64,000 bases of DNA from positions 1 through 64,000 of the IMG/VR virus record IMGVR_UViG_3300029906_000008. One strand, written 5' to 3'. Shown piece after piece: positions 1 to 64,000 of this stretch. The first letter of the stretch is position 1; every line of letters starts with the position of its first letter. The notes beneath the pieces are model-generated. The model was not told the origin of the DNA. It saw nothing but the letters and a program-made list of their open reading frames with translations, and ran no database searches. Made by a program: the position numbers and the translations under genes. This DNA is from a virus (lineage: Duplodnaviria; Caudoviricetes).

Positions 1-157
1 CCTGCGGCAGGATCACCTGCACGGTGTCGCGCACAAGCCGCTCCACTATCTCGGTGCGTACCTGCGTCACGGTGTCCCGCTGCACGGGGAAGACCTTGGG
101 GGAGCAGGAGGCGGCAAGCAGTGCCGCGAGTATTAAAATCATTTGTTTCATAGTCAT
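1..157 (-). CDS. Lipoprotein of the lysis cassette (spanin-like), runs off the window edge
   Basis: Manual translation MTMKQMILILAALLAASCSPKVFPVQRDTVTQVRTEIVERLVRDTV: signal peptide with lipobox (LAASC); lies downstream of the endolysin. Confidence 0.6.
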   Translation of the reverse strand, partial: MTMKQMILILAALLAASCSPKVFPVQRDTVTQVRTEIVERLVRDTVQVILPQ

Positions 158-173
158 ATTATCACTATATTTG
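142..173 (+). promoter_or_regulatory. Bacteroidetes sigma70-type promoter
   Basis: TTTG (142-145), 20 nt spacer, TATATTTG (166-173). Confidence 0.6.
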
Positions 174-207
174 CATTGCATTTGAAAAGGAATCAACACC
201 TCCTTTC

Positions 208-240
208 AGGCCCCGTGTCTCCCAGCATGGGGCCTTTTTC
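208..240 (+). terminator. Intrinsic terminator
   Basis: AGGCCCC...GGGGCCT stem followed by a T run. Confidence 0.65.
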
Positions 241-321
241 ATTGCCGCAAAACAAAAACGGCAGCCCGATGAAATACCGGACTGCCGTCTGCCCCGAGGG
301 GCTGTTGGGATGAAATAGTTG

Positions 322-723
322 CTAAATGAATCTTACCATCGAGAGGTCGCGGCTGAAATTGTGTATTCCGTCCTCAATCTTCTCGATTGTCCTGCGGGTG
401 GGCTTGCTCACGCCGTTGATGTAGTGGCTGAGCTGCCTCTGGTTTACGCCGGTTATCCTTTCAAGTCCGGCGAGAGTAAAGGCGAATGCGTAGTACTGGA
501 GGAAAGAGGCGATGTCGTAGACGAACTCGAAGTCAACCTCCTCGAAGTCCTTGCCCTCTCCCTTATAGAAGTCACGCATTTCTTCGTAGGCCTGCCTAAA
601 GTCGTTGATAGCCTCCGTTGCGGTCTTTCCCTCCCCGATTATCCCGTAATCGAGGTCGTTGTCCTCCATGTACACGGAGAACCCGTAATCGGACTTCTCA
701 ACATAGGCTTTAATCCTTTTCAT
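322..723 (-). CDS. hicB: HicB-family antitoxin with C-terminal HTH
   Basis: N-terminal 'GFSVY...GEGKTATEAINDFRQAYE' HicB pattern plus HTH 'LAGLERITGVNQRQLSHY'; directly downstream of hicA. Confidence 0.85.
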   Translation of the reverse strand: MKRIKAYVEKSDYGFSVYMEDNDLDYGIIGEGKTATEAINDFRQAYEEMRDFYKGEGKDFEEVDFEFVYDIASFLQYYAFAFTLAGLERITGVNQRQLSHYINGVSKPTRRTIEKIEDGIHNFSRDLSMVRFI

Positions 724-782
724 ACAAAGTCAATTAGTTGTTACAAATATAGCTGTTCGCATAAAATTTCAAGAAAAGGGGG

Positions 783-977
783 TTAAAGATCAACCCCCGA
801 ATCCCTTAATATACTCCTCAGCGTCCCTCCGCGAACCTCCTCGCTTCTATGATGACTGAGGGAAAAAACCTTGCCCGTAATTGGGCTATACCACTTGGGA
901 TGATTACTCTTCCCATTCTTGCTAACTTCGTAGCAACCTGCCGCTTTGAGCTTCCGCTCCAATTCTGCATATTTCAT
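783..977 (-). CDS. hicA: HicA-family mRNA interferase toxin
   Basis: MKYAELERKLKAAGC...GKSNHPKWYSP...HHRSEEVRGGTLRSILRDSG, typical HicA pattern with conserved His; likely start ATG at 977. Confidence 0.88.
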   Translation of the reverse strand: MKYAELERKLKAAGCYEVSKNGKSNHPKWYSPITGKVFSLSHHRSEEVRGGTLRSILRDSGVDL

Positions 978-995
978 CCCTAAAAAACCATGACG

Positions 996-1022
996 CAAAA
1001 GTAGTAATTTTAATATTACTTA
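996..1022 (-). promoter_or_regulatory. hicAB promoter -7 element with overlapping imperfect inverted repeat (putative HicB operator)
   Basis: TACTTTTG on the minus strand (996-1003); AAGTAGTA...TATTACTT inverted repeat. Confidence 0.5.
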
Positions 1023-1150
1023 CAAAATTTTTTAAAAATTTTCAAACCGCTACAATGTGTAACACTTTCAAAAATGCAGTCCGGTATGTCAAAGAACTTC
1101 GTATATTTGCGGAAATAACATAATTCATAATTCAATAAAGTTAGTTAACG

Positions 1151-1179
1151 CCCCTCAGCCGTGAGGCTCAGGGGTTTTC
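1151..1179. terminator. Hairpin after the endolysin, likely terminator
   Basis: CCCCTCAGCC-GTGA-GGCTCAGGGG followed by TTTT. Confidence 0.5.
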
Positions 1180-1207
1180 CTATGCCTGCGGCGCGGTATG
1201 CGGCATC

Positions 1208-1744
1208 CTACCATTGCCCGAGTATCCTCAGTGCCCTCACGTAGAGCTGCTGCCTGTCCTCGTAGCCGTTGTAGCCGCCGTTGATGACCCTGGTCTGTCC
1301 CCGCAGGTCGTCATTGTCGGCATAGGCATTGAGGTTATGCACGTCCCAGAACCATAAGGATGACTTGACTGCCCACTCCGGCTCGGAGAGCAGCTGCGGC
1401 TGCGACTCGAGGTCGATGCCCAGCCACTCCCCGCATCTTTGATAGTTGTACCTCCCCGTGACCATGATGAGGCCGCGGCCCTTGTAGCGCACTCCGTCAC
1501 CCTTATGGACGTTGCCCAAATCCGTGCGTCCCTCATACGCCTTGCCCGAGGCTATCTCCTCCAGGTACCTCAGCCGTCCGCTCTCGTGCCCCACCTGCGC
1601 GAGGTACGAGGCAATGCGGAAGGCGTTCGCGTCTATTCCGGCCTGCGGCCAGAGGCGGAGCATCCACTCTATCAGAGACGATGTCCGCCCGCTGTCCTTA
1701 ATGCCGTACAGGCCCAGTATCCGTTCCTTGTCTATCCGCACCAT
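1208..1744 (-). CDS. Endolysin, glycoside hydrolase family 19
   Basis: 'FLAQ..HES'-like (YLAQVGHESG), 'YKGRGLIMVTGRYNY' and 'TRVINGGYNGYEDR' GH19 motifs. Confidence 0.92.
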   Translation of the reverse strand: MVRIDKERILGLYGIKDSGRTSSLIEWMLRLWPQAGIDANAFRIASYLAQVGHESGRLRYLEEIASGKAYEGRTDLGNVHKGDGVRYKGRGLIMVTGRYNYQRCGEWLGIDLESQPQLLSEPEWAVKSSLWFWDVHNLNAYADNDDLRGQTRVINGGYNGYEDRQQLYVRALRILGQW

Positions 1745-1745
1745 A

Positions 1746-2198
1746 TCAGTCCTCCTTTACGGGTCTCTTCATGTCCTCCGGGGTCAGTATCGCGTCGGGA
1801 TGGTCCTTCGTGTACTCTCCCCTCAGTATGTTGCGCAGCCTGCACTTGTCGTTGGGGTTGAGCCGCTGGAGGCAGTTGTCGTCCGGCTGGAGGCACACAT
1901 GCTTCTCGGCCTCCTTGAGCTGAAGCCTTAGGCTGTTGTTCTCGTTGATGAGGTCAAGCCGTTCGCTCTCCAGCTGGTGCACCTTTTCGTAAAGGTCGTC
2001 CACCTTCTTGTTCAGCTCCGTGATTTCATCCTGCATCCTGCGGTACTCCTTGGCCCATGAACTCTGCGCCACATCGAAGGCGTTGGCCTCGGTGATTTTC
2101 CTGTTGCTCTTGCGGTTGAGCAGGAACTTTATAAGCTCCAGCCCTCCGAGAGCGGTTACGATGGTGGCCGCGGCCGTAATGGTTCCTGCCCAGTCCAT
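1746..2198 (-). CDS. Holin-like membrane protein with coiled coil
   Basis: N-terminal hydrophobic helix, then coiled coil; immediately upstream of the endolysin. Confidence 0.55.
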   Translation of the reverse strand: MDWAGTITAAATIVTALGGLELIKFLLNRKSNRKITEANAFDVAQSSWAKEYRRMQDEITELNKKVDDLYEKVHQLESERLDLINENNSLRLQLKEAEKHVCLQPDDNCLQRLNPNDKCRLRNILRGEYTKDHPDAILTPEDMKRPVKED

Positions 2199-2201
2199 AG
2201 C

Positions 2202-2405
2202 CTATTCCTCCTTTTTCCTCCGGCCGTACGCTATGACCAGGGCGGCCATGACGACCGCATCGGCCATAGCGGCCCAGCCCATGAAACTCTCGAATCCGTT
2301 AGCAGCCCCCTCCTTGGCGCAGATACCCGCGATGAAGGGGATGATGATAATCACCATTATTGCCGCAACCTTGCAGCATTTTTTCATTGCCTCTTTAAAA
2401 CTCAT
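2202..2405 (-). CDS. Small two-TM membrane protein (holin candidate)
   Basis: Two hydrophobic segments and a basic C-terminus (RRKKEE); within the lysis cassette. Confidence 0.5.
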   Translation of the reverse strand: MSFKEAMKKCCKVAAIMVIIIIPFIAGICAKEGAANGFESFMGWAAMADAVVMAALVIAYGRRKKEE

Positions 2406-2417
2406 AGCTTTTACTTT

Positions 2418-2924
2418 TTAAGGTTCGTCATTCTCCTCCGGAGCAACCCACAGGATACCCTCCAGAGTATTTTCCAGTTCAGTGAGCAGGTCGACATCGT
2501 AGAGAACCTTGCCACCAATCCTTATGCTGCGCTTGGCATTTTCCCTCTGCAGGGCATGCCACACATCATAAGGCATTGTCTTTACGTTTATCTCTACCTC
2601 CTCATCCATGAGAGCTCTCTCCAGCTCCTCATACCGCTTGATTTTATCGGATAAGGTATCATACTCCTTAAGCTCCTGCTCTGTAAGAGAGCTCCTGCGG
2701 TCCTTCAGGTCGGTCAGTCTCTTCCTGTCGGCGTCCATGTCGGTGATACCGACTTCGTCCATGAGTTTTCTGGCCTCTGCGGAGAGGGCCTCGACGGCCT
2801 TCTGCACCTCCTGCTTGAGTTTCACGGCCTTGTATGCGTGTGCAGCGGGCACGTCATGGCAGGTCATGTTCTGTATGCCGCTCAACTGGAGCTGCCAGAG
2901 TTTTCTGTTGCTAATTTTTGCCAT
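2418..2924 (-). CDS. Hypothetical phage protein, tail-distal region
   Basis: 168 aa ORF tightly packed in the late operon. Confidence 0.6.
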   Translation of the reverse strand: MAKISNRKLWQLQLSGIQNMTCHDVPAAHAYKAVKLKQEVQKAVEALSAEARKLMDEVGITDMDADRKRLTDLKDRRSSLTEQELKEYDTLSDKIKRYEELERALMDEEVEINVKTMPYDVWHALQRENAKRSIRIGGKVLYDVDLLTELENTLEGILWVAPEENDEP

Positions 2925-2927
2925 GGC

Positions 2928-3215
2928 CTACTCCTCCGGATAATGTGCGGTTACCGATGTGATGAACTCATTGAGCAGAGTACCTGCGTCCTCGATGAGG
3001 GAGGTAGAGCCGTTCAGGCTCATCTGTGGCTCCGAGCCTGGATTAGCATCATAACTGAAATAAACGGAGCGGTTGTTGCTGCTGTCGCTGATGATACCGT
3101 TCATTGTCACTTTGTTGGCTGAATTAACGGTTACGTCTGCCGTGATTGTCATTGTGCCCGACTGGGCCGATGCACTCTCTAAAGTGCGCCTGTTTGTGTA
3201 ACTAATCTGTAACAT
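2928..3215 (-). CDS. Hypothetical small virion or tail-associated protein
   Basis: 95 aa ORF in the operon, Ser/Thr/Asn rich. Confidence 0.55.
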   Translation of the reverse strand: MLQISYTNRRTLESASAQSGTMTITADVTVNSANKVTMNGIISDSSNNRSVYFSYDANPGSEPQMSLNGSTSLIEDAGTLLNEFITSVTAHYPEE

Positions 3216-3255
3216 AACTTTTTGGTTTTAAAATGTTTATAAATGTTGTTAAAAT

Positions 3256-4500
3256 CTATCCTATCACCGGCCCGTCCTCGTCGAAGATGTTCATCGGCTC
3301 CTGCAGCGAATCCGGCCAGATGACCCTGCAGAACAGCTCCTTGGTCAAGGGGATGCAGTTGTAGCCGGCCTCGCCGGTATCATACACCAGCGAGAAGCCG
3401 CAGAAACCGGTGGTGAACTTCGCGAAGTACTCCAGCGACTGCCCGAGGTACAGTCCGCCCGTACCGCCGGTCACCGACCAGTTCTCCAGCGAGGAGCCGC
3501 TGCCCAGGGTCACGTACCACTCCTTGCGCCTGAGCCAGTCGGTGATGCGCAGATACACATTGTCCTGATTGAGAGGAGTGTTGGCAGTACCGTGAATTAC
3601 ACCGGTGGATATGTAAAGCCGCTGTGCGTTGCTGAGGTCAAGGTATCTCGGGCTACCATACTCGACATAAGAGTAGTATTCGTAAGTATTTGTCTCCTCT
3701 GCCGACGGGCCGGTACCGATGCGCAGCGAGGATGCCGCTCCCGTGCCATTCCATTCTTGACTGCTGGTGATGTCTCCCACTGTGAACTCCGGGTCATACG
3801 TACCCGTCTTCTGGAACGTGAATCCCGGAGTGGGACTTAGTATCGTTGTAAGGTCGGGGTCGTCCGAAAGGAAGGCGTAAATGGTGCCCGCCCCATCATC
3901 CGTGCGTCCGAACTTGCACATCATGCGGTTGCTTATGAGCAGGTTCTGCGCCGTATCGTTTAAATTTATACGCCCGAGCAGGACATTGACATCCGGCACG
4001 TATGTGCCTCCTGACTTGGGCAGATGCAGCTGGAAATACAGATAGGGCACCCCTTTGTCTGTGAACAGCTGCTTCAGGTCCAGCAGTCCTATCCCGTTGG
4101 GCACTCCGCTCAGCGGCGATACGGGCGTATATCCGTCGAAGTTGTCAAGGGTTATGTCTATCTCAGGAGACCAAACGCCTATCATGTGCTCCTGCCAGTG
4201 GTCGTATCCGCGGAAGTCTCCGAGGCGGTAGGGCGAGGATGTCCCGCCCTGAGGAGGCAGATAGACGAACGAGTCCTCGGTCACGCCGCCCGTCCACGAG
4301 AGGCCGTAGTTTGCCGTACGCAGGCCCTCCCGCAGCAACGACATGTCGGCATAGTCCACAGCGGTGGAGCGGAACGGCTTGTACCTGCTCCACTTATTAA
4401 CGCCGGTATATTTGCATACACCCGATACCGTGTTCGGGAAATAGCCGAGTGCCTTCTGCACGTCACTCAGTTTCAGTTTGGTATTGCTTAACTGTGCCAT
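3256..4500 (-). CDS. Minor tail or receptor-binding candidate
   Basis: N-terminal 'LSDVQKALG...VNKWSRYKP...PYRLGDFRGY' pattern seen in Bacteroidota phage tail-associated proteins; beta-rich C-terminus. Confidence 0.55.
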   Translation of the reverse strand: MAQLSNTKLKLSDVQKALGYFPNTVSGVCKYTGVNKWSRYKPFRSTAVDYADMSLLREGLRTANYGLSWTGGVTEDSFVYLPPQGGTSSPYRLGDFRGYDHWQEHMIGVWSPEIDITLDNFDGYTPVSPLSGVPNGIGLLDLKQLFTDKGVPYLYFQLHLPKSGGTYVPDVNVLLGRINLNDTAQNLLISNRMMCKFGRTDDGAGTIYAFLSDDPDLTTILSPTPGFTFQKTGTYDPEFTVGDITSSQEWNGTGAASSLRIGTGPSAEETNTYEYYSYVEYGSPRYLDLSNAQRLYISTGVIHGTANTPLNQDNVYLRITDWLRRKEWYVTLGSGSSLENWSVTGGTGGLYLGQSLEYFAKFTTGFCGFSLVYDTGEAGYNCIPLTKELFCRVIWPDSLQEPMNIFDEDGPVIG

Positions 4501-4516
4501 ATCATCTTTATAGTTT

Positions 4517-5956
4517 TTAAGGTTGTACCTGTACCGGGTCGATGGGATTGACGGGGTCGACGGGCGTTATCCCCCCGCTGCTGTTGCCCGTGCCCGCCGC
4601 GGAGTTGACAAAGCGGTAGTTGCCGTTGTCGCACGATGCCGTCGCGGTCACATAGAACGGCTTGGACAGCGTCGTGATGAGTATCGCGGGATTCGCAGCG
4701 ACGTGGAAGCCGTCCCCTCCGATGCTGATGGTACGACCGTCGAACACGCTGCCGTTCAGGTTCTGGAACTGCCCCGTCTGCGGCGACCCGGATATGGTCT
4801 TGCGCAACTGGAGGGCCGAGATGGTCACCGTCACCTCCTCCGGAGGCGTGGTCGAGGCCGAGAGCGAGAACGTTATGCGGTAGCGGTTGGTATAGCCGGG
4901 CTCGTCAGAGATGTTCATCGTCAGCGTTATGGTCGGCAGCACGGTGGTAGGGATGCGGGCGCGGAAGATGGACGTTATCCTGCCGCTGGTGATGTACACG
5001 CCGTAGTAGACCCTCGTTCCTCCGACGAGTTTGCCCGTGGTGTTGACGTAGTATCCGTTGGCCGGCTTGTCGTAGGACGTGCCGCCGTTCTTCACCGCGT
5101 TGTAGTAGTTCTCAAGCAGGTCGTCCGACGCCTCTCCGGAGACGTCGCCCTCCCCGAGCAGGGCCACCTGGTCGCTGCCCTCCGCGATGATGGGCACAGA
5201 CGGCACGGAGGGCATCTGCAGCCCGTCCACGATGTCGTATATGCCGTCCTCGTAGGTCTTGTCGACGAGCAGGGTCACCACGTCGGGGTGATTTTTTTGA
5301 GGGGTCTCGGCATAGGAGTTTACGGGCACAAACGGCCCGAAGTTGAGCGGGGCGAGGAAGCGCAGCGAGGTGGACACGGTGCGCGTGCCCTCCCCGTTCG
5401 TGACCTCCGCCCGCAGGTACACCGTGCGTGCCGTCTCCCAGTAGACCATGCCGCCTCTGTTGATGAGGTAGTCCGTCTTTGTCGCCGCCTGCCCGACCGA
5501 GCCGTTGACCGAGTACTGGGACGTGCCTCCGGAGGTGGAGGACATGATGAGGCGGTACGTGCAGCCCTCGTAGGGTGCTCCGAAGACAGGCCACGTGATG
5601 TGCCAGTAGTTGCCAAAGGCGTACTTTACGGATATGCTGCCCGCCGTGCCCTTGATGTTGAGCCCCGCGTCGAGCAGCAGGCGGTAGTTGGTGCCGCCCC
5701 TGCGTATGCGGTGCGCCGACAGCCTTGACGACGACCGCCATGCCGCGTTGGAGCCGCTCTCGGCCACCATGCCCACAAAGCCGTAGTCAGAGCCGCTTTT
5801 GCGGATTGCGAACACGTAGTCGAGGTGGAAGTTCAGTTTGGCGTTGGCTATGCTGTTGTGCCTGCCGGTGTACTTGGCTATCCGGTGGAATGTCGCCGCC
5901 GTGCCCTGCCTCATGCGGTATTTCTCTGTCTGATATGCTGAATCCGGTGCTGCCAT
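4517..5956 (-). CDS. Minor tail or adhesin-like protein
   Basis: 479 aa, Thr/Gly/Ser rich with Ig-like beta patterns; follows the tail fibre gene. Confidence 0.5.
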   Translation of the reverse strand: MAAPDSAYQTEKYRMRQGTAATFHRIAKYTGRHNSIANAKLNFHLDYVFAIRKSGSDYGFVGMVAESGSNAAWRSSSRLSAHRIRRGGTNYRLLLDAGLNIKGTAGSISVKYAFGNYWHITWPVFGAPYEGCTYRLIMSSTSGGTSQYSVNGSVGQAATKTDYLINRGGMVYWETARTVYLRAEVTNGEGTRTVSTSLRFLAPLNFGPFVPVNSYAETPQKNHPDVVTLLVDKTYEDGIYDIVDGLQMPSVPSVPIIAEGSDQVALLGEGDVSGEASDDLLENYYNAVKNGGTSYDKPANGYYVNTTGKLVGGTRVYYGVYITSGRITSIFRARIPTTVLPTITLTMNISDEPGYTNRYRITFSLSASTTPPEEVTVTISALQLRKTISGSPQTGQFQNLNGSVFDGRTISIGGDGFHVAANPAILITTLSKPFYVTATASCDNGNYRFVNSAAGTGNSSGGITPVDPVNPIDPVQVQP

Positions 5957-5966
5957 GTCAATCCTC

Positions 5967-8900
5967 CTATGCTATGTATGCGTCAAAGACGTTGTTTCCC
6001 GACGAGGACGGGATATAGAGTTTGCCTCCCGTCCATATATCTCCCTTTGAGTAAATCCCGTTCGTGGGCACTTTGGTGTAGTCCGCCCATGCGTTGCTTA
6101 CCAGCAGGCTGCCCACGTTCACACCCCTCGCGATAGAGTGCCCGGCGGTTATCCTGTTTTCGTTTGGATACCAGCCGATGTCGTCCGTGCTGCCTATGGT
6201 GATGCCCGAGGTGGCCCTTATCTCGCCGGCCACATCCAGTTTATAGGCCGAGGAGGTGGTGCCGATGCCGACGTTGCCGCCATTAGCGCAGATGTAGAGA
6301 TTCCCACCTCTATGCTGGAGATATAAGGGGTTTTTTAAACCAATACGATTTATTTCACCGGCATAACCTCCTAAAGTTCCTGTGTCATCGCATTCTATAT
6401 TGATGGAATAAGTCCTAATCGGACCACTTGCAACAATTCTTCCCACCCCAGTCATGTCCCCGCTCACGTTGCCCTCTCCGTTGAAGGGCCTTCCCCAGAG
6501 GGTGCGGGAGGTCTGGAGTTTGGTGGCGGAGGTCGCGTTGCCGGAGAGGGTGCCGGAGAAAGTTGTTCCGTAAACCGTCTTGTTGAAATGCACCGTACCG
6601 TCCGATACCTTTATATAGTGCGCCCAGTCCGTCCCGTTGGTCGTCCTCTCGGAGTAGAACCCGAAAAAACCAACCTGGTCGCTCGCGCCGTGGCCGAGAT
6701 TCCATACGTCACCGGCATCTGTCTTACCCCATATAACGGGATGATATGTATTGCCGCTGGTAGAAGATGCGCCATTTGTCATTATCGGGGCCTGCGTCTT
6801 TCCGCCTAGCCACGTCCCACCCATAGACTTCAACGTCAGATTTCCGGTCATGGTACCTCCGGACCTCAACAAGAAGCTGCTCGCCTGATACCCGTCCAGC
6901 AAATCCGCATTAAGCCCCGAGCCCGGGCCGTCATTGCCGGAGTGCCAGACGGTACTGCTGCCAAATAAGAGCGAGCCAGCGTCCGTGATATGCAGATACT
7001 TATTTGCTGGATAACTATACAAATACGCACCCTGACTAGCAAGATATCCGGAGGCAGCCTTGCTGCTGCCGCTGATTTGGTATCTGATAAAAGCCTCAGA
7101 TGACGAATTGATTTTCAGCGTCCCCGTCATCGTATCCCCGCTGATATTGACATAACGCGAGTCGAGGGTCGATGCGTAGTTTCCGGTATCGAGTATGAGA
7201 TAAGGGCCTCCCCACGCCGTCGAGCTGTTTTTCAGCAGGCGGTAGAAGCTGCCCAGATACCCCGACACTAGGAACACCCCGTATGTGGAAGAGCCGTAGC
7301 CGTCCAGCCGCAGGAAGTTCGTGCGGCTGCCTGCAACCAGCTTATAATCGTCGTTGGCCCAGTTGGACATTATGTTTGCAACCGCCGCGGTTGTGACAAA
7401 ACCCATCGAGCCGGGCTTGTTGAGACCGCTGCCCATCTGCGTCGTGAGGGCTGATTTCAAGTCCGCCATGGTGTCGCCCGCAGCCACCCCGAGACTTCTC
7501 TCATAGATGCCCTTGACGACAAGGGAGCTCTGTGCCGCCCATGCCGGAGTGCCCCCCGTGGACTGGAGCACGTAGCCGCTTGTGCCCGCAGTTGTGGGAG
7601 CGTAAGCGGTAGGAGCGTCCGTAGTCGTGCCGAGGAAACTCCACGCCGTCCCGTTAAGGTTGAACACCTTGCGGTATGCGGTGGGATAGCCGGATGACCC
7701 TATGCGCATGTAGCGGGAGTCCAGTACGCCCGTGTAGTTGCCCGTGTCAAGGATGGTATAGTCTGCGCCGTTGCGTCTGTGAATGAGGCTCGTCGCGCCG
7801 CTGCGGAGATAATGCGTTCCGGTCATCAGTCCGGTGTATGTATTGTCTCCGTAATAAGCGAGTATCGCCTTGGAGCCGTCCGCATTCAGTATGCCGTTGT
7901 ATGACGATGCAGATGGAGACTGAGGTATGCGGATGCTGCAACCGGACATTGTGATGTCTCCGCTCATCGTCCCTCCGGAAAGACGGAGGTACCTGCCGTC
8001 CGCCGTGGCCTGCGTCAGCGCCCCCACCTCCGAGGCCGTCGGCCAGCGGGTCACGTATTTGGTGGGCGCGACTTTCAGCAGGGCGTCCCACGACGAGTTA
8101 AGGTCGCTTATGGTAGCCAGTGACACTGTGGTCAGCCATGCGGGCTTCTGCGCCTTGAGTACAGCGTCCCATGAAGAATGGAGGTCGCTGATGGTCGCGA
8201 GCGACACGGAGGTGAGGAACGTCAAGTCCTTCTTGAGGGTGAGCGTGTTCCCGCTCTTGGCATAGCCCGTAACCGCGTTGCCCGCACCTGAGGTCGTGAC
8301 GGAACTGACGTAGCCCGAGAGGGCATTGTCCAGCCCCGTGATTTTGGACGTAGGGATGGAGGGGATGTGCTCGATGGCTATCACCTTGTTGCTCACCGAG
8401 CCGCCCAGTTCCTGCCAGAGCCGGGCCACATCAAGGCCTCCGCTTCCGGAACTTCCGGCCTCATCTCCGTAGGCTACGAAGTCACCGGCCGAGGTGGCCG
8501 TAGCCGATATGTGCAGCCGCCCATCCACCACGGACAGGGTCACGCCGTCCACGTCCAGCGTCTTGACCTTGATGCTCTGAGGCAGCGGCAGCACGTATCC
8601 GGAGGTGCTGGAGCCGTCGATACTCACGGCAGCCCCGTTGCTGCCGTAGTAGTCCCCTATCCTCATGCTGCGGGCCATACCCCATTTGGCCGTAGTGATG
8701 TCCTGCGTCCCGAGGAACTCCGTGCCGTTGATTTTCCGTGCCGTCCTAAGTTGGTCGGCGTACTTGGCGTAGAGGTCCGCCACCGAGAGCGGCTTTCCTC
8801 CCACCGTTATCGAGAGGTTCGTGTCCGCACTGGAGGTAAGTGCGGTCAGCAGCCCGTTGGCATGCACCCCGTCGAGGGTATCGGCATTGTCCGCCGAGAC

Positions 8901-11711
8901 CGCGCTGTTCACCTTTACGGCCTTCACCTGCGATTCGCTCCACACCCACTTGGAGTTCAACTCGCCCTGCAGCCCCGTCACGTCCGATATGGCGTGCGAG
9001 TGCGCGGATGGAGCGAACGTAGAGGGCTTGCCGCTGATGTCGGCCCATGCCCACTTGGTCGGGAAGTCCGATATCTTCGCCTTGGTGATGCTCGGGATAT
9101 GCGACGCGTCTATGACCTTAGACGGGTCCTTGGCCTCGAGTTCCTGCCAGAGCCGGGCCACATCAAGGCCTCCAGAGCCAGCACCTCCCTCCTCGTCACC
9201 GAACGCGACGAAATCCCCGTCAGAGGTGACGGTAGAAGACACGTGCAGACGACCGCCGACAACGGAGACACGCACCGCGCCGTCCGCGGGGCCGATAAGG
9301 AAGCCGCTCTCGAAACGCTTCTCTCCCGTTATGGTCTGGTCGGTGGAGAGGGTGACGAAGTCGGAGGTGTTGATAACAGCGGAAGGAGTAGAAGCTGAAG
9401 TCGAAGCGGTAGTCCTTATTACCTCCTCTGTTATTTTGATCACTTGCATCCTGACCGCGTTCTGAGTGGTTCTCGCGGTTATTTCGCTCACCTTTTTATT
9501 GAGCAACTTGAATATCCTCTCTTCTTTCTCCTCTCTAAGCACTGCGGTAATAACAGGAACAGGCTTTTCACCTATCTCTATAGTAACAGAATCTATTATC
9601 CTGTAATCATAAGTTATAACCGTCTCTCCCTCCTCATTCTCGGCCTCTGAGCCCACATTAAGATTTCCGTCATACAGCGGCAGCAGCATACCCTCCTTTA
9701 TCTTGACGGAATCAAGATACGCCACCTTGTTGTCTATATCCAGCTCGAACACTTCCAGTCCGTCCTTATGTTTCCACAGCCACTTGACTGCCTCGTCGTA
9801 CAGCTTTTGCGAGGCCATCTGAACATACAGGTCGGGCATCTCAAGACCCGTCAGCACAAACTCGTCATCCTCCGATATCTTATAGATGCTGTTCGGGAAA
9901 AGCTGGTTCAGCGATTCGTCCTGCGAGCGGAAGCACTCGAACTTCCACGTCCCGGTAGCCTCGTCAAACTGAGTGGAGTTCTTCACGATGTTGAATGAGC
10001 GTCCGGAGCATCCTCCCGAATTCACCACCAGCTTGGCCTCCCCAGTGGAAGGGTAGGAGTTGATATCGAAGCCTATTTGCTTTATCCTGACCCAGAATTT
10101 ATTCTGCAAGATAATCGGCCCGGTAGAAGCAGTCAAAGATACTGCGCTCATTGTCAAAGAAACACTGTCTACACCTCCTGCATCAATATTGTACTGAAAT
10201 AATAGAACTCCTTTATAAGGAACTTTAATATAAAGAGGGCTATCCTTGCCGTTACTTCCCGCAAAATAAAAATCGCGGTAAGCGTATCTTCCGCCACCCG
10301 GATTTACTCCGGAAATAAATTCGCTATAGATTTTTACAGAATCACAGAGGGTTTTTACTCCATCTTCATCCACGGTATATACATTCAGTATAGCAGAATC
10401 AACAACAATACCAACTCCTGTGTTGAATCTGCAAAACGGCGTAGGATTGCCGGAAACCACTTTATAAGTCGCAGGAGTACTTATTTCCATCGAGGTCTCC
10501 AAATCCTCAATTATAGGGTCCAGCCCGTTTTTTGTGCCTACAACAGTCCTGTCCTCTCCCTTACTTACATTAAATCCGATGCTGTCCATATAAACTTCCC
10601 CGTCACTCTCCACGCCTTTGTCCGCGATGCTCTCAGCTTCCACAATTTTATCCATTCTCTCATCGTCGGGATAGAGCGTTGCGTAGGGCACGTTGGAAGT
10701 GTCGCCCATCTCCTCCTTGGCCGCGCGTATCATCCCTGCGGTCACGCCCTTGATGGTAGGCTCTATCTTCTCGGTGTCGTTGCTGCCGTCAAAGTATATG
10801 GACTTTTCGCGCACACCGTATCTTGACATCGAGATGTCGTTCTCGTCTATATCCGTGCTGTCGATATAAGCCGTTATGGGGTCGTTCTGATTCTTCCACT
10901 TGCTGCGCGGTATCATGAGGTTGGGCAGATAGATGCCATCGTCTATGCCGTCAAGATTGTTGTAGTACCTTGCCGGAAGATTGTCCGTGCTGCCGTAGGC
11001 CCTCAGCCTTGTTATGACTGGCTTTTCGGCACTCATGCGCTTTGTGAGCGAATACAGTCCGTTGCCCTTGCCGTAACTTTTCGCAGAAGCAGCATCCAGA
11101 GCATGGTTAAAGACGATACAGTTGTTGCCATTGCTGTCCAGCATGAATACATAGGTGATCTTCCATGTCTCATACGGAATGCTAAGGGCATCAAGGCAAT
11201 TCTGATTCGACAGGCTTATTTCCTTGTAGTCATGAAGTATATCATAATTAGCATTTGAACTGTCGTCATATCCCTCAACCGTCACTTTCCATCCGGAAGA
11301 GTATATCCTGTTCAGGTTGGCCTGCAACCTGTCCGCAAAATCCTTTATATCTCCGAAGAACGAGAATACAGGCAAGGTTGAGTAATGAATGTTGTTGTCC
11401 GACAATACCGTATCAAGAAAGTCTATCGAGGACAACAGACCGAGCGGAGACTTGAACACGACATTCTCATAGACAAATGCGTTGCCGACGCTCCCGGATG
11501 ATGACTGCTTCTGCACCTGCGGCAAATCTATTATTGAGTACCGTATTCCGTCATAGCTGAACACGATATAGTCGCCCACCTCGAAGCCGAGAGGCACGGG
11601 GCCGTCAATCTCCACTTCGAGCTGAGGTACACCCATAAATGAACCTGTGTATCGCACTGATTTTGCGGTACACTTCATTTCTCCATTTTTTGAATATATA
11701 ATCTCAGCCAT
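5967..11711 (-). CDS. Large tail tip/hub-fibre protein (prophage tail protein N-terminus, fibre C-terminus)
   Basis: 1914 aa; 'SYGKGNGLYSL...ITRLRAYGS..NLP..YY' tail-tip motif; repeated 'YLRLSGGTMSG' and 'GNVGIGTT..YKLDVAG' fibre motifs. Confidence 0.8.
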   Translation of the reverse strand: MAEIIYSKNGEMKCTAKSVRYTGSFMGVPQLEVEIDGPVPLGFEVGDYIVFSYDGIRYSIIDLPQVQKQSSSGSVGNAFVYENVVFKSPLGLLSSIDFLDTVLSDNNIHYSTLPVFSFFGDIKDFADRLQANLNRIYSSGWKVTVEGYDDSSNANYDILHDYKEISLSNQNCLDALSIPYETWKITYVFMLDSNGNNCIVFNHALDAASAKSYGKGNGLYSLTKRMSAEKPVITRLRAYGSTDNLPARYYNNLDGIDDGIYLPNLMIPRSKWKNQNDPITAYIDSTDIDENDISMSRYGVREKSIYFDGSNDTEKIEPTIKGVTAGMIRAAKEEMGDTSNVPYATLYPDDERMDKIVEAESIADKGVESDGEVYMDSIGFNVSKGEDRTVVGTKNGLDPIIEDLETSMEISTPATYKVVSGNPTPFCRFNTGVGIVVDSAILNVYTVDEDGVKTLCDSVKIYSEFISGVNPGGGRYAYRDFYFAGSNGKDSPLYIKVPYKGVLLFQYNIDAGGVDSVSLTMSAVSLTASTGPIILQNKFWVRIKQIGFDINSYPSTGEAKLVVNSGGCSGRSFNIVKNSTQFDEATGTWKFECFRSQDESLNQLFPNSIYKISEDDEFVLTGLEMPDLYVQMASQKLYDEAVKWLWKHKDGLEVFELDIDNKVAYLDSVKIKEGMLLPLYDGNLNVGSEAENEEGETVITYDYRIIDSVTIEIGEKPVPVITAVLREEKEERIFKLLNKKVSEITARTTQNAVRMQVIKITEEVIRTTASTSASTPSAVINTSDFVTLSTDQTITGEKRFESGFLIGPADGAVRVSVVGGRLHVSSTVTSDGDFVAFGDEEGGAGSGGLDVARLWQELEAKDPSKVIDASHIPSITKAKISDFPTKWAWADISGKPSTFAPSAHSHAISDVTGLQGELNSKWVWSESQVKAVKVNSAVSADNADTLDGVHANGLLTALTSSADTNLSITVGGKPLSVADLYAKYADQLRTARKINGTEFLGTQDITTAKWGMARSMRIGDYYGSNGAAVSIDGSSTSGYVLPLPQSIKVKTLDVDGVTLSVVDGRLHISATATSAGDFVAYGDEAGSSGSGGLDVARLWQELGGSVSNKVIAIEHIPSIPTSKITGLDNALSGYVSSVTTSGAGNAVTGYAKSGNTLTLKKDLTFLTSVSLATISDLHSSWDAVLKAQKPAWLTTVSLATISDLNSSWDALLKVAPTKYVTRWPTASEVGALTQATADGRYLRLSGGTMSGDITMSGCSIRIPQSPSASSYNGILNADGSKAILAYYGDNTYTGLMTGTHYLRSGATSLIHRRNGADYTILDTGNYTGVLDSRYMRIGSSGYPTAYRKVFNLNGTAWSFLGTTTDAPTAYAPTTAGTSGYVLQSTGGTPAWAAQSSLVVKGIYERSLGVAAGDTMADLKSALTTQMGSGLNKPGSMGFVTTAAVANIMSNWANDDYKLVAGSRTNFLRLDGYGSSTYGVFLVSGYLGSFYRLLKNSSTAWGGPYLILDTGNYASTLDSRYVNISGDTMTGTLKINSSSEAFIRYQISGSSKAASGYLASQGAYLYSYPANKYLHITDAGSLLFGSSTVWHSGNDGPGSGLNADLLDGYQASSFLLRSGGTMTGNLTLKSMGGTWLGGKTQAPIMTNGASSTSGNTYHPVIWGKTDAGDVWNLGHGASDQVGFFGFYSERTTNGTDWAHYIKVSDGTVHFNKTVYGTTFSGTLSGNATSATKLQTSRTLWGRPFNGEGNVSGDMTGVGRIVASGPIRTYSINIECDDTGTLGGYAGEINRIGLKNPLYLQHRGGNLYICANGGNVGIGTTSSAYKLDVAGEIRATSGITIGSTDDIGWYPNENRITAGHSIARGVNVGSLLVSNAWADYTKVPTNGIYSKGDIWTGGKLYIPSSSGNNVFDAYIA

Positions 11712-11728
11712 TGCAATCTTCTCCTATG

Positions 11729-12256
11729 TTATATTTCTTCCTCGCCCCCTGCGGGTTCCTCTTGTTCTCCGCCGCTGTTTTCTGTAAAGGACAGCACTAC
11801 CGCCGTCTTTGGATTATTGATTTTGAAAGTCACGGTAAAACTCAATACCTCCTCCGTAACATCCACTCCATTCCTGCGAAGCGTATGCTTGCTGTATCTC
11901 GCATCGTCATGAAGCTCCGACAGACGGACATTCTGCCGTCCTACTCCCGAATACTCACAGTAGAACGAGAACGTGCCGGACCTGAGCCATTCAAGGAACG
12001 TATTCAGTTTATCAAATACCGTATTTGATGAATCCGTACTGCTGCATCCGAAAGTGAAGTCGCACTCAGCCGCCTCATACCTTATAGTTTCCGGTATATA
12101 CTCGTCATCTCCGTCCTCATCAGGCCATGAGTGCGAATAGATGTTCTTGGGTACAAGAGGTATGACGGACGGCATATCCTCCAATACCATCCCGTATGAC
12201 TGGAATACGTCAGTCACAGCCCCGTCGTCACCTATCTTTATCAGAAATCTATTCAT
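11729..12256 (-). CDS. Distal tail (Dit-like) protein
   Basis: Sits between tape measure and tail tip genes; 'WPDEDGDDEYIP' motif. Confidence 0.6.
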   Translation of the reverse strand: MNRFLIKIGDDGAVTDVFQSYGMVLEDMPSVIPLVPKNIYSHSWPDEDGDDEYIPETIRYEAAECDFTFGCSSTDSSNTVFDKLNTFLEWLRSGTFSFYCEYSGVGRQNVRLSELHDDARYSKHTLRRNGVDVTEEVLSFTVTFKINNPKTAVVLSFTENSGGEQEEPAGGEEEI

Positions 12257-12257
12257 A

Positions 12258-15200
12258 TCACATCATCCTTGCATTGATTGCCATCGAGCTGCCGGAGGTT
12301 GTAAGACTTTTCATCAGCCTGCCCATTTGGTCGGTGTTTTCCTTTATTACGGCGGTATTGCCGTTTATCTCTTTCAGTATCGCCAGCCCGACATTAATAT
12401 TCTCGTTTATCGTCCTCAGATAGTCGGACTGCTCGACAGCCCTTTCCACTATCTGCGCGACATGGGCGCGTATGGCGTTCACATAGCTGGCCAGCAGGTC
12501 GGCCTGCTCCTCGGTAATCCTGTCTATTCCCTCGGCAAGACTCTCTCCCTGCCCGTAAAGTGAAGATATATCGAGACCATTGGCGATCATATAGTCGAGC
12601 CAGTCCTGATATGCCTCCATGCCTGTACCGAGAACATCCCCAAGCCCTCCGTAAAGCTCAAAAAGAACATCAGAGATAGCCTTTGAGGGATTGTCGCTTT
12701 CAAAGGCATCTCTCAAATCATCCTCGAACTGCTCCAGGTATGCCCCTACAACGAACTCCTGTATCATCTGACGGCCTATATTGTCAATCGCCGCCACTGC
12801 CGAGTCGTTGAAAGCATCCCATGCATCAGCACCGTTCAGCACCGCATCAAATATTGCATTGCTGATATCAGAAGTAATAGAGTCCATAAGAGAGGACAAA
12901 TACTCATCCACAACTCCCATCAACTCATCGTACTGCTCCTTTGTATCAATCACATACTGCAACTGATTCCTTTGTTCATCGGTAATCTGGGTATTAGTCT
13001 CCAGAAACGCCTTGGCATTCTCCACATTCAGACTTCCGTCCTCATTGAAAATCTCAGGAGCAAGGTCAACAAGGGATGAGTATTTGTCGGTCGCACCGAA
13101 AAACTCTGCGAATCCGTTATAGTCCTTTGTCTTTATCGCCATGCCCTGTAAGTCGGTAAGGCCCCTTTCGTATGCGTCAAGAAGAGTCCAATACTCTTTC
13201 ATTTGTCCGATTCCAAAACTTACATTATTGTAATCATTGAAATCCGGCTTACTCATCCTTCGGTTAGCCACCCTGTTATATTCTTCAAGAGTCTGTTTGG
13301 CCTTTGCGTATGCGTCGATGGCTTTCTGCAACTCATTCGTACCGAATATCCCATCATAATCCTCATCGCTAATGCTCAACTCGTTCAGTGCAAGAGTGCG
13401 TCTGAATTCACGCATACTCTCATTAAGCTCATCAACATATTCCCTTGTATGGGCTATGGAATCTACTATGGATGTAAGCAGTGAACTTATCATGCCTATG
13501 GCGAATCCAGCCCAGTTTCCTGATTTTACGGCAGACGTTACGTCGGATGCTATATTACCTATCGCACTTAAAGCATTGCCGAATGATTCGAGATTAGCAT
13601 TCTCCATATCTGCCCCGAGAGAGGAAATCTCGCTTCCGAGAGAAGACACGGCATTGGCGCTTTCTATTATATTGTCATATATCTTTTTTGAACTTTCATT
13701 TTCTGTATTTTCTATAATAATACCCAGTTGTGCAAGAGCCTCTTTAAGCATCTCTATTTTGGAAAGCAAGGTGGAATCTATATCCTCACCCAACACCTCC
13801 GCGATGCTCTGCTCCCTCTGAGCACCTACAAGCTCATTCTGCATCTCTCCGTAAATTTCCCAGAGCACATCAAGCTGTCCCTGAATCTGCTTTATGGTCT
13901 TGTCCGCATAGTCCGACAAGTCCAGCCTGTTGGCCTTAATCTGCTCATCAACATATTTGGATGCAAGGTCGCGTATCTTCTCCCCGGCATTGGCCTGAAT
14001 ATTCTCCAGTTTCGCGTTATAGAGCCTGTCCACGGCCTCCATGGCCGAATTATACTCATCAACATTCTCATTGATGTCAAACCGCTTCTGAATATCCTTG
14101 CGGTTCTCGTCCCGCTCACGGCGCAGGTCATTCTCCTGCTTGCGCAGGTCTGATACTATCTTGGAGAAGTCATGCTCCACTCCGCTGCCGCTCACGGCCA
14201 TGATTCCCGCCAGTTCCTCATACACGCCTCTCAGCCGCTCGGAAATCTTCTCAGCCTCCTGAAGCTCTTTCAGCCTCTTGCGCATGCTCTCCTCCAGTGC
14301 GTCCTCATCCACCTCGTCCGCATAGGCCGACATCTCGGGAGTGCCCTGCCTGAGCATGTCTGTGTAGACCTTGATGGCATTATCGAAATCATAGCCTTTA
14401 AGATAGTCAAGAGCGGTCTTATCCATTCCGTGCCTGCCGAGTTCACCGAGCATACTGCCGAAAAGAGACACCATATTGGCATCCTGCACTCCAAGTTCCT
14501 TGAACTCAGCATACAAGTCCTTTAAATCCTGTATGCGCTTTATCCAGTCGCGTATCATGTCCAGACGCTCCTTGGCCTCCTTGTCGGCGGCTTTTTGACG
14601 CTCCTTGATAGTTCCGTAGTTCTCAAAGCCCTCTCCGAATCCGAGCAAGACGGAAAGCTTGTTGAGCATATCCCGCTGGTTCTCCAATGCCTTGACAGCG
14701 GAATCACTCAGGTTGCCCGTGCCGACCTTGCTCAGTTTCTCAACAGCGTCATCATAGTCCTGCTTCCACCTGTCGAAGTGCTCGAACGGCCCCTCATAAT
14801 CCGGCCTGAAATAGAGCTGCGCGAACACGTTCTTTATCTCGGATGCTTTCTGAATCCAGCCGGAAGTATCGGTGTTCAGCATTCTGTCCAGTTCATTTGC
14901 ATAGCTGTTCTGTTTTGATGTATCCCCAAGCTCGGCATATAGGTCAATAAGCGACCTCAGCCTTGCAATCTGGGCCTCACGCATTGCCGCCTCTCTTTCG
15001 GAATAGGACATATTGGCGGCATTGATATCAGCGAGAGCATCTTGATATATCTTCTCCACCTCTCCGGCTCTTCGCCTCTCGTCGGCAGTCTCATATATGT
15101 CGAAAGTACTGTCTGACAGCATGGATGCAAATTCCAAGTCCTCATATTTATCAGAAGTATTGCTCAGCCATTTCCTCGCAAATGTCTTCATGCTGTCTGA

Positions 15201-17165
15201 CAGCTCGTACTCGGCGTCAGTATAGGATTTCACAGTCTCCTCAAACGAATCAAAAAAGTCCCTTTCGTTTCTCGACCGCTCTGTCGTGCCTCCTCCTATT
15301 GACATGGGAGAATAACTGAGTTTCCCACCTCTTATGGCCTCCTCAGACTGCATTGTCCACATCCTGATTATATCCCCTGCCTCAGCATTGGTGATTCCGA
15401 GTTCCCTCATGAGTCTGTCTCGCAAATTACCTGCGCTCTCAGCTATATCCGAGTCATACTCCTCGCTTATCTTGTTCATCTGCGCCTCATACGCCTGCGC
15501 CTGAGCCTTGGCGTATATAGCCTGAGTGATGCTCTCGTACTTGCTTGTCACCACATCGAGAGCATCAGCCTCGCTGAGAAGATGAGGCAGATACTCTCCG
15601 TACTTGGCATTAAGAGCCGATACCGCATCGGAGTAGTTCTTAGAGCCTTTCTCGGCCTCTGTCAACTGCTTGATGAGTTTGTTGAAGCCGTACACAGACT
15701 CCTCCGCCTTATTGAAATCGATCGCAGCGGTCTCCTCCAGACTATCTTTAAGCTCATTTGAGCGTCTTATGACACGCCATATCACGGTCGCAAGAGCCGC
15801 AAGTCCTGCAAGAGCCGTAGCCCACGGGTTCTTGCCGAGAAACGCACCCAACTGTTTCATACTCTTGGACAGCCGGGCGAAACTGGCTGCGGCAGTGCCG
15901 TTTCTTGCCGCCAAGAGAAGGGCTGCGGCATTATACATTCCGAAAGCGGCCACAGCGGCCATAGCCGCATCAACGACAAGGTGGAAGTTCTCGATAAGCG
16001 ACCTTATAGCCCCGACTGCACCTTTCAGGAATCCCTCGCTGCTGCTGCCAAGCTCGTACATCGCAATCTGCCATGCGTCTATAAGGTTGGTCACCTGACC
16101 TCTCAGGGTCTCCGCCTGAACCTCCTGCATCCGGTAGAACTTGCCTCCCTCCGAAGTCATGTTCTTAAATGCCTGCTCAACCATCTCGAAAGGAACCTGC
16201 CTTGTGGATATCCTCTCGAACACCTCTCCGATGGTCACGGCCTGACCCTCCATCTGTGTGAACATCTTGGCTAAATCCTCCAGTATGGGGACTCCGGCCT
16301 CGGTCAACTGCCGCACCTCGGAACCGCGCAGCACCGCAGCGCTGCGTATCTGCGAATAGGCCAGTACAATACGGCCCATATCCACACCTAATCCGGCAGA
16401 GATGTCCGAGAGCATCTTGGTGGTCTCGAACAGCTCCCCGACAGGAACTGAGAATGCCGCCAGCTGCTTCGAGAATCCCATCAAGTCCATGAACTGGAAA
16501 GGAGACTGCACGGCAAGGGCCTTGGTCTGCGAGAATATCTTGTCAGCCGCATTGATGTCGTTGAGCATGGCTCTCAGCGACACTCTCTGCAACTCGAACT
16601 CTCCCGTAATCCTGACAAGGCTCTGGATGAACTGGGATGCCGTCCAGATGCTGACATAGGAGCCTGCGGCGGTTTTCAACTGTGTCAGCAGACGGCCCTG
16701 CTTTCCGAGCTCGGTGTTTGCCGCTGCGGCAAGCCGCTCCTGCCTGCGCCAGTAGTCCGCGTTGTCTACGGCTTTTGAAGCAGTAAGGTTATTGACGGCA
16801 GTCATGAACACATCACGGCGGTTAGCCCTGCTCTGTGCGGCTGCAACCGCATTCAACGCGACTGCTTTCTGCTTCAGCCACTGCGTTGTCTCCGCAAGTC
16901 CGTTTCTCTCACTTGTTAAAGATGCTATATACTCCTTAAAGTCGAGCTTGCCCTGCGCTTTTTCAATTCTGTTGAGTTCCTTGATGTATTGCTGATTGGC
17001 TTTGGAAAGGGAATCGAGATGTTTCTTGGCGTATTTCTCCAATGCAGACAGCTCCTCCTTGGGCTTGTCAAGCTCCTTCATGAACTTGTCGAAGCCCTCC
17101 ACATCCCCGACCTTGATGCCGAGGGTGAAGAACAGATTGCCCAGATTTCCATTACCGCCTGCCAT
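12258..17165 (-). CDS. Tail tape measure protein
   Basis: 1635 aa, alpha-helical; tape-measure domain 'FELQRVSL..ML.....A..IF......A..SPF....L.....QL'. Confidence 0.9.
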   Translation of the reverse strand: MAGGNGNLGNLFFTLGIKVGDVEGFDKFMKELDKPKEELSALEKYAKKHLDSLSKANQQYIKELNRIEKAQGKLDFKEYIASLTSERNGLAETTQWLKQKAVALNAVAAAQSRANRRDVFMTAVNNLTASKAVDNADYWRRQERLAAAANTELGKQGRLLTQLKTAAGSYVSIWTASQFIQSLVRITGEFELQRVSLRAMLNDINAADKIFSQTKALAVQSPFQFMDLMGFSKQLAAFSVPVGELFETTKMLSDISAGLGVDMGRIVLAYSQIRSAAVLRGSEVRQLTEAGVPILEDLAKMFTQMEGQAVTIGEVFERISTRQVPFEMVEQAFKNMTSEGGKFYRMQEVQAETLRGQVTNLIDAWQIAMYELGSSSEGFLKGAVGAIRSLIENFHLVVDAAMAAVAAFGMYNAAALLLAARNGTAAASFARLSKSMKQLGAFLGKNPWATALAGLAALATVIWRVIRRSNELKDSLEETAAIDFNKAEESVYGFNKLIKQLTEAEKGSKNYSDAVSALNAKYGEYLPHLLSEADALDVVTSKYESITQAIYAKAQAQAYEAQMNKISEEYDSDIAESAGNLRDRLMRELGITNAEAGDIIRMWTMQSEEAIRGGKLSYSPMSIGGGTTERSRNERDFFDSFEETVKSYTDAEYELSDSMKTFARKWLSNTSDKYEDLEFASMLSDSTFDIYETADERRRAGEVEKIYQDALADINAANMSYSEREAAMREAQIARLRSLIDLYAELGDTSKQNSYANELDRMLNTDTSGWIQKASEIKNVFAQLYFRPDYEGPFEHFDRWKQDYDDAVEKLSKVGTGNLSDSAVKALENQRDMLNKLSVLLGFGEGFENYGTIKERQKAADKEAKERLDMIRDWIKRIQDLKDLYAEFKELGVQDANMVSLFGSMLGELGRHGMDKTALDYLKGYDFDNAIKVYTDMLRQGTPEMSAYADEVDEDALEESMRKRLKELQEAEKISERLRGVYEELAGIMAVSGSGVEHDFSKIVSDLRKQENDLRRERDENRKDIQKRFDINENVDEYNSAMEAVDRLYNAKLENIQANAGEKIRDLASKYVDEQIKANRLDLSDYADKTIKQIQGQLDVLWEIYGEMQNELVGAQREQSIAEVLGEDIDSTLLSKIEMLKEALAQLGIIIENTENESSKKIYDNIIESANAVSSLGSEISSLGADMENANLESFGNALSAIGNIASDVTSAVKSGNWAGFAIGMISSLLTSIVDSIAHTREYVDELNESMREFRRTLALNELSISDEDYDGIFGTNELQKAIDAYAKAKQTLEEYNRVANRRMSKPDFNDYNNVSFGIGQMKEYWTLLDAYERGLTDLQGMAIKTKDYNGFAEFFGATDKYSSLVDLAPEIFNEDGSLNVENAKAFLETNTQITDEQRNQLQYVIDTKEQYDELMGVVDEYLSSLMDSITSDISNAIFDAVLNGADAWDAFNDSAVAAIDNIGRQMIQEFVVGAYLEQFEDDLRDAFESDNPSKAISDVLFELYGGLGDVLGTGMEAYQDWLDYMIANGLDISSLYGQGESLAEGIDRITEEQADLLASYVNAIRAHVAQIVERAVEQSDYLRTINENINVGLAILKEINGNTAVIKENTDQMGRLMKSLTTSGSSMAINARMM

Positions 17166-17177
17166 AGTATATTGTTA

Positions 17178-17396
17178 TTATTCCTTACCTGTCTTTATTC
17201 CCAAATCCGAAAGTTTTACCGTCTTGTAGTTCTGTCCCTTTTTCTTTTTCTCGTTGTATTTTCTTATGGCCTCCTGAGCATCGCTTATGCTCGGTCCGTC
17301 CTTTTCCGAACTGAGAGACGGATAGATTGTAGTATCCGTACACATCAGCTCTATATATGCGTTGGAATAGCCCCACAGCCATCCCCACTGCCTCAC
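17178..17396 (-). CDS. Tail assembly chaperone T part (probably made by frameshift from the upstream gene)
   Basis: Frame stays open upstream to about 17620, overlapping the G gene in the -1 frame. Confidence 0.55.
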   Translation of the reverse strand: MRQWGWLWGYSNAYIELMCTDTTIYPSLSSEKDGPSISDAQEAIRKYNEKKKKGQNYKTVKLSDLGIKTGKE

Positions 17397-17398
17397 CT

Positions 17399-17899
17399 CT
17401 ATGAGTCCGAAGAAGAAGTACCTTGACTGGAAGAGGAAGGGGTATTTCTCTGCGACGAGTCCTGCTGTGCCGACCGATGTTCGCGGAGGAAGTCTTCTAT
17501 CTCCCTTCTTGTCATCGTCATCAGAGTATCTTTTAATCCTATCTGCGATATCATAGTCTCGTAGTATGGTTTGAGCTGTACTTTTTTTTTGCAGAACTCT
17601 ATGAACCTGCCCAGTTCCTCGTCAGAGTACCTGTCCCACATCCACCGCCATACGGCCCAATGGAAAAGCCTTATCCTCCAGTATGAGTTGAGCCAGTACG
17701 CAGCAGCAAGGCGGCTTGTGACAGTATCCTCATACACACCCGCAGACGCGCTGTTGAGTATGGCCGTCACCTTGCGCAACGTACCCTTGCGTATCCATCT
17801 TATCTTGGAGAAACGCCTTGACAAAGGGCTGTCCACCTTGATATAGGCATCCTCCAGCAGTGATTCCAATTCGGCCTGATTCTTGACTTTTCTCGGCAT
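17399..17899 (-). CDS. Tail assembly chaperone G
   Basis: Between major tail and tape measure genes; low-complexity Ser-rich end. Confidence 0.65.
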   Translation of the reverse strand: MPRKVKNQAELESLLEDAYIKVDSPLSRRFSKIRWIRKGTLRKVTAILNSASAGVYEDTVTSRLAAAYWLNSYWRIRLFHWAVWRWMWDRYSDEELGRFIEFCKKKVQLKPYYETMISQIGLKDTLMTMTRREIEDFLREHRSAQQDSSQRNTPSSSSQGTSSSDS

Positions 17900-17958
17900 A
17901 TAGTCTTTTTATAAAAGGGAGAGGAGAGAACCCCTCTCCCGATATCATTGATACTGTC

Positions 17959-18567
17959 TTAGTCCCCTGAGGGCGTATAGGTTCCGAAGAGCACGTCTCC
18001 ATCGGTGTCACCGTCCACGGGAGTGGTGAAGCTGCCCACAAGGCGGATTCCGTTGGGATTGGTTCCGTCAAGCAGTACGGGCTGCGCGAATCCGCGGAAG
18101 TTCTTCACCATGAAGGAGTAGTTGTTATCCTCCGCAATGACCCACAGCATACCCTCCACCATTTTCGGGGTGAGGTCTATGCCGGAGAAAGCCCACGATC
18201 CGGCCTTTCCCGACGGATGAGTTGTCGCGGTCTCGGTGATTCCGTTGGCGACAGTGGTCTTCTTGAAGCCGAGTTCCAGCAGCGCGTCATCCACGGCTGC
18301 AAGTGTCAGTTCAATAGTACTGTCCCCAGGCTCACCGAGGACGGAAGTCCACGGAATCTGCGTACCGTAGACATAACTATGCTCCAGCGACGGCTCTGCG
18401 GGCTGGAATGTCACGGAGTCTCTCAAAATGGGCACCTCGAGAAACTCTATGTTTCCCGAACCGGCAAGGGCCTGCCTCTTCGAGCACCATCTGAACTGGC
18501 TTACTCCGGCGAACTTCTTTGTCCAGTCCTTGAGCGTCTTGCTCAGTGTAAGTGTTGAATCTGCCAT
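17959..18567 (-). CDS. Major tail tube protein
   Basis: 202 aa beta-rich; position in the head-tail module. Confidence 0.65.
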   Translation of the reverse strand: MADSTLTLSKTLKDWTKKFAGVSQFRWCSKRQALAGSGNIEFLEVPILRDSVTFQPAEPSLEHSYVYGTQIPWTSVLGEPGDSTIELTLAAVDDALLELGFKKTTVANGITETATTHPSGKAGSWAFSGIDLTPKMVEGMLWVIAEDNNYSFMVKNFRGFAQPVLLDGTNPNGIRLVGSFTTPVDGDTDGDVLFGTYTPSGD

Positions 18568-18579
18568 GATATTTTCCTT

Positions 18580-18966
18580 TTATTTGATTAATATTTCCAG
18601 TGTTATGTGCCATACGTGGAATCCCAGAGAATCCGAGCCTCCGTCATGAACGGTGGGATTGCTCACGGTATATGAGCTGTCAGAAAGAGGGAGCAAGGCG
18701 TAAAGACTTTCCTGCATCCTGCTGAGAGCGGGCAGATTCTCCCATTTTCCGGCAATGTCCCTCGCGTAGAGAGATACCCGGCATGTGGTATTGCCGCAGC
18801 CCAGCTTGTCATAAAGGGCCGAGGGAAGCGCCACCACCACGAAGTCCTCCATCTGTTCCTCCGATGCCGGAGGCCTGTTGCCCTGGAAGACATTCGCGCT
18901 GACTGTCTCCAGTCCGCCGCTTATGAACGCATAGAGTTTCTTTATGTCATAGTTTCCCGCCTTCAT
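18580..18966 (-). CDS. Tail terminator/completion protein
   Basis: Size and synteny; 'VFQGNRPP...DFVVV' pattern. Confidence 0.55.
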   Translation of the reverse strand: MKAGNYDIKKLYAFISGGLETVSANVFQGNRPPASEEQMEDFVVVALPSALYDKLGCGNTTCRVSLYARDIAGKWENLPALSRMQESLYALLPLSDSSYTVSNPTVHDGGSDSLGFHVWHITLEILIK

Positions 18967-19505
18967 CTGCTCTTACCGTCAATGATTCTCTGTAATTCAC
19001 CCCTGGCATTGTTTCTTACCTGATTGTATGTGTCGGTGAGAACGTCAAGGTCATGCTCTTTCTCCAGATATCCGGAATACTCCGTTCCGGTGGTGACAAC
19101 CATCCCTGCGCCTCCACGGGGCTTAGTGTCCGACAGCTGCTGCCGCGACAGGTCCATGCCGTGAGGACGGACTGCGATATCTACCGCTCCGACAACCTCC
19201 CTCGGCCAACCCTCGACAGGATTATTGAGACGGACGGTCTCGCCTTTCTCAATCTTGTCATGAACAACGGGAGCTGTCCCGTCAGATACAGTATCTATAA
19301 GCTCCCCGTTGTCATATACTCCGGCCGCATAGGATGACACCGTGTTTCCCGTGAACTGAACGAACTCCCTGTTCTCGTCAGCCGCCTCGACCACTTTCGG
19401 GGCGTACTGCCTTACAGCGGAGACGAAAGACTCCCTCACCGCCTTTTGCAGTATCTTCCTTATCTGCGCCTTTGCGCCCGACTTGCCCAGGTCTATTCCT
19501 TTCAT
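18963..19505 (-). CDS. Neck protein (HK97 gp10-like)
   Basis: Likely start ATG 19505 (MKGIDL); 'TGNTVSSY' and 'GTEYSGYLE' patterns; synteny. Confidence 0.55.
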   Translation of the reverse strand: MKGIDLGKSGAKAQIRKILQKAVRESFVSAVRQYAPKVVEAADENREFVQFTGNTVSSYAAGVYDNGELIDTVSDGTAPVVHDKIEKGETVRLNNPVEGWPREVVGAVDIAVRPHGMDLSRQQLSDTKPRGGAGMVVTTGTEYSGYLEKEHDLDVLTDTYNQVRNNARGELQRIIDGKSR

Positions 19506-19509
19506 GTCA

Positions 19510-19821
19510 TCAGTTGCTTGTGTCGTTCCACCAGATGTTGGTTCCGAAATTCGTATCGTAGGAGTCCTTGACGTAGCCCCTCCGCACGGCATTGCCCTCG
19601 TAGACAGTAATCAAATCCTTTTTATGAATGGAGAAGTCCGCCCGTGGCATGGCTATGATGTAATCGCTTACAATCACGCCCTTGCTGTCCTTGACCACCT
19701 GATTGCGGTAGTTGCGGCACTTGCCGTCATAGACCACTGTCTTGACCGGCTCCTCGAATGATGAACCGCCCTCGCTGCGCTCTATAACCACCCTGTGCGG
19801 GAATCTCGGATTCAGCGTCAT
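19510..19821 (-). CDS. Head closure/head-tail adaptor
   Basis: 'RFPHRVVIER' start and synteny. Confidence 0.55.
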   Translation of the reverse strand: MTLNPRFPHRVVIERSEGGSSFEEPVKTVVYDGKCRNYRNQVVKDSKGVIVSDYIIAMPRADFSIHKKDLITVYEGNAVRRGYVKDSYDTNFGTNIWWNDTSN

Positions 19822-20171
19822 AAGTACTTGATTTTAAAGTCTGCTGCTGTGCTCTCCTGCGGAGGCTCCTCGCCGTACCTGCTGTATATGCTGTAAGCCA
19901 ACTCCCTGAAATTGCGCTTGTCATAGGCCGACGTCTCCCATCCTCCGTCCGAATGCTTCCATCCTCCGTCGGCATCGGAGACAGTGCCTTTCTTCGAGGG
20001 GGTCGCCGCGCACCACAGATACAGGTCTGCGGTGCACAGCTCCTTTGTCCTCTTGTCAAGCTCGGCGGTGTCCGTGCCCTCCCTCAGCCCTCTGTCGTCA
20101 AGAATGACGGAGATGGCCGAATCAGGCACGTCCATGCCCACTTTACCTTTCAGGTAGTCCTCTATCAGCAT
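19818..20171 (-). CDS. Head-tail connector protein
   Basis: Directly downstream of the capsid gene; helical, 117 aa. Confidence 0.55.
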   Translation of the reverse strand: MLIEDYLKGKVGMDVPDSAISVILDDRGLREGTDTAELDKRTKELCTADLYLWCAATPSKKGTVSDADGGWKHSDGGWETSAYDKRNFRELAYSIYSRYGEEPPQESTAADFKIKYL

Positions 20172-20183
20172 ACGCGGTACGGA

Positions 20184-21386
20184 TTAGGATGCGGCCTCGT
20201 TCACTGACAGATACAGTGTCCTCTGAATAGCATACGGCACGGGTACGCAGATGGACTCGGCTGAGAACTTCTCACCCTTCTTGTCCAGATCCTGCATGAT
20301 GGCGATAGCACCGCCCTCCGTGTAGTATATGGGGGTCATGGCAGTGGAGAAGATATTGGTGATTCTCTTCCACTGAAGTTCCCCGAACTTGCCTGCCGGA
20401 CGCAGCACGACGGTATTCTCGTCGAAAGCCGATACCGGCACGTCCTCGATGGCCATGTTGTCCTTGTCAAGGGCCTGCACGAAGCCGTAGTACTCCACAA
20501 TCTCCACATGAGGGAGCTTCCTGGCGTCAAGATAGGCGTTGAGGTCATCCTGTCCTACGGTGTAGTACTTGACATTGGCCTCGTCCATCATGTAGCCGTT
20601 CTTGTACATGGCAATCCTCGTCTTGGTGTCCTTGTGGTTAACAAACACCTCATAGGCAGACCTCGACATCCTGAACACGTTCTGTGACGGGGTGGCCGAC
20701 AGGATTCTCTTGTTCCATGCGTAGTAGTACATGTCCTCCAGATCCCCGAGGGGAGACGCGCCCTCGTCACTCCAGGCCTTCTTCACGCCCAGATTGTGGC
20801 TTCCGAAGCCGAAGCCTCCGCACTTCTTGCGGTTCTCGGCCAAAGGATGCATGTCAATCTTGAGATTGGTGATGCCTCCGTTGTTGTTGAGCTTGGACGA
20901 GGTGTAGTATCCAAGGGACTCTATCTGGAATCCTGTGAATGTCCTCTGCGAGTGCACGGCCTTGATGATGGTATCGAAGTCAACCATCAGTGAATTGTAC
21001 ACCCTGTCGGAGAGAGGGCCTACCTCGCGCTCGAATTTGAGCGCATCCTCGTATGACTTCGTGGAAAAGAAGTGACCCTGGCCCATTCTCGGGATGTCTC
21101 CTATCATCTTCTCGAAGCCCTTGTTGGCTACAACGGGAGTCTCCGCGTCATCGGCGAGATAGGTGGCCATAATCGGAACTACGGCATTGCCTATCTTCTG
21201 CTCGAAAGTGCCTGCGGGGTTCTCATTGGAGGCAAGGCTGTACACCTCCTTCCATTTCTCCTCGTCATACCAGTAATTAGGAGCCTCCCTTATCCATGCC
21301 TCAAGGCTGGAGTAGCCCTTCATGGCTACGGCCCCTGTCGCGAGCCTGTAAAACTCGCTGCTGTATAATCCCTGCGGTAATGGCAT
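20184..21386 (-). CDS. Major capsid protein
   Basis: 400 aa, follows scaffold and decoration genes, upstream of neck genes. Confidence 0.75.
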   Translation of the reverse strand: MPLPQGLYSSEFYRLATGAVAMKGYSSLEAWIREAPNYWYDEEKWKEVYSLASNENPAGTFEQKIGNAVVPIMATYLADDAETPVVANKGFEKMIGDIPRMGQGHFFSTKSYEDALKFEREVGPLSDRVYNSLMVDFDTIIKAVHSQRTFTGFQIESLGYYTSSKLNNNGGITNLKIDMHPLAENRKKCGGFGFGSHNLGVKKAWSDEGASPLGDLEDMYYYAWNKRILSATPSQNVFRMSRSAYEVFVNHKDTKTRIAMYKNGYMMDEANVKYYTVGQDDLNAYLDARKLPHVEIVEYYGFVQALDKDNMAIEDVPVSAFDENTVVLRPAGKFGELQWKRITNIFSTAMTPIYYTEGGAIAIMQDLDKKGEKFSAESICVPVPYAIQRTLYLSVNEAAS

Positions 21387-21397
21387 ACTCTTTCCTC

Positions 21398-22054
21398 CTA
21401 TTCCTTAGTCTCGTTAAACATTTCCCATACGAGCAGAATGCCGTCATTGAGGGCGGCAAGAACGATGTCCGGTATGGGGTTGATAGTGTTCCTGAATGCG
21501 TGGACGATGCCGTAGGGCACGTCTACGAGAGTGTAGTTGTTACCTCCGACAGTATCCTCAGTAGAGAGAACATTGGGAGTGCAGTACATCTTGGCGGACG
21601 CTCCGGCGGACGCTGCCTCGCACAGGTAATCACCTTCGGAGATACTGTCCACATCAGCTGTCGTCACCACGATGCTGTAACCTCCGTCCGTCTCCGTCAC
21701 GGCACCTGCGGCAACCGCCTTGCCTGTGCCCGAGAGTGAGGCCGGAAGCTTCATGACAACGGTAGCCGCGTCAATCCTCGGAGTTATGGCGGTCTTCTCC
21801 AGCACTATGGTGGACTTCCCTGAATCGGGAGTATCGGCAGTGATGGACTTCACCTTCCATATCTTCAGGAACTTCGCGGTGTTGTCGGCAAGCGAGTACT
21901 CAAAGGGTGTCCCGGCGTGAACCACCTCGCCTTGCGCGAGTGTATTGAGCACCATGGCACCGTTGATACGGTACTTGCACGCGCTTACGAGAAACGGCAG
22001 AGAGCCGCCCACCTTCATTGAGTAGCTTGAAGAAGAGTTGTGTAACTTCTGCAT
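21398..22054 (-). CDS. Head decoration protein
   Basis: Between scaffold and capsid genes; beta-rich. Confidence 0.5.
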   Translation of the reverse strand: MQKLHNSSSSYSMKVGGSLPFLVSACKYRINGAMVLNTLAQGEVVHAGTPFEYSLADNTAKFLKIWKVKSITADTPDSGKSTIVLEKTAITPRIDAATVVMKLPASLSGTGKAVAAGAVTETDGGYSIVVTTADVDSISEGDYLCEAASAGASAKMYCTPNVLSTEDTVGGNNYTLVDVPYGIVHAFRNTINPIPDIVLAALNDGILLVWEMFNETKE

Positions 22055-22066
22055 TTTTCTTCCTGA

Positions 22067-22747
22067 TTAGTATGAGGGACCGCTTTCCCTGATTCGCTTC
22101 ATGTCCGCCCTTGACTGCTCGGCCCTGTCCTTCTCCGACACTGACGCGACCGATACCGAAGACAACGCCTCCACTGCCGACAGCGGAGAGGGAGTGACCC
22201 TCTTGCTGACCCTTGTGTCGTACTCCCCTTTCAGGGATTTTACGTTGTCCTCGACGCTCTTCGAGAGGTCTACGCCGTACTTGAGCACGACAAGCTCCCT
22301 CATGTCGTCGTCAGAGCATCCTGACTGCTTCATGAAATCGCTCACCTTGGAGATGAACTCTTTCCTGCGCGTCTCTTCCTCGGACTTTCTCCGTGTGTCC
22401 TCATAGTCCTTCTTGAACTTGTCGAGGTCTTCCAGTTTCTTCCTGAACTCCTCCAGGACACGTCTCTCGTCATCGGACATTCTTGAATCCTCCGGCCTGG
22501 CCGATCCTTTGCCGCCGGTCTTACGCGCAAGCTGTTCTTCAACCTGCGTCTTCACGTCATGGCTGTACTGACCCTCGATGTCCCTCAAATCACCGACAGC
22601 GTCCTCTATGATTTCATCCGTGATGTCACTCTCGGAGGACAGCTTTTTGGCGATTCTCGCGGCCTTGGCCCGCACAGTTCTGTCGGAAAGCTGGGTCTTT
22701 CCCAACTTGGCGACGATAAGTCCAAAGATTTTTTCTTCTAACTCCAT
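22067..22747 (-). CDS. Capsid scaffolding protein
   Basis: Highly charged coiled coil, first large gene of the head operon. Confidence 0.6.
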   Translation of the reverse strand: MELEEKIFGLIVAKLGKTQLSDRTVRAKAARIAKKLSSESDITDEIIEDAVGDLRDIEGQYSHDVKTQVEEQLARKTGGKGSARPEDSRMSDDERRVLEEFRKKLEDLDKFKKDYEDTRRKSEEETRRKEFISKVSDFMKQSGCSDDDMRELVVLKYGVDLSKSVEDNVKSLKGEYDTRVSKRVTPSPLSAVEALSSVSVASVSEKDRAEQSRADMKRIRESGPSY

Positions 22748-22829
22748 ATCTGATAATCAATTGATTGCAAAACAAAATAGCCCGGCAATCCTATACGGAC
22801 TGTCGGGCTATCCCCTTACTATTTTAAAA

Positions 22830-23000
22830 CTATGTGCTTCCCAGTCTTATCCCGTGTATCTTCCTGCAATGGCGGCAGTAGATGCTTATCCGCACCTTGC
22901 CGTCTCCTCCGAGCATCCTGAACAGAGGGGAACCGCATACGGGACACCTTACCATATCCCCTTTCAGACTTCCTCTCTCTCCGGACGCATCCTCACACAT
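22830..23000 (-). CDS. Small zinc-finger protein (Com-like)
   Basis: CPVC...CRHC; likely start ATG 23000 because the ORF-track start overlaps the promoter. Confidence 0.55.
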   Translation of the reverse strand: MCEDASGERGSLKGDMVRCPVCGSPLFRMLGGDGKVRISIYCRHCRKIHGIRLGST

Positions 23001-23027
23001 ATAGAAGAACACGTCTTTCATCAACGG

Positions 23028-23086
23028 CAAATATATAAATTAAATTCCTATTAAACAACAACTTTAAATAAAAATATTTATCTTTG
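23028..23086. promoter_or_regulatory. Divergent promoter pair for the capsid/tail operon and the terminase/portal operon
   Basis: TATATTTG on minus (23028-23035) and TATCTTTG on plus (23079-23086) in an AT-rich gap. Confidence 0.55.
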
Positions 23087-23157
23087 TGATACACAATAAG
23101 TTGTTTGAAGAATTGATTAAAATTTAATAAAAATTATAGCAGTTTTTACAACTCTGT

Positions 23158-25590
23158 GTGACAGACGTTTGCGCAGCAATGGTAAATCTTTGTGAAGAAA
23201 AATATGACCCTGTTTTCGCATCATTCGGAATTGATGCGCTCTCCCACGGCTATGCGGAATCCATAAGAAGCCGCAATCTGGAGACGAATCCCTCGTTGAT
23301 GAGGAACTGGATACCGCAGGCCGGATTCCAGGAAAGCGTGCTGTGCAACGACGCGGACATACTCATCATCGGAGGACGCAGGGGCGGAGGCAAGATGCAG
23401 CCGCTACATTCCAAGGTGCTCACGCCTGACGGCTTCGTGCCCATGCGTGACATACATATTGGTTCCATAGTCACCAATCCTACTGACGGAGGAGCGCAGA
23501 GAGTCGTGAGCGTCTCCGACCATAAGGACAAGGATATATATAAAGTGCTGTTCTCCGATGGCAGTGAGGTGGAGTGCGGAATGGAGCATCTGTGGAAAGT
23601 GTATATGCAGGAGCCGGATGGAGAGATGTCAGAGCGGGTGCTGACTCTTGCGGAGATAACAGGCATCATGGAACGGGGGCTTACGGACATATACGTACCG
23701 ATGACGCACGCCGTGGAGTTCTCCGCAAAGGACAGAATACGCTCGCCGTACCTGATAGGGCGCAGGGCCGCGACTGCGGATACGGACATGCTCTCCGGTC
23801 TTGTCATGTCGTCCGTAAAGGACAGGACGGAAATCATAAGGGGCGTGGCGGACGTATGCGGACAGCGCGACAGGGCCTCCGACCTGCATCTGTATCTCAG
23901 GAGCGAAGCCTGCACGGACTCCCTGGTTTTCATCTACCGCTCCCTCGGCTACTTCGTCAGGACAGGCAGGCGCAACGGGATGGCGCATATCGCCATAAGG
24001 ACATCAGACACATGGAGACTGTTCAAGAACATGAGACACATGTCCAGAGGTCTGCGCATGGAGAACAGGAACATGAAGCGCATTGTCGGCGTGGATTACT
24101 CAGGACGCATGGACGCAAGATGCATACAGGTTGACGGAATAACGCCGCTGTACATAACCGACGGCTTCACCGTAACGCACAACAGCACGGTCATGCTGCT
24201 TGCACCGGCGAGAAACATAGACAACCCCAATTTCAGCTGCATCATCTTCCGCAAGCAGGAGGACGAGATCAAGTCGGGACTGCTGAAGGAATCAAAGAAG
24301 ATATACACCAATGTCGGCAGACTCAGGGAAGTGGAGATGGAATGGGTGTTCCCGAGCGGAGCCACCATACGCTTCGAGCACCTTCAGGATGAGTCAAAGG
24401 TGGCTGACAGATTCAGGGGCATCAACATCCCCATGATACTCATCGACGAGATACAGCTGCTCAGATACCAGACCGTGTTCGACCTGCTCGCCTCCAACCG
24501 TAACGCCAGCGGCATACGGTGCCAGTTCATAGGCTCGTGCAACCCCGTGGAGGCCGACCACTGGCTGATGAAAATGGTGGACTGGTATATAGACAATGAG
24601 GGTGATGTGATTCCGGAGAGGAACGGGAGGAAGCGATATTTCTACAAATACGGAGAGGACATCAATGACATCCACTGGGGAGACAGCAAGGAGGAGGTGT
24701 ATGCCAAGGCCAAGGACGACATAGCCCGCGTGCTTGACGAGAAGACGATACAGGCCGGACTGGGATGGGAGAACATGATAAACTCCATCTGCTTCATCGA
24801 GGGGCTGTATGCCGAGAACAAGATATTCATAAAGAACGACCCCAACTACGTCGGCAACCTCATACAGCAGGGAGGTGAGAAGGCAATCAGGGACTTCACA
24901 GGCAAATGGGGACGCAACGGAAGCGTAGGCAACTGCGAGATTTCAGCCGAGGACTTCATGAAGCTGCGCACCAATCCGCAGATACGCACAGGCGTACACT
25001 ATGCCGTGGCCGATGTGGCACTGTCCAAGAACGAGTTCATAATCGGGGCCTTTGACGGATACGTGCTGTACGATGTGGAATGTATGGTGGGGGTAGGCTC
25101 CGAGACGGCGGCGGCGAGGGTGCGCGAGTTCCTGAGAAAGCATCATGTACAGGAGCGCAACTTCGCCTTTGACAGCGACGGCATAGGCCAGTACCTGAAA
25201 GAGCCTTTCCACTCCGACATCGGAGGGGCGTTCGCGTTCAACAACAACTCCGCCTCCAGCGACAGGCAGGTGTGGTACAACCTTAAATCAGAATGCATCG
25301 ACAAGATGATACTGAATATCAGGGAGGAGCGTCTGAGCGTCACTGATGAGGTGTGGAACAGGAAAATGCCTGACGGCAGCACTTTCGGAGAGCATCTGAG
25401 ACGGCAGCGCAAGGTGCTTGTCAAGAAGACCAACACCACCAAGAACCAGTATATACCCAAGATTGAGATGAAGAGGATGCTCGGAGGAGGCAAGTCCCCC
25501 GACGAGATGGACATGCTGACGATGTTTCAGGTGTTCCAGATATTCAAGCCGAAAGGCAACTATCACGGACTAAGTTATTTGAAGTTATGA
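23158..25590 (+). CDS. terL: Terminase large subunit, intein-containing
   Basis: Walker A GGRRGGGK|S, Walker B 'ILIDEIQ', 'GSCNP', C-terminal nuclease 'VADVA...FDSDGIG...SPDEMD'. Confidence 0.92.
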   Translation: MTDVCAAMVNLCEEKYDPVFASFGIDALSHGYAESIRSRNLETNPSLMRNWIPQAGFQESVLCNDADILIIGGRRGGGKMQPLHSKVLTPDGFVPMRDIHIGSIVTNPTDGGAQRVVSVSDHKDKDIYKVLFSDGSEVECGMEHLWKVYMQEPDGEMSERVLTLAEITGIMERGLTDIYVPMTHAVEFSAKDRIRSPYLIGRRAATADTDMLSGLVMSSVKDRTEIIRGVADVCGQRDRASDLHLYLRSEACTDSLVFIYRSLGYFVRTGRRNGMAHIAIRTSDTWRLFKNMRHMSRGLRMENRNMKRIVGVDYSGRMDARCIQVDGITPLYITDGFTVTHNSTVMLLAPARNIDNPNFSCIIFRKQEDEIKSGLLKESKKIYTNVGRLREVEMEWVFPSGATIRFEHLQDESKVADRFRGINIPMILIDEIQLLRYQTVFDLLASNRNASGIRCQFIGSCNPVEADHWLMKMVDWYIDNEGDVIPERNGRKRYFYKYGEDINDIHWGDSKEEVYAKAKDDIARVLDEKTIQAGLGWENMINSICFIEGLYAENKIFIKNDPNYVGNLIQQGGEKAIRDFTGKWGRNGSVGNCEISAEDFMKLRTNPQIRTGVHYAVADVALSKNEFIIGAFDGYVLYDVECMVGVGSETAAARVREFLRKHHVQERNFAFDSDGIGQYLKEPFHSDIGGAFAFNNNSASSDRQVWYNLKSECIDKMILNIREERLSVTDEVWNRKMPDGSTFGEHLRRQRKVLVKKTNTTKNQYIPKIEMKRMLGGGKSPDEMDMLTMFQVFQIFKPKGNYHGLSYLKL
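23395..24183 (+). mobile_element. Intein (263 aa), class-3-like, with a degenerate homing endonuclease
   Basis: Starts MQPLHSKVLTPDG, block B 'ECGMEHLW', block F 'ARCIQVD', ends 'VTHN' followed by Ser; removal restores GGGKS. Confidence 0.9.
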
Positions 25591-27140
25591 GCAGAATAGA
25601 CAGAAACCTACTTGTTGTCGAGCCGTACAGGAGGATAAGGCCGACAGGAGAGCTGCCGTTCCCCGTGGACTACGGCATGGGCAGCATTGTAACCGAGGTC
25701 GAGGGAGGCTACAGCCCCACATACGACCTTGTACCCCGCTCGGAGTTCCTGCGCGAGCTGTATCCGTCAGGACACAAGATAAACTCACCGCTGTATTATC
25801 CTGACGAGTACAAGCAGGTGGAGATAAAGTATCAGGCGGAAGACGGCACCACCAAGACAAGGCAGCAGTGGGTCAAGCAGAAGGTGGACAGGGTGGCCGT
25901 GCCGTTCCAGTACATCATCAAGACGCAGCACAACATCCATCTGTGCGGCAACAACATCATGTTCCGTGACTCCAACCACAATCCGTCGGACGAGGACAAG
26001 GATATCCTCGTGGAGTTCAAGCAGCTGTGGCTGGACAGGAACATGGAGTCGCATTTCTATGCGTGCGTGGACAGCGAGCACAGCACGGGAGACTGCCTCA
26101 TAGTGTTCTATTTCGATGCCAGGAAGAGGATCAGGGCACGCACCTACTCCTACCTTGACGGATATACGATATGCCGTCCCGTATATGATCCTCTGACTGG
26201 CGAGCCGCTGGCGCAGGCCATGAAGTACTTCAGTTACGACGAGAAGGACAAGGCGGTGTGCGAGTATGTTGATGTGTGGGACACGAGGAAGTTCATGCGT
26301 CTCAAACGCAGCTACAAGGGCATAGGCGCACTGTACGGGAGCGTCATGGAATCCCTCGGGCTTCAGGGATATACGGTGGACATAAAGCCCACCGAGCACG
26401 GATTCCCGTTCCTGCCGCTGGCCTACAAGCGCAACCGCATAGGTCCGGCATGGTCGAACTCCCAGCACCTGTGCGACACCTACGACCTCGGACTGTCACA
26501 GGCGTGCCGCAACAACCGCACCCTCAGCACCGCCATCGTGTTCCTCGCGGGAGGCGACGCTGATGTAAAGGGCATGGCCGACGGCAGACCCTACGCCATC
26601 GTGTCCAATGACAGCAGCGCGAAAGCCGAGATACTCACCTACAACGATACCAGCACCGCCTTTGACAGCACGCTCAAGACCATCAAGGACAACATCTTCC
26701 TCGGTTCGTTCACAGTCATGCCTCCGGAGGTGCGCAGCGGAGACCTGCCCGGCATAGCGATAAAGCTCATCTACTCCCCGTCCCTCGACAAGGCCATGGA
26801 CGAGGCCAAGGCATGGGACTCTTTCGTTGACCGCATGACCATGTGCTTCAAGTACGGGATGGGTGTGGAGACGGGCAGGGTATCGGATATGGACAGGATG
26901 AGAATAAACGGCACGATTGTGCCTTATGTCCATGAGAACACCACAGAGCTTATATCCAACATCTGCCAGGCCAAGCTGGCCGGGATAATGTCAGTGGAAA
27001 CAGCCTCCAACCGCAATCCGTACAGCGCGAACGACGAGTTCAACATGATAAGGAAAGAGCAGCGGGATGAGAGGGAGCTGGAGGAGCAGGAGACGTCAGG
27101 CATGATAAGGATTACAGAAAACAACAATAACAATCAATAA
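25587..27140 (+). CDS. Portal protein (SPP1-like)
   Basis: 517 aa directly after terL; 'SGDLPGIAIKL' and 'ISVETA'-like C-terminal patterns. Confidence 0.8.
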   Translation: MSRIDRNLLVVEPYRRIRPTGELPFPVDYGMGSIVTEVEGGYSPTYDLVPRSEFLRELYPSGHKINSPLYYPDEYKQVEIKYQAEDGTTKTRQQWVKQKVDRVAVPFQYIIKTQHNIHLCGNNIMFRDSNHNPSDEDKDILVEFKQLWLDRNMESHFYACVDSEHSTGDCLIVFYFDARKRIRARTYSYLDGYTICRPVYDPLTGEPLAQAMKYFSYDEKDKAVCEYVDVWDTRKFMRLKRSYKGIGALYGSVMESLGLQGYTVDIKPTEHGFPFLPLAYKRNRIGPAWSNSQHLCDTYDLGLSQACRNNRTLSTAIVFLAGGDADVKGMADGRPYAIVSNDSSAKAEILTYNDTSTAFDSTLKTIKDNIFLGSFTVMPPEVRSGDLPGIAIKLIYSPSLDKAMDEAKAWDSFVDRMTMCFKYGMGVETGRVSDMDRMRINGTIVPYVHENTTELISNICQAKLAGIMSVETASNRNPYSANDEFNMIRKEQRDERELEEQETSGMIRITENNNNNQ

Positions 27141-27141
27141 T

Positions 27142-27393
27142 ATGGAAAGAGATTTGAAGAAATGCCTTGAATATCTTGGCGTAAAAGGAAAGGGCCGCAG
27201 GGTGAAGGGCCTTACGGACGACGGAGATGTGATAATGGACATCCGCAGGCGCAGCGGAGCGCATGGCTGGGCTGTCGGACGGTGGAACGATGACGAGGGC
27301 AGGTACTCGGTGTGTATGGACCCGGACATAAGTGCCGGTCCCGTACAGGAGGTTGTCTATTACTACAAGCCCAATGACGGAAAGAGAAACTGA
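27142..27393 (+). CDS. Hypothetical protein
   Basis: 83 aa, tightly packed between portal and minor head genes. Confidence 0.5.
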   Translation: MERDLKKCLEYLGVKGKGRRVKGLTDDGDVIMDIRRRSGAHGWAVGRWNDDEGRYSVCMDPDISAGPVQEVVYYYKPNDGKRN

Positions 27394-28111
27394 GGAGCGC
27401 AGGGAGGAGGCAAGGCGGTACATATCCGCACTGGCTTCCCGCATATCAGTCTCCAAGCGCAGTGTAGAGCGGCTGGTGGACGACATAATGGACAGGATAG
27501 CCGCCGCCCTGCTGCGCGGGGAGACAGACCTGTCGGCTTATTTTGATGAGTTCGCAAGGCGGCTCAGGGAGCTGGAGGACAGCATACTGGAGGAGGCGGT
27601 GGCCCTTGCCGTAGCCCGGACAGGAACAAGAGAGGCCGTCTCCGCACTGCTCGCGGAAGCAGCCTCCGGGCTGGACATAGACGGCCCGATAGACAGATAC
27701 ACGCGCATACTGAGGGATGAGACGGACTTCTTCATACGCTCGGGATATCCGGCTCAGGAACTCGGGATGTTCATAAGGAATCCACTCGGATATGAGGGAA
27801 CGCACGGAAAAAATATCTCAGGACTGAAATCCTCCGTCCCTGACGTGGGACGCGGAGTATCATGGAAGACGGGACGCAACACATACGGACTCTTCCTCTA
27901 TACCGGCATGTCCGCGCATAACGGCTCCCTTGCCCGTATATGGGGCAGTGAGGGCAAAAGGGGCTATGTAGGGTTCAGGAACTCATCCTACCCGTGTCCG
28001 TTGTGCGACTCGCTGTGCGGCACGGTGCGGCCATTGTCTCAGATGGTGTTCCCGGCGCACACGCACTGCGTGTGCGGCATATACGAGGTATCACTTGACG
28101 ACCTTGTTTAG
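27332..28111 (+). CDS. Minor head protein (SPP1 gp7/Mu F-like)
   Basis: C-terminal 'CPLCDSLCG...PAHTHCVC'; follows the portal; true start may be about 27375. Confidence 0.65.
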   Translation: MPVPYRRLSITTSPMTERETEERREEARRYISALASRISVSKRSVERLVDDIMDRIAAALLRGETDLSAYFDEFARRLRELEDSILEEAVALAVARTGTREAVSALLAEAASGLDIDGPIDRYTRILRDETDFFIRSGYPAQELGMFIRNPLGYEGTHGKNISGLKSSVPDVGRGVSWKTGRNTYGLFLYTGMSAHNGSLARIWGSEGKRGYVGFRNSSYPCPLCDSLCGTVRPLSQMVFPAHTHCVCGIYEVSLDDLV

Positions 28112-28897
28112 TACTGAGCCGCGTATCCTTACCGCCGGACATGTGCCGCCGGGCACGGCCACTTCCAAATCCCTGTCGGAGAAAGACGGCCTCTCCGCAT
28201 CCCTCCATGCCCGCGCGAACTCCCTGAGCTGCGTGCGGGTGTAGGAGTCGGCATACCTCCACATCCGCAGAGTATCCGTGATGCTGTCCCTGACCCACGT
28301 GAGGCGATGCACTGCGGCGCAGTCAAGTATCTCCACGCTGTCATCCTGGTCGTATATAACCCTGCGGGAGCGGTCAGTCCTGACCGAGTACACGGTCCTG
28401 CGGGTATATCGCAGTCCGCATCTCTGCATGACGGGGACATACTCCACAGGTGTGAGCATACGCACGTCCGGCCATTTCCAGTACTCATGGCAGCGGCAGT
28501 AGGCCGCGTCGAGTCCCTGCGACAGAACCTCCTCCCTTACCCTACCGAACTCCCCGGAGAGCAGTATCTCGTCCCCGTCGAGCAGTGTCACATAGTCATA
28601 TCCGTCCTCGTCGGCCCGCTCCAGAACAAGGTTGCGGCACATCACCTCGGCCCTGCCCGGAGACGACGAGGGCCAGCGCACGCTGGGCCGGAACAGGGCT
28701 GCTCCGGGTGTAGAGGAAACGATGCGGCTCACCTCCCTCTCCACAGGCAGCGGTACAATCTGCCCCGTCCACGACATATACGGCAGGCACACTATGATGC
28801 CGTCGCACAGACCCCGCACCTGCTCCAGCATGACCGGCAGGAAGCGGGCCGTATCAAGGCATATCACCGCAAGAGCCGTCCTCGCCTCACTGTCCAT
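28091..28897 (-). CDS. Glycosyltransferase, GT-A/family 2-like
   Basis: 'CRNLVLERA..GYDYVTLLDGDE' (RN...DxDE) GT-A signature. Confidence 0.7.
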   Translation of the reverse strand: MDSEARTALAVICLDTARFLPVMLEQVRGLCDGIIVCLPYMSWTGQIVPLPVEREVSRIVSSTPGAALFRPSVRWPSSSPGRAEVMCRNLVLERADEDGYDYVTLLDGDEILLSGEFGRVREEVLSQGLDAAYCRCHEYWKWPDVRMLTPVEYVPVMQRCGLRYTRRTVYSVRTDRSRRVIYDQDDSVEILDCAAVHRLTWVRDSITDTLRMWRYADSYTRTQLREFARAWRDAERPSFSDRDLEVAVPGGTCPAVRIRGSVLNKVVK

Positions 28898-29276
28898 GGA
28901 CCTGTCTCATCTCGTCAAGAGCCTTTGCGTCCTCCGCCTCCGTATGCCTCACCGCATGGCGCGAGGCCCATGCGTCAAGGGCGCGGGTCACATCGGTCAT
29001 GAGCACCGCATCCGGAGCGATGGAGCACACCGCATACATGTTGGCGAGCATGGCCGAGACGAAGCTCTCCAGAGGCGGATTGACCTGCTCCGTACCCGCA
29101 AGCGATATCAGCTCGTCGAGCAGGGCGTACATAGCCGCGCCCGAGCGCACCGTCATGTCCCAGTTCAACGACACGGTCGACACCCTTATCTCCGGTATGC
29201 CGTGCGCAGTCTTTCCCGAGGGAATTCTTCTAATCACGAAGTTCCCCATCTGAATCCTGTTCTTTCCCATTTTCAT
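28887..29276 (-). CDS. Hypothetical protein
   Basis: 129 aa, overlapping start/stop with neighbours. Confidence 0.55.
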   Translation of the reverse strand: MKMGKNRIQMGNFVIRRIPSGKTAHGIPEIRVSTVSLNWDMTVRSGAAMYALLDELISLAGTEQVNPPLESFVSAMLANMYAVCSIAPDAVLMTDVTRALDAWASRHAVRHTEAEDAKALDEMRQVHGQ

Positions 29277-29817
29277 CAGTATTTTCCTTGATTCTGTTCT
29301 TCTGGATCTCTATGAGCCTTTCCCTATAAAGGGGGCAGTTGTCCACGCATACCGCCGGGATGTATATCATCACGTTCCTGCTGTCGGACACGTTGCCGGT
29401 ATCCTGCTTCATGTACGAGAGAAGCGTGGAGGTGTATTTGAGCCACATCTCGTCATCTCCGTCCTCCTCGGCCTTGCGCTGCTTGGCCTCCAGCTCGCGG
29501 CGCAGCACGGCGAAGTCCTTCATGGGGGCGTCCGGGTCCACTGTCACGGACGCGGTGGCCGCTGCCGCCTCCCTGCGCTCGGTGTCCTTCATCTCTACGT
29601 ACGACTCCACGTCCTTGCGCTGCCAGAACAGCCTCGTCCTGGAGGCCCATGTAGCGGCCGTCCACACGGGAGTCTCCTCCAGAGCCAGCTCGAAAGCCTG
29701 CCTGCGCGAGCCTTTCTCATCCCTGTTGGCGAGATATGCGTCAAGGGCGTACCGCTCCCTGCGCGAGAGTGTCGAGCACAGTGCCGACAGTTCCTTTATC
29801 CTCTGCGATGCGTTCAT
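29230..29817 (-). CDS. Putative terminase small subunit
   Basis: N-terminal HTH-like 'LSRRERYALDAYL...RRQAFELA', then coiled coil. Confidence 0.4.
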   Translation of the reverse strand: MNASQRIKELSALCSTLSRRERYALDAYLANRDEKGSRRQAFELALEETPVWTAATWASRTRLFWQRKDVESYVEMKDTERREAAAATASVTVDPDAPMKDFAVLRRELEAKQRKAEEDGDDEMWLKYTSTLLSYMKQDTGNVSDSRNVMIYIPAVCVDNCPLYRERLIEIQKNRIKENTDENGKEQDSDGELRD

Positions 29818-29818
29818 A

Positions 29819-31270
29819 TCACCATTGTCTTATCCTGCCATACACCAGATACTGCACAGCCCCGCTGCCGTCGGAAGCACGCTTGCGCCTGAATCCGGCT
29901 GCGGTAAGCCCGCGTCCTATCGACGTGTTCGATGCCCTGTCGGTCTTCACGCCCTTGTAGTCCGCCCATCTGCGGAACTGCTCCGCCACCGTCTGCACTG
30001 ACAGCAGCAGCGGCTTCCCGTCATCATCCACGGGGTCGGGCCGGTAGCGGCTGTCGCTGACGAACATCGAGAACACGTCATTGCCGGCGGAGCGGCCGCG
30101 CTCCATGTCCGACACTACCTTCTCCATGGCCTCGGAGCGGGTGAACACCCAGTTGTTCTCCCTGAGTCTGAGCATTCCGCGCATTATCCAGTTGAGTATG
30201 CCGGGATACTCTGGGCGCAGCCTGTCCGAAAGGCTTACGTCCATCTCGGCGGCGGGTATGCTCACGGTGAAGGGGTATATGGCCATCCTGCGGGCTATGG
30301 CCTTGAAGGAGTTGCTTATCCTCGGCAGCTCGTTGACGTTGCCGAAGAGCATGGGAAGGTCGTAGACCGTCTCGGGGGACGAGTAGACCGCGCGTCCCAT
30401 CTGCGGCTCCATGGATATCAGAGCCTTGACATTGGGGTTGTTTATGGCCCTCGACGTTATCTCAGTGCAGTAGTTGAGCAGCTTGCCCGCTATGTGCTTG
30501 ATGTTCTTGTCGCGGTCTCCGCCCGTGGACAGGTCCTTGAGGTCGAAGTGCGAGACATTGCCGCGCCCCACGACGTTTATCAGGGTCTCGGCGAAGGTGC
30601 TCTTGCCGTTGCCGCCCGGCCCCCACAGCACGCCCATCTTCTCTATCCTGTACCTGGCCCTGTCCACGAATATGCATCCGCACAGCTCCTGGAGGTTCAT
30701 CCTCGTATTCTCGTCGGGAAGCACCCTTGCCAGGAACCTCTCGAACACCCTGCATGCGGCATTGGGGTCGTACGCGTACGGCATCTCGAAGAATGTAATG
30801 TGCCCGGGGGAGTGCTCCATGAGTGTAAACGTGCCGTCCTCTGACGGGGAGGAGAAGTCAACCACGCCGTTCCAGAAGCACAGCAGGGAATGCCCGGCCC
30901 TCTGACGGTCGACGGTCAGGTCCTGCGCCTTGCTCCATGCGTATCTCTTTATCATGTCCCACAGCGGAACTATGAGCTGATGCTCCTCGCACAGCGACTC
31001 AATGACATTGTCGAAGTCACTGTGGGGCAAAGGGGAGTAATAGCGTCCGTTGTAGACATACACGCCCGAGCCGCAGCGTATGACCCCTGCCTTCTCCACG
31101 GCCTGCCTGAAAGCCATGACTATATCGTTGCGCTCCTGCGATGAGTAGCGCACCCTGAGCCTTAGCACCGGACATCTGGACAGCGTCCTGCGCATGCCCG
31201 CCGCAAGCATTTCCTTGACCTGAGCCACATCCGGACTCCACGGCCCGCATTCCTTCTTCTTTGCCCCCAT
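29819..31270 (-). CDS. SF3 helicase (D5/P4 primase-helicase C-terminal type)
   Basis: D5_N-like 'FWNGVVD...HSP.HITF', Walker A 'GPGGNGKST', 'KLLNYCTE' and 'AIARRM' motifs. Confidence 0.85.
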   Translation of the reverse strand: MGAKKKECGPWSPDVAQVKEMLAAGMRRTLSRCPVLRLRVRYSSQERNDIVMAFRQAVEKAGVIRCGSGVYVYNGRYYSPLPHSDFDNVIESLCEEHQLIVPLWDMIKRYAWSKAQDLTVDRQRAGHSLLCFWNGVVDFSSPSEDGTFTLMEHSPGHITFFEMPYAYDPNAACRVFERFLARVLPDENTRMNLQELCGCIFVDRARYRIEKMGVLWGPGGNGKSTFAETLINVVGRGNVSHFDLKDLSTGGDRDKNIKHIAGKLLNYCTEITSRAINNPNVKALISMEPQMGRAVYSSPETVYDLPMLFGNVNELPRISNSFKAIARRMAIYPFTVSIPAAEMDVSLSDRLRPEYPGILNWIMRGMLRLRENNWVFTRSEAMEKVVSDMERGRSAGNDVFSMFVSDSRYRPDPVDDDGKPLLLSVQTVAEQFRRWADYKGVKTDRASNTSIGRGLTAAGFRRKRASDGSGAVQYLVYGRIRQW

Positions 31271-31447
31271 ATCTTTACATATTTACACCCAAAAATGTCA
31301 ATCAACTTGTAAACACACCTTATATATTAATATTTACATATTTACAGGATGAACATTATAATACCCTGCCCTCACTTGGGTCTGATAACATATTGTCCGC
31401 AAGGTTTTATTCTTTATCTTGTAAAGTGTAAACAATCCCCATAACTG

Positions 31448-31455
31448 CAAATATA
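31448..31455 (-). promoter_or_regulatory. -7 promoter element for the helicase operon
   Basis: TATATTTG on the minus strand upstream of the SF3 helicase gene. Confidence 0.45.
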
Positions 31456-32125
31456 GTGATTTTCATCCATAATACAATATAATATTCTGATTATTCGCGC
31501 ATATTCCCGCGCACGCATACGCATATGTGCCCGTAAATGACTTTCAGCCAATATTATTCCATGCCCCGGCATTCATTCCATACCGCTCTCCACGAAGCCC
31601 GCCTTACGCCTGTTCTTCATATCCATACATCAGTGATTGTGATGAATCCGGACATTGTTCTGTACAAAAACACGTCATTTGTGGGTGAATGTTTCTGTTT
31701 GGAAAATTAAAATTTTAAAAAATAAAATTGGGAAGCTACTTTAGAGAATATTCCTTTTCCCCGAAGGGGGGCTATCCCCCTGTGTATCAATGAGTTACAT
31801 ATGGGGGTGTGTTTGTTTATGAATATAACCGGACATTGTGCCGGAAATTGTTAGTTATGCTTCCGAAACTCGTTTTATTCTCCCTTCTCCTTCTCCCTCT
31901 TCCGCTCTTCCTTTCCTCAATTATTTGCCAATCAAAACCAACTCCCCATGCAGACCGAGAACACATGCCCTAACTATTTTCATACGGCAAAGTTGTTGCC
32001 TGTATATACTGATAGTGTTTCTAAAGCCTTAAAATCGGCCTTTATCAAGGCGTTTATTTATATTTAAAATTACTTGTAAAAATACATTCTTTGAGGTATA
32101 AATATCTGGTAGTCAGTAATTTATT

Positions 32126-32156
32126 TTTGCTATATAGAAAAAGTTTTGTATATTTG
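32126..32156 (+). promoter_or_regulatory. Early promoter
   Basis: TTTG, 19 nt spacer, TATATTTG. Confidence 0.7.
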
Positions 32157-32225
32157 CATATCGAAAGAAAAGAAAATAATCATTTAGAACTGGAGCGCAA
32201 CCAGCCTAAAAATTGCAACAAAGTT

Positions 32226-32867
32226 ATGACAACAACCAATGCCCCCGCCACCACTCTGACAGCTGAAAATTTCAAGCTGGATTTAGGATGTTTTGAGTAC
32301 AACGGCAAAGCCATTGAGGTAACAAACAAGATTACCGGCTTTGGTTCAGGCAAAAAGACCGTTTACACCGGCACTATTGACGGCGCCGCCTTTGAGAACT
32401 GGGATGTATGCCGAATCAAAAAGACTTTAGGCATCCTTGTTTCGGGAACTGCCAAAGGCGGCGCAAGCATCCGCGTAATGTCTGACGACGAGGCCGCCGC
32501 GCTGATAGAGGCCGAAAGCAACCGCGCCGCCGCGCTGGTTGAGGGACTGAACAAGTTCCTAGGCAAGTATGACGCGGCAATAGAAGTAGACTTGCAAGCA
32601 TTGAGCACTGCAATTGCCGACACCATTACGGCCAAAGTTGCCGCCGCCCGTGCTGCAAAGGCAGAAGCCGAAAGAGTTGCAGCCGAAAAGGCAGCGGAAA
32701 AAGCAGCAAAAGAGGCTTTGAAAGAGGCAAAAGCAGCGGATAAAGTCAGGGCCGCAAAGGTGGCCCATGCTTCAGACTTGCAGAAGCAGATGATGGATGC
32801 TGTCCTGGCCGGGGATTTCGCAAAGCTGGCAGAACTTCAGAAGTTAGCCGCTGAACAGGCCGCCTAA
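32226..32867 (+). CDS. Hypothetical protein with Ala/Lys/Glu-rich helical C-terminus
   Basis: Likely start ATG 32226, after the promoter and an A-rich leader. Confidence 0.7.
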   Translation: MTTTNAPATTLTAENFKLDLGCFEYNGKAIEVTNKITGFGSGKKTVYTGTIDGAAFENWDVCRIKKTLGILVSGTAKGGASIRVMSDDEAAALIEAESNRAAALVEGLNKFLGKYDAAIEVDLQALSTAIADTITAKVAAARAAKAEAERVAAEKAAEKAAKEALKEAKAADKVRAAKVAHASDLQKQMMDAVLAGDFAKLAELQKLAAEQAA

Positions 32868-32878
32868 AGGCATTAAAA

Positions 32879-32933
32879 GGGCTGCAAGGGTTAAAGGCCC
32901 TGCAATGAGTTCAAGCCTCAAAGCAGCCCCCAA
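32879..32933 (+). ncRNA. tRNA-like mini-cloverleaf element
   Basis: GGGCTGC/GCAGCCC closing stem, AGGG/CCCT arm, TGAG-TTCAAGC-CTCA T-loop arm, 3' CCAA. Confidence 0.45.
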
Positions 32934-32979
32934 TTTAATTTTAGACGTGGAGACACCACGGTAAAAACTGCCTGAAAAA

Positions 32980-33300
32980 ATGAAAGCAACATTTATCTAC
33001 AATGACGGATTTGACACCCGGCGAAAATTGGCAAACAGGGTACTAAAAGCCCTGTCCGATATTCAGGAGTATGACAACGGGACTATACGTAATCCCGTAG
33101 AGCTTGCAAGCTCCGTTATGCCGGACGGGCGGACACTCATCGAAACCGTCTACGAAGATGGCGAAATCGATTACAACGACGGATGGTATGTCGTTGAAGT
33201 CAATGATTTTCACATCTACGTAGACTTCACCGGCATTGCTACCAGTCAAATGGGGCTTTCCAACTATACTTACATCACTAATATAGAATTCGAAAACTAA
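32980..33300 (+). CDS. Hypothetical acidic protein
   Basis: 106 aa ORF in the early cluster. Confidence 0.65.
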   Translation: MKATFIYNDGFDTRRKLANRVLKALSDIQEYDNGTIRNPVELASSVMPDGRTLIETVYEDGEIDYNDGWYVVEVNDFHIYVDFTGIATSQMGLSNYTYITNIEFEN

Positions 33301-33421
33301 CTTACTGAGATGTTTATAACCATTGTATTTGCGTTTTTCATCATCGTTGCCCTGGCTGACCTTGTGCCGGGCACGATGATGATAGTAAAAATATTAATGA
33401 ACGATTTAAGATTATCCAACC

Positions 33422-33889
33422 ATGAAAACAGTAGGAAAAATAACAAATAGATATGATTCTGCGATGAGGTTTTCCATAGTAGCTGAACGGAATGAGACCT
33501 ACCGAACGAGCGACAGCGTGACATCCTCCATAGATGCCGAACGAGTTGCAAGAAGTATTTTTCAGCAGACGGACATCTACGAGGAGATGTATATACTTCT
33601 GCTGAACCGGGCAAACAAGGTAATAGGGCACGCACGGATTTCGCAGGGCGGAACAACGAGCACAGTGTGTGACCCGAAATTAATAGCATTTTATGCTATA
33701 AATTCACTTGCATCCGGTGTAATCATGGTACACAACCACCCGAGCGGCAACCCGCAGCCGTCCGGACCTGACATCCGGACAACAAAAAAAGTGCGTGACG
33801 CAGTCCGGCTGCTGGACGTCAATCTACTGGACCATCTGATACTGACGCACGACAGATGTCTCAGTATGCAAGACGAATGTCTGATGTAA
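33422..33889 (+). CDS. radC: RadC-like JAB-domain protein
   Basis: 'EEMYILLLNRAN' and 'HNHPSGNPQPSGPD' JAB motif. Confidence 0.9.
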   Translation: MKTVGKITNRYDSAMRFSIVAERNETYRTSDSVTSSIDAERVARSIFQQTDIYEEMYILLLNRANKVIGHARISQGGTTSTVCDPKLIAFYAINSLASGVIMVHNHPSGNPQPSGPDIRTTKKVRDAVRLLDVNLLDHLILTHDRCLSMQDECLM

Positions 33890-33896
33890 CAAGAAT

Positions 33897-33940
33897 GGCC
33901 CGCACGGCGGACGGATTCGGGGAGCGACACCCCGGCGGGC
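33897..33940 (+). ncRNA. tRNA-like minihelix element
   Basis: GGCCCGC/GCGGGCC stem with a CGGG-GAGCGACA-CCCG arm. Confidence 0.4.
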
Positions 33941-34239
33941 CGCGAATTTTAAATATCTGAGTTATGACATTCACGACAATCGAAAGACATCCCTTACGTA
34001 ACTGCTAGATGCTTTACTGCAAGGCGACATGCATACCGCCCTATTTCGGCACTTTGCAGGAGTGCAAAAAGGCTCAAAAAATATTTGAGTTAAAACTGAA
34101 TGAAGAATATAAAAGGATGTCGAAAAGCAAGCAACGTGAAATTATTGACATCTTAAACAACTAAAGCCTGAGTGGCTGCATTCAGGCGACATAGATGAAT
34201 ATGAATACGAGATGTGCAAATAATTAAAAACTAAATATT

Positions 34240-35382
34240 ATGACAGAGATAAAATTAGAAGTATCAGGCCCGATGCAGATGAATTGGGAAACGGGCGAAC
34301 TGGAGCCTCTGGCGGTGGCTCCCAAACTCCAGAGAGGACAGAAAATATATGCTTTCGGATATGCGATGGCTCAGCAGATTTTCGCGGTAGTCAATCCGGA
34401 TTTATACGAGATTGTGGAAGTAGGCAGCCCGGATGATGTAAACGAATATTCTTTGGAACGTTATTTCAGCCCTATATCACATTATGACAAATACATCAAG
34501 CCTGTCTCAAAGCAATTCGGCATCGGGTTTTACTATGCCGAGAACGAGCCGATTTTCAGCGAGGATGTAATAAAAGCATCCTTACAGAGGGCTGAGCTCA
34601 TTGAAAAGATGAGAGATGAGAGAGAAAAGGCGGCAGAGGACGCAAGCCGGAAAAATAAGGATGAGCTGCGGAAGAAATACAGTTTCCTCACCGTGTGGGA
34701 TGGAGAATGGAGAACGAGGTACAAGACGGCATCCGGAAACCTGCGCGAGCTATTGAAAAGGAATTTTCCCGGCGTAAAGTTCTCAGTAAGGAAAGATGGT
34801 TCCGGAGATACTGTTAATATCACATGGACTGACGGCCCCACGCGCAAAATGGTGGATGAGATAGCCGGACAGTTTGAGGGCCGCAGATTCAACGGGATGG
34901 AGGACTGCGAGGAGATAGTCACATCCGACTTTATGGACTTGTTCGGCTCTTTGGGGTACATTTTTACCGAACGGGAGTACAGCGAATCCGTCATGGAGCG
35001 CGAGAGGATGAAAGTCATTGAGGATTATCCGTTGCTTGCTGACGAAAAGGATCATAATCGGAATGAATTTGAAAGCATAAAGGCTTCCGAGGCAGGGATA
35101 AATTATTGGTTCAGCCTAAACTCAGTTATCAGGCATCGCTTATGGGAAATAGATTTGACCGAACGGCCCGCCAAAACCAAAATAGGTAACTTAATTACAG
35201 CCGTGGGTCTTACCGTCATAGATTACTCCGACAAATCAATAGCCGTAATTGGCGATACGAAAGCCGTAAAGGACAGATTAAAGGAGATGGGCGGACGGTT
35301 CAACGCCAAATTGTCCTGCGGTCCGGGATGGATTTTCAGCAAAAGTAAAAAAGATGAGATAACGACAGCCTTTGGGCTGTAA
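34240..35382 (+). CDS. LPD29-like polyvalent-protein domain protein
   Basis: 'LKRNFPGVKFSVR...VNITWTDGPT...FEGRRFNGMED' plus C-terminal 'DYSDKSIAVIGDTKAVKDRLKEMGGRFN' domain. Confidence 0.65.
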   Translation: MTEIKLEVSGPMQMNWETGELEPLAVAPKLQRGQKIYAFGYAMAQQIFAVVNPDLYEIVEVGSPDDVNEYSLERYFSPISHYDKYIKPVSKQFGIGFYYAENEPIFSEDVIKASLQRAELIEKMRDEREKAAEDASRKNKDELRKKYSFLTVWDGEWRTRYKTASGNLRELLKRNFPGVKFSVRKDGSGDTVNITWTDGPTRKMVDEIAGQFEGRRFNGMEDCEEIVTSDFMDLFGSLGYIFTEREYSESVMERERMKVIEDYPLLADEKDHNRNEFESIKASEAGINYWFSLNSVIRHRLWEIDLTERPAKTKIGNLITAVGLTVIDYSDKSIAVIGDTKAVKDRLKEMGGRFNAKLSCGPGWIFSKSKKDEITTAFGL

Positions 35383-35402
35383 TCTGCCAACTCATTACAT
35401 TA

Positions 35403-35453
35403 TCCCCGCTCCGGCAGTCCGGCACATCTGAGCGACACAGAGGCGGGGAGCAA
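35403..35453 (+). ncRNA. tRNA-like minihelix element
   Basis: TCCCCGCT/GGCGGGGA stem, TCTG-AGCGACA-CAGA arm, 3' GCAA. Confidence 0.45.
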
Positions 35454-35461
35454 TATCAACA

Positions 35462-36121
35462 ATGATTCAAATCATGAAAACAGAAAGCATTTCAATCATC
35501 GCATCCATCCTCCAGAAAGAGGATGTAGAGAAACACATTAAGGACCAGTTGATGCAGGTTCTCCGCATCGAAAACGAGGAGAGCGCATCCAAGCAGCGCA
35601 AATTCAACCTGTGGGATTGCGTAGACAAATCAGGAATGCGTCCTGTTATGTCCTGCATATTCCACGACGGCGGCTTTAAGGTAGCATCGGAAGGGCATTA
35701 TCTTGTTGCTGTAAAAGATGAGTATCCTGAGACATTCGAGGGTAAATGCCTGCGTAAGGATGGGGAATTTGTAGACGGAGTATATCCTTGCTGGAAATCC
35801 CTATGTAGATTGGAGCGGTTTAACAGCTTTAGCGATGTGTTCAACCTGGACCGTGCGCGGGATATTGTGAAGGAGTTCAGGACGGACAAAAAGACGAAGA
35901 TTTATATCGGGTTCTTTGTAAAGATGTTTGACAGATACATCCTTGCGGAGCATTTTGAAATGATGACACGCTTTGCGTCCATGTATCATGATGAGGTAAA
36001 GGTGTTCAGACATTCCGAGGAATATGTTATACCTCTAATGCTCTCTCATGTAGATGATTTGTTCCTTGTGATGCCGAGACGGAAACCGGATTCTGATACT
36101 ATCAAAGTGTATGAATATTAA
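35462..36121 (+). CDS. Hypothetical protein (possible sliding-clamp-like fold)
   Basis: 'RPVMSCIFHDGGFKVASEGHYL' and 'GVYPCWKSL' loosely resemble beta-clamp motifs. Confidence 0.4.
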   Translation: MIQIMKTESISIIASILQKEDVEKHIKDQLMQVLRIENEESASKQRKFNLWDCVDKSGMRPVMSCIFHDGGFKVASEGHYLVAVKDEYPETFEGKCLRKDGEFVDGVYPCWKSLCRLERFNSFSDVFNLDRARDIVKEFRTDKKTKIYIGFFVKMFDRYILAEHFEMMTRFASMYHDEVKVFRHSEEYVIPLMLSHVDDLFLVMPRRKPDSDTIKVYEY

Positions 36122-36126
36122 AAATA

Positions 36127-36444
36127 ATGTTTAATTTTAAGGCGTATTTCGATATGGTAAACGTTGAGATAAGAAAATCATCCGGCAGGTTTTACCGGAT
36201 ACTGAATATAATAGACATCCTGGAGCAGCACGGCTACGGGATGTCGGAGATAGTGCACAGCCCCATAGATTTTGAGGAATGCACATATTCCGAGAGTTTT
36301 GTCTACGCCCTTGAAAAAGGGCTGAGGCCGGACATCCATAGGGTTCAGGAAAATGCAGATAGGGAATTTCCCGGCAGCGAGTGGCATCATTTCGAGATGG
36401 ACGGTAAGATGTACAGGATGTATTTTGAGGAGGTGGAGCTATGA
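36127..36444 (+). CDS. Hypothetical protein
   Basis: 105 aa ORF, coupled to the next gene. Confidence 0.55.
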   Translation: MFNFKAYFDMVNVEIRKSSGRFYRILNIIDILEQHGYGMSEIVHSPIDFEECTYSESFVYALEKGLRPDIHRVQENADREFPGSEWHHFEMDGKMYRMYFEEVEL

Positions 36445-37274
36445 GACTGGGCGAGGCTATAAGGATTCAGAAGCCGGAGCTGCCCTCCGTGGCCGTGGCT
36501 GTGGAGGAGTGCTTCCGTGGCGACATCTCCCTTGCCGAGTTCGGAAAGCCCGAGATGTCACAACTGCGCAAATACATATCCGGCAGGATGTGTCAGAACT
36601 CCGCAAGGGTGTATCTGGCCAACATCAAGGCGGTGCTGAACATCTACAAGGACGAGGGAGAACTGAAATGCAAGGATTTTGACCTGCTTACGGTAAAATC
36701 CGAGGCAACGGTATCGGTATTCCTCGATACTGACGAGCTGAGACTGCTGGAAAAGTATATGAGAAAATGCAGCGCGTATGAGAAATTCTACATCCTGCAT
36801 TTCCTCTGCTCGGCCTACACCGGATGCAGGGTGTCCGATGTAAGAGGGCTGAGCCGGGCGAGCATACGGAAAGGGATGCTGGCCTATGTGTCGGAAAAGA
36901 CAGGCATCAAGGCCGAGGTTCCGGCCAAGAAAGGGCTGAAAACATGGCTGGAGCTTATTGAAACGGCTGAGATGTCCCGCTTTGAGTTCTCCCTGACCAT
37001 ATATAACCGCCTGATAAAGCAGGTATGCCGTAAGGCGGGAATAGATGCTGTGGTGTCGGTACACAAGGCCGGAAAGACCTCGGAGGGGCCTAAATGGCAG
37101 TACGTGTCCAGTCACACGGCAAGGCGGTCATTCGCCACGAACCTGTATCTTGCAGGACTGGACTTGTACTCTATCGGCAAGATGATGGGACATACATCCA
37201 CGGAAATGACACAGAGATACATCTGCTGCGGACTCAGGGAGCTCAGCCCGGAAGTGATGAGATATTTTGAGTAA
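36441..37274 (+). CDS. Tyrosine recombinase lacking an arm-binding domain
   Basis: 'YTGCRVSD', 'SSHTARRSFATNLY', 'MMGHTSTEMTQRY' catalytic motifs. Confidence 0.92.
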   Translation: MRLGEAIRIQKPELPSVAVAVEECFRGDISLAEFGKPEMSQLRKYISGRMCQNSARVYLANIKAVLNIYKDEGELKCKDFDLLTVKSEATVSVFLDTDELRLLEKYMRKCSAYEKFYILHFLCSAYTGCRVSDVRGLSRASIRKGMLAYVSEKTGIKAEVPAKKGLKTWLELIETAEMSRFEFSLTIYNRLIKQVCRKAGIDAVVSVHKAGKTSEGPKWQYVSSHTARRSFATNLYLAGLDLYSIGKMMGHTSTEMTQRYICCGLRELSPEVMRYFE

Positions 37275-37300
37275 TAATCAACAATTTAAAATTTAAAATT

Positions 37301-37573
37301 ATGGAACAGAAACTTATTGATTTTGTATTAAGCAACGATTTCGCATGGGTTTACGGAGCCGGCATAATGTACGCCAATACTCCCGAAGAAAGGGAAAATG
37401 TAGCAGGACTACTCCAGGAGGACGGAGTAATGATAAAGGAAATACCCCATGAGGACATAGAAGAGGAAGGCTGCGGATGCGCGGAACTCTCTGAGGAAGC
37501 CGAAAGAGGATGCCGCATCTTCAAGGCATGGAAATGGAATCAGGAGCCTTTTTACATCGCCTACTATGAATAA
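37301..37573 (+). CDS. Hypothetical protein
   Basis: 90 aa with an AT-rich leader. Confidence 0.55.
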   Translation: MEQKLIDFVLSNDFAWVYGAGIMYANTPEERENVAGLLQEDGVMIKEIPHEDIEEEGCGCAELSEEAERGCRIFKAWKWNQEPFYIAYYE

Positions 37574-37832
37574 AGACTGGCGCATAGAAGCGCACAGGGA
37601 GTTCCGCGAGCGGAACGGCATGGAGCCGGAAGCAAGCAAGGGATGGAAAGACGGAGTTATGGCTGGTGCTGTGATAGTATTTATCATCGGAGTAATACTT
37701 TCATTTGTCATTCCCAACCACGTGCCTATGGGGACGTTCTGGTACGTGGCATCGTGGACGATACCAGTGTTACTGATGCTTGCATACGGCATCGTCCTGA
37801 ACATTATAATGTCATTGAAAAACAAAAAATAG
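37566..37832 (+). CDS. Two-TM membrane protein
   Basis: Two hydrophobic segments. Confidence 0.55.
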   Translation: MNKDWRIEAHREFRERNGMEPEASKGWKDGVMAGAVIVFIIGVILSFVIPNHVPMGTFWYVASWTIPVLLMLAYGIVLNIIMSLKNKK

Positions 37833-38246
37833 ATGAGCAGATTTGAACTAAAGAATGAGGCCGGAGACACATGGGTTTTGACAGATACCGTCTCCGGAAT
37901 CTCGCTCCGCTTCAAGGAGCACGAACTGAACGAGACGCAGCAGGTGTCCATACCGGATTCCTTTCCGGCAGACCCAGTGAGGGCATCGAGGATAATGCGT
38001 TCGATGGGGGAATATATGTTCACCTACCATTACTCAATTGCATTCCCTGTGCCCAAATTTGAAATAAAACCGGATGAGGAGACGGGAAAACTGACAGTCA
38101 TAAGGCACACTCCGCCGAGATTCAAAATAATATTCGAGGATGAATGTGACCTGCGCAAGGCCGTCCAGAAAGTAAAGGCCGCAGCGGCATTCATGCAGGG
38201 ATATGAGCACCGCCGCAGGGCCATGCTGGGTGAGGACGAGGATTAA
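37833..38246 (+). CDS. Hypothetical protein
   Basis: 137 aa, last gene of the early cluster, convergent with int. Confidence 0.55.
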   Translation: MSRFELKNEAGDTWVLTDTVSGISLRFKEHELNETQQVSIPDSFPADPVRASRIMRSMGEYMFTYHYSIAFPVPKFEIKPDEETGKLTVIRHTPPRFKIIFEDECDLRKAVQKVKAAAAFMQGYEHRRRAMLGEDED

Positions 38247-39439
38247 TCCCTAAAGAAGCTGCTGCCTTTAAGCATCTCTGCGTTCTCTTCCTTTGACAAC
38301 TTAATATAACGCATGAAGTTCGCCTCGGTGCGATGCCCCGTTATCTTCATTATGGAGATGGCGGGGATTCCCGCTTTGTACATATTAGTAGCCGCTGTCC
38401 TCCTTGCCGTGTGGGATGTCACCAGTTCCCATTTCTCACGGTAGGTGACGGTGGTTGTCAATCCTTTCGTCTCCTTTACGGGTATTTTCTCGTTTATGCC
38501 CGCCTCCATGCAGATGCCCTTTATTATGTCGTTGAACTTCTGCTGCGATATGCCCGGCACTCCGTCGTACCTGCGCACAATCTCCGCCACTCTCGGATGG
38601 CACGGCAGCACCACGCTTTCCCCGGTCTTCTTCTGCACATAGCGGATATAGCCGTCCGATACGGCCTCCGGCTTCAAAATGGAATAGTCGGAAAAACGCA
38701 TGGCGGTGTAGCATCCTATAAGAAAAAGGTCTCTTACCTTTTCTTTCGTTCCGGTGAGATTCATCGATGCCAATTTCTCAACTTCTCCGTCAGTGAGGTA
38801 GATGTTGAACACCTCCTCAGTCTCCTTTCTTACCTTACGGAAATCAGTATTACCATGCAGTCCCTCGTCAAGGGCCTTGTTCATCGCCGTCTTGATGTTC
38901 TTAATGTGTCCGCCACGTGTATTCGGTTTGAGGTTCCTGACAGTAGCCATCCACTCAACGTAGCGGTTGAGCAGACTGACCGTTATCTCATCAAATGTAG
39001 GGTTTCTTCCCTCAAGAAATTCCCTGAACAGCCGGGCGGACTGGGCGGACTGGTTCGTAGCCTTGCGTCTCGTGGTGTCGGTTGTGGCCCATCTGTCGAA
39101 ATAGGGCAGGAACAGCTCCTTTCCTGACGATGCGGTATTCTTCACCTCTTTGCCCAAAAAGGCAAGAATCCTCTCTTTTGTCTTTTCGAGGGATACGTTG
39201 TCCAGCTCCGCCTCCCTGACGGCTGTCTCGGCGGCGTTCTTCCATCTGAGCAGGACTGCGTTCTCGGTCTTGTGGAACGGGGACTTGCGCGTCATTTGGA
39301 AATTATCCTTGTCCCATGCGTCAGTCTGCACGGTCAGTCCCGTGGATATTTTCAGCCTGCGCCCGTTGCCTCTGATGGCAAGGAACACGGGACTTGTCTG
39401 GCTGTTCGTGTCTTTGAGGATGAATGTATAGGTAATCAT
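38243..39439 (-). CDS. int: Phage integrase (Bacteroidota type: arm-binding, SAM-like and catalytic domains)
   Basis: 'CYTAMRFSD', 'TSHTARRTAATNMY', 'ITGHRTEANFMRYI'. Confidence 0.95.
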   Translation of the reverse strand: MITYTFILKDTNSQTSPVFLAIRGNGRRLKISTGLTVQTDAWDKDNFQMTRKSPFHKTENAVLLRWKNAAETAVREAELDNVSLEKTKERILAFLGKEVKNTASSGKELFLPYFDRWATTDTTRRKATNQSAQSARLFREFLEGRNPTFDEITVSLLNRYVEWMATVRNLKPNTRGGHIKNIKTAMNKALDEGLHGNTDFRKVRKETEEVFNIYLTDGEVEKLASMNLTGTKEKVRDLFLIGCYTAMRFSDYSILKPEAVSDGYIRYVQKKTGESVVLPCHPRVAEIVRRYDGVPGISQQKFNDIIKGICMEAGINEKIPVKETKGLTTTVTYREKWELVTSHTARRTAATNMYKAGIPAISIMKITGHRTEANFMRYIKLSKEENAEMLKGSSFFRD

Positions 39440-39513
39440 GTCTTTGAGTGTTTAAATTCATTGTACGTGTTCAAACCCTTTCGGTAACTGAACCTGGAAT
39501 CCCTTGTCTTTGC

Positions 39514-39754
39514 GTCCCCTTTGGAATGCAAATTTAGCAAGGGGACAGAAAAGGGGACAAAAAAAGTAAAAAATATTGGTTTAAAAGTAAAAATTGTAAA
39601 GAATACGCCAAATGTTAAAAGTTGTAAACCGCTGAAAAACAAAGAGAGCCGCGTCCTGGGCGGCTCTCGACTGATTTACTTGGTGATCTGCTTGGGAGCA
39701 CAGCCCATGTTGTAAATCAGTGAGCCGGATGGGGTAGGGGACGTGTAGGGGGAC
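39514..39754. other. Putative attP region
   Basis: Five GGGGAC arm-type boxes (39514 inverted, 39541, 39553, 39737, 39749) flanking a 9-bp hairpin (39644-39668) and a 10-bp inverted repeat (39670-39721). Confidence 0.6.
39529..39536 (-). promoter_or_regulatory. int promoter -7 element
   Basis: TAAATTTG on the minus strand. Confidence 0.5.
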
Positions 39755-39788
39755 GTGGTACTTTGGGTTCTGACCCCGAATGCTATTT

Positions 39789-40772
39789 TTAATCATTTTT
39801 GGATGTCTTATTTCTCAATAATATAGTATTAAACAATCCGTTTAAATCCGCAAGTACTTTGTCATTATTAATTTTCAGAAGCACGGATGGGGTTTTGAAG
39901 TCGTTAAGACTTATTATTACCGAATAATCGTGAATAATCTTATCATCCTCTATCTTTCGCTCTGTTGTCGTTCTTTTACCAGTAGTTCCTCCGATTACGG
40001 CACCCACACCTCCAGTAAGGACTCCGCCCACTGCCGCACGGGCGACAGTACTGCCCAATCCGGCTTTAGACTTGTATTCCTTTGCCCCCTCCTGCAAGTA
40101 AGAATTATTCATGACACTATAATCAAGTATATTAGCCATATCATACATATTTCCCGTGATATAAATTTTCCCAACGGCGCTGAATGATATAACCCTGCTT
40201 TCTATCTTCAAATCATCAGAGACTGATATAATTATATCAGTCTGCCCGTATTGAGATTCAAGTTCCTTTATTTTCTCATCTAACTCATTTTGCTTCAAAT
40301 CTTGTTCTCGTTTCTTTTCCTCCATCTTCTTTCTTTCATTTCTTGCTCCCAACAATCCTCCAATAATGACAAGGGAAAGCATTATTAACAGAAATATTGA
40401 AAAATCGCTCATATTGTTTTTATGTTTCTTTTTTATTTTAGCAGAATAATTAAAATTGTATTGTGTTTCACCATTGATGTATTCTAATTCATTTTTTGAT
40501 TTCAATACAAGAAATGCTGTGTCTGTTTCATTTATGGTTGGATATATTGGATGAGTATATATTATTTCTATGGTATCTTTACAAAGATTGGTGCATTTAT
40601 AATCCCTACTATTAAACCTTATTCCATCTTTTTTAATCACCCTTGCACCACTCGAAGTGTTAAAAACAAGGCGTATATCTCCATCGTCTGAAAGCCACTC
40701 GGTTCTTTCTAAATTCCTCTCGCAGGAACAGGTTATGGAGAAAGTTACAACAAACAGTAAAAGATACTTCAT
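39789..40772 (-). CDS. Lipoprotein/membrane protein of the immunity region
   Basis: Lipobox (ITCSC), internal TM helix; low GC; downstream of the repressor. Confidence 0.6.
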   Translation of the reverse strand: MKYLLLFVVTFSITCSCERNLERTEWLSDDGDIRLVFNTSSGARVIKKDGIRFNSRDYKCTNLCKDTIEIIYTHPIYPTINETDTAFLVLKSKNELEYINGETQYNFNYSAKIKKKHKNNMSDFSIFLLIMLSLVIIGGLLGARNERKKMEEKKREQDLKQNELDEKIKELESQYGQTDIIISVSDDLKIESRVISFSAVGKIYITGNMYDMANILDYSVMNNSYLQEGAKEYKSKAGLGSTVARAAVGGVLTGGVGAVIGGTTGKRTTTERKIEDDKIIHDYSVIISLNDFKTPSVLLKINNDKVLADLNGLFNTILLRNKTSKND

Positions 40773-40807
40773 GTTTTAATACAATTTCTCAACCTTAAAC
40801 AAATCAA

Positions 40808-41221
40808 CTACCCTGCAACGGCAGAGTCTGCACCCGAGACAGCCGTATCTTGGAAATGTCTTTCCCTTAAAAGGCGGTTCTCTGCCTCCAACTGACCGAT
40901 TCTCCGTGAAAGTTCCTTTATTTCGCTGTCTTTTTCTTTTAACTGCTCTCTTAAAAAAGATTCGATACTGCTCATATTCTCCACATTCTGGGCCGTATTC
41001 TGGCCGTTTACGCGCAGCATTTCCCCTTTATTATACAGAAGCCATTCTGTGTTTAATTCGGGAAATTCATTGATAATACTCTGTAATTTATCTGCACCTA
41101 TTCCCCTTACAATGTTATTCACAAAGCCATTTGAGGCCCCTATCCTTTTTTCAAATTTTGCCTGACTGAGTTCTTTGTATTTTATAAACTCAATAAGTCT
41201 TTGTTTAATAGTGGTTTCCAT
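40808..41221 (-). CDS. CI-like repressor (HTH, C-terminal coiled coil)
   Basis: 'IKQRLIEFIKYKELSQAKFEKRIGASNGFV...KLQSIINEFPELNTEWLL...GEM'; start ATG 41221. Confidence 0.85.
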   Translation of the reverse strand: METTIKQRLIEFIKYKELSQAKFEKRIGASNGFVNNIVRGIGADKLQSIINEFPELNTEWLLYNKGEMLRVNGQNTAQNVENMSSIESFLREQLKEKDSEIKELSRRIGQLEAENRLLRERHFQDTAVSGADSAVAG

Positions 41222-41260
41222 ATTTATGCTAAATTTTCTTTGAATTTTCTCTATAAAAAA

Positions 41261-41292
41261 TTTGCACAAATACAGAGAACTCTCTATATTTG
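41261..41292 (+). promoter_or_regulatory. Lytic promoter with AGAGA-AC-TCTCT palindrome (putative operator)
   Basis: TTTG, 20 nt spacer, TATATTTG, divergent from the repressor. Confidence 0.65.
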
Positions 41293-41338
41293 CACTGTCT
41301 TTCCAAAGAGAAAGACGCTGTAAATATACGAAAAATAT

Positions 41339-41515
41339 ATGAGTGCTAAAAGAATACTAATGCCACACGGCGGAATTAACGAGCTGGCGGAGAAAATGAA
41401 CGTCTCCCGGCCTACTGTCCGTGCGGCCCTAAAGGGACAGACCCACACCCTGCTGGCAATGAAAATCCGCAAGCTGGCACTCCAGCTCGGCGGGCTTAGA
41501 GAGGAGGGTGTGTGA
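41339..41515 (+). CDS. Cro-like HTH protein (below the ORF-track cutoff)
   Basis: Manual translation MSAKRILMPHGGINELAEKMNVSRPTVRAALKGQTHTLLAMKIRKLALQLGG (58 aa). Confidence 0.75.
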   Translation: MSAKRILMPHGGINELAEKMNVSRPTVRAALKGQTHTLLAMKIRKLALQLGGLREEGV

Positions 41516-41796
41516 TGGAGGAACTTGCCGCCTATCTGGAGAGAATCTGCACCAGCCTCGACATCCTTAATGCAAGGATGGAGCGACTGGAGAGCCGCGA
41601 CGAGGACGCGCAGGAAATCGTGCGCTCCTTACGTGAGAAACTGTTCACACAGGAGGAGGTGGCGAAGATTCTCGGCAAGTGCAGCGCGTCTGTATTGAAG
41701 ATGCGCAAGGCTGGGAAGCTCAAAGGCTATCTCGTGGGCGGCAGGTACAAATACCGCCTCAATGATGTTCTGAGAGCTAAGAATAAGGCAATATAG
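41515..41796 (+). CDS. Excisionase-like HTH protein
   Basis: 'LFTQEEVAKILG....VLKMRKAGKL.GY...GRYKYRLNDV'. Confidence 0.75.
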   Translation: MEELAAYLERICTSLDILNARMERLESRDEDAQEIVRSLREKLFTQEEVAKILGKCSASVLKMRKAGKLKGYLVGGRYKYRLNDVLRAKNKAI

Positions 41797-42016
41797 CGGC
41801 CCGCGCCCCCGCAAAACGGCGCAGACAAGTTGCTTGACATAATGGTGAGCCGGGCGCGGCTCAAGACAAATGCGGAGACCGGACTCCACGGGAGCCGCAC
41901 CTCTTATACGGAATACGCCTCTGACCGTAATGCGTTGCTACTTCGGGTGGGCGCGTGTGTATTGCGGTTGGTGCGAATATGGAGACTCATTACTGGATAA
42001 ATCCTTTATAATGTTA

Positions 42017-42092
42017 GGGGCACAACGATGCGCTGCGCTATATAGACATTACTATATAGGCAGCGGGAGGTGCGAGTCCTCCTGCCCCACAA
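42017..42092 (+). ncRNA. tRNA-like element
   Basis: GGGGCA/TGCCCC stem, long central hairpin, GGAGG-TGCGAGT-CCTCC T-arm, 3' ACAA. Confidence 0.45.
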
Positions 42093-42138
42093 AAAGATGC
42101 GTATGCATCTCCTTTTCTTTTTTTAATACGTTAACCAA

Positions 42139-42217
42139 CTCCCCGTAGGCCTCCAGTGGGTAGAGGCAGGATTAAAAGCGTAGGCGGTGCGGGGTTCGAT
42201 TCCCCGCCGGGGAGCAA
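42139..42217 (+). ncRNA. Degenerate tRNA or tRNA-like element
   Basis: 7-bp acceptor CTCCCCG/CGGGGAG, D-arm GCCTC-CAGTGGGTA-GAGGC, T-arm GCGGGG-TTCGATT-CCCCGC; no pairable anticodon stem. Confidence 0.55.
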
Positions 42218-42319
42218 TTCCGAGTGTTCGGATATTTGACAGAACTGTAAAGAATTGCTTTGTGGACGGACGGCTGTGAAGTCCTCCGTCTTTATTCTGA
42301 AAAACAAAACCACAATATT

Positions 42320-42549
42320 ATGAACAACAATCCCACACACAGACATCAGCCTCCCAATCCGCGCAGATAAAGGCCGCGCTGTTGGCGGGCGAGACACTGA
42401 CACCGCTCGATGCATTGAGGCGGTTCGGCTGCTTCCGCCTCGGCGCAAGAATATGGGAGCTGAGGCACAAGTGCGGCATGGATATCAAAGCCGTGCGGCA
42501 CACCACCGAGAGCGGCAAGACCGTGGCCGCGTATTCACTGAATATCTAA
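42320..42549 (+). pseudogene. Frameshifted winged-HTH gene
   Basis: The ATG frame stops at 42368; removing one CA from (CA)4 gives MNNNPTQTSASQSAQIKAALLAGETLTPLDALRRFGCFRLGARIWELRHKCG. Confidence 0.6.
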
Positions 42550-42574
42550 TATCTAACAATTAAATTACAAGACC

Positions 42575-42906
42575 ATGAAAGAAAAAGAAAAGAAATTCAA
42601 CGACAACACGCTTAACGAGTTCAGCAATGCCGTTGCGGAGTTCTTGAAAAGTATGACACCAAGAAAAGCAACGCGCACATCTTCTGCATTATAGCTGAGG
42701 AGGATGGGAAGGAAATGAATATAGTAAGTCACATCAAAGGTGTTCCGCTGCAAATCGTAGATGCCGTCAACAGCGCTATAAATAATGATGAAACCCTTAA
42801 GACGGCAAACTTTGTCAACGGCTTTCTGACTTTCGGAAAGATGAAATCCGACAATAAGGACGATGTTGTAAAGACACTTGATTTACTTAAAAGTCTGACG
42901 AAATGA
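42575..42906 (+). pseudogene. Probable frameshifted hypothetical gene
   Basis: Adding one A at GAAAAG (42646-42651) joins the upstream frame to ORF 42715-42906. Confidence 0.4.
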
Positions 42907-43064
42907 AAGCACTTGTCATAATCCACACGATTACAACCATTGTCTGCGCCGCACTTGCGTCCATAGCCCTTTGCGCTGCGCTGTTCTGCGGCAAGTGGCA
43001 CTGCCTGTTCACCTCTGCCATGCTGGGCGGGCTGACATGGGTAGGGATTCATTCAGTCAAGTAA
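42903..43064 (+). CDS. Small membrane protein
   Basis: Manual translation MKALVIIHTITTIVCAALASIALCAALFCGKWHCLFTSAMLGGLTWVGIHSVK. Confidence 0.5.
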   Translation: MKALVIIHTITTIVCAALASIALCAALFCGKWHCLFTSAMLGGLTWVGIHSVK

Positions 43065-43065
43065 G

Positions 43066-43281
43066 ATGTGGTCGGAGAACAGAGTGATTCCCTCTGACAG
43101 GGAGTTCGATGCGCACGTGTTCCGCTCCTGCATCTGCCCGGTCTGCGGAGGCTCGGGATGGCTTCCGGCAGGGCCGGACGGAGAGAGCATGGAGCATGGT
43201 GAGTGGGCGGCACTGCCCGTGGATGAGCGGTGCCGCATCACCTGCCCCGCCTGTGACGGAGGCGGGTACGTGCAGGAGTAA
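43066..43281 (+). CDS. Small DnaJ-type zinc-finger protein
   Basis: CPVCGGSG and CPACDGGG motifs. Confidence 0.6.
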   Translation: MWSENRVIPSDREFDAHVFRSCICPVCGGSGWLPAGPDGESMEHGEWAALPVDERCRITCPACDGGGYVQE

Positions 43282-43282
43282 A

Positions 43283-43370
43283 CGGGAGGAAAGGAAGTTC
43301 TTATATCTGCTGTTTTCATATTCATAATTTAGAGTGTTTCAGAGGGGTTCGATTCCCCTCCCTCCCGCAA
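43283..43370 (+). ncRNA. tRNA-like element
   Basis: CGGGAGG/CCTCCCG stem, GAGGGG-TTCGATT-CCCCTC T-arm, 3' CAA. Confidence 0.5.
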
Positions 43371-43390
43371 AATTCATATAAATATATCTT

Positions 43391-43663
43391 ATGTACAAAC
43401 TTTTCGACTTTAATGAGGATTCCGGTATCCTCAATGTAACCCTGCCGCGGGGCAGGACGATGGCCGAACTGACAAGGGAATGCTCGGCACAGATACACGA
43501 CTTAATCTTGCAGAAGAGAGTCTTCGGCAAGGATGTGAGCATAAACGGGCGCATCACCACGAGCATAGCTCTCGTGCTGGGGCACGAGCTGAGCCATGTG
43601 TGCCGCTCGGTGAGAATCTTCAATCCAAAGGAAGACGAGTATGTCGAATGTATAAAGCACTGA
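43391..43663 (+). CDS. Csx3/Crn3-like protein
   Basis: 'GKDVSINGR.....LVLGHELSHV.RSV.IFNP' matches the Csx3 pattern G.V.I.GR...LAH..AH....V.VYDP as recalled. Confidence 0.6.
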   Translation: MYKLFDFNEDSGILNVTLPRGRTMAELTRECSAQIHDLILQKRVFGKDVSINGRITTSIALVLGHELSHVCRSVRIFNPKEDEYVECIKH

Positions 43664-43665
43664 GT

Positions 43666-44094
43666 ATGGCACTGAATAAAGTAATGCTTATCGGGAATAT
43701 CGGCAGGGACCCGGATACGAGATTTATAGAAAGCAGCGGCGCCTTAACCGCGAGTTTCACCCTTGCCACGACAGAGAGGTTTAAGGACAGAATCACGGGA
43801 GAGACCAAGGAGGTGACTGAGTGGCACAATATAGTATGTTGGAGGAATCTGGCAGAGATAGCTGAAAAATATATCACAAAAGGCTCCCAGCTTTTCGTCG
43901 AGGGCCGCATCCGCACCCGTTCCTACAAGGACAAAAACGGAGATACAAGATATGTTACCGAAATTATGGCCGACAACATACAGCTTCTCGGACGCAGGGA
44001 TGCAGGACAGCAGGAACATGGTAAGCGCGGATACACTGCTCCCCGAACCGAAGCGGGCAATCGTAGCGGCAGCAGCGATGATATAATGTTTTAA
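43666..44094 (+). CDS. ssb: Single-stranded DNA-binding protein
   Basis: 'LNKVMLIGNIGRDP', 'TEWHNIVCW', 'VEGRIRTRSY', acidic tail; start ATG 43666. Confidence 0.95.
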   Translation: MALNKVMLIGNIGRDPDTRFIESSGALTASFTLATTERFKDRITGETKEVTEWHNIVCWRNLAEIAEKYITKGSQLFVEGRIRTRSYKDKNGDTRYVTEIMADNIQLLGRRDAGQQEHGKRGYTAPRTEAGNRSGSSDDIMF

Positions 44095-44107
44095 ATCAGT
44101 ATAAATC

Positions 44108-44938
44108 ATGGAAAATTCACAAGTACAGACCGTAGAGGTCATGCAGACAGAACAGCTGCAATCAATGGACAGGGCCGAGATAGACATGCAGATAGCCACG
44201 GCAAAAAAATTCCCGAGAGATATTCAGCAGTGCCTTGATAATATCCGTGCGCTGTCTATGATTGACGAGGATACAATGGAGAGCTGCTTCTACCACCTTG
44301 AGAGGAAAGACAAGGACGGACAGATTAAGGAGATAGAAGGGATGTCAGTCCGTATGGCCGAGATATTAGTCTCATGCTGGGGTAATCTCCGCGTGGCTAC
44401 AAGAATAATCGGCAATGACGGACGCAAGATTACCGCACAGGGTATATGCTTTGATGTACAGAACAATGTCGCTGTGTCCTGTGAGACAAGCCGCAGGATA
44501 ACGAACAAGAACGGAAAGACATATTCGGATGACATGCAGATTGTGACCGGGAACGCCGCATCCGCCATCGCATTCCGTAATGCTGTCTTCAAGGTAATAC
44601 CAGCAGCTGTCACAAAGGCTGTCACAAATGAAATCAGACAAAGACTGTTAGAGATGACATCGACCAAGATAAGCCAGAAGCGCAGGAATGCTGTCGAATG
44701 GTTTACAAAGAGGGGGGTCACCGAGTCTGAACTAAAAAAATACCTCGGAACAGACAATCTGGAGACTATCAGTGCCGAGGAGATAGTTAATCTTAGAGGT
44801 GTGGCTACAGCCATACGGGAAGGCTCGTCTTCAATCGATGAGATATTCCGAAACAACAGTGACGACAGGACGGTATCCGACCGCAAGGAAGAAATAAGGG
44901 CCAAGGGCACGGCTCCTGAAGTTGAGGACATGCCGTAG
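44108..44938 (+). CDS. Putative ssDNA-annealing recombination protein
   Basis: Between ssb and a nuclease; 'IATAKKFPRD...CFY...IEGMSVRMAE..WGN' phage family pattern. Confidence 0.5.
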   Translation: MENSQVQTVEVMQTEQLQSMDRAEIDMQIATAKKFPRDIQQCLDNIRALSMIDEDTMESCFYHLERKDKDGQIKEIEGMSVRMAEILVSCWGNLRVATRIIGNDGRKITAQGICFDVQNNVAVSCETSRRITNKNGKTYSDDMQIVTGNAASAIAFRNAVFKVIPAAVTKAVTNEIRQRLLEMTSTKISQKRRNAVEWFTKRGVTESELKKYLGTDNLETISAEEIVNLRGVATAIREGSSSIDEIFRNNSDDRTVSDRKEEIRAKGTAPEVEDMP

Positions 44939-44940
44939 CC

Positions 44941-47019
44941 ATGAGCAGCAGATATGCGCAGATGAGCAAGGAGGAGCAGGACAACCTGCTCTCCGGCTTC
45001 ATGATTGACTCATGGAGTTACTCAAAGGTCGCGAGTTTCGCCCGCAACGAGAAATCCTTTGAGAAGGAGGAGATTTTCGGAGAAAGGGGAAGACGCTCCG
45101 CTGCAAGTGTGGCCGGGAACGCCTACCATGAGGCCCTGAAAGAATACTTCCTGAATCTTAAGGACGGAATAGACACCGGTCTTACCGAGCTGCAGGGAGT
45201 AGCCTACTCCTACATAGACGGCATCCCCGCCAACTGGTGGAAGCTGCAAAAGACCACCCCCACTGTCGAGGCCTGCGTCGTGTCAGCGAACAAGGACGTC
45301 AACGCGCTTCTTATGAACTTCTATAAGGAGAAGGATATATATCTCTGCGGTCTGTCCGAGGTGCTCAATGTGGAGGTCAATGCCGATGCGTGGGTGACTG
45401 TCAACGGAGTGGACATACCGATGCCGTGCCACTCCATTATAGACCTCATCATACGCACTGATGACGGGAGGTGCGTCCTCATAGACCATAAATCTGTAAG
45501 GACGTACACCTCATCGGACGAGGTCGCGCTGACAAGGGGCAAGCAGGGCATCACATACGTGAAGACCGCTGAGACGGTCTTCGGAATCCATGTTGACGAG
45601 GTCAGGTTCATAGAGAACAAGGCCACGGCCAACAAGGACAAATCACCGCAGCTGAGGCAGTTCTCAATAACGATGGATGAGGATACAAGGAGACTGTACG
45701 AGGCCATGCTGTACGAGCCTCTGAGGAGGATGATTCAGGCCGTATCCGACCCTGATTACGTATATATGGTGAACGATTCCGATAGTTTCGCCGACAGGGC
45801 GGAGATATATGACTTCTGGGTCAGGACCATGATATCCGAGGTGGATGACTTCAATGTCCCCGACAACAAGAAGGAGCTTGTGAGCCGCAGGCTGCGCAAA
45901 ATCCGTGACTCATCGCTCGTGGGCATAAGCCCGAGAGTGATTACCGCTTTCAGGAAGAATGCGGCATCCTTCATCAATTATGATTACAGCAATATGGACA
46001 ACAAGGAAAAAATAGAACACGTGCTCAGGACTTTCGGCATAGGCGTGAAAGTGGCTCATGAGCTCTCGGGCTACTCCTCCAACACTTATCTGCTGGAGGT
46101 GTCCGCGGGAGTGAGAATATCCAACATCATAAATTACCGCATGGACATAGCGAACGCCCTCGACGTCCCGTCCGTAAGGATTCTTCCGGAGCTCTCGGTG
46201 TACGACGGCAAGTCCTATCTGGCGATAGAGTCGTCCAAGAAACGCACTGAGTCCCTGCCGTGGGATATAAAATATCTCGAAGGCATGAGGATACCGCTCG
46301 GTGTGGACAACTTCGGCAGGACGGTTGTATGGGATATATTGAACCACTCCACCCCGCACATGCTCATTTGCGGGGCCACGGGGTCGGGAAAGTCCGTCTC
46401 CATTCTCTCCACTGTTGAGTATGCGAGGAGAGCAGGTGTTAAGGACATTGTGATCATGGACCCCAAATACGAGTTCACAAGATACACCTCCCAGCCAGGC
46501 ATGAAGGTGTTCAACGATATCATGGACATAGAGACAGCGATGAAGGATCTCGTCAAGGACATGCAGTCGAGGGCCTCGGGAGGCGGAACGCGTCTGACAC
46601 TCGTTGTGTTCGACGAGTTCGCTGACGCGGTCCAGTCATCCAGGCAGGGCAAGCAGCTTGACATACGCGAGATGAGGCAAGATGGATTCTACGCGAACGG
46701 AATACCGAAGATGAAGGAGGTTGTCGTTGGGCGGGAAAAATCGCTGGAGGAGAACATGAGAATGCTGCTCCAGAAAGGACGCTCACTTGGGTTTCGTGTG
46801 ATAGCCGCAACGCAGAGGGCCTCCGCAAAGGTCATCACCGGGGACGCAAAGGTGAATTTCCCCGTACAGGTCTGCTTCCGTGTGCCCAAGGAGATTGACA
46901 GCAAGGTCGTGCTGGACGAGGCCGGGGCCGAGACGCTGCAAGGTCAGGGAGACGGGCTTGTGCGCTCTCCGGAGTATATGGGTGTGGTCAGGTTTCAGGG
47001 ATTTTATTACAAGGAGTGA
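44941..47019 (+). CDS. PD-(D/E)XK nuclease fused to an FtsK/SpoIIIE ATPase
   Basis: N-terminus 'WSYSKV...GNAYHEAL...IDLI...IDHKS'; C-terminus 'PHMLICGATGSGKS', 'VFDEFAD', 'ATQRAS', 'GAETLQGQGDGL'. Confidence 0.85.
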   Translation: MSSRYAQMSKEEQDNLLSGFMIDSWSYSKVASFARNEKSFEKEEIFGERGRRSAASVAGNAYHEALKEYFLNLKDGIDTGLTELQGVAYSYIDGIPANWWKLQKTTPTVEACVVSANKDVNALLMNFYKEKDIYLCGLSEVLNVEVNADAWVTVNGVDIPMPCHSIIDLIIRTDDGRCVLIDHKSVRTYTSSDEVALTRGKQGITYVKTAETVFGIHVDEVRFIENKATANKDKSPQLRQFSITMDEDTRRLYEAMLYEPLRRMIQAVSDPDYVYMVNDSDSFADRAEIYDFWVRTMISEVDDFNVPDNKKELVSRRLRKIRDSSLVGISPRVITAFRKNAASFINYDYSNMDNKEKIEHVLRTFGIGVKVAHELSGYSSNTYLLEVSAGVRISNIINYRMDIANALDVPSVRILPELSVYDGKSYLAIESSKKRTESLPWDIKYLEGMRIPLGVDNFGRTVVWDILNHSTPHMLICGATGSGKSVSILSTVEYARRAGVKDIVIMDPKYEFTRYTSQPGMKVFNDIMDIETAMKDLVKDMQSRASGGGTRLTLVVFDEFADAVQSSRQGKQLDIREMRQDGFYANGIPKMKEVVVGREKSLEENMRMLLQKGRSLGFRVIAATQRASAKVITGDAKVNFPVQVCFRVPKEIDSKVVLDEAGAETLQGQGDGLVRSPEYMGVVRFQGFYYKE

Positions 47020-47022
47020 GAA

Positions 47023-48012
47023 ATGGGACGTAACAGAAAAGGTCTTAGCTACTTTCCTTTTGATATTGACTTTTTTCAGGACTTAAAGATACGTAAGTTA
47101 ATCAGGTGTCAAGGTGGTAAAGCCGTGACCGTATATGCTCTCCTGCTGTGTTTTATTTACAAGAGTGGGTATTACATCTGGTGGGACGAAGAGTTGCCCT
47201 TCGCTATTTCGGAACAGACGGGGTACGATGAGGCGTATATACGGGAGGTGATTAAGAGCTGCGTGACACTCGGACTATTCTCTCGTGAGCTGTTTGAGAA
47301 TGAGGGAGTGCTTACTTCTCGGGGCATACAAGAGCGGTATGCGGAAATATGTGAATTATCCCGCCGTGTGTATGTTATTGAGCAATTTAACCTGATTTCA
47401 GAGCAGAAAGAGGAGGTTTCCGCGCAGAAAAAGGCTATTTCTGTACAGAAAAACGATATAAATGTACAAAAAACGGCCATTTCTGCTACTAAAAGAAAAG
47501 TAAATAAAACAAAAAAAGAAAACATATCTGATGATATGTCAAAGAAAGCCGCTGACGCGCCTTTCCCCACACCGACAGACATTCCCTTTTCCGATTCCGA
47601 AAGCGGCCTAAAGATCTCAGAGGAAATCCCTCCCCCCGGTTCCGCGCCGCCCCCCTCCCCGCGGATTGACTATTCCGCAATCATGCTGGATTTCAACACG
47701 AGGTTTGCGGGAGTGCTTCCTGCGGTTACGGTTATGACCGAAAAGCGCAAGGCCGCTGTAAGGGCAAGGATTGGGGAGCACGGCATGGACAGCATCGCTA
47801 ATGTCTTTGATAATATCGCGGCGAGTGGATTTCTCAAAGGTCATAACGACCACAACTGGAAAGCGGATTTTGACTGGGTTTTCAGACCCACAAACTACGT
47901 AAAGATTCTTGAAGGCAATTACACCAGTACAAACTATGGACGCGAAAAGCAGCAGAGATTTGGAGCGATTCCGCCGGACGATTTTGCAGGAAAGGGGTCA
48001 ACGAAGCTATGA
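47023..48012 (+). CDS. Replication initiator (DUF4373/Lin1244-like N-terminus)
   Basis: 'GLSYFPFDIDFFQDLKIRKL', 'LTSRGIQERY', C-terminal 'WKADFDWVFRPTNYVKILEGNY'. Confidence 0.85.
   Translation: MGRNRKGLSYFPFDIDFFQDLKIRKLIRCQGGKAVTVYALLLCFIYKSGYYIWWDEELPFAISEQTGYDEAYIREVIKSCVTLGLFSRELFENEGVLTSRGIQERYAEICELSRRVYVIEQFNLISEQKEEVSAQKKAISVQKNDINVQKTAISATKRKVNKTKKENISDDMSKKAADAPFPTPTDIPFSDSESGLKISEEIPPPGSAPPPSPRIDYSAIMLDFNTRFAGVLPAVTVMTEKRKAAVRARIGEHGMDSIANVFDNIAASGFLKGHNDHNWKADFDWVFRPTNYVKILEGNYTSTNYGREKQQRFGAIPPDDFAGKGSTKL
47395..47499 (+). repeat. Five imperfect 21-bp repeats (putative iterons)
   Basis: ATTTCAGAGCAGAAA, GTTTCCGCGCAGAAA, ATTTCTGTACAGAAA etc. at 21-bp spacing, then an A-rich tract. 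Confidence 0.55.
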
Positions 48013-48559
48013 CATCGGGAAGCCTTACGAGGACGTTCTGAGGGTACTGACCGAGGCATACGGTGCTTTAGTGGAGTCCACGGGACACGCTATGCACAGA
48101 GCACCGGAGCATCTTTCCATAGTCGCGAAGTGGCTTTGCGGGCAGGGCCGTTGCGGGCTTCTGCTCTACGGAGGCTACGGCCTCGGCAAGACCACCACTC
48201 TGAGGGCCATCCACTATGCCGTGCGCTTCCTGTCTGGTGGAGGACACGTGTTGCACCACACTGCCAAGCAAGTTCTGTCCATGCCGGAAGAGAATGCCAA
48301 GTCGCTGCGCAGGAGTGGAAACATAGTCATGGTTGACGAGCTGGGACGCGAGCAGAACGAGCGGAGGGACTACGGCAATGTCTCGGAGCCTGTCATAGAG
48401 CTTATCCGGTTCCGCGAGGACAGAGGACTTCCGACAGTCCTTGCGTCAAACCTGCTGGAGCAGGAGTTCGTCTCAAAATATGACCCGTATATCCATGACC
48501 GCCTTTTCGGGAGTTTCAGTAGAATCTTCTTCGAGGGGCAATCATACAGAAAGTTATGA
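47936..48559 (+). CDS. DnaC/IstB-like helicase loader ATPase
   Basis: Walker A 'GGYGLGKTT', 'VDELGRE', 'LASNL'. Confidence 0.85.
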   Translation: MDAKSSRDLERFRRTILQERGQRSYDIGKPYEDVLRVLTEAYGALVESTGHAMHRAPEHLSIVAKWLCGQGRCGLLLYGGYGLGKTTTLRAIHYAVRFLSGGGHVLHHTAKQVLSMPEENAKSLRRSGNIVMVDELGREQNERRDYGNVSEPVIELIRFREDRGLPTVLASNLLEQEFVSKYDPYIHDRLFGSFSRIFFEGQSYRKL

Positions 48560-48723
48560 TACAGCTTACAGACAAACAGGTAGAGGACATAATAAGGACG
48601 CTCAGAAAGGCTTACTCGATTGCGAGCAGTGACAGGTGCCGCAACAGCATACTCAACTCCATGATGCGGGTTGTGTCCATGCTGGAGAGGAAAAGGAGGA
48701 GGCATGGCAAGAAAAAAGCCTGA
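48556..48723 (+). CDS. Small basic hypothetical protein
   Basis: Manual translation MIQLTDKQVEDIIRTLRKAYS..., overlapping start/stop. Confidence 0.45.
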   Translation: MIQLTDKQVEDIIRTLRKAYSIASSDRCRNSILNSMMRVVSMLERKRRRHGKKKA

Positions 48724-48886
48724 ACTGCCCGCCTATGTGTGCGGCGACTGCGCCCACCTTGTCCCCGACATGGAGTACCTGTCCGTCAAGGAGCGCAGGC
48801 CGATACTGGGCAGGTGCTCTTTCAGCAAGTATATGAAACTGCTATCCGAGAACGGATGCGAGAATTTCAAACAGAAACAGCAATGA
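48704..48886 (+). CDS. Small Cys-rich protein
   Basis: CGDC...C...C pattern; likely start MARKK. Confidence 0.5.
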   Translation: MARKKPELPAYVCGDCAHLVPDMEYLSVKERRPILGRCSFSKYMKLLSENGCENFKQKQQ

Positions 48887-49560
48887 AAAAATACAATTTC
48901 AACGAAAAGGAGTTGTTTGACTTGTTCGTGAACAAGGATGATGCAGCAATGCCGATAACAACTCTGAAACCCTACCGCAGGGACGGATGCGTCTATGGCA
49001 CAGACGGCAAGAAACTGATAAGAGTCAAGGATAGTGTCATTAGCGGAGAGTACGAGGCCACCGATAAGATGGCTCTCAAATGGCCGGAAAATAACTGCGA
49101 TTACTCCATTACCGACAATGACATACGTGAAGTCCTTTCAAAGATTCCGCAGGAGGAGGAGATAAAGACTGTTGGCCACGACATCAAGTGTCCCGAGTGT
49201 GACGGTGAGGGAACGGTCTGGTGGGAATACAAGGACAAAAAATTTGAAACCCACGAGGCGGAGCACGACTGTCCAATCTGCGACGGCAGCGGGTATATCA
49301 AGAAGGCTAAGAAAAGGAAGACAGGCTGGATGATACCAAGCCCGATACAAATCATAAAAGTCGGTAAAAACAATATCCTGTCCTGCCATCTCCAGACCCT
49401 GCTTGATGCAATGAATATTATCAGGGTGTCAGAGGTTGGACTGGTATGTCAGACGAAAGTTTTCAATCACTTCAAGATTGACGACAATATCTCCATAATG
49501 TTTATTTCCAATTCACTTGCTGCGGATTATGAGATGCCGCTGAGCGGGTATAAGGATTAG
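48883..49560 (+). CDS. Hypothetical protein with an inserted DnaJ-type zinc finger
   Basis: CPECDGEG and CPICDGSG; start ATG 48883. Confidence 0.6.
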   Translation: MKKYNFNEKELFDLFVNKDDAAMPITTLKPYRRDGCVYGTDGKKLIRVKDSVISGEYEATDKMALKWPENNCDYSITDNDIREVLSKIPQEEEIKTVGHDIKCPECDGEGTVWWEYKDKKFETHEAEHDCPICDGSGYIKKAKKRKTGWMIPSPIQIIKVGKNNILSCHLQTLLDAMNIIRVSEVGLVCQTKVFNHFKIDDNISIMFISNSLAADYEMPLSGYKD

Positions 49561-49744
49561 AGAGAAAGACCTGAAAAGCCATGGTAAATACAATAACATT
49601 TGACATCATGCTCGGCGGAAGGTTCGTATGCACAATGCGTATGCCCTTCTGCCCGCTGTTTCCCCTCACCACTGAGGAGATACAGAGTTTCGTGGAGAGC
49701 AAAAGACCCTCGCTGAGAGGAAAGGATTACAAGATAGCATTCTG

Positions 49745-51337
49745 ATGAAGATAAGAATATTCGAGGCATTCGCAGGGTACGGCAGTCAGTCGCTCGCTTT
49801 GGAGCGGCTCAAAAGACACTTCCCCGAGTTCGATTATGAAGTGGTAGGCATATCGGAGATAGACAAGTATGCCGTCACTGCATACAACGCGCTGCACGGG
49901 GACGTGCCCAATTATGGCGATATAAGCATGATTGACTGGAATGAAGTGCCGGACTTCGACCTGTTCACTTACTCGTTTCCATGCACGAATTTGAGCAATG
50001 CGGGTAAGCAGGAGGGATGCGAGGAAGGCAGCGGAACAGCAAGTTCACTGCTGTGGGAGTGCAGGAAAGCGATTGCGGCCAAACGCCCGAGGTATCTGCT
50101 GATGGAGAACGTTAAGGCGTTGGTATCCCAGAAGTTCCTGCCCTATTTTCTTAAATGGCAGAGCGAGCTGGCGTCATACGGCTATTCCAACTTCGCAAGA
50201 GTTCTCAATGCTAAGGATTTTGGAGTTCCCCAAAACAGAGAGCGCATCTTCATGGTCAGTATTCTTGACAGACAAGCCACATATCACTTTCCCGAGCCGT
50301 TCCCGCTTGACAGGAGAATCAAGGACATCCTGGAGGAGGATGTGGACGAGAGGTATTTCCTGTCCGAGAAACTTACGAAGACAGTTCTCAGTGATGGGAA
50401 AAATGGATTTCCAGGAGGTACGGAAGTGCGCACGGAGAATGACGACACGGCTCCGACCATAAATGCCACGTGCTACAAGATTCAGCGGAGCAACTGCTTT
50501 ATCAAATACCCGTCTGACAAGACTATCTGTATCAACTCAAAGGTTGACGGGAAGCAGCCGTCTTTGGAGCACAGAGTGTATGACTGTGAGGGAATTTCCA
50601 CGGCGATAACCACGGGATTCATGCCGAGTGTGCTTGTCTCTGATGGCGGGAGATATGGAAACAAACGCATAAACAGCCTTATTAAAAGTGGCAAGATACC
50701 CGTTGATGAGGTTGCTTTTTTGGATATATATAATCAAAGCGTTCATACTGACGTAACAGGCACAATAACAACCGGTGTAGATTATAGGAATCATAGTTTT
50801 ATTTCTATGCCACAAATTCTTACTCCGAAAAGAAACGAATATGGTAAGTCTGTCCGCAAGGAGTATGAAAGCGGAAAGCTGGACGAGAGCAGGCACAAGA
50901 TGACTGATTTAGAGCCTAAAATTGTCATAGGCTCCGCCCGGAAAAACGCCTATGTCGGCAGTGTGGACGGCCCGTCACCTTGCATCATTGCGGCCTGCGG
51001 CATGGGAGGAGGGCAGACACCGATGATAGTGCAGATGGCGCGGGGATTTAATAAAGGTGGATTACATGAAGTATCTCCGACTATATCGGCCAACAGTTGG
51101 GAGTGCAATAATTTCCTTAAAGAAGACTTTAAAATTCGCAAGCTTACGCCAAGAGAATGTCTGAGATTGATGGATGTGGATGACGCCGATATAGATAAAA
51201 TGTTCTGTGCGGGCTTGAGCAACACTCAGTTATATAAAATGGCCGGAAACAGCATCGTAGTCAACGTGCTGTACCACATCTTCCGTAAGATGTTCGTGGA
51301 AAAGGAGAACGAGAACGATCAATTAACAATATTCTGA
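49745..51337 (+). CDS. C5 cytosine DNA methyltransferase with a long variable region
   Basis: 'FAGYG', 'SFPC', 'MENV', 'QNRER', 'LTPREC.RLM', 'AGNSIVV'. Confidence 0.95.
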   Translation: MKIRIFEAFAGYGSQSLALERLKRHFPEFDYEVVGISEIDKYAVTAYNALHGDVPNYGDISMIDWNEVPDFDLFTYSFPCTNLSNAGKQEGCEEGSGTASSLLWECRKAIAAKRPRYLLMENVKALVSQKFLPYFLKWQSELASYGYSNFARVLNAKDFGVPQNRERIFMVSILDRQATYHFPEPFPLDRRIKDILEEDVDERYFLSEKLTKTVLSDGKNGFPGGTEVRTENDDTAPTINATCYKIQRSNCFIKYPSDKTICINSKVDGKQPSLEHRVYDCEGISTAITTGFMPSVLVSDGGRYGNKRINSLIKSGKIPVDEVAFLDIYNQSVHTDVTGTITTGVDYRNHSFISMPQILTPKRNEYGKSVRKEYESGKLDESRHKMTDLEPKIVIGSARKNAYVGSVDGPSPCIIAACGMGGGQTPMIVQMARGFNKGGLHEVSPTISANSWECNNFLKEDFKIRKLTPRECLRLMDVDDADIDKMFCAGLSNTQLYKMAGNSIVVNVLYHIFRKMFVEKENENDQLTIF

Positions 51338-51498
51338 TATGACAACGAGAAAACAAACCCCTCCCCTGCTCACCGCAGGCCAGTTGAAGGAACTGTTGAA
51401 TGACGTGTTCCTCGACTGCATCGTGCACATATCCGGCAGCGGAGCGGTGAGGGAGATAGAAATCAAGAACGGAAAGTTATACATCAAAGGATACAGCA

Positions 51499-51771
51499 AT
51501 GGAAAACGCAAGTGACACAAAGACCTGTCCCAAGTGCGGCAGGACACTGACGGCTGACCACTTCTACCGCAGGGGTGACGGAAGTCTCTACACCTACTGC
51601 AAGGAATGCGTAAAGGCCAACAACAGGAAGTATAGAAATACCCCCCCCGATTCGGAAAACCCGCTGTCGACATTCACTCCCCGGCAGCTCATGCAGGAGC
51701 TTGTCCGTAGGGGATACACGGGTAAACTGAAACTGGTAACGATTAATGAAATTGACTTGAACAAATTATAG
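51499..51771 (+). CDS. Zinc-ribbon protein
   Basis: CPKC...YCKEC. Confidence 0.6.
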   Translation: MENASDTKTCPKCGRTLTADHFYRRGDGSLYTYCKECVKANNRKYRNTPPDSENPLSTFTPRQLMQELVRRGYTGKLKLVTINEIDLNKL

Positions 51772-51781
51772 TATTGACAAT

Positions 51782-52573
51782 ATGAAAGGATTTAAAGGTT
51801 TTGACAAGGATTTGAAATGCAGGGACTTGCAGTACAAAGTCGGTGAAGAGACCAAGATTGACGGAGATATAAAATTGTGCAGAAGCGGCCTTCATTTCTG
51901 CGAGAATCCCCATGATGTGTTTAGATACTACTCGTCCGGAGAAAAGCACCGTTTTGCGGTAGTGGAGGCTGAGGACGTGTCTGACGAGAAAAATGATAAG
52001 GATTCCAAACGTGTGTGCAAGAGACTTACGGTGAAAGCGGAGATTTCCGTATTTGAGATATGCAGGATAGCGGTCAGCACTTTCTTCGAGAACTTCGGGT
52101 TTAAGAAGAAGGTAGAGTCGGCTGATACAAATAATGCAGGAGACTACGGAGCGGCACAGGCAGGAGACTGCGGAGCGGCACAGGCAGGAGACTACGGAAC
52201 GGCACGGGCAGGAGACTACGGAGCGGCACAGGCAGGAGACTGCGGAGCGGCACAGGCAGGAGACTGCGGAGCGGCACAGGCAGGATACTGCGGAGCGGCA
52301 CAGGCAGGAGACTACGGAACGGCACGGGCAGGAAACTGCGGAGCGGCAATCACAAGTAATAACGGTAGGGTAAAAGGCGGCTATGGATGTATACTTGTGG
52401 TACGCAACACAGAATATTCAGCCGATACCGGGCGATATGAGGTGGCTGACTGGGCTTGCGCCATAGTAGATGATAAGGAGGTAAAGAGTGACACATGGTA
52501 TGAACTCTCAAACGGAAAACTTGTTGAATCAAAAGACCAGAGCGATGATACTGACAAAGAAACAACTGCGTAG
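51782..52573 (+). CDS. Phage protein with an octapeptide repeat tract
   Basis: 'KGFKGFDKDLKCR...GLHFCENP' N-terminal domain and nine AGD(Y/C)GAAQ repeats. Confidence 0.8.
   Translation: MKGFKGFDKDLKCRDLQYKVGEETKIDGDIKLCRSGLHFCENPHDVFRYYSSGEKHRFAVVEAEDVSDEKNDKDSKRVCKRLTVKAEISVFEICRIAVSTFFENFGFKKKVESADTNNAGDYGAAQAGDCGAAQAGDYGTARAGDYGAAQAGDCGAAQAGDCGAAQAGYCGAAQAGDYGTARAGNCGAAITSNNGRVKGGYGCILVVRNTEYSADTGRYEVADWACAIVDDKEVKSDTWYELSNGKLVESKDQSDDTDKETTA
52136..52351 (+). repeat. Nine 24-bp tandem coding repeats
   Basis: GCAGGAGAC(T/C)..GGAGCGGCACAG units, no spacers. Confidence 0.9.
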
Positions 52574-52766
52574 GCGCATAGAGCAGAGCGCGATACCCGC
52601 AAGGCTGCACAGCATAGCCTTTGCGGAGATAACCAAACATAGGAGACTGATGTGGGAGACGGAGTTCATCAAGGCCGATGTGGCGTACAGGGATGCCGCA
52701 AAGGACTATAAGGCCCGCATGTCCCGCACTGATACAATAACCCACAACGAGGAGCACGCAATATGA
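52545..52766 (+). CDS. Hypothetical protein
   Basis: Likely start ATG 52545 (MILTKK). Confidence 0.5.
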   Translation: MILTKKQLRRRIEQSAIPARLHSIAFAEITKHRRLMWETEFIKADVAYRDAAKDYKARMSRTDTITHNEEHAI

Positions 52767-53249
52767 AAACAGATTTCAATACAAAACTCTCCGGCCTCTT
52801 GCGGCTGCTGCTCCCTCTCTCCACCTCGGAGAGGGTGATGGAGATGCTGTATGACGATTCTGTGTCTGCGGAGAAAGTCAAGGAGTACGTAATAAAGTCA
52901 AGTAGTAAAAGTCAAGGAGTACGTGATGAACAGCCTGCATGACCTTATAACCGGGCGGCTCTCCGAGGACGAGGGGATTCTGCTCTCAAAGCGGCTGCTC
53001 CTGCTGTTCCTGCTCTCGCAGATGCAGGAGGATGTATGTGCGGATATAGAGCGGTCTCTGAAAGGCAGGAGCGTGTACCGCTTCACAATAAAGCACAACC
53101 ACGAGAAGATAAAGCGGATGATCCGGAGCAACTACAACGACTTCTACCGCAACTTCTCCCCTCAGCAGACGGATATGTTCTGTGAGGATGCGGACGGACT
53201 GACACGGATTGTCAACGAATATATGGGAATTAATGACAAAATCTTATGA
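52763..53249 (+). pseudogene. Gene split by a 34-bp duplication/insertion
   Basis: 17-bp direct repeat at 52874 and 52908; removing 34 bp gives one 150-aa ORF. Confidence 0.55.
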
Positions 53250-53364
53250 AAGAATATGAGATAATCATCAAGGTCTCCTATGACCAGTTCGGGGAGCGGT
53301 CGCTCTCCTTTGTCTCCCCCGCCGATGCAGAGGAGGGGGATAATAAAAGACATCATCAATATGC

Positions 53365-53760
53365 TTGAGTCACACTGCCATGATTGAAAGGGAGGTAGGT
53401 GATACGTTCTGCATCAACGGAGTGGACTTCATCGTAGAGCCGTCCCATCGCTGTGACGGATGCGAGTTCAAGGATGTGGACTGCTCGCAGATTGCTGATG
53501 TGCTCGGAAGATGCAAGGCCCGCAGGAGGAAGGACGGATGCGATGTGGTGTTTGCCCGAAAACCTGCACCCGATAATGCGAAAATGGATATGGTAGAATT
53601 CAAGCGCATTATATCCGATGCTATGTTCCGCCTTTCCGAGAGCATGGGTATGGGTGTGGAACTGCGCTGCCATGTGGATACAAGGCCGTCCATGGGTGAA
53701 AGGAAATTCGGATTGTACAACTTTTATGTGAAAATAGGCAATGAAGACAAGGGGAAATGA
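53365..53760 (+). CDS. Cys-containing hypothetical protein
   Basis: 'CDGCEF..CS...LGRC...RKDG.DVVF' phage pattern. Confidence 0.55.
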   Translation: MSHTAMIEREVGDTFCINGVDFIVEPSHRCDGCEFKDVDCSQIADVLGRCKARRRKDGCDVVFARKPAPDNAKMDMVEFKRIISDAMFRLSESMGMGVELRCHVDTRPSMGERKFGLYNFYVKIGNEDKGK

Positions 53761-53895
53761 CAAATGCTGCGGAGGTTGCGTCCACTTCCATAACGAGGAT
53801 ATTGAGGGACGCGGGTGGTGCTACAAGAGGAACACCGCGAGGCACTGCTCGGATTTATGCGGACACTTTGAAACATCAAATAAAAACAAAACGAT

Positions 53896-54684
53896 ATGAA
53901 CATTTTGGAAATTATCAAGAAAGCACCGGAAGACCACGTGTATTATAGTCCCCTTATTGGGGAATGCCATGTGGATATTATTAAGTGTAAAGATTATCCA
54001 ATAATAGCCACAAGAATGAATAATGAGATGTCGGTCTCTTTTTCGGAGAATGGCAAGTATGTCATCGATTCGGAGATTCCCGAAGGAGAGTGTGTCCTCT
54101 TCCCCTCCCGCGACAACCGCGACTGGGAGGCGTTCGAGAGGGAATTGATGGGAATCATGGAGGGAAGGCAATACGTGTTGAGAAGAGTATTCGGAAAAGA
54201 GGAGTTGCCGCTATCTACTGAGATTGAGTTCGAGGGAGGCAGTCAAGCAGTATTTGACAGGTTTTGTGGTATCTCTGGAATCAATCTTGACCACGAGTAC
54301 TACAAGAATCATCCCTATATCGATTTTGAGATAGATGGGAAGGAGTACAAAGTCTCCATAGAAGATATAAAAAGACTTGTTCCGAGTGATGTGAAGGATG
54401 TGAAGGAGCGTTTCCGCATTGTTGAAAAAGGAGATGATAAGTATAACATCAACATAGAAGACCAGGAGAAAAATGTCAGCGGCAAAAGTTTTTTCGACAA
54501 TACCTTTGACGGGACGGCTGAGATAGTCAGTATCCCCGACCGCCCTATGATGGCCGCAGTGATAATGTCCGGTATGCTGGCGTGCGGAGGCATGGAGCAT
54601 AATGACCCCACACTTGCAAACAGAGCAGTCCGTCTTGCGAATATGATTCTTGAAGAGACAGAGGATAAAACTAAGGAGGAATAA
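53896..54684 (+). CDS. Hypothetical protein
   Basis: 'YYSPLIGEC...GECVLFPSRDNRDWEAF' Bacteroidota phage pattern. Confidence 0.65.
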   Translation: MNILEIIKKAPEDHVYYSPLIGECHVDIIKCKDYPIIATRMNNEMSVSFSENGKYVIDSEIPEGECVLFPSRDNRDWEAFERELMGIMEGRQYVLRRVFGKEELPLSTEIEFEGGSQAVFDRFCGISGINLDHEYYKNHPYIDFEIDGKEYKVSIEDIKRLVPSDVKDVKERFRIVEKGDDKYNINIEDQEKNVSGKSFFDNTFDGTAEIVSIPDRPMMAAVIMSGMLACGGMEHNDPTLANRAVRLANMILEETEDKTKEE

Positions 54685-54686
54685 AT

Positions 54687-55163
54687 ATGGCGAGAGAGAA
54701 GGAACCGGACGGAGTTGGGATGCACCACATGCTCAGTCAGTCCTTTAACGGCACACCTAAGATAGTTTGGGATGATAATACCAAGAAAATAATCAAAATG
54801 GCTGAGAAATGGCAGATGGAAATAGAGAAGATAGAGAAGCACTGGAAAGAGGTTGAGCCTATGATGAGGGAGATGGCCCAGCGAGTTAATGAAATGTACG
54901 AGGAATATAAAGAGTATCAAAGGAGGAACAAAATGACACAGGAACAACTTGAAAGAGCGAACTTTCTCAAAGACAAGATAGATGAAATTACTGACTTGTT
55001 AAATGTACACAAGCGCAATGTGAGAATGACTATAGGCTCATATCCAAATAATAATAAAGACAGAAGTACAAACATTGAAATAGAAAGAAAGCATCAGCAG
55101 GAAATTCTCGCACTGCTTACAAAATGGCGGGATGAATATCAGAAAGAATTGGAGGAACTATGA
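54687..55163 (+). CDS. Coiled-coil hypothetical protein
   Basis: 158 aa; internal AGGAGG..ATG suggests a possible second start. Confidence 0.5.
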   Translation: MAREKEPDGVGMHHMLSQSFNGTPKIVWDDNTKKIIKMAEKWQMEIEKIEKHWKEVEPMMREMAQRVNEMYEEYKEYQRRNKMTQEQLERANFLKDKIDEITDLLNVHKRNVRMTIGSYPNNNKDRSTNIEIERKHQQEILALLTKWRDEYQKELEEL

Positions 55164-55468
55164 CACATGAACAGATAGAAAAGGCAGCTGGAGAAATCTC
55201 ATACCACCCTTTCATAGAGATAGAGCGACAAGGGTTTATAAGAGGTGCCAATTGGCGCATCAAATCGGTGTGGCACGACATAAACGAACGCCCAAAGTTT
55301 CCGGGGAAAGTAGAATGCGTAAAATTCTTACTGCTGCGCAAAAATGGTGAATGCGATCGCTTCTTAATCGGTAAGTGCGATTGGGATGATTTTATGGATA
55401 CGGGAAAGTTCGTTAAATGGGCATACATTGATGACTTCTTGCCCGAAAGAAAGGAGGAAGCAAAATGA
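55160..55468 (+). CDS. Hypothetical protein
   Basis: 'GANWRIKSVWHD..E.P...KWAYIDDFLP'. Confidence 0.6.
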   Translation: MTHEQIEKAAGEISYHPFIEIERQGFIRGANWRIKSVWHDINERPKFPGKVECVKFLLLRKNGECDRFLIGKCDWDDFMDTGKFVKWAYIDDFLPERKEEAK

Positions 55469-55767
55469 AAGCAAAGATAAAAGCTACAGGAGAAATTATC
55501 AATATTGCCGATTATGCAAGGGTGGTTCTTAGCCAATGCGACAGTCGGGGAAATCCCATAGAACTTGGATTTGACGAAGTAGAAATACTACAAGAAGATA
55601 CAAGTGATATTGATTGGGAGCAGTGCAGGTATGAAATCGCCAAAGAAGTATTTGCTTCTATATATGACTTCACTATAGACAGAATCAACTTTGCTAAATA
55701 TGCCGTAGATGCAGCCGATGCCCTCATTGCCGAATTGAAGAAAGGAGGTAATAATGAGAAGCATTGA
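55465..55767 (+). CDS. Hypothetical protein
   Basis: 'MKAKIKATGEII...IDWEQCRYEIAK...AVDAADALIAELKK'. Confidence 0.65.
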   Translation: MKAKIKATGEIINIADYARVVLSQCDSRGNPIELGFDEVEILQEDTSDIDWEQCRYEIAKEVFASIYDFTIDRINFAKYAVDAADALIAELKKGGNNEKH

Positions 55768-55924
55768 AGTCCGCATCGAAGTCAGTGAGGTCTCCGGCTA
55801 TGCGTTCTACGCGGACGGGAATCTGATCGAATGGCACAGGCTGACCCGCGAAGAGCAGGTGCGGGTGCTCGGGGCGATGAGCAACGGGTACGCGATGTTT
55901 GAACACTTTTTTAAGGAGGAATAG
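55754..55924 (+). CDS. Small hypothetical protein
   Basis: Manual translation, 56 aa (MRSIEVRIEV...). Confidence 0.4.
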   Translation: MRSIEVRIEVSEVSGYAFYADGNLIEWHRLTREEQVRVLGAMSNGYAMFEHFFKEE

Positions 55925-55925
55925 T

Positions 55926-56243
55926 ATGGAAATAGAACTTAACAAATGGTACGAGGACATGATATGGTGTCCGTCTCAATGCTATTATTACTTCATGGAC
56001 GGGAAAGTGCTCAAATGTATCTATTTGAGATGGAGATGGGACGACCCTTGGACTGTGGATTTGATAACTTTTCCCGGCACCAGCCCCGACTGGGACAATG
56101 CGAAATGGGAGGAGGTGGATTTAGGCTATTTCCGTGATATGAATTACAAAAGATTACAGAGAAAGGCCGTCAGAAGATTGGTAAGATTAGGCTTCATGCG
56201 TAAAATCAAGTTATTATGGAATCGAAACAGGTATTATCAATAG
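55926..56243 (+). CDS. Hypothetical protein
   Basis: Trp-rich; start ATG 55926. Confidence 0.55.
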   Translation: MEIELNKWYEDMIWCPSQCYYYFMDGKVLKCIYLRWRWDDPWTVDLITFPGTSPDWDNAKWEEVDLGYFRDMNYKRLQRKAVRRLVRLGFMRKIKLLWNRNRYYQ

Positions 56244-56662
56244 AGCAGATGCAGCACTTGCGGGAACTTGGACTTGATACGAACAAGGCAAGTATGTGTT
56301 GGCTGAAAGACATTACCAAAGAAATTGCTGAAGAGAAAGAGATAGATATGACTATTGGTTGGTCTCTTGACTTCAATAATCCAGAATTTTATAAATACGA
56401 ATGGATGAAAGGTATTCCGACTTTTACCTTGCAGGATATATTGGAGTTGCTGCCATATAAGATTGTTGCAAGCTACCTTAATATCGGCAAGAAATCATTT
56501 TCGGGGGATGTTCTATTTTATATAGAGTACTCAAATCTCGGGGGATATGCAATTTCTTATTTTAGAAGTGAAAGCCTTCTTGATGCCGCCTACGAAATGC
56601 TCTGCTGGTGCATTGAGAACGGACATTTAAAGATGAAAGGAAATGAAAACAAAAGTATTTAA
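56216..56662 (+). CDS. Hypothetical protein
   Basis: 'QVLSIEQMQHLRELG...PTFTLQDILELLP...LLDAAYEMLCWCIENG'. Confidence 0.65.
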   Translation: MESKQVLSIEQMQHLRELGLDTNKASMCWLKDITKEIAEEKEIDMTIGWSLDFNNPEFYKYEWMKGIPTFTLQDILELLPYKIVASYLNIGKKSFSGDVLFYIEYSNLGGYAISYFRSESLLDAAYEMLCWCIENGHLKMKGNENKSI

Positions 56663-57530
56663 TTCAAGTGACACGAACGTAAAGAAGTTCGTGTTTGAAT
56701 GGGACGAGCCGAAAGCAATAGCGGAGTCCGTGCTTTATAGATACGGTGAGTACCGCAAACGTACTGTCATTTGCTGCTCCGTGCAGAGCGGATGCCCGGT
56801 AGGTTGCAGCTTTTGCGGAACGGGGAGGTTCTTTATCCGGAACCTTGAGCAAAATGAGATTATCGGACAGATAACAGAGGTGATGAAGCATGTGGACTGC
56901 AAACCTTGCGAGATTGAAAAGTTCCAAATCATGTTCATGAGCATGGGCGAGCCGTTCCTGAATTATACGGGGCTGAATGCCGCCATATCGTATCTGCACA
57001 TGTTTTATCCGAACGCGCAATTGCTGGTGAGCACGTCCGCGCCTTCTGCCATTTACAGACAAATAGGTAATTTCATTGAGCTGTCAAAGAGAATTGATTC
57101 AGTAGGACTTCAATTCTCAGTGCATGAGAGCACGGATGAGGCAAGAAAACGTCTGATTCCCACAAATACATGCACTCTGCGGCAAATAGCCTCAATAGGC
57201 GAGTTGTGGGCGTCATTTGTGGGCAGGAAACCATTCTTCAACTACTGCGTGCATGAGGGCAATGACAGCGAGGAGGACGCGAGAAGACTGGCGGGTATCT
57301 TCAACCCTGATGTGTGGGAGGTTACTCTTTCCGTTATCTGCGAAAAGGATGAGTCAGTGAAAGCGTCTATTGACAGACAGCTTGAAAGAATCGGGAAATT
57401 CAATATTCTGATGTCGGAAGCCGGATTCCATACGAGGGTGTTTAATCCTGCCGGGCAGGATGACATAGGAGGAGGCTGCGGCCAGCTGTGGTATTTCCAA
57501 GAATGGTTAGGCGCAAACGGAATAAAGTAA
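56643..57530 (+). CDS. RlmN/Cfr-like radical SAM methyltransferase, N-terminally shortened
   Basis: 'CCSVQSGCPVGCSFCGTG', 'MSMGEP', 'LQFSVH', C-terminal 'DDIGGGCGQL'. Confidence 0.85.
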   Translation: MKTKVFNSSDTNVKKFVFEWDEPKAIAESVLYRYGEYRKRTVICCSVQSGCPVGCSFCGTGRFFIRNLEQNEIIGQITEVMKHVDCKPCEIEKFQIMFMSMGEPFLNYTGLNAAISYLHMFYPNAQLLVSTSAPSAIYRQIGNFIELSKRIDSVGLQFSVHESTDEARKRLIPTNTCTLRQIASIGELWASFVGRKPFFNYCVHEGNDSEEDARRLAGIFNPDVWEVTLSVICEKDESVKASIDRQLERIGKFNILMSEAGFHTRVFNPAGQDDIGGGCGQLWYFQEWLGANGIK

Positions 57531-57533
57531 GCC

Positions 57534-57734
57534 ATGAACGCAAGAGAATTTTTCGATAAGGTGGCGCAGATGCGCTCGATGCAGAAAGAGTACTTCCGGA
57601 CACGCTCCAAGACAGCCTTGCAGGAAAGCAAGCGGCTGGAGAGGGAGATTGACATGGAGATTGCGCGGGTGGAGGGGATTGTCGGGAAGACAGAAAGTGA
57701 GGATACATCATTATTCAATAACGAATCACTATGA
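57534..57734 (+). CDS. Hypothetical protein
   Basis: 'FFDKVAQMRSMQKEYFRTRS...LEREID'. Confidence 0.6.
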   Translation: MNAREFFDKVAQMRSMQKEYFRTRSKTALQESKRLEREIDMEIARVEGIVGKTESEDTSLFNNESL

Positions 57735-58270
57735 AAAAGTATAAAGTATTATTTGCTGACTTGGACGGCACTCTGATTGACACGATAAGCGGTGATACAT
57801 TTCCGAAAGGAATTTGGGATATGCGTATCAGATTTGATGTGCTTGATGTGATTAAAAAACTTAAACCTCTATGTGTATTAATTGTAACCAATCAAGGTGG
57901 GATTGAATCAGGGTTTGTGAATAGGCGAGATTTTGAATTTAAAATGGAATATATTGTTCGTTCCATAAAAGAATATGCCGGGTGCTACACAGAATACTCT
58001 TACTGTGAAAGCAATAACAAAGCAAACCATTATAGAAAGCCTAATGTAGGAATGCTGGAAAGTTTGCTTCGGAAATGCCAACTCCACTTGTTTAGGCCGG
58101 ATAATCTGATAAAAAATGATTGTCTTATGATTGGCGATGCTTCGGGCAAAGATGGACAGTTCTCTGACAGCGACAAAAAGACAGCGGAGAATTTCGGAAT
58201 TGATTACATGGATGTGGAAGATTTTGTAAAAGAAATGAGCCATGGACGAGATACTGAGAAAAAGGATTGA
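57731..58270 (+). CDS. HAD-superfamily IIIA phosphatase (polynucleotide 3'-phosphatase-like)
   Basis: 'DLDGTLI', 'VTNQGGI', 'RKPNVGM', 'MIGDASG...SDSDKKTA'. Confidence 0.88.
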   Translation: MKKYKVLFADLDGTLIDTISGDTFPKGIWDMRIRFDVLDVIKKLKPLCVLIVTNQGGIESGFVNRRDFEFKMEYIVRSIKEYAGCYTEYSYCESNNKANHYRKPNVGMLESLLRKCQLHLFRPDNLIKNDCLMIGDASGKDGQFSDSDKKTAENFGIDYMDVEDFVKEMSHGRDTEKKD

Positions 58271-58628
58271 GGAAGCGGCAGTAGAATCACGTAGGGCGAG
58301 TGTAGAAACGCTTACAACTTTCGGGCTGCAAAGCTCTATTGATAATGTTGTTGAATTGACGGGAATGGAGTTATCATACGATGATGTTGCTGAAAGTGCT
58401 TTTGAGAAAGGAGCAGAATACGCCCTCTCCCACCAATGGATTAGCGTCGAAGAAGCACTTCCTGAATATGATGAGGCGGTTATTGTGAGAAACTTTTACG
58501 GAGAGATTTTCTTCTGCCACCGCTCAAACCGAATCGGCGTTGAGATAGATGATGACAAATGGTGCAACTATACAGGTGCGAAGATTGTCTCATGGATGCC
58601 TACGCCAGAGTTTGAAACGAAAAAGTAG
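58242..58628 (+). CDS. DUF551-like phage protein
   Basis: 'WISVEEALP...VSWMPTPE'. Confidence 0.65.
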   Translation: MDEILRKRIEEAAVESRRASVETLTTFGLQSSIDNVVELTGMELSYDDVAESAFEKGAEYALSHQWISVEEALPEYDEAVIVRNFYGEIFFCHRSNRIGVEIDDDKWCNYTGAKIVSWMPTPEFETKK

Positions 58629-59467
58629 TGAATATGGAGTTTAGTGACGAATTAAAGAAAAAAGTCGGGCAGAGCATAAGGCTGTTGCAGTCGGTAAAGA
58701 CAGACGGGCCGATAGAGGTGTGTTATTCCGGAGGCAAGGACAGCGATGTAATTCTCGAACTTGCGAAGATGGCAGGCATAAACTACCGTGCCATTTACAA
58801 GAATACGACCATTGACCCCCCCGGAACAATCAAGCACTGCAAGGAGAAAGGAGTGGAGATATTACAGCCGAAGATGAGGTTCTTTGAGATTTTAAAGAAT
58901 GCAGGTTTTCCGACACGGAGAGCAAGGTTTTGCTGCAAGTATTTGAAAGAGTATAAAGTATTGGACTGTGCTATTCAAGGCATAAGAAAAAGCGAAAGTA
59001 AAGGCCGTGAGGAACGGTATAAAGAGCCGATTATTTGCAGAATATACGGAGCAAAGAAGAACAACGTGCAGGTAATACTTCCTATATTGGAGTGGACGGA
59101 TGATGATGTTGAGGAGTTTATTAATGTGCGTGGAATTAAATGCCATCCGTTGTACTACGATGAGGGCGGTATTTTCAATGTAAAAAGACGCTTAGGTTGT
59201 ATCGGATGTCCATTAAAGAGCAAGCAGATTGAAGATTTTGAGAAATATCCAAACCTTGTTAAGGCGTGGATAAATGCAGGAATGGTATGGTGGAATACTC
59301 ATCCGAATGCAAACAGCCATAAGAAGTTTGAAAGTATTTACGACTTATTCGTTCACAACCTATTCTTTGATTCCTACGCTAAATTCAGAGAATGGAAATA
59401 CAACTTGATTGAGACAATAGATTGCAAGAAGTTTTTAGAGGATTATTTCAAAATAAAACTTAGATAA
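58628..59467 (+). CDS. PAPS reductase-family protein
   Basis: 'YSGGKDS', 'RARFCCKYLK', 'GIRKSES', 'PILEWTDDDV', 'RLGCIGCP'. Confidence 0.9.
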   Translation: MNMEFSDELKKKVGQSIRLLQSVKTDGPIEVCYSGGKDSDVILELAKMAGINYRAIYKNTTIDPPGTIKHCKEKGVEILQPKMRFFEILKNAGFPTRRARFCCKYLKEYKVLDCAIQGIRKSESKGREERYKEPIICRIYGAKKNNVQVILPILEWTDDDVEEFINVRGIKCHPLYYDEGGIFNVKRRLGCIGCPLKSKQIEDFEKYPNLVKAWINAGMVWWNTHPNANSHKKFESIYDLFVHNLFFDSYAKFREWKYNLIETIDCKKFLEDYFKIKLR

Positions 59468-59478
59468 AAATTAGAGGT

Positions 59479-59949
59479 ATGAAAGAAGTCAAAATTCAGA
59501 TCCCCGACAACTGCGAGCTGGTAAAGGATGGGGACAGTTATGTTGTAAGGGAAAAGAAGCAGAATCCTCCGAGGAGTTGGGAGGAGTTTTGTAAGAGGTA
59601 TCCTAAACAACTAGGTGAGGTTAAGATTGATAGTGCTTGTAATATGTATGAGATTGAAAAGAACACTATGAGACACTCACACGCTGATAGAAACATCTAT
59701 ACTTCAAAAGAAGAAGCAGAAGCCTTTCTTGCCCTCATGCAGTTGAGGCAGTTGAGAAAGGCATGGGTTGGGGATTGGGAAATAGCTGCAAGAGAAAGCT
59801 ATGTTGTTATCTATACATGTTGTGATAATCTGACAGTAGATATTAATGCTACTAGTAGAAGGTGTCTTTCATTTCCAAATAAAAAAATGGCTGAGGATTT
59901 CCTCAGTTGTTTCAGAAATTTATGTGAAACAGCGAAAATACTTTTGTAG
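59479..59949 (+). CDS. Hypothetical protein
   Basis: 'EAEAFLALMQLRQLR.AW...LSFP....AEDF'. Confidence 0.6.
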   Translation: MKEVKIQIPDNCELVKDGDSYVVREKKQNPPRSWEEFCKRYPKQLGEVKIDSACNMYEIEKNTMRHSHADRNIYTSKEEAEAFLALMQLRQLRKAWVGDWEIAARESYVVIYTCCDNLTVDINATSRRCLSFPNKKMAEDFLSCFRNLCETAKILL

Positions 59950-59951
59950 CC

Positions 59952-60146
59952 ATGACAGTGCAGGAAGTGATAGATGCGCTTGAAAAAGTGCGGGACAAGT
60001 CAAAGTTAGTGACCACTGGAGAGACCGGAGGTACTATAATACAGGTAATTGATACCGACATCTATGTCTTTCTTAACAAGGCTATTTATGGTAGAATAAA
60101 CGATATAGGAGATGGAATACAAGATAGGAGAAATATTCAATTATGA
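59952..60146 (+). CDS. Small hypothetical protein
   Basis: 64 aa, tight spacing. Confidence 0.4.
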   Translation: MTVQEVIDALEKVRDKSKLVTTGETGGTIIQVIDTDIYVFLNKAIYGRINDIGDGIQDRRNIQL

Positions 60147-60885
60147 CGGTGAGTGGTATCAGTGCGTTGAAGAAATAGGTTGTGATGGCTGTGCGTTTGA
60201 TACAATTTGTGGTGAAATAAACGATATAATTGGAAATTGTACAAGTAGTTTAAGACATGATGATAAATCAGTTGTCTTCAAGAAACTTGAAAAGGTCGGA
60301 GAGCCATTTCCTTGCCGCAACATGTCCTCAGGCCGTTATGGTATTATGGTACAATGGTACAAAGTATTTGTTGAACCTATACTTACGGATGACTCAACTC
60401 TTAGCTGGTATAATTCTATAAACGAAACGATTTTAATAGCACTTAATAACAAAGAAGATATGGAAGAAGATAATAATACAAAACATTCTAATTCTGAAAA
60501 CATTGGAAAGAATTTGAAACCCTTTTCCCTTGAAGCCGCCAAGTCCGGCAAGCCCGTCTGCACAAGAAATGGAAGAAAAGCAAGAATCTTGTGTTTTGAT
60601 AGAAATGCAGTTAAATATCATATCGTTGCTTTAATAGAATGTAAAGGCTTTCCAAACAAAGAAGAGGAAATTAAAGTCTACGATAACGATGGAAAGTATT
60701 TCGCTAATGGAGAAAGTCCTCATGACCTCATGATGCTCCCCGAAAAGAAAGAGGGATGGGTGAATATAGATAAAGGAGGTAGTGGAAAAATTGCAATTTC
60801 TTCCCCTTATTCAACAAAAGAGGAAGCGATACATAATGATAATGAAACCACAATCGACACCATTAAAATTTCTTGGGAGGAATGA
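60112..60885 (+). CDS. Modular hypothetical protein
   Basis: Cys-rich N-terminus plus 'KPFSLEAAKSGKPVCTRNGRKARI...DLMM' domain. Confidence 0.65.
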   Translation: MEYKIGEIFNYDGEWYQCVEEIGCDGCAFDTICGEINDIIGNCTSSLRHDDKSVVFKKLEKVGEPFPCRNMSSGRYGIMVQWYKVFVEPILTDDSTLSWYNSINETILIALNNKEDMEEDNNTKHSNSENIGKNLKPFSLEAAKSGKPVCTRNGRKARILCFDRNAVKYHIVALIECKGFPNKEEEIKVYDNDGKYFANGESPHDLMMLPEKKEGWVNIDKGGSGKIAISSPYSTKEEAIHNDNETTIDTIKISWEE

Positions 60886-60886
60886 T

Positions 60887-61255
60887 ATGTTGCCACAAAA
60901 AGGTAAAAAATACTATTGTTATGATGACGGCAAGGTATCTTATGGAAGACAGTATGAGGTGCTAATCACTGATGTCATCCCTTGGAATGATGCAGCAGAA
61001 GAATTGCAACACTTATGCAATCAGGCAATCAAACAAGACTCTGATTTATATAAATGTAACCAAGATTATATAGTCAGTGGAGTGTCTTATGAGCAATACC
61101 TGCCAACAATTGAAATATTCTTAGAGACAAAGTACAATGGATGGTTCGGCATAGGAGATTATAACAAAAAGGAACAAACCTTCACTAATTATTGGAACAG
61201 CGGATTATTAGACGTTGATAACAGCTTAACTGAAAATTTGAAAGAAAAATTGTAA
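60887..61255 (+). CDS. Hypothetical protein
   Basis: Likely start ATG 60887. Confidence 0.55.
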   Translation: MLPQKGKKYYCYDDGKVSYGRQYEVLITDVIPWNDAAEELQHLCNQAIKQDSDLYKCNQDYIVSGVSYEQYLPTIEIFLETKYNGWFGIGDYNKKEQTFTNYWNSGLLDVDNSLTENLKEKL

Positions 61256-61258
61256 ACT

Positions 61259-61441
61259 ATGTGGATAGCTAGAGATAAAGATGGTTTATTACACGTGTTT
61301 GAGAAAAAACCTATCAAGACTATTTATGGATGGTATAAGCCTGGATGGATTGTACCATTCCCATCATGTTCTTTTCCAGAAGTCAAGTGGGAAGATGAAG
61401 AACCAAGAGAACTTGTTTTGAAACCTATAAAGAAGGATTAG
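61259..61441 (+). CDS. Small hypothetical protein (MWIARDKDG family)
   Basis: Resembles 61767-62024. Confidence 0.6.
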   Translation: MWIARDKDGLLHVFEKKPIKTIYGWYKPGWIVPFPSCSFPEVKWEDEEPRELVLKPIKKD

Positions 61442-61443
61442 TT

Positions 61444-61707
61444 ATGGACGAAAGATTCAAGGAAAAGTATGGTGTTTATGACGGTATAAAAGTAGATACA
61501 TTTAAGCATATACCCGAAATCAGTTTCTATAATCACAACTATTACATCGGATTGAAGAGAAATGGTAGCGTGGTGTCTGATTTATTATTCGCGCATAGTG
61601 ATGATGATAACATGACGGATTGGTATATTGTAAATGGAAATTCTGTTACATATATCGGATATGAATTTACAGAAAATGGGATTATAAATCTTAGCGAGAA
61701 TAACTAA
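61444..61707 (+). CDS. Hypothetical protein
   Basis: 87 aa, tight spacing. Confidence 0.5.
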   Translation: MDERFKEKYGVYDGIKVDTFKHIPEISFYNHNYYIGLKRNGSVVSDLLFAHSDDDNMTDWYIVNGNSVTYIGYEFTENGIINLSENN

Positions 61708-61766
61708 TATTCTGCCTACGGAGATACGCGGACAATTTATTATAAATGATAAAATCATAGAGTAAT

Positions 61767-62024
61767 ATGGCATGGGTAGCAGTAGACAAGGACGGCACTG
61801 AAAAAATCTCCATAAACAAACCTTACAGGTTTGTTCCTCGTGGTATATGGTACTGTTATCATATTGTACTATATGATTTCTCTGCACTCAAAAGAATAAT
61901 TGAGTTCCAGCAACCTGTGCAAAAGCACAAACAAACATTGACATCTGTTTTACCTAAAGGCTCTATCAGGAAATTAATTGGCAGGGATCTGTCGTGGAAT
62001 AACAATCCCGTGGAACTTAAATAA
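61767..62024 (+). CDS. Small hypothetical protein (MAWVAVDKDG family)
   Basis: Resembles 61259-61441. Confidence 0.6.
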   Translation: MAWVAVDKDGTEKISINKPYRFVPRGIWYCYHIVLYDFSALKRIIEFQQPVQKHKQTLTSVLPKGSIRKLIGRDLSWNNNPVELK

Positions 62025-62030
62025 AGCAGT

Positions 62031-62264
62031 ATGGACAAAGAATTAAGAAAACTGATAAGAAAAGCAGAAAGAAAATACAACGAGGCAGAGATGGCCTTGC
62101 AGGAAGTGTGCAGACATTTGGTATTCATTGGCTTTGAGCCTACTATTTCCATGTGTAATGGGGCTGAATTAATTGTGACGTATGACGGTGCCGAGTTAGA
62201 TGCAAATGGAATTATCGAGGCTATGGAGAGCAGAGGGTACATAATAAAGGAGGATTTACGATAA
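62031..62264 (+). CDS. Hypothetical protein
   Basis: 77 aa, coupled to the next ORF. Confidence 0.5.
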   Translation: MDKELRKLIRKAERKYNEAEMALQEVCRHLVFIGFEPTISMCNGAELIVTYDGAELDANGIIEAMESRGYIIKEDLR

Positions 62265-62455
62265 TGGCTGCGGCAGGTAATATTCAGACAATGTACGGCT
62301 GCGAGAGTTGCAAGGAGGCATCTGACAGCCACGGCAGGGGATGCAAGTGCGGGCTGATGTTCCCGATACTACTGCTCCTTAACGGCATGACCTCGTGCCC
62401 GAACTACGAGGAAGATATTGAGAAGATTAACAAATCAATGGATAAAGAGTTATGA
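62264..62455 (+). CDS. Cys-rich small protein
   Basis: CESC...CKCG...CP. Confidence 0.5.
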   Translation: MAAAGNIQTMYGCESCKEASDSHGRGCKCGLMFPILLLLNGMTSCPNYEEDIEKINKSMDKEL

Positions 62456-62844
62456 TAGAAGAAAGTTACGTCTCTTTCGAGACTGCAAGACTGCTGAAAG
62501 ATGCAGGGTTTGACGTGCCTTGTACTTCGCAATACACTGAAGTAAAGTGCATTTGGAATGTAGGTTATCCCGATAACTTCAATCAAGATGAATTTGGCTA
62601 TTCCCGCCCCACTCATGCGTTGGCTGCAAGGTGGCTTCGCGAGGTGCATAATCTTCATGTGTACGCAATTCAAGCAAATCTACCTCTTACAGGGCCGCAG
62701 ACGGACAAATGGGAATGGGGATATGTGATAGACAAGGTGAATGACCCAAATTCAAACGTGGCTAATTGTGAAATGTACTTTGACAGTTACGAGGCCGCAT
62801 TTGAAGCAGGGATAGTAAAATGTTTGGAACTGATTAAAAAGTAA
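62452..62844 (+). CDS. Hypothetical protein
   Basis: 'YVSFETARLLKDAGF...PTHALAARWLRE...YEAAFEAGI'. Confidence 0.65.
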   Translation: MIEESYVSFETARLLKDAGFDVPCTSQYTEVKCIWNVGYPDNFNQDEFGYSRPTHALAARWLREVHNLHVYAIQANLPLTGPQTDKWEWGYVIDKVNDPNSNVANCEMYFDSYEAAFEAGIVKCLELIKK

Positions 62845-62849
62845 GGATC

Positions 62850-63272
62850 ATGAAGAAGATAACTATTTACGAATGCAATGACGGAACAAGGTTTGATTCC
62901 GAAAAACAAGCGGCAGAGTATGACATATTGTTGTCAAAATGCAATAACATCAACGATGCAATAGGCCGTAAAGTGGAACTTGAATATGACCAATACGTGC
63001 AGCACAACGCAGAGGCTGTCAAGAAGCAATGGAGAGTTTTCTGCAATATAGTTGCCGAAGCCATCCCCTCTTATGCCAAGATGGCAAGGGAGTGCGGCAA
63101 TGGGACAAGGCATCGTTCCCATATAGGCAGAATAATTAGCGACTACAATATAAAATGCCTATGCGACTTGTATTTCCGTTTTGAGTGCATTGATGAGCGG
63201 GGGCGTGAGTATCAGCAGCCGTATTTTGCCAATGGACATCAGGACGAAGCGACAAGAGAGGTAGTGCTATGA
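62850..63272 (+). CDS. Hypothetical protein
   Basis: 140 aa. Confidence 0.6.
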   Translation: MKKITIYECNDGTRFDSEKQAAEYDILLSKCNNINDAIGRKVELEYDQYVQHNAEAVKKQWRVFCNIVAEAIPSYAKMARECGNGTRHRSHIGRIISDYNIKCLCDLYFRFECIDERGREYQQPYFANGHQDEATREVVL

Positions 63273-63871
63273 AAAAGATAATGTTCAATGATAAGTACGG
63301 TCTAACTAAAGCGGTAGTTGAAGGCAGAAAGACGCAGACAAGGCGGATATGCAAAGAACAGGTATGGGCGCATTCAGACATTGTAAATGCAGAAAACGGA
63401 ATATTCCATTTTGAAATTCCTAAATACAAGGTCGGTGAAGTGGTTGCCGTGGCGCAAAGTTATGGTGACATTGTAGATGAGTTGGAAAATTGTAATAATA
63501 CGACTCGTGTTGTACATTACGAGAAGATTGGACAAAAGGCTTCTGAATACATGAAATTGTGGATGGAGCTAGGATTTTACAATAAATTGTTTGTCGCCTC
63601 AGGCAAAATGATTCACCAAATCCGCATAACCAACGTGCGTGTAGAAAAGCTCGAAGACATCTCGGAACAAGATGCAATTGCAGAGGGAATCACATACGTC
63701 GGGCTGACCTATGATGACTACGGCGAACCCATGTACATCATTGACGGCTGTAAGAAGGAATTTTCCTCAGCCAGAGATGCCTATGCCTGGCTGATTAACA
63801 AGATAAGCGGCAAAGGCACATGGTTAAGCAATCCCTATGTATTTGTTTATGATTTTGAACTTGTGAAATGA
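63269..63871 (+). CDS. ASCH-like domain protein
   Basis: 'GRKTQTRR', 'ITNVRVEKLEDISEQDAIAEG', 'NPYVFVYDF'. Confidence 0.75.
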   Translation: MKKIMFNDKYGLTKAVVEGRKTQTRRICKEQVWAHSDIVNAENGIFHFEIPKYKVGEVVAVAQSYGDIVDELENCNNTTRVVHYEKIGQKASEYMKLWMELGFYNKLFVASGKMIHQIRITNVRVEKLEDISEQDAIAEGITYVGLTYDDYGEPMYIIDGCKKEFSSARDAYAWLINKISGKGTWLSNPYVFVYDFELVK

Positions 63872-64000
63872 TAACATCAGAGCAACTTAACAGACTGCGG
63901 GACGAGGCATACGCCACGGCCTGCAACAAGGGCTTCCATGACGAGAAGAAGTCAGACGAGCACTACCTCATGCTTGTCATAACCGAGATAGCCGAGGCCG
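63868..64000 (+). CDS. MazG-like nucleotide pyrophosphohydrolase (truncated by the window edge)
   Basis: MITSEQLNRLRDEAYATACNKGFH...LMLVITEIAEA. Confidence 0.65.
   Translation, partial: MITSEQLNRLRDEAYATACNKGFHDEKKSDEHYLMLVITEIAEA

Follow-up and report, generated by a model that had tools for sequence, protein, structure and literature searches.

Ring nucleases are the principal means known to be used by viruses to disarm cyclic-oligoadenylate signalling, and the concept of a viral ring nuclease is already established. Only two families of viral ring nucleases have been characterised, AcrIII-1 (Crn2-type) and AcrIII-2 (SAVED-type). When HMMs for ring nucleases were applied to 28,114 phage genomes (Hoikkala et al. 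2025), AcrIII-1 was detected in 36, Csx20 in 4 and Csx16 in 2, with Crn3 unreported. A 2026 paper described eight extrinsic ring-nuclease families, some of which are encoded by viruses and plasmids. In the literature on Csx3/Crn3, we found no description of a phage-borne Csx3.

Csx3/Crn3 is a ring nuclease that degrades cyclic tetra-adenylate (cA4), the alarm signal of type III CRISPR. The Csx3/Crn3 protein to which we compare the locus is AfCsx3 of Archaeoglobus fulgidus (AF_1864; PDB 3WZG, 3WZH, 3WZI, 6VJG, 6YUD; PF09620, TIGR02579). The S44-G45-R46 loop of AfCsx3 contacts cA4, and in the dimer H57 and H60 from each protomer come together at the symmetry plane. The scissile phosphate is gripped by R71, with which D69 is in contact, and the ring-nuclease activity is lost in the D69A variant, whereas the inactive H60A variant forms cA4-dependent fibres (PMC7371418).

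The gene studied here encodes a phage protein of 90 aa with ∼18% identity to AfCsx3, from which it differs by ending at the H80 equivalent, by an Asn in place of Asp69, by an L-P-x-G hairpin and by being encoded by a phage, with no cas neighbours. Like AcrIII-1 (DUF1874, the viral counterpart of Crn2), it is a small, virus-encoded protein proposed to remove cA4 and so to defeat type III CRISPR, and AcrIII-1 stands to its cellular ring nuclease as this protein stands to Crn3. However, the two folds appear unrelated and AcrIII-1 is metal-independent; moreover, AcrIII-1 is active in vitro and in vivo, whereas our protein is a candidate by homology. AcrIII-2 (PDB 9R8S) is a two-domain SAVED monomer of ∼240 aa whose catalytic residues differ, and it does not appear to be related in sequence.

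A conserved early-operon gene of a temperate phage

The window, that is, the whole stretch of 64,000 nucleotides that was analysed, comes from an IMG/VR virus record that is 73,315 bp long and that CheckV estimates to be 100% complete. The source is a complete temperate phage of 73 kb, whose DNA is present in chicken-gut, bird, manure and faeces metagenome runs from several studies. Its host probably belongs to the Bacteroidota, judged from the integrase type alone; a search of genome contigs with the integrase gave no match, and the host placement stops at the phylum. The Csx3-like gene belongs to this phage's early rightward operon, in the following setting (window coordinates):

38243-39439, minus strand: integrase (family searches)
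40808-41269, minus strand: cI-like repressor (family searches)
after the repressor and before the zinc-ribbon gene: small Cro-like ORF and HTH_17 excisionase-like gene, then tRNA-like RNAs and small ORFs
43066-43281, plus strand: zinc-ribbon protein of 71 aa with a double CxxC (weak Anti-TRAP and DnaJ CXXCXGXG-like matches)
43284-43369, plus strand: conserved tRNA-like element, 21 nt upstream of the Csx3-like gene
43391-43663, plus strand, stop included: Csx3/Crn3-like gene of 90 aa (ORF list; ATG at 43391, TGA at 43661-43663)
43666-44094: SSB, directly downstream of the Csx3-like gene and followed by a phrog_3657 protein
44941-47019, plus strand: PD-(D/E)XK-FtsK fusion of 692 aa, with an N-terminal nuclease and FtsK alpha and FtsK/SpoIIIE ATPase domains

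The C-terminal half of the PD-(D/E)XK-FtsK fusion shares ∼30% identity with FtsK-like translocases found in mycobacteriophages and in human-faecal phages.

The ORF at 43391-43663 is a genuine conserved gene and not a chance frame. A word-indexed search of 5.8 billion proteins returned 18 close homologues (53-92% identity), all unnamed metagenomic proteins, and among 1.84 billion cluster representatives searched exhaustively with HMMER (phmmer) there were 47 matches, 19 of them with E < 1e-10. An identical 90-aa protein is present on six contigs from three sources. Moreover, 11 of the 15 gene-internal SNPs listed for related strains (contigs from four other sequencing runs) fall at third codon positions, a bias indicating that purifying selection acts on this frame. 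A 10.6-kb contig from an RNA library (X17, chicken-gut metatranscriptome), which spans 43000-43641 of the window, covers the zinc-ribbon gene, the tRNA-like element and the Csx3-like gene as far as 43641 and carries an Asn allele (AAC) of the latter; RNA-library contigs can derive from DNA, and we do not take this one as a sign of transcription of the gene.

A divergent sister clade of Csx3/Crn3

The curated family models did not recognise the window protein. It was unmatched by PF09620 of Pfam even at E 1, NCBIfam (including TIGR02579) gave no match, PHROGs gave no Csx3 match, and a phmmer search of the PDB with the window protein as query did not find Csx3. The relationship is instead transitive. 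With phmmer, the protein reaches P0020 at E 2.5e-17 in the library of 1.84 billion proteins, and P0020 in turn passes PF09620 with 44.8 bits (cut-off 21); in all, eight of the longer phmmer matches (P0020 and seven others) lie above the PF09620 threshold. PF09620 also matches 7 of the 34 short representatives. When ten short phage-type members were tested against this model, nine were missed and the tenth (P0050) reached 13.1 bits, again against the cut-off of 21.

Profile comparisons gave the same picture. An alignment of 23 short, Pfam-invisible phage-type sequences (A5) was compared using hhalign with one of six single-domain proteins that have the Csx3-type C-terminal extension (A6), and the two matched over 92 columns with 99.6% probability (E 8e-25). 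Searched against the PDB, A6 matched AfCsx3 chains only, weakly (E 0.05), and another profile, A2, matched AfCsx3 at E 0.8. The latter search was dominated by Kelch-repeat matches, which we rejected as spurious, being driven by a 'FDPKENxY' motif.

The window protein thus belongs to a divergent sister clade of Csx3/Crn3 whose members are mostly phage-borne. It stands outside PF09620 in the strict sense, because the curated models miss it, because it has neither the C-terminal extension nor a CRISPR association, and because this copy is devoid of the catalytic Asp. The failure of PF09620 and TIGR02579 is a limit of model sensitivity. A Crn3-type protein therefore circulates in phages in a stripped-down form of 85-100 aa that Pfam and TIGRFAM miss.

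A tblastn search of 50,697 deposited phage genomes gave zero matches for the window protein or P0019, a megablast search with the 6-kb region returned nothing, BFVD (viral UniProt models) held no convincing match, and in the related-locus search relatives were absent from IMG/VR and from the GTDB species genomes. Since the clade is absent from deposited phage genomes and BFVD and is invisible to Pfam, surveys would miss it, and HMM surveys would undercount phage counter-defence. The tandem and AAA-fused Csx3 proteins recovered by the exhaustive search are distant cellular types; the word-index search gave no longer fused forms, which is weak evidence. One protein of 516 aa (P0023) showed six separate matches to query residues 14-60, as if the N-terminal half of the query were tandemly repeated in it. 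P0023 gave no meaningful Pfam match and, with a C-terminus apparently out of frame, may be an assembly or frame artefact.

Predicted fold and dimer

The AlphaFold2 model, built on the close homologues, has a mean pLDDT of 87.7, with the predicted order b1 (5-8), b2 (13-16), a1 (24-40), b3 (48-52), a2 (57-68), b4 (73-78) and b5 (83-89). The top Foldseek match of this model is AfCsx3 (6yud), with a probability of 0.99 and an E-value of just 0.03. A shape search of the ESM Atlas gave a TM score of 0.79 over 87 residues to a Csx3 cluster of 391 members, and a feature search of the same Atlas led to Cas_csx3 clusters, in which Uroviricota was the commonest labelled phylum.

With two copies of the chain, a homodimer was predicted with an ipSAE of 0.77, compared with 0.02 for the best control; in the calibration of the prediction tool, 20 of 30 solved homodimers scored at least this high, compared with 1 of 23 solved monomers, and since AfCsx3 dimers have been solved already, the score may partly reflect likeness to these. 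Three dimer runs had at least 97% of their contacts in common, with a partner pLDDT of at least 87. The predicted interface is formed by helix a2 and strands b4 and b5, with cross-dimer contacts 65-65, 64-64 and 60-60, so that the H65-H65 contact lies on the predicted two-fold axis, in agreement with the position of H57 and H60 in the AfCsx3 dimer. The dimer prediction agrees with a Csx3-like assembly and supports it, short of proof.

The initial annotation of this DNA had noted a Csx3 resemblance and had proposed an AlphaFold-Foldseek comparison as a check. The predicted fold is that of Csx3, with AfCsx3 (6yud) ranked first, and the transitive homology, the profile-profile comparison, the fold, the dimer and the residue mapping given below all agree with the resemblance.

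The Csx3 signature is kept across the clade

We mapped residues by way of HMMER alignments of P0052 and A6 to AfCsx3, took their roles from the AfCsx3 study (PMC7371418) and scored conservation over 34 representatives. The elements of interest, all on the plus strand, are:

43544-43552: N52-G53-R54, equivalent to the S44-G45-R46 loop of AfCsx3 (G53 in 34/34, R54 in 22/34)
43583-43597: H65 to H69 in helix a2, equivalent to H57 and H60 of AfCsx3, on the predicted dimer axis
43622-43630: N78-P79-K80, equivalent to D69-P70-R71 of AfCsx3 (AAT, compared with GAC in most relatives)
43658-43660: H90, the last residue, equivalent to H80 of AfCsx3 (28/34)

H65, the equivalent of H57, is found in 29 of the 34 representatives and H69 in 27, the latter being equivalent to either H60 or H61 because of a one-residue indel. 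P79 (P70 in AfCsx3) is kept in 32, and position 80 is Lys or Arg in 28. The window protein has K80 in place of R71, and D78-P79-K80 is invariant in A6, the Pfam-positive bacterial relatives. Judged by these alignments, the catalytic and ligand signature of Csx3 is kept across the clade, namely the N/S-G-R loop, the two helix histidines, D-P-K/R and the final His. Residues 1-90 of the model align to the AfCsx3 chain up to residue 80, and the chain of the phage clade ends exactly at the H80 equivalent, without the 'DPxYxVGD'-type tail of cellular Csx3. A conserved, clade-specific L-P-x-G motif in the N-terminal hairpin also sets the phage clade apart from cellular Csx3.

The motifs quoted in the initial annotation can be read in the 90-aa protein as I51-N52-G53-R54, L61-V-L-G-H65-E-L-S-H69-V and V74-R-I-F-N78-P79. 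Of its G..V motif, the residues stand (G46 and V49) and the spacing does not, two residues lying between them where one had been written. It had also pointed to an Asn, nine positions past the second His, where Crn3 has a catalytic Asp, and this difference is borne out: position 78 has Asp in most relatives.

A segregating Asn at the position of the catalytic Asp

The Asn78 codon is AAT at 43622-43624. Asp occupies position 78 in 29 of 34 family representatives and in 14 of the 16 aligned members of the protein's own 90% cluster, the two members with Asn being the window protein and P0072; the latter has about nine further differences and therefore represents a separate haplotype background. 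At position 43622, contigs from two DNA runs of separate studies (X5 and X7) have G, giving GAC and Asp; one manure run (X8) yielded one Asp contig and one Asn contig from the same sample; and the RNA-library contig has AAC and Asn. The occurrence of Asn on two haplotype backgrounds, with two codons and in separate studies, together with its co-occurrence with Asp, indicates that Asn78 is real and segregates beside Asp, and is not a sequencing error. This natural Asp/Asn pair offers a ready comparison of a likely active with a likely impaired form.

Four representatives (P0021, P0027, P0039 and P0041) depart further at this site, V/A-P-M/Q replacing D-P-K, so that the Lys following the Val or Ala is also lost, while both helix histidines and the terminal His are kept. 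These proteins may be non-catalytic or mechanistically different forms.

Proposed role in the removal of cA4

We consider it fairly probable that the gene encodes a minimal, phage-borne Crn3-type protein that removes the cA4 of the host type III CRISPR system early in infection. The 90-aa protomer would pair through helix a2 into a homodimer, one face of which would carry H65, H69 and the C-terminal H90 as a likely Mn2+ site and the opposite face the N52-G53-R54 loop with residues 78-80. Such dimers would stack head to tail around cA4 made by Cas10 of the host type III CRISPR system, and with cA4 removed early in infection the CARF effectors would stay inactive. We infer the putative ligand, catalysis and anti-CRISPR effect of the window protein from AfCsx3. 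Most family members are probably true nucleases, as the full catalytic signature is kept, whereas this copy probably cleaves slowly or mainly sequesters cA4, because Asn78 replaces the essential Asp. The PF09620 and TIGR02579 misses, Asn78, K80 in place of R71 and a host known to its probable phylum only all count against the removal of cA4, as does the use of SAM-AMP as the signal in some type III systems of Bacteroidetes. If active, the protein would add a third structural class to the viral enzymes directed against type III CRISPR, and it would provide a compact off-switch for cA4 signalling.

A reading that overlaps with this one, and to which we give a real but clearly smaller chance, is that the protein is a sponge and not an enzyme: the Asn78 allele would be dead yet bind cA4 between stacked dimers in stoichiometric filaments, and the Asp78 alleles of sister phages would be nucleases. 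The inactivity of D69A AfCsx3 speaks for it, as do the fibres of H60A AfCsx3, which imply that a dead Csx3 variant could in principle sequester cA4. So does the evidence that Asn78 is real on the P0062 and P0072 backgrounds, with codons AAT and AAC, and beside Asp in one sample; the four representatives with V or A at position 78 point the same way. However, Asn78 could still hydrogen-bond the neighbouring Lys80, in which case the activity would perhaps be merely reduced and the protein a slower enzyme; alternatively, it could only bind. Moreover, data on a D-to-N change were not found for any Csx3, the Asp/Asn polymorphism could be nearly neutral or mildly deleterious, and 1:1 binding requires high expression. 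Phage cyclic-nucleotide sponges, such as the anti-CBASS protein that sequesters cyclic tri- and dinucleotides, are a possible functional analogue of the Asn78 allele; no homology to them was detected with the tools run, and their binding takes place within oligomers that have already formed, whereas a sponge of the Csx3 type would build its polymer around the ligand.

An extension of this idea, which we regard as rather doubtful, is that Asp78 and Asn78 represent two working modes, the Asp alleles being cA4 ring nucleases and the Asn alleles, like the V-P-M/Q variants of other phages, dead, filament-forming cA4 sponges; both the Asp and the Asn allele would persist in the phage population because they suit hosts of different type III signalling strength.

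It is also improbable that the same fold serves another ligand and binds or degrades cA3, cA6, CBASS products or SAM-AMP. The residues that are conserved correspond specifically to the cA4 site and the histidine face of AfCsx3, and Crn3 has been described as cA4-specific.

The upstream tRNA-like element and the gene neighbourhood

The element at 43284-43369 has a 6-bp acceptor-like stem, formed by 43284-43289 and 43361-43366 (GGGAGG/CCTCCC), and a T arm formed by 43342-43347 and 43355-43360 (GAGGGG/CCCCTC) with the loop TTCGATT, followed by G-CAA; the middle is variable. Its fold z-score is -2.25. The 5' and 3' parts are kept in seven related phage loci, among which the T stem shows a single compensatory substitution (A-U to C-G). 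We rejected a true tRNA gene at this place, as ARAGORN and Rfam call none. The element resembles other tRNA-like elements of the same phage, and in the output of some gene callers it is read as coding sequence, which gives the Csx3-like protein a false N-terminal extension (P0006-P0012 and P0074).

Under another reading, the protein would act on phage or host RNA, as a Mn-dependent 3' exoribonuclease or an RNA-binding protein, perhaps on phage tRNA-like elements ending in CAA. In its favour, this conserved element immediately precedes the gene both in the window and in six related close-clade loci, and the phage has other such elements. The earliest account of AfCsx3 was of a Mn-dependent deadenylating exoribonuclease, and AfCsx3 also binds a tetranucleotide of RNA. 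However, this RNase activity has since been reinterpreted as ring-nuclease activity, more distant homologues occur in other contexts, and adjacency alone is weak, all of which makes an RNA-directed role very unlikely.

The initial annotation had placed the gene in an early lytic operon with no cas genes, and this holds: none was found within ∼5 kb in the window, nor among the called neighbours in 18 related loci, all of them in phage or prophage-like surroundings. The position of the gene varies among relatives. A relative with 68% identity (L002) is in the same phage type. Those with 47% (L003-L005) are in a groundwater phage, between an AAA_24 ATPase and a DUF669 gene, with a nuclease, a helicase and a primase-polymerase. 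Another, with 43% (L006), is the first gene past a divergent integrase/repressor pair, and one with 41% (L007) adjoins portal, neck, scaffold and major head genes. Furthermore, one identical protein, P0063 (gene at ∼3001-3273 in each locus), precedes two unrelated modules in two sets of loci (L014, L015 and L017 versus L016, L018 and L019): SSB, a 257/276-aa protein and a PD-(D/E)XK-FtsK fusion in one, and proteins of 227 aa and 301 aa with DUF3127 in the other. This indicates a mosaic joint, or a swap of recombination modules, directly past the stop codon.

A role outside defence, as a small replication or recombination accessory factor or a STAS-like regulatory module, is suggested by the place of the gene immediately upstream of SSB here and of the DUF669 gene in the groundwater phage, but it is highly improbable, given that the identical protein precedes two unrelated modules, that other relatives lie beside repressor or head genes and that the conserved positions are the catalytic and ligand residues of Csx3. 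The variable phage positions are as expected of a mobile accessory or counter-defence gene and argue against a fixed partnership with SSB, and the window gene is a credible candidate for a phage counter-defence gene. In close relatives, the tRNA-like element and the Csx3-like gene are directly preceded by a gene for an 80-aa counterpart of the 71-aa zinc-ribbon protein.
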